A DNA stretch of 20,000 nucleotides from Asterionella formosa (GCA_002256025.1 NKIB01012477.1:57910-77909); one strand, 5' to 3'; counted from the first letter of the stretch, positions 1-20,000 are shown. The notes: generated by a model from the letters alone, not told the origin. Numbers and translations are program-made.

Positions 1-2055
1 ATCTTTTTCTTCGCACTCTCGCAACTGAGTCACTTCTTCAGCCATGGGTTCAACTTGACGCATGGCATTTGCATTACGCTCGATTGCCATATCAACTTCA
101 TAGCGCTCGTCTTCAATCCGAAACATAGTTTCCTCATAAGGATTATTCCGCTCACAAGGTCCGTCATAATCTTCCGGCGAAGACATCATTGCGGCTCGTT
201 GAGGCTTTGGAGCCACACAAACAACTTCGCTGTTCAAAACAGACGCATCCGACTCTGTCTGACCGGAATGACTGTCAAGAATATTCTGAGGGTAGTCGTT
301 TGGAAGACTACGATACGATGGCGTAATCTTCTCACTGTGAGAAAAGTCAAAGTCCCGCACCTGTAGCCCTCCATATTTGGAACTATTTTTGATGGCATTT
401 TCTTGGTTGGCAAAATGTCCGCGTCCAACAAGAACTTCTTCGAACTCACGAAGGAGTTCTTGTGCATCATTGGCAACCGCAGGGTTGCAAGCTCCACCAC
501 CGGCATTGACGCCACTCTTGGGAGCATGTCCTTGCATCAAAAGACCTCGCAACAATGCGACAAGTTCTTCCTTATTCAATATGTTCGCCCCAAACAAATG
601 CAGGCACTTGAGAAACTCAGTATACGGCGTGTGACGACGAGAACCAGGTGGTTTGTCTGGAGCCAATTCCTTGCGCTTCAAATGTAGCTTGGCTCGCTCA
701 AAAAAAGCTGCTTCAGCCGTGGTTGGCTGTATTGGAAGCTCAGGGACGGTCTGGGGCCGTCCATTCTTTGTAGCAGCAGCTGCCGGCGACAATTCCTTCC
801 GACGTGGTGGACGAACAGCAGCAAACGACACACTTCCGTAGATTGAAGACCGACAAATTTCACGTTCCCGCTCGTCTGAGCGTCCCTGAGTTGCTCCGAA
901 AGGAATCGGCGCTGGGATAGCACTGCAACTGCCTTGCTGTGACTGCACTGGTGTTGGTTGACGTGGACGTGGCACCACCGCTGCTGCAACTGCCTGAGGC
1001 TGCATACCTTGGGCAGTTTGCATTATTGCTTGTTTGGCGGCTTTGGAACGGATCTTGGCCTCAGCCTCCTTAGCAACCTGGTCCAATTGCGCTTTTGCTT
1101 GCGCCTGTACGGCATCGGGAAGGAAATATGTAAATTCTTTCAGCAAATCGGGATGCTCAGCAAACAAGACGGAAACTTCATCCAAAACTTCTTTAATCCC
1201 ACGCTGTTCCTTTTGGTAGGTATGGAGAATTTCAAGAAACTTCTTGTATGTATCTGGTTCCGTTGCAAAGCGACGCTTGATCGTCGTGACATAATTAATT
1301 GCATGATCAAACTCGACTGGAGGTTGGGACGCCGCTTCTGAGGATGAAATTTGTTGCTCTTGTTGCTGTGGGGGGAGGGGAGCCCTTGTATCTGTGCGAG
1401 CATCCGAGGAAAATTCCACACCCACTTGTTGTGGAATTCTCCCTACAAGACGAGGAGCTCCTGGCTGTTGTCGAGGTGGTCCTGGTGGTATAGGACGACG
1501 CGGTTGTTGTTGTTGCTGCTGCTGCTGAGCATGTGGTTGTTGCTGTGTCTGTTGTTGCATCGAAGGACGCTGCTGTTGAATGTGCTGCTGGTGATGCTGC
1601 TGAAATCCAGGTTGGTCAGCAACCATACCAGCCCCGCTCTGAGTGTGCTGTTGAGAAGGAGGCGGATGAGCCGCAAACTTGAATTCCATTTGCTGTGGGG
1701 CAACTGTGGCCCTCGACCCTGCAGGGTTCTCGGGAGGAGGTGGTCCAGCCAAAATATGAGTCACTCCTGGTTGACCGGGGACGCGGTAGACAGCCACTGG
1801 AATGCCATCCCCGTCAATTGGCAATTCAATTTTGTATCCTTCTGGGAGAAAGGTGTTGAACCCTAGAACCAACTTTTTGTTTCCTTGGAACAAAGTGGAG
1901 ACACGACGAATGACTCCGGGCGTATCAATCTGTTGGGTTTTGAACGTCTTCATGATATCCAAAAACTCATTGTAAATGTGAGGGCGGTCCCCAAACTCCA
2001 CCTTGACCTGGTCAAGATAGAGGAGGGCATCCTCTACCCTCAGTTCTCGCATCAT
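1..2055 (-). CDS. SIN3: Paired amphipathic helix co-repressor Sin3 (5' part; continues beyond the window start)
   Basis: Manual translation of the - strand gives 685 stop-free codons from ATG 2055 to base 1. It contains PAH1 (MMRELRVEDALLYLDQVKVEFGDRPHIYNEFLDIMKTFK...IDTPGVIRRVSTLF...LVLGFNTFLPEGYKIE), a Q/P-rich linker, PAH2 (PVEFDHAINYVTTIKRRF...YKKFLEILHTYQKEQR...HPDLLKEFTYFLPD), PAH3 (EAAFFERAK...YTEFLKCLHLF...KEELVALL) and the HDAC-interaction domain (TPSYRSLP...VLN...NPYEETMFRIEDERYEVDMAIERN). Confidence 0.96.
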   Translation of the reverse strand, partial: MMRELRVEDALLYLDQVKVEFGDRPHIYNEFLDIMKTFKTQQIDTPGVIRRVSTLFQGNKKLVLGFNTFLPEGYKIELPIDGDGIPVAVYRVPGQPGVTHILAGPPPPENPAGSRATVAPQQMEFKFAAHPPPSQQHTQSGAGMVADQPGFQQHHQQHIQQQRPSMQQQTQQQPHAQQQQQQQQPRRPIPPGPPRQQPGAPRLVGRIPQQVGVEFSSDARTDTRAPLPPQQQEQQISSSEAASQPPVEFDHAINYVTTIKRRFATEPDTYKKFLEILHTYQKEQRGIKEVLDEVSVLFAEHPDLLKEFTYFLPDAVQAQAKAQLDQVAKEAEAKIRSKAAKQAIMQTAQGMQPQAVAAAVVPRPRQPTPVQSQQGSCSAIPAPIPFGATQGRSDEREREICRSSIYGSVSFAAVRPPRRKELSPAAAATKNGRPQTVPELPIQPTTAEAAFFERAKLHLKRKELAPDKPPGSRRHTPYTEFLKCLHLFGANILNKEELVALLRGLLMQGHAPKSGVNAGGGACNPAVANDAQELLREFEEVLVGRGHFANQENAIKNSSKYGGLQVRDFDFSHSEKITPSYRSLPNDYPQNILDSHSGQTESDASVLNSEVVCVAPKPQRAAMMSSPEDYDGPCERNNPYEETMFRIEDERYEVDMAIERNANAMRQVEPMAEEVTQLRECEEKD
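1504..1605 (-). repeat. CAG/CAA-rich polyglutamine tract in the Sin3 PAH1-PAH2 linker
   Basis: Encodes FQQHHQQHIQQQRPSMQQQTQQQPHAQQQQQQQQ in the Sin3 frame. Confidence 0.85.
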
Positions 2056-2821
2056 TTTCGCAACAAGTGTTGGCTGCAAAGGTGAAAAGCATGAAGAAAG
2101 TGAGACGACATGTATTTTGGGCAAAATGTAAAAAACCTGATGGACAAAATAGTTTGAGGCGACAGGGACACTCTTGACGTCATCAATAGGAAGTGTGCCT
2201 AAAAGTAGTTCCGGGGAGTGTGATGAATCGAATCAACGATCTGATGAATACCAACACGGCAGTAATAGCTCTGGATGTTTGGCGCTGGAACTGCATGTCT
2301 CCTGGACGAGAAGCGGGTCTATGATTCAAGTATTAAGCACTCGCAGAGCCTCACAGGGGGTCCACTGCAACGGCAACTCGCTAACGGTCGTCACTTCGTC
2401 AAACGCTATATCGGAGGTAACATCATTTTCCGTCAATGCAGATTTCTTCCCGTATGTAGAAATGTACTAATTCCTATTTTTAACCAACCCGGACGACCAA
2501 AATCTCAACTATCGTCAACGACGCTATCTTGGAATGTCAACCCGAACGATTCCGGACGCAATGTCGCTCTTTCTTTTCACGAAACGCTTCAGTACAGTCA
2601 AGCCAGAGTCTGTAGCGACTTTCAGCTCTCCAATCGATCCGCACCCTCCGCTAGACCACTTCGGCTTACCACTTGAGTGCAAAATTCAACAATTTCCGTG
2701 AATGACTTGCAGCACCGCCTTTCGGAATGCTCTGTGCGCGTTTCCAGTTGCGCGTTGGCTCACGAGTAACTGTGGACTCACCTCGCCAGATACTAACTAT
2801 GGCTGCACCGATGGTAACTGA

Positions 2822-2978
2822 TACCAGTAACAGGTACCTGGTTCTGCTTACAGGATCTTACGTCCTGTACATTATATAAAGATATATTTATATATATATA
2901 CCGGTATAAAGCATTTATGTTGCACAAGGTACCAGTACCATGGTACCACATACCTGGTATACCACTACCTGGTACCAC
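2822..2978. repeat. Cluster of TA-flanked short (quasi-)palindromes plus a (TA)n tract in the divergent SIN3/Nudix intergenic region
   Basis: TACCAGTA 2822, (TA)n ~2882-2900, TACCGGTA 2899, TACCAGTA 2930, TACCATGGTA 2936, TACCTGGTA 2951 and 2966. Confidence 0.8.
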
Positions 2979-3023
2979 ATGACATGTGTGATTTATAGAA
3001 ACAAAAACACTGTTTGGTTTTGG

Positions 3024-3100
3024 TCGACGGTTCGACGGTTCGACGGTTAGCACTGGCCTTTTTATATACCGGTATGTAGCACCGGACTCACAGCCAATCA
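3024..3100 (+). promoter_or_regulatory. Putative promoter elements: (TCGACGGT)x3 and a CCAAT box upstream of the Nudix gene
   Basis: Perfect 8-bp direct repeat at 3024, 3032 and 3040. AGCCAATCA at 3092-3100, about 90 bp upstream of ATG 3187. Function is inferred from position only. Confidence 0.3.
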
Positions 3101-3186
3101 CAATAATTTATATAATTGAATCAAAGACAAAAAGTGCTCAAAGGACAGATCCTGTCTGGGACCAGAAGAAGCTTGCTTTCCGTTCC

Positions 3187-4288
3187 ATGGCACAACGTAG
3201 GAGGCGATGTCACCTTCCATGTGTGGCCACCGGTCTTGTCTGTGTGATTCTGACCGGTTAGTTCTATAGAAGCGAAGTCATTAGAACACCAAGGGCGGGA
3301 ATATCAAACGGGAGTATTATCATGTTCACTCACACACATGTCATCCTTTTCGTTCCAACCCAGCGCTCATTTATTACATTCAAGGACGATCGCTGACAAC
3401 CGAAGATCATCTCAAAAAGCTACGAGATAGCGGCGCCCATTTTGGTGTCAGCACAGGGCACTATAAAGGAGAAACATGGAAGAACAGAAACACGCTTGCC
3501 ACCACTTTGTTAGGCGAGACACCATTTGCTCGTTGCGATATGCACTCCGTATTACTGGAGGATGGAAAGACAATAATAAACGATTGGATATTCATGGTAC
3601 GTGATATCAATGATGAAGACTGAACATGAACAGATTCTTTCTCTTCAGCAAATGCCCTCATGCTTCCCGTCCAATTGATTTCTAGGAGGAACGGGATGCC
3701 GTCAATGTTGCGGTTCGAACAAAGGAAGGCGAATGGCTAGTCTTTGAAACTAACAAATACGCCATTCCGGGAAAGACTTTAAGTCCAGTGGGAGGATTCA
3801 TCAATGATGGAGAAACGCCCTGGGAAGCTGCCCGACGAGAAGTTTGGGAAGAGTTAGGTGTTGGTTCTGAGATTAGCAAACGAGAAATGGGTGAGGGACA
3901 GAACCTACTGAAATCCAAGGAATCGAAAGAAAACCCTTTTGGGACCAAGAACGGAATCAATGTACCTATTGATGAACATGGACTTGCCAAAGGTGATACC
4001 CCAGGGATAGAATCTGATTGGATTTTTCTCGGACGATATAGGACTATGGCCAATCGAGGGGGCGGCTTTCTCTACGCATACTTTCTGAAGAACGCTGTTA
4101 CTTTAGCCAATGAAGACGATGGATCCGTAGCTGGCAATCCAAACGGAGACGTTGAATCGCAGGAATTAATTAAGTTGACCAACGTAAAACTGAGGGAAGC
4201 TATTGAAAACGGGGACTTTCAAGAGGTGAAGTGGGCATTGACATTGAGTTTAGCACTGCAACGTGTTGAGTCCGTGAACGAGGAATAA
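3187..4288 (+). CDS. Nudix hydrolase (ADP-ribose pyrophosphatase-like) with N-terminal signal anchor; exons 3187-3256, 3364-3596, 3686-4288 (301 aa)
   Basis: Canonical Nudix box GFINDGETPWEAARREVWEELGV (Gx5Ex7REUxEExGU). Introns 3257-3363 (GTTAGT...CTCAC...CAG) and 3597-3685 (GTACGT...TAG) splice in frame. N-terminus is MAQRRRRCHLPCVATGLVCVILTALIYYIQ. Confidence 0.88.
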
Positions 4289-4726
4289 CAAAATTCAATA
4301 GCGCCAACCTGGTTATTCCCATTTTCATACATTTCGATTCCTTCCACAGAAGTTACGAACCGGCCACAACCTTGAACCCAATGTTTGTACCGGCAGCTTT
4401 GAAAGCAGGAACGCGAACGCCTTCCTTTTCTCCGGAGCGCAGTCCTTCTAAAACATAAGTAATTCGAGACATTGAAATGTTATTCGTCGTTAATCATAAT
4501 TGTTTCAACTCCCTAAAAAGACCGTCCCACCTGTATCGATCTGACAACGTGCAATTGAACCTGTTTTCTAGGAAGCCGATCTTGTATTTCAATGACTATC
4601 ACCCAGTCCTGAAAATCTGTTGCTTTGAATCCAAGATATTCAAGAGAATTCAGCAGTCTCAAATCAGTATGAACGCATATCACCGATACGTCAGTCATGA
4701 GCGAGAAAATACTCATCCCTACAAGC

Positions 4727-5386
4727 TTAACATCTTTGTCCAAAAATCTTGATTTGCCATAACGAAACACCCCATCCCATGGCACTGGTCCTTATCAATA
4801 TCCGAAATTGTCGAAGCTTCTTACTTTCCCCTAAAATTTCGATGGCATGAATGACATGAAGAGGGATTTTGCTTTTCACTCCAGAAGATTGGCCTGCCTC
4901 CGACTTCGTCCGTCGACTGCTGTCGACTTTTGAATCAAACATGGGTATGTATTCCTCAAATTCGTGTATTCTACCTTCGAGTCTATAGTCGTCGCTGTAA
5001 GCCGCCTCCCAATCCAATATAACAGTCGAAACGGTGACATAACTGGAAAAGTCAAGTCGTACCCAATGAGTTCCTTTAATGGCAGTCCCATGTAAATCAC
5101 TTGCAGCTTGCCATCGATCCTTGATCCAATCTGTGCCATTATTCAGCATGGTTTCGGGTGGTCCCAGATTACCTCGAACGTCTGCAGTAATGATGATGCT
5201 GGATGGATCATCTGTAAGCAGTGAAATAGGATGAGGATCATCGAGTCCGCGTGGATCGTCATTATTGAGATGTGATGGCTTTACGACGTAGTACAATAAC
5301 AGAATACTGCCAATCAGAGACATGAATGGTATCAGCGATAACATCCAGTGGTGTAGGCTTTTCCGGGGCCGTTTGATCCTCGTCAT
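4727..5386 (-). CDS. F5/8 type C (discoidin / CBM32-like galactose-binding fold) protein with N-terminal membrane anchor
   Basis: 219-aa ORF with a basic N-terminus plus hydrophobic helix (WMLSLIPFMSLIGSILLLYYVV). Motifs RWQAA...HWVRLDF...VSTVILDWEAAYSDDYRLEG...RQFRILI...WGVSLWQIKIFG match the F5/8C pattern. Confidence 0.8.
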   Translation of the reverse strand: MTRIKRPRKSLHHWMLSLIPFMSLIGSILLLYYVVKPSHLNNDDPRGLDDPHPISLLTDDPSSIIITADVRGNLGPPETMLNNGTDWIKDRWQAASDLHGTAIKGTHWVRLDFSSYVTVSTVILDWEAAYSDDYRLEGRIHEFEEYIPMFDSKVDSSRRTKSEAGQSSGVKSKIPLHVIHAIEILGESKKLRQFRILIRTSAMGWGVSLWQIKIFGQRC

Positions 5387-6633
5387 GATAGTTCGTCCGC
5401 TATGATCTCCATCATGTTAAAGTTGAACATCAGCAACTGGATATCAACCGTTGTAAAGTTTACTTTTGGTTATTTCTGGATTCGAGTGAAGTTTATCAAG
5501 TTTTTTTTCTAGGCAGAGCATCCCCACCGCATCCAACCAAATTCCAAAGCAAAAAACCCACTTATCAAAACACGTCACTTGGTCGAGAAATATTTATCAA
5601 TATACCGGTACCTGAGCTGGTTTACCTACTCTCTGAAATTGCGTAGATTCTACATATTGTTGGTATGTCCAAACTTCTTATTCACAACCTGAATTTTAGG
5701 TCAAACCGACACCTGCAAAATCTTCAGTACAGCCAGTACAAAATGTTCACACGAGGATGACTTCTACCACGGGCGGACCACACCCAACCATACCTAATAC
5801 AGAAAGAACTGATAATGATGCGTTTGAAGGCGGAGCAGACGACAAAAATATTGTTACTTAGTACGATGTACTCTATCAGGTACCTGTAGGTACTAGTACT
5901 CACTATCACTTCATTTCAACCTCAACCAAATGATAGAATGTAGATGAAATGATTCATGAATATTTAAAAGCTAGCAATAAGTAGTCTCAGTGCTACAAGT
6001 TCATCTGTTGACAATTGCTGACAACAATCAATAATGGCATCATTAGCTATTGCTTGCTTCTTCTGACAGATGCTTGAACCAACTTCCCCCATTCATTTCA
6101 ATAGCTAGCAATTCATTTGAATCAAAGTTTCAAATTCAGAATGTTGATTATAAAATTATAGGCTAAAGTGAATGTATCCATGCGACTAGCTGGTGGTATG
6201 AGTAATCTTTCACAATGAGAGCTTACCTATATGCGCTTCCACTGTGAAGCCCTTTGTTGAGGAGTCAATTAATAACAACCTCATGGAGTTCAATCTTCAC
6301 TTATATAATTCAAAGAATCATGTTCTTTGTTATTTTGTGTGCATGTTTATCTAGCCGACCTGATTTGTCAGCTTGCAACAAATGGTGGACTCTTGGTGAC
6401 AAATATACATGTTGACAGAGAATCCTCAACTAAGCTTCTTGGATGTAGTATTCATTCAAAAATCAAAATGTGCTGGAGTTACAAACATTAAAATTGATTA
6501 TTATTAGACAAATAAATTGGAAGGAAGGTGCTAACAAGAAGAGCATGGTGGTTAATCGATGATTGCTGGCAATCAATTGTACTTGAATTTGGCAGAATTG
6601 ACGAAAACAATGGATTCAGATTCTATACTAGCT

Positions 6634-7430
6634 ATGGTAAACAGAATTGATCAGACAACTACATGATCAAACTAACATTAACACGGCTGTAACTTCTATT
6701 TTTGAACAATCTGTTTTAAAAACCACATGCCACACATGAAACGAGCTGTCAGAATGGTAGCTGGCTTTACCAACATGCCACCGAGCAATGCAATATACAA
6801 TAACGGTCACACAAAGTTCACTTTTTACAATTTTGCTGAAGAGCTAGCAAGTATATCAGAGAATGGTAAACATGGTAGCTGGCTTTACCAACATGCCACC
6901 GAGAAATGCAATATACAATAACGGTCACACAAAGTTCACTTTTTACAATTTTGCTGAAGAGCTAGCAAGTATATCAGAGAATGGTAAACAGAATTGATCA
7001 GACAACTACATAATCAAACTAACATTAACACGGCTGTAGCTAACTTCAATTTGTGAACAGTCTGCTTTAAAAACCACATGCCACACATGAAACGAGCTGT
7101 CAGAATGGTAGCTGGCTTTACCAACATGCCACCGAGCAAGAATGCAACATACAATAACACAAATTTCACTTACAATTTTGCTGAAGAGCCAGCAAGTATA
7201 TCATAGAATCGTAGACAGAATTGATCAGACAACTACATAATCAAACTAACATTAACACGGCTGTAACTTCTATTTGTGAACAGTCTGCTTTAAAAACCAC
7301 ATGCCACACATGAAACAAGCTGTCAGAATGGTAGCTGGCTTTACCAACATGCCACCGAGCAATGCAACATACAATAAGACAAAGTTCACTTACAATTTTG
7401 CTGAAGAGCTAGCAAGTATGATATCATAGA
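6634..7430. repeat. Tandem array of a ~228-bp unit (3 full copies plus a 118-bp partial duplication)
   Basis: Units begin near 6634, 6981 and 7208 (..ACAGAATTGATCAGACAACTACAT..). Segment 6754-6871 is repeated at 6872-6989. Confidence 0.95.
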
Positions 7431-7652
7431 TTGAATACCGGTAGGACTTTGGTGAATTGATTTGATTAGCCATGATTGTCGCTTTATACTGTAGAAATGA
7501 GGACAAAGGTGAACTGTGGCAAAATGTAGACTGATCATATGTTTTCGCAATTTTGAATGTTTTTCTTGATTGTGACAAGGACGATGAAAGTTCATTCCGA
7601 CAAAATTCTTTCCTACAATCATGGCATATCATACATAAATTCTTATTTGGTA

Positions 7653-8484
7653 CTCCCTCCATCCGGAAACAGTTGCATCGATTTTTCAAATTTATCCGGG
7701 GCATTTTGACTCCTACGATTTTCTCCGGCTCAATTGCCCTAGTACTGTGCGGCTTTCTCTAAGCTGCAGATCCATGTACCTATAAATGTAGTAAATTTAA
7801 AATTGGCAAGACCTACATATCAAAAAACCGTTTTGGGCTTTTTCGATTTTCACTTATTGCTGCTATCACGAGCAAAATGGAAATGGATGAGGGCCCATTT
7901 TTCTTTGAACCATCTATTCTCAAAATACGTTTAATGTACGATATCAAAACAGAACAACTGCAGCTTGTGTTCAATTATGGAATGCGCAACCCTGAAAGTG
8001 TCGATGATGGATAGGATGATAACGACGGAAGCTATGCTCGTTTTGAGGATTGTAACTGTTAAATATCCGGCAGTATTGTCCAAGTAGGTGCAACAACCAT
8101 AGAAAGTATGTCGAACCACAATTATTCTATTCATATTTTAATTATTATAGTGGCTTGTAGTATTCGGTTTCCCGCAAATATTTGAATGGCCAGTCGATAT
8201 AAAACAGCATTCGGCGATACCGGTATGTACATGTACGTAATTAATGTATATTTGCTAAATTGGTTTTGAATAATTTATTTAGATGCTAAATATTTAATTA
8301 CATAAACAGAGCATATGCTCACGTCTATGTAACTCATATGAAACACATTTTTTCGAATAAGCCGATCCTCACGTAGATTGGTATGTTGGCTCCGTAATCC
8401 TTCATATGCGAACAGTAAAGACACAGGGGGTTGGTGCCAGCAAATCGATGCTAGCTACCTGGTACTGTTACTGGACGGAGGGAG
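7653..8484. mobile_element. Non-autonomous Tc1/mariner (Stowaway-like) element, 832 bp, TA target duplication
   Basis: Left end TA|CTCCCTCCATCCGGAAACAGTTGCATCGATTT (7653-7684). Right end AAATCGATGC[TAGCTACCTGG]TACTGTTACTGGACGGAGGGAG|TA (8442-8484). The outer 21 bp match 18/21, the inner 10 bp match exactly, and the interior is AT-rich and non-coding. Confidence 0.85.
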
Positions 8485-8866
8485 TACTCCATACTCCATA
8501 TGTACAACAACCCCTATGCATACCGGTATTATTATCAATCTCCCAGTATAATACCAGTTGATCAATCTACCTGTCCGGCATTGTACTTATGTGTAGCAGA
8601 GGAACCATCATACCAGCAAGTTGCGGTAATAGTGCTGGAACTAAAGGTTTAGCTATCTTTATCCGATATCAAATTGTTTATTTAAGCAAAATGACAGCAA
8701 CTTGCAGGTAGAGTACCAGGTACTGGTACCGATAATATGCGAGGATATTAGCTTAACTTTCCCTGGATTGAAAACCGTCTTCTAACTCATCGTCCTCACC
8801 TTGTTTGCGTTTCGACAATTGCCTCCCTTCTCGTTTCATACTTGAAAAAACACACACAACAACACC

Positions 8867-9982
8867 ATGAGCTCAACCACCACACTCAAGGACCCCACAC
8901 CTTCCTTTGGCGACCCGTATGACATTCTCCACGTATTGCCGAGTGCGACGAATGCCGAAATCACCAAGGCGTATCGCAAGCTGGCGCTGCAGCTCCACCC
9001 CGACAAGCAGTCGGGGAAATCCGAGAATGCCAAGGCCGACGTGAACAAGGAATTCCACAAGTTACAACAAGCGAGGAACTTTCTGTTGGAAGCCGAATTT
9101 TCAGATCAGAAAAGGATCTACGATCAACAGCGAGAATCGAACAGACGGCGACAACAAGATACTCAGAAACGAGAAGCATCCATGAGCGAAAGGCGCAAGG
9201 CAATGCGAGACGAGTTGAAACGAAAAGAAGAATTAAGCAACATAGACAAAGGCGCTGTCAATAGAAACATACGGAGGAATCAAAGACAAGAGGAAGAAGT
9301 GATGAATAATCTCCGCAAGGAAGGGACGAGAAGGAGACAAGAATATGCAGAAAGAACTTCGTCTGCTGCTGATATAGATCTGTCGCGCAAGAGGCGCCTG
9401 GACGAGAAGGCTTTGTTGGAGGCTCGCCAAGTTAGACTCAAATGGAGTCGCAAGCGTTTGTCTAAATCACCTTCGGAACATTCATTAGCTGAAATTTTGG
9501 AGAAATTCGGTACCATTGAAGGGGTTGAGCTGATTGGAGGCAAAGGGAACGCAGCCTTGATTACTTTTTCAAATCCCACAAGTTGCAAACAGTGTGTAGA
9601 TTTTTACCGTTTCTCGGAGGAAATGAGAGCGTCTTATGTAGGAAAGCGAAAGGAAGATCAGGACGAAGTGGATGAGCACGAGGAGGTTCCCACTGTGACA
9701 TCGAATCGCGATGGTGAAAACTTGCGAGAGCGACAAGCTAGGCAGCTTGCCGAACGGGAGAAAATCTTGCGAGAGATGGAGGAGAATGATGAGGGCCTCG
9801 CAGGCAAACGTGCTGATATTACAGTACCATTGCGGGAAAAAAGTAAAAACAATTTTCCTCTACAGTTTCCGGCAAATAGGGATTTTCATGCACTTTCAAC
9901 ACCACTGGAAAAGTTACAACATATGGAGCGGCTCGTTTTTGGTGACTCAACAGTCCAAGCATGGGAAAATGCAGTCCATTAA
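8867..9982 (+). CDS. DNAJC17: DnaJ homolog subfamily C member 17 / spliceosomal Cwc23 (J-domain + coiled coil + RRM)
   Basis: J-domain DPYDIL...ITKAYRKLALQLHPDK, a charged coil (MSERRKAMRDELKRKE) and an RRM (VRLKW...SEHSLAEILEKFGTIEGVEL...NAALITF). Intronless, 371 aa. Confidence 0.88.
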   Translation: MSSTTTLKDPTPSFGDPYDILHVLPSATNAEITKAYRKLALQLHPDKQSGKSENAKADVNKEFHKLQQARNFLLEAEFSDQKRIYDQQRESNRRRQQDTQKREASMSERRKAMRDELKRKEELSNIDKGAVNRNIRRNQRQEEEVMNNLRKEGTRRRQEYAERTSSAADIDLSRKRRLDEKALLEARQVRLKWSRKRLSKSPSEHSLAEILEKFGTIEGVELIGGKGNAALITFSNPTSCKQCVDFYRFSEEMRASYVGKRKEDQDEVDEHEEVPTVTSNRDGENLRERQARQLAEREKILREMEENDEGLAGKRADITVPLREKSKNNFPLQFPANRDFHALSTPLEKLQHMERLVFGDSTVQAWENAVH

Positions 9983-10344
9983 CATATTCTGAATAAAGAG
10001 CTAAACTATTTTTGGGCTCCCATGAAGATAACACCAGGGATGTGGTCACGTTTTATGCATTATTAAAAGTCACGCAACACTAAACATATCAGCGAATGCC
10101 CCAATACAGGTCCTTTCGGGTCTCATCATGGATACGACAGCTTGCAGCTAAGAAGTCACGAAAATAGGGATTCAGTACATGACTTCCATATTGAAACTAG
10201 CTACCGATAGATGATGCAATATTCACGCTTGGTCGCAATCTCGTTTGCCATGCCACTTGGAGAAGTAATGATGACAAAATGTCAGTGTTTGCGTTCAGAC
10301 TCCTATATTCACTAGCTCTATTTCAAAGGCTACACCTGGTTCAT

Positions 10345-11121
10345 CTAGTATGATTGTCTGACTTCCTCTTCAATCCACTCAATCCTCAAGCCACTCAACA
10401 TGAAATGACGTTGCAATCTCTGTACAATCTCCAGGCGCACACTTTTCAAACTTGCACTTGCTCCTCCCATTTTCAAATTAACAGTTGGGGCCACGCTTCC
10501 CTCTCCTGTAATGCTGTGAATATCGATAGACCCACCCGCAACTTGCAAAAAGGGCCGGACACCGTCCAAGACGACATTTATCTGGTCTTCATTAAGATCT
10601 GGCCCCTCCGGCATTTTCTGCACCACCTCTGATATTTCAGGGATGCGTTCCTTGAGGCCACGTTCCAAGCCCATTTTCATGGTTTGCGTGCTAGACGGGC
10701 ATGTTCCACAGGCACCCTAATAGATAAAAATTCGATACAATATACGGTTTTTCAGATATGAGTCACATGCACACACGGATACGCAACGAGCCTTCACAGA
10801 ACAACGGACCTGGAGTTCCAGTCTCACAACGGGCCCATCAATTTCAGTAATTTTTACATTACCACCGTCCTGAATCAAAAAGTGCCGCATGCCATCCAAT
10901 ACAAGTTCTACATTTTCCCACGTGAGCGGAAGAGGACCTTGGTCGACATCCTGTACTTTCGGAGGAAGGTCCACGTCTGAATCGACGTCAAACGGCGAAA
11001 TGATGGTGGTGTCTTCTGCGAATAGTACAGTTCGAATTCCTAAGCGAGGACTGGACGGGCGGAACGCATCTGCGCTGCTGAGCGAAAGGGCAGCGGCGGC
11101 GAGAGAACAGATATGGATCAT
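10345..11121 (-). CDS. NFU: Plastid NifU-like Fe-S cluster carrier (NFU); exons 11121-10810 and 10716-10345 (227 aa)
   Basis: Signal peptide [19 protein letters not shown] followed by F-RPSS (ASAFAP-type plastid motif). The 93-bp GT-AG intron 10809-10717 joins VVRLELQ to [16 protein letters not shown] (CxxC). The second NifU domain ([16 protein letters not shown]) lacks CxxC, as in plastid-type NFUs. Confidence 0.93.
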
Positions 11122-11251
11122 TGGCTCGAGGGTCGTAATAATGTAATAATTGGCGGGTGGAGAATCTAAGCTGCACAGCGGAAGGAAGGAAAACGATTGT
11201 CGAATTGAATGAAGGCGATCCTCAGGACCACGTGGTATGCCTTGTTGTATG

Positions 11252-11566
11252 GACCAGGTACCGGGGCACCTGGACCCTGGTACCAGGGTACGGAGTACGG
11301 GAAGTAACTTTCTCATTATTCTTTGCTGGTAATAATCATCTATAATTCCTGACGTATTTGTCACCCTTCATGTACCAACAGCATGTCCCGGTATACCGAT
11401 AGTTAATTAAGAACGGTACGTGGTACTCTATCTGGGACCAGTACCTCGTATTTCTCCATTTGCGACCACCCACTGGCCCAGCAACGTGTGCAGCAGTTTG
11501 CTATACCTGGCGGTGGTAACTGGTACATCATTGAATCGATGACTACCAGGTACCAGGGTACCAGTA
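11252..11566. repeat. Second cluster of TA-flanked CCAG/CCWGG units, upstream of NFU
   Basis: CCAGGTACCGGGG near 11253, CCCTGGTACCAGGGTA 11275-11290, and TACCAGGTACCAGGGTACCAGTA 11544-11566. Confidence 0.75.
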
Positions 11567-12021
11567 ATAAAAATGCATGGATGACAAATATATAGCTACT
11601 GCCACTGCCTCTCATGAAAAGCATGCTCCGATAATTCTCTGGCTAATACTAGTCCCTCCTGTGAATTTTTTCTGAAAAAAATTGTGTATATAACGAGCAT
11701 TGCCACTGCATCGACAAATTACCATGCCAATTGAAGTTGCGGATCATTACACATCATGATGCCTGATGTTAGTCGAAAAAGCAAAAAAAATTTAGCTACT
11801 GGATTGACCAAAACCAAATATGATTTGGTCTTGGCCAAGAATGAACCCCTTATCAACCAAATATCAGGTATTTGGTCAATTAGATTCTGACTGTAGCATT
11901 GTAACATAAATTGTTGTAGGCATAACACCAAAATATGTGTTTGTGTTGAACAAAATCTTCTGCAGTAAGAAATAACAATGTAATATTTAAAATATGTATT
12001 TTAATGTATTACTACATATAA

Positions 12022-12470
12022 TTTCCCGGAGAAAAGCCCAGCAGTCCAACACACAAGATGTGCAACCTATGGGCGAAAACGGCGATCTCACAGTGCTGTA
12101 GAGTCACGGAAGGAAAATGGCATGTAAGAAACCAGGCGCTATACAAAGAGCAGAATAATCTAAAATCACAATCCAAATACAACGAAAAAATTAAAGACAT
12201 ATTATCAACTCAATGGGGAAATCTCACGAAGAGATGAGCATCATTTTGGCACCACTCAGGAGGATTTTTAAAAATAACGAGTGGGAGGAAAGAGCCGAAT
12301 ACTTATTTGCGGCTTCAAAATAAGGGGCGGAAAAAGATCAAAAATCAATACGCTTCTACTATCACTCATCAATAACGAAACCAATCGAGAAACAGCAACA
12401 AGGAGTGGGGACACACAGAAATTCTTTCATTCAATCAACACTCGCTACCCAATTCTCCGGCTTACATAAA
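12022..12470 (+). mobile_element. Probable degenerate 3' fragment of a non-LTR (LINE) retrotransposon ORF2
   Basis: Frame 12022-12237 reads ...LWAKTAISQCCRVTEGKWHVRNQALYKE..., resembling the W-x-x-RN motif at the C-terminus of L1/Tx1-type ORF2 proteins. It is then broken by stops and frameshifts. Recognised from the motif only. Confidence 0.4.
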
Positions 12471-14569
12471 CAAAGTGCAGTCAAAGGGAACCGATTCAAG
12501 ATCAACACTACCACAATTTTTTAAAACCTCTACTTCTGCATGAGGAAGTGACTACCCACTTTTGGTGTGATTTTGATAATTGCATGAGACTTCTTTGATA
12601 GAAATGCAGAGCCTGCAACAACTTTCTTACCCATTGCACTGTAAACAGCGGTTTCAATTTGGTCATGTATAAATGACCAAATAACGAAAATATAAATCTA
12701 GGTTCTCGAACCACCTGCAAGACAAGTTTTATTAATGGACCTGGCTACAAGTACCGATGGCAAACCTTCTTACAATACTCTAGCACAAGGGAGTGACCAC
12801 CACCCTTAATCTCTCGCTCTACCGCCCCCCACCACATTTTCTGATCCATGGAGCGCAATGAATATAATCCGGTAGCTAAGCTAGCCCAGTACTAATACGC
12901 TATAAATATTATTGATATAATATACTGTAGTGAACAAGAGAAAACAAAACAAACGCATAGATATGAAAATTCAACTGCTAAAAATTATAGTAAAATACTT
13001 ATGTCAGATAAGTGATCTAAAATAATTCTAGTATCTGAGCGCAATGACGATATTATATATCAAACCAAAGAACATTTGTGATTGATAATTTTGGCACAAA
13101 TTCATTTCGTTTCGAAGCGCGCCCAATACAGTTTCTAAGTATTCTAGGAATAGGTGGACCTCCTGACCTCAATTTTTTCACGTTTTTTGCATAATCATGC
13201 CCCTTGAAAATGTTTGCTCCCCCTCTCATTGAAAAGAGAAAATAGATTTGACAACAGAAAAGCGACAATACATCGTATATTGCGTGTTTCACCACCTCAA
13301 AAGGGAGGCTGATGAGACTGTCGACAAGTGTTGCAACTATACTGAAACAGAAGGGGGACATATCATGGAGCCTTTTCTTTTACCGGGTATAAGTACAAGG
13401 GTAGAGTCTACACATACAAATATAAGCAACCACATCGGTGTATGCATGTACTGGCGACTTCACACCATCTTTCACAATGAAAAGGTCTTGCTCATTGGTG
13501 TGTCTACAAGCAAACTGGATTCAATCCAATGCCTTACATCAAGTTTTGACCTGCTTTTTATGAGGAGGATGCTACTTCTATAAAATTACTGAACAAATTC
13601 CAAGACCTTGAGAAATGGGAAGAGACTTTGCTCACGCCCATCCCTAATGTTTTCATTCAAAGTCTTGGCATGTTTTTGTTTGTTTCCTTGCATCCTTGCT
13701 ATCATGCCAGCCATTACCAGAACTTCATAGCTAACTGACCTTCAATGACAATACCCTTCTAATCATTTAACAATGGCGTTATTTGATGAAATAGCTACCA
13801 CCAAGAATGAAGATAAACACTTAAGATATATTAAGGATGTCAATCCATTGTTTCTCGTTCACCTATTGAAACCTCTGGGCCTGAGCGAGCATGATATCAA
13901 AATCAGTTCATACACACTTTAAAAGCTTACCAGAAAAATCATTGAGGTTAAATAAGATCTGAAATTAGTCGATACTATTCCCAATTTAAAGAACAAAGAT
14001 TAAATTTCAGGGAAATCCAAGAGTGTGGTGAATATGGTAATTCATAGGTACTCCCAGCCATGCAGCCTCCTGTCAGTACTGAAATTCTACAATATTGGAA
14101 TTTGTAATGGGCCATAAACGCTCCTATAATTTGAAAAATATACATGGCAATATATAATGTAGACTCATAATTGGCGGATGAGAAAGCAAAAATCGACCTA
14201 TAGGAAGTAGGGGGGGGGGGTAAATGTATAAGTCTGTGGTTGTCTTCTTAGTAAGGTTGCATCAATGCACTTCCACAGTTCGAGGTCTACGTTTTACTAA
14301 AATATTTATATGATGGCTGTTCTTGAGTCTTCTGTTCAACTGGCTACCAACAAGGAAAAGGAGGAGAATTTTTGACCTGCGATCAGGCCATGGAGTTCAT
14401 GATGGTATGTTCTCTAATTACAAAAGTTGCCTCCCTGAAATAGTTGCAGTTGTGCTAATATATGAATGGAAACAATTATTTTTGGTTTTGTTTGTCTGTA
14501 CATTACAACAGGACCTTTCTTTTTGTCAGCCACTAACCCTGGCACCCTAGGGACTCATGAAAAAGACAA

Positions 14570-14638
14570 GTGAACAATGTGGGAATCGAACCAACAAGAT
14601 CACTCAGTGCTATACTAACCACTAAGCCATTCCCCCCC
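14570..14638 (-). pseudogene. Degenerate tRNA-like sequence (tRNA pseudogene or SINE head)
   Basis: The - strand has Pol III A box TGGCTTAGTGG (14629-14619) and B box GGTTCGATTCC (14592-14582), plus a T-arm GTTGG-TTCGATT-CCCAC. The anticodon arm is shortened and the acceptor stem is poor. Confidence 0.6.
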
Positions 14639-15627
14639 AATGACTACATTTTTCTGGTGTATTTGCTGGCAAAGAAAGAACAACACACATTGTAACTGAT
14701 GAATTATGACTGTCATGTTATCATGTTTGTTACTGGTATATATTTTTTATCTTTTTGTACAAACTGAACACATTCTTGTGCAGCTACCCACCATTGTAGT
14801 GATCTCACAACATTTGGTTGAGGGTCTTTTATCCTGACCATTTGCCTCCTAGTTTCTATCAAGAGCTAAATGTGTAGTGTACCCAGCTTGAACTTTGGCT
14901 AACATTGTATCCCATACAGTACTTTTTCAAAGTAAATATGGCTGCAACATTGCTTATAAAGCATATGTACAAAGATAAGAAACTCTAAACTTTGAAAAAT
15001 TGTCAGCGTAGTCATCGAGAATCAAAGTGTCAATGACAAGCAGAAGATTAGCAGTTGATGCCTGAATAATGGCCAACAATTGCTGATTGTTCTTAATTAA
15101 ATAAAAAAGGAAAGGAAATTGATCACCCCAAAAGTGTAGGCAATAAATAGCATGTGCTTGCCACCTTCTCATTATACCTAATAAAATTCCATTGTGTAGG
15201 CTTGTGATGGACCTTCAAGTAGTTACCATTACCTCCACTATTTCAAATCAGCACAGATTGAATAGATTCACTGCTGTTTGAAATTGGTGTCCCATATATT
15301 ATTAATCCTGATGGAACCACCTGATGGTAGACTTTATCAGTTTGCATGCAGTAGACAAATCCCTCACCAGTGAGTGTCCCCTTTCTCTCCTTCAGGACAT
15401 TGCCCTATTCCCCAGATAAAATCAAAACCAGCAGTCTAATAAATTGATTGAGAAAAATATTCCTGCTTTGTAGTTGCCAGCTGAAATGGTGAAATGAAAT
15501 TTCTCAGCAGCCTTGGTTATACATAAAGTCACCATATGGTTAGCTACCAATTGAATTCTTCAGGTAGCAAAATGATACATAGAAGACCTGTAGATACTCC
15601 AAAATCGTTACATCATTGTAGTTTGCA

Positions 15628-16599
15628 TTACTCATAGGTCATGAAAAGCAAATATCTAAAAACCTCATTTTCGGCGTAATCCAATGGATACTTTCCATAG
15701 CGATCTCTGAATGTCGCCACATCAGGATATTGCTCTACCAAGAACTTAATCACCTCAAGCCTTGATTTGGCACGACATGCCCAACGGAAAGGAAGACGTT
15801 CTTGAATATCCATGACCATAATGGATTCAGGATACTGCTCCACCAAGTATTGAATCACATCCAGTGAAGTATTGCCTTGACATGCATAATGTAAAGGAAG
15901 GCGTCCTTGAATATCCATGACCTTGATGGATTCAAGATAATGCTCTGCCAAGAACTGAACAACAGCTAGTGCAGCATTATACTGACATGCACAATACAAA
16001 GGAAGATTCTGACAAAGATCCCTGACCTTGATGGATTCAGGATATTGTGCCACCAAGATTTGAATCACATCCAGTTGTGCATTCCTGTTTGCACATGCAA
16101 CATGCAACATGCAAAGGAAGACATTCTTCTTCACCCCTAATCTTGATGGATTCAGGATAGTGCTCTACCAAGAACTGAATTACATCCAGTGGAGCATTGT
16201 ACTGACATGCACTACAGAAGGGGCGACGTTTTTGAATATCCATGACCTCGATGGATTCAGGATATTGCGCCACCAAGAACTGAATCACATCCAGTTGTGC
16301 ATTCTTGTCCTGACATGCATAATGCAATGGGAGACATTTTTGATTATCCCTGACCTTGATGGATTCAGGATATTGCTCCACCAAGAATTGAACCACATCC
16401 AGTTGTGGATTCTTGCTCCCACATTACAAATGCAAAGGAAGATGTCCAAATGTAGAATCCGTTAGAATCCGTGACCTTGACCAAGTCGGGGTTTCCCGCT
16501 ATGATTCGACAAATTTTTGCGTACGGGGCCATTCCTTCTTCAAGTTGTGAATATTGTATTGCACGACGCAATTCATCGTTGTCAATTCGAGACACATTA
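15628..16599 (-). pseudogene. Ankyrin-repeat protein pseudogene (about 7-8 repeats of 35-36 aa), 5' end interrupted by the copia LTR
   Basis: Repeated LPLHYAC...LDVIQFLVEQYPESIKVRD units spaced 105-108 bp. Lesions: 10-bp tandem duplication (16453-16472), in-frame TAA (16426-16424) and an extra 7-bp ACATGCA unit (16093-16113). The coding frame runs directly into the LTR at 16600. Confidence 0.9.
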
Positions 16600-16809
16600 T
16601 GTTGGAGGTTGTAAAGACTCTGGGTGACGTTGAGAGTCTGATGAGTCAAGTCGTGAAATGTTTCATGGGACTGACAGTGGGATCAAAATTAGTTGGAGTA
16701 GAAGTCTTGAATTGTATTTTGCAAGATTGATAGTTTAGATATAATTACAATTAGTTCACAATCTGAGAAACCTTGACTTGAGTAAGGTAGTCTTTGGAGC
16801 CCTTCAACA
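16600..16809 (+). repeat. 5' LTR (210 bp) of a Ty1/copia retrotransposon
   Basis: Bounded by TGTTGGAGG...CCTTCAACA (8/9 inverted match, TG...CA). It is followed by a PBS-like sequence and the gag ATG at 16886. The second LTR lies outside the window. Confidence 0.75.
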
Positions 16810-16825
16810 TACTTCGAAGTATAAA

Positions 16826-16839
16826 GGTTAGGAACCAGA
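16826..16839 (+). other. Putative primer-binding site complementary to the anticodon arm of a half tRNA-Arg(CCU)
   Basis: GGTTAGGAACCAGA is the reverse complement of TCTGG-TTCCTAA-CC. This is the same register as the copia/Ty5 half-tRNAiMet PBS GGTTATGGGCCCAG. Confidence 0.55.
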
Positions 16840-16885
16840 GGCTGATTGTCGGTGAAAGAAAGAAAACAAAAGTTTGTAAGTCACA

Positions 16886-19800
16886 ATGGATGGATCCAAG
16901 GATAGTGACAAGATGAGTGTGAGACTTCCAATGTTTGATGTAGACCACAAGAAATTTCAAATGTGGAATACTCGATTTAGAGCATTTGCCACTGTTAGCA
17001 GATTTGCTGAGGCATTAGCTCCACATGCTATGATGCCAGCAAGAGAAGATGAGTTGATTGATGAAACAACTGATGATGGCAGGTTGAAAGCATCGGCCAT
17101 CAGGAGAAATGGTGTAGCTATGGCTAATTTGTCAATGGCTTTCACATCGGAAGGAACAATGGGATTGGTGTACAAGGCGATGACTCCAGAGTGGCCAGGT
17201 GGGCTTGCTTATTTGGTAATGTAAGCTCTGAACAAGAAGTATCGACCTCAAGACACAATTACAAGAGTTGAGCTCAGGCAGGAGCTCAATAAAGTGGCCA
17301 TGATGAAAAACCAAGAACCTGCTACATTGTTTGAGCAAGTGAGTAGTATTGAGAATCAATACAATGCTTCAGGGGTCAAGATAGATGAAGGTGATTTGAT
17401 TGCTGTCATACTTGATGCAGCACCAGAAGAATACCATGCAGTACTTACATCGGAACAGAAACTTCGCGGTGATAAGCTAACTTTAAATGATTCAGAGACT
17501 GCGATGAATCAATTCTGGAGACAAGGGAAAACCCCAAAGACTAATGATGGCAATGATGCTGCTGAAATATCATTGAGTGCATTTGGAGGTGTTTGCTATA
17601 ATTGCAAGAAAAAGGGACATAAAGCCAATAAGTGTCCACCAGATAAAGAGCATAAAGATGGAAAAGGAACAAGACCTAAAGGAAATGGTGATAAAGTTCA
17701 ATGGAAAATGTAACAACTGTGGAAAAGGTGGGCACAAAGAAGCAAATTGTTGGGAGAAGGAAGAAAATAAACATAAAAGGCCAGAGGGTTTTAAGTCCAG
17801 AAGTGCAGAAACTGCAGCATCGGCAGTTGATAATGGATCAAGAGTTGAATTTCTATTGTGTGGAATGACATTTCCTACTGACCAAGCAATATTGATGGAT
17901 CCAAATGTGTGGATTGCAGATACTGCTGCAACAGTCCACAATACTCCACACATGGATGGTATGACCAATTTACGTGATGCAGAAAAGTCAGACGCTATCA
18001 CAATGGGCAATGGGATAAGTGAAAAAGCTGTTAAGATAGCAAAAGTTAATGGTGTCATATGTGACATGCATGGAGTTGAAATTGCCAAAGCAACCATTCA
18101 AGATGTGACTTTGTTGCCTACGGGCAAATACAATTTATTCAGTTTGACAAAAATGATGAAAAAGGGATGGAAATTAAGTGGTCATGATGATGCAATTGTG
18201 TTGACAATGAATGATAAAACAATAACATTTGACATCAAAATTCCAACTCCAAAGGGTCTGTTGTATGCCATGTACATGAAGAGGTTGGTGACAGAAGTTG
18301 CTGGTGCAGGTGCAGATTGTGGTGCCAAATTATCTATTAGAGAAATACACGATAAACTTGGACATGTAAATGAAGATATGGCAAGGAAGACAGCCAAAGC
18401 TATTGGCTGGAACTTGACTGTAGGTGGCATGAGACCATGTGAAGCATGCGCTGCAGGTAAGGCAAAGCAAAAGAATGTTCCCAAGGAAAGTGAACATGAA
18501 GAAGCAAAAGAAAACAATGAACGAATTTATTTGGACATTGCAACAGTGAAAAGACAGGACAATGACAATTATAAAGGCATGAAAGTAACTCGAGCAAATT
18601 GGAGAATTATGGTAGATGAAAGGACTCAAATGAAATTCACAGATTTTTTTGAGACAAAGAATGGAATGGTTGAACCAATGTGTGAGCAGCTGTTTAAATG
18701 GAAGGCAAGTGGAATACCAGTGAAGTTCATAAGGCTCGAAAATTCAGGAGAGAACCAACTGCTTAAGATTCGTGCAGAAAGCAGTGATTGGAAGTTAAAT
18801 GTGCAGTTTGGATTTACAGGAAGAGCCACTCCGCAACGTAACCATTTGGCTGAGTTGGATTTTGCAGTAATTGCAAACCGTGGTCGTGCTATGATGCACA
18901 GAGCAAATGTACCATTGGCTGATAGGTACAAACTGTTCAAAGAAGCATTTAAAACAGCAACATTGTTGGACGGTTTAGTTGTAATAACAAATGATGGAAA
19001 AGAAGCAACAAGATATGAACATTGGTGTGGCAAGAACCCAGATTTTACTGCACATTTGAGGGTGTGGGGAGAAGCTGGAACAGTCACTATTAAATCAAAT
19101 ATGAACAAAAAGGTGAAAGACAGAGGTGTACATTGTATGATGGTGGGATACGCTCTGAACCATGCTGGAGATGCATACAGAATGTGGGACAAAAATACAA
19201 ATCGAGTGCATGAAACACGAGATATCATTTGGTTGCGCCGAATGTATTTTGAGAAGCCAATCATCAATCAGGATCTGGCAATGGCACCTGTGATTGATGA
19301 TGATTATGAAGTTGAAAAAGAACCTACCATTAAAGTTGGGGAGGGATTAGATGAAAATGACGAGCAAGAAGACCAGCTAGCTACCACAAGATGATGATAA
19401 TGACACTGGTGGTGAAGTAGCTGAAAGTCCGAATACAGAAACACAAGTGGTGACAAGGACTGGAAGGCGCATTAAAAATCCATCAAGATTGATTGAAGAA
19501 ATGGGTGCTTTTGTAAGCGACTATCAGATTTGTTTGACTGATGCAGAAGTGAAATATTATGAAGCAATGAAAGAATTAGAAGAAGTTCAACATGAATTTG
19601 GATTTGTAGGTGCTGGACTTGGTGGTGGATTTGAAAACACAGCAGAACTACATGTGATGAAATATGATGCAGCAATGAAGACAAAGGATGCGGCTGCATG
19701 GAAAGTTGCTGTAGATGAAGAACATGATCGTATGATGAACAATAATGTTTGGAAACCTATTGACAGAGCAAAGATTCCAAGTAATTCAAAAGTACTGACT

Positions 19801-20000
19801 TCAACGTGGGCAATGAAGAAGAAAGCAAGCGGAAAATTTCGAGCTAGGCTGAATGCAAGAGGATTTGAACAAGTAGATGGTATTCATTGTGACAAGAATA
19901 CAAAATCAGCTCCAGTCACAAACGAAATTACAATTAGAATTGTATTCATTTTGATGGTAATGGGAAGGCTGTATGCTGAATTATTCAATGTTCAAGGTGC
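16886..20000 (+). pseudogene. Disrupted gag-pol polyprotein of the copia element
   Basis: In-frame TAA at 17222-17224, a +1 frameshift by ~17695 between the two zinc knuckles, and a 4-bp insertion at 19378-19383. The RT frame is then open from 19381 to 20000. Confidence 0.9.

Follow-up and report, generated by a model that had tools for sequence, protein, structure and literature searches.

The short TA-flanked words found in the non-coding DNA of Asterionella formosa are a mixture produced by two processes. Class I words have the cores CCGG, CCWGG, CCAG or CCAGGG, which occur only between TAs, and two resident groups of elements, one CCGT-ended and pogo-type, the other CCAG-ended and probably pogo-type, have ends that match these cores. 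We consider it likely that class I cores are the excision scars of these elements, a judgement that covers the two-process explanation as a whole. Class II insertions double nearly any dinucleotide around G, C, GC or nothing. Their most likely source would be a candidate DNA transposon with G...C ends and a duplication of 2 bp, to which we give about an even chance. Excision scars are usually read locus by locus, and here the words amount to about 1% of the non-coding bases. Such scars would record, for each family, how long the overhang was, which targets were chosen and how elements jumped in the past, including cases in which no element survives. Among the papers listed by our literature searches, which covered mainly openly accessible work, none described these signatures in a diatom.

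We have counted the words against Markov backgrounds in the window (the whole stretch of 20,000 nucleotides analysed) and beyond it. In 366 kb of non-coding DNA, TACCGGTA (core CCGG) occurred 244 times against 4.6 expected and TACCWGGTA 209 times against 4.5, far above expectation, as the earlier note had suspected from the window. For the remaining CCGT-type cores, the observed and expected counts were 72 and 34.8 (CCG) and 15 and 1.6 (CCGGG), and for the CCAG-type series 145 and 19.6 (CCAG), 25 and 0.8 (CCAGGG), 72 and 90.7 (CCA) and 4 and 0.9 (CCATGG). Three contigs outside the window (123,455 non-coding bases) contained 66 copies of TACCGGTA (1.4 expected), 67 of TACCWGGTA (1.5), 53 of TACCAGTA/TACTGGTA (6.4) and 74 of TAGCTA (25). 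In the window itself, the listed positions of TACCGGTA (6/6), TACCWGGTA (5/5) and TAGCTA (14/14) were all confirmed, with an extra TAGCTA at 17115, and the order-2 expectations were 0.16, 0.17 and 2.8, respectively. With an order-4 background, TACCGGTA was still enriched in the window (0.55 expected), and no excess of TAGCTA stood out (11.0 expected).

The words had a density of 6.66 per 10 kb in non-coding DNA and of 0.82 in long ORFs, i.e., about eight times lower. The earlier note had placed every TACCGGTA of the window in non-coding DNA; the copy at 7436..7443 lies inside a predicted 104-aa minus-strand ORF. Within non-coding DNA, class I words showed a roughly threefold higher density in unique sequence than in repeats (9.1 vs 3.1 per 10 kb) and made up ~1.1% of the bases; extrapolation from these non-randomly chosen contigs would give ~70,000 words genome-wide. 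Among all 8- and 9-letter words, those with CCGG and CCWGG were the most over-represented, with C runs alone ranking higher. One-mismatch neighbours of class I words were also in excess, as for old words that are decaying. This excess and the depletion in ORFs speak against an assembly or sequencing artefact, which the fragmentation of the assembly into 15,436 contigs might suggest. The artefact is refuted, and its probability is negligible, by independent contigs from four public runs of three studies, which show the same stacks by the small MITE (e.g., CCGG, GC, G and CCTGG in a row).

Class I words depended strictly on TA. When the core CCGG was searched between all identical dinucleotide pairs (XY-CCGG-XY, both strands), TA gave 488 occurrences against 9.2 expected, and the other 15 dinucleotides were near expectation; XY-CCAGG-XY was likewise TA-only (209 vs 4.5). 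Comparison of repeat copies yielded 23 polarised class I gains (15 CCGG, 3 CCWGG, 2 CCAG/CTGG, 2 CCGGG-type and 1 CCG), two of which are probably one shared event. In 20 of the 23 the majority short allele was a plain TA, which supports the proposed TA to TA-X-TA change for CC-cores. The main repeat used was a Stowaway-like MITE (7653..8484, inverted repeat I6), which has CTCCCTC ends, a TA duplication (7651-7652 and 8485-8486) also shown by its empty site, and 626 candidates in the genome. The window copy has gained TA-CCGG-TA at 8218..8225, a site at which 24 other copies have the short allele, 20 of them with TA, and none the long one. The earlier note had read this place as a chain of footprints through shared TAs; such chains are present as written, but at 8218 only TACCGG is new. 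The CA/TG/CATG "footprints" downstream (TG-TA-CATG-TA) proved to be ancestral MITE sequence, with TATGTACATGTA present in the family consensus. At 8452..8464, the same MITE has acquired a stacked TA-GC-TA-CCTGG-TA, an 11-base gain combining both classes, and the consensus there is AA and not the presumed TA.

Two further origins of the words were weighed against these gains. Replication slippage (tandem duplication) with local template switching would account for the many palindromic words and for the 61 of 157 unique polarised gains that are formally tandem duplications; 13 two-base and 38 three-base gains can also be read as plain tandem duplications. However, at CCGG and CCWGG gain sites the core is absent from both flanks, 24 of 47 pairs of adjacent array units do not share the same W, and slippage does not predict that 37 of the 38 three-base tandem gains carry C or G despite a 60% AT background. 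For class I, slippage is thus largely refuted by the non-templated gains, and overall we regard it as very improbable. Selected protein-binding sites in promoters would also fit palindromic, non-coding words that are denser in unique DNA. Nevertheless, class I gains appear as complete 6-7-base units in single transposon copies, even within a terminal inverted repeat, and the words would extrapolate to tens of thousands of places, making selection for binding highly unlikely. The words will turn up whenever diatom promoters are searched for motifs and may then be misread as binding sites.

We have then looked for elements whose ends match the class I cores. Profile searches found at least 93 DDE_1 matches in the genome. 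Family A has TA-CCGT ends, copies 99.4-100% identical and an uninterrupted 416-aa ORF with D..D35D spacing. CCGT-ended families had DDE_1 matches above the cut-off, and their empty paralogous sites carry a single TA. Relatives of family A were found at 16 metagenome loci, with flanks too short for counting words, and had CCGT wherever ends were visible (at 5 loci and at a further one that nearly matched family A). The end pattern of the CCAG-ended group, P2, gave 230 matches against 0 in the control; its 3.4-3.5 kb copies have inverted ends with TA on either side. The P2 ORF was nearest to HTH_Tnp_Tc5/DDE_1 clusters (0.91-0.92 in a feature comparison) and is pogo-like in its features. Both long copies are frameshifted, with no Pfam match for the fragments of either (0 for 2/2 copies), and an empty P2 site was looked for in 0.89 Mb and not found. 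The earlier attribution to IS630-Tc1-mariner elements thus held for TA-duplicating elements, which are pogo-type (DDE_1), and not for Tc1 or mariner proper, for which no source was found: profile searches gave no genome match for DDE_3 or for Transposase_1, the control of the latter being likewise blank.

The expectation that terminal inverted repeat families would predict the cores was borne out for CCGT and CCAG ends but not for CT- and CA-ended TA-flanked families. These are present (the Stowaway-like MITE and a CAGTG family), with little matching signal in non-coding DNA: CTC 45 vs 44.5 expected, CTAG 26 vs 6.9, CAG 117 vs 84 and CATG 22 vs 16.9. For the CA/TG core, TA-rich repeats confound the count (611 vs 390). 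Tc1- and Sleeping Beauty-type words were found in the window without enrichment (TACATGTA once vs 0.52 expected; TACAGTA and TACTGTA twice each vs 1.34).

Class I words would arise from cut-and-paste transposons of the pogo type, whose insertion duplicates the target TA. When such an element leaves, several of its outermost bases would stay behind as 3' overhangs and be sealed by end-joining. For CCGT-ended families, a 3-nt overhang with self-complementary CG tips would anneal to give TA-CCGG-TA, with CCG and CCGGG as minor products. A 4-nt P2 overhang would anneal CCAG with CTGG over three bases, the central A.A mismatch giving TA-CC(A/T)GG-TA, and one-sided or trimmed products would give CCAG/CTGG and CCAGGG. 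The stack TA-CCAGG-TA-CCAGGG-TA-CCAG-TA at 11544..11566 contains all three cores predicted from CCAG ends and a 4-nt overhang. It was assigned to class I by word class and not polarised, as were the stack TA-CCAGG-TA-CTGG-TA at 8714..8728 and TACCGGTA at 3067..3074, 5603..5610, 8521..8528 and 7436. The cluster at 2822..2974, in unique DNA, was likewise assigned by word alone (TACCAGTA at 2822 and 2930, TACCGGTA at 2899, TACCATGGTA at 2936, TACCTGGTA at 2951 and 2966). Word class also identified TACCAGGGTA at 11281..11290 and TACTGGTA at 14731..14738, and the core matrix identified TACCGGGTA (CCG+GG, a minor class I word) at 13381..13389.

The extrapolated 70,000 words exceed the elements found by orders of magnitude, so that under excision each element would have had to jump many times, with exceptionally clean repair. 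In 0.89 Mb, only empty/occupied and empty/scarred pairs were seen, and no site in all three states (empty, occupied and scarred). Both observations would suit an enzyme of the host or of an element that adds CC..GG units of fixed form at TA and bypasses the complete insertion-excision cycle, through abortive transposition or a templated transferase. However, the core length variants and the flank preference each fit a different resident family, and ordinary excision suffices; we hold such an enzyme to be improbable.

Excision of pogo-type elements would also account for the arrays. GG preceded TA at 24 of 29 P2 ends and at 1 of 23 ends of CCGT families A and B (Fisher p=6e-9); among the words, this was so for 242 of 454 CCWGG (53%) and 63 of 532 CCGG (12%), compared with 6.9% for any TA. 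Polarised gains had a GG or CC neighbour in 2 of 5 CCWGG-type cases, less than the 83% predicted from P2 ends, and in 0 of 18 others. P2 would thus prefer GG-TA-CC, where a CCWGG scar creates two new preferred targets, and (TACCWGG)n stacks would be explained. Genome-wide, 5,576 CCWGG array dimers were counted (control, 2), and adjacent units had the same W in 23 pairs and a different W in 24 (n=47). The dimers and the mixing of W between neighbours sustained the proposal that CC-core sites have been used repeatedly. A scar that recreates its own target would be a simple feedback, one that could account both for tracts rich in GGTACC and for places where transposons accumulate.

These arrays may also attract the Stowaway-like MITE and a putatively CWG-duplicating MITE. 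The latter, an 88-bp high-copy element (8617..8704; 1258 candidates in the genome), has CAAGTTGC ends and CAG flanks at 8614-8616 and 8705-8707, and it looks like an insertion into a TACCAGGTA word that duplicated 3 bp (CWG). Among 35 copies, selected because they and their flanks resemble the one in the window, 22 had CNG on both sides (19 direct, 3 inverted) and 13 were unscorable; an empty site was looked for and none was seen. We had considered this MITE as a CCAG-ended TA element and a source of CCWGG; since W is repeated directly on both sides, it more probably exploits the scar than gives rise to it. None of the at least 150 DDE_Tnp_4 matches in the genome was linked to it. NuwaI PHIS transposons make CWG duplications, to which the direct CWG flanks of this MITE can be compared, but are described mainly in animals (PMC4482050), whereas the diatom MITE would target a class I scar.

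According to the accessible parts of PMC6943129, Tc1/mariner footprints are the element's first or last 2-4 bases, as in Sleeping Beauty TACAGTA/TACTGTA, and class I words resemble them in having TA on both sides and a core of terminal bases. The Sleeping Beauty CWG and the CCWGG found here are both mismatch-centred, the latter being the 4-nt analogue. Unlike those systems, the diatom has pogo-type DDE_1 elements, CCGG/CCWGG cores at the abundance given above, and arrays. Stowaway excisions in Triticeae also leave 1-4 terminal bases within the TA duplication, with new insertions adjoining an older footprint, but the passages of PMC1925063 concern one intron, whereas here the pattern is genome-wide and the scar would recreate a preferred target. 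Between rice species, excision scars likewise feed small polymorphisms, but no more than 8 of 94 excisions were perfect, the majority having lost flanking sequence or acquired filler (PMC4423477), whereas the diatom scars are stereotyped.

Of the 132 insertions that measured 2-4 bp, 107 fell into class II, which is commoner than class I. As most of the short insertions seen, it raises a testable question on how the alga mutates and repairs breaks. It is not TA-specific: XY-GC-XY was enriched 1.5-2.3-fold at 14 of 15 non-TA dinucleotides, with TA highest (2.8). TAGCTA is thus one case, at TA, of a more widespread signature, and the proposed GC-ended TA-targeting family was not upheld. In gains of a 2-bp duplication plus one base, the extra base was C or G in 33 of 34 (p=1.5e-12), and among 37 4-bp gains a GC core fitted 24, CG 2 and any other at most 7. 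Most GC-core gains and 25 of the 34 one-base-core gains lay off TA; the remaining nine are still an over-representation of TA (p=1.5e-4), and a TA-specific source may contribute. Repeat-specificity was ruled out by observed/expected ratios of 1.65 for repeated versus 1.64 for unique non-coding sequence; for unique ORFs the ratio was 1.02.

Class II would start when almost any dinucleotide, preferably an A/T-rich one, is cut with a 2-base stagger and then filled in. Depending on whether no 3' end, one of them or both retain a G, the product would be XY-XY, XY-G-XY, XY-C-XY or XY-GC-XY, and TAGCTA and much of TACTA/TAGTA would be such products. Mining of 159 inverted-repeat pairs and 112 nested gaps, in ~0.9 Mb or ~1.3% of the genome, yielded no G...C-ended element that duplicates 2 bp. 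A young DDE_Tnp_4 family was rejected as the source, having G ends but TWA-like flanks (one end examined); the flanks of the G-ended DDE_Tnp_4 elements seen were TWA-like or AGT. CACTA (PF02992) gave no matches, its control being also blank.

Alternatively, Spo11/topoisomerase VI breaks with 2-nt 5' overhangs may be filled in, receive an untemplated G from an X-family polymerase and be joined. Terminal transferases prefer G/C, and the diatom enzyme may do so too. A G added to either 3' end, or to both, would produce the cores G, C and GC but not CG, in line with the 24 to 2 count. The use of any dinucleotide, the equal effect on unique DNA and repeats, and the missing element point the same way, the last from the small part of the genome mined. 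The genome has 2 TP6A_N matches and 1 PolX match; such genes are common in eukaryotes, so their presence says little. In the available passages of PMC12918824, SPO11 2-nt 5' overhangs can be end-joined after being "removed or filled in", and filling in would yield class II-like 2-bp duplications; however, those passages describe deletions between double cuts, predict largely error-free joining at single breaks and do not include a G/C core, thereby differing from class II. We take breaks with G addition to be possible, though a somewhat less likely source than the transposon. Equally tentative is the wider proposal that most short insertions come from transposon-independent 2-nt staggered breaks with a terminal G, alongside a self-amplifying pogo scar loop steering three transposon families via GGTACC arrays.

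Within the window, the TAGCTA at 8650 is internal sequence of the small MITE. The 4-base gain at 19378..19383, in a Copia retrotransposon copy and absent from 6/6 other long copies, fits TA-GC-TA and a plain tandem duplication equally. The Stowaway-like MITE has gained TA-G-TA at 7740..7744 relative to its consensus. The tandem repeat at 7037 has a clean TA to TA-GC-TA gain (7037..7042), as had been proposed, and an AA to AA-G-AA gain away from TA (7138..7142), the two other window copies having plain TA and plain AA at these sites.

The word positions listed in the earlier note were all correct, with a single TAGCTA (17115) overlooked. Against an order-2 Markov background, TACCGGTA (6 vs. 0.16 expected), TACCWGGTA (5 vs. 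0.17) and TAGCTA (15 vs. 2.8) were all above expectation in the window. In 123 kb of non-coding DNA beyond it, TACCWGGTA was found 67 times (1.5 expected) and TACCGGTA 66 times (1.4 expected), the latter ranking first among 8-mers once C runs were set aside. The assembly comprises 68.4 Mb in 15,436 contigs. We have also counted the words in 17 contigs (611,458 bases), a non-random sample that includes the window and was chosen for holding repeat matches: TACCGGTA occurred 266 times, TACCWGGTA 227 times and TACCAGTA/TACTGGTA 153 times. In this sample, the words with CCGG, CCWGG, CCAG or CCAGGG cores between two TAs (class I) made up 1.09% of the non-coding bases, and their density was ~8-fold lower in long ORFs than outside. 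Genome-wide, the dimer TACCWGGTACCWGGTA was present 5,576 times and its reversed control twice.

The excess of TA-CCGG-TA (488 vs. 9.2 expected), TA-CCAGG-TA (209 vs. 4.5) and TA-CCAG-TA (145 vs. 19.6), counted on both strands, was essentially confined to TA when the flanking dinucleotide XY was varied. TAGCTA had been taken for a TA-specific footprint as well, a reading that was not supported: XY-GC-XY was enriched 1.5- to 2.3-fold at 14 of the 15 non-TA dinucleotides (pooled 1.64, TA 2.8), with unequal flanks giving 0.94 and a CG core 1.06. TAGCTA is the TA member of class II, in which a dinucleotide XY is doubled around nothing, G, C or GC.

The all-against-all comparison of 118 sequences (886,930 bases; 8 duplicate or overlapping loci and 3 of the window's own loci excluded) yielded 750 gap events. 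Of these, 161 (157 unique) were polarised as gains, 225 had a majority long allele, and the remainder were unpolarised and not used. A looser recount gave 23 CC-core gains, two of them probably one event, with TA being the majority short allele in 20 of the 23. The Stowaway-like MITE at 7653-8484 (626 candidate copies) was compared with 28 of 30 aligned copies, two near-duplicates being dropped; in this family, TACCGG and TACCTGG had been gained at TAs with flanks lacking the core, in one case within the terminal repeat. Three insertions at a pre-existing TA had been proposed before: the one at 7037 was confirmed as a clean gain, the family consensus at 8452 is AA and not TA, and 19378 is equally a plain tandem duplication. 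In the chain at 8218, TA-CCGG-TA was likewise a clean gain, and the subsequent TG-TA-CATG-TA links turned out to be ancestral.

DDE_1 matches were found at 93 places in the genome. Family A, pogo-type and CCGT-ended (TA-CCGTAAAACC ends, ~2.45 kb), includes nine copies of 99.4-100% identity, and one copy holds an uninterrupted 416-aa ORF. Family B, of the same type, ends in TA-CCGTATAC and family C in TA-CAGTG. The paralogous empty sites of families A, B and C and of the Stowaway-like MITE contained one TA; at C5930:14287 (locus L140), a family B end lies at a TA within the Stowaway-like MITE, and this site is empty in the 14 other copies listed. The CCAG-ended family P2 (TA-CCAGT(A/T)AAAAACTG, 230 matches, control 0) consists of MITEs of 0.3-1.1 kb and two frameshifted copies of 3.4-3.5 kb. 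The Pfam search of two P2 fragments gave no match for either, and for one fragment the HTH_Tnp_Tc5/DDE_1 clusters were nearest.

The two bases outside the TA formed no part of any element search pattern. GG preceded the TA at 24/29 P2 ends and at 1/23 ends of families A and B (p=6e-9). Among the words, it preceded 242/454 TACCWGGTA, 38/60 CCAGGG-type, 80/306 CCAG-type and 63/532 TACCGGTA, with a background of 6.9% of all TA. The CCGG and CCWGG words split like the CCGT and CCAG families in their GG-TA preference. The split was weaker among the polarised gains, with a GG/CC neighbour in 2/5 of CCWGG-type and 0/18 of CCGG-type. The Stowaway-like MITE likewise favours GG-TA (21/31). The cores expected from this MITE and from family C showed little signal. 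No site was found empty, occupied and scarred alike among the loci compared here, and class I words exceed the elements found by orders of magnitude. In rice, the majority of transposon excisions are not clean, according to an excerpt of PMC4423477.

Class I words are very probably the scars of pogo excision. Tc1/mariner excision generates 3' overhangs, and the footprint that end-joining leaves behind corresponds to 2-4 bases from either terminus of the element (PMC6943129, in the portion consulted). For class I we infer overhangs of 3 and 4 nt and their annealing as follows. CCGT ends would leave a 3-nt overhang whose CG tip anneals to give CCGG, and the core counts fit such ends (CCGG, 244 vs. 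4.6; minor CCG, 72 vs. 34.8; CCGGG, 15 vs. 1.6). CCAG ends would leave a 4-nt overhang annealing over three bases with an A.A mismatch, which would give CCWGG. CCWGG (209 vs. 4.5), CCAG (145 vs. 19.6) and CCAGGG (25 vs. 0.8) all fit CCAG ends, with CCAGGG requiring the fourth overhang base; the CCA core predicted by a 3-nt overhang was not enriched (72 vs. 90.7). A CCWGG scar within GG-TA-CC would produce two GG-TA-CC sites, so that P2 would supply its own targets. Slippage is an improbable origin of the arrays: W was the same in 23 pairs of adjacent units and different in 24, which matches independent events. Footprints, and re-insertion beside one, were already known at single loci (PMC1925063, in part).

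The class I signature may extend to another organism. L203, a marine metagenome contig of 1,955 bases, encodes a transposase related to that of family A, at 65% identity, and three TACCGGTA and one TACCWGGTA lie near it.

The 88-bp MITE at 8617-8704 is located in TACCAGGTA, with CWG directly repeated on both sides. Among 35 copies, the flanking repeats were direct in 19, inverted in 3 and unscorable in 13; direct CWG repeats are described for NuwaI in part of PMC4482050. Mixed scar stacks beside the Stowaway-like and 88-bp MITEs were also present in independent contigs. Contigs from two public sequencing runs showed 35 gap letters against 11238-11678 (X7) and 15 against 2200-5702 (X4), both stretches bearing scar stacks.

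Class II is real. When a gain consisted of a 2-bp duplication plus one base, this base was C or G in 33/34 cases, only 9 being at TA. The class II rule fitted 13/18 two-base, 70/77 three-base and 24/37 four-base gains (the best alternative four-base core fitted 7); 13, 38 and 7 gains, respectively, were equally plain tandem duplications, so the unambiguous class II count is lower. The signal was 1.65 in repeated non-coding DNA, 1.64 in unique non-coding DNA and absent from unique ORFs (1.02). A class II gain at a non-TA site of the window lies at 7138. An irregular tandem repeat (6634-7420, 110- to 220-bp units) bears two class II gains, the Copia copies L002-L011 have many class II-fitting 3-4-base gains in coding parts, and the unrelated contig L216 holds 18 TAGCTA within 2,682 bases. 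Among the papers listed in the literature searches, none described either scar signature in diatoms. The present analysis itself tested how target context links families to cores, the overhang matrix, the independence of W, the single-base G/C cores and the absence of repeat-specificity in class II.

If a 2-nt stagger were filled in and a G stood on the left 3' end, on the right one or on both, the core would be G, C or GC. Either a G-starting element with non-specific 2-bp duplications or break-and-repair would suit. There is about an even chance that the source is a DNA transposon yet to be found; the ~0.9 Mb mined contained no such G-starting element. Break repair is a tentative candidate: SPO11 makes 2-nt 5' overhangs (PMC12918824, in the part seen), and two TP6A_N and one PolX match in the genome are weak evidence for it. 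Some other source seems rather improbable. G-ended DDE_Tnp_4 elements are numerous (at least 150), but the flanks of those examined were TWA-like or AGT.

The DDE_Tnp_4 search also revealed a very young Harbinger-like family (L191-L201) with ~40 equal-scoring copies, mostly at contig ends, whose left end GGGTCGTTC is preceded by TTA, TAA or TGA. A 3.1-kb DDE_Tnp_4 element (L190:310-3400, contig C12647) carries GGGCGCGC at its ends, and the AGT that flanks it on each side resembles the ANT duplication of Pangu as described in part of PMC4482050. L098:150-2750 (contig C14516) holds a long and almost perfect inverted duplication, whose arms span several hundred bases.

The window carries Sin3, DnaJ, NifU-like and ankyrin genes and a Copia-type retrotransposon. 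The protein cluster closest to the DnaJ product is made up mostly of Bacillariophyta, and the DNA recurs in metagenomes labelled algal and freshwater, as for a freshwater diatom. The ankyrin array (15628-16465) has 105-bp units, one 115-bp spacing disrupting the frame. A coding-like stretch at 3300-4288 contains what we take to be a Nudix-box-like motif (~3810-3865), and a 133-aa ORF without Pfam match lies downstream. Additional repeats, high-copy as judged by contig depth, occupy 5350-6140 and 11650-12050.
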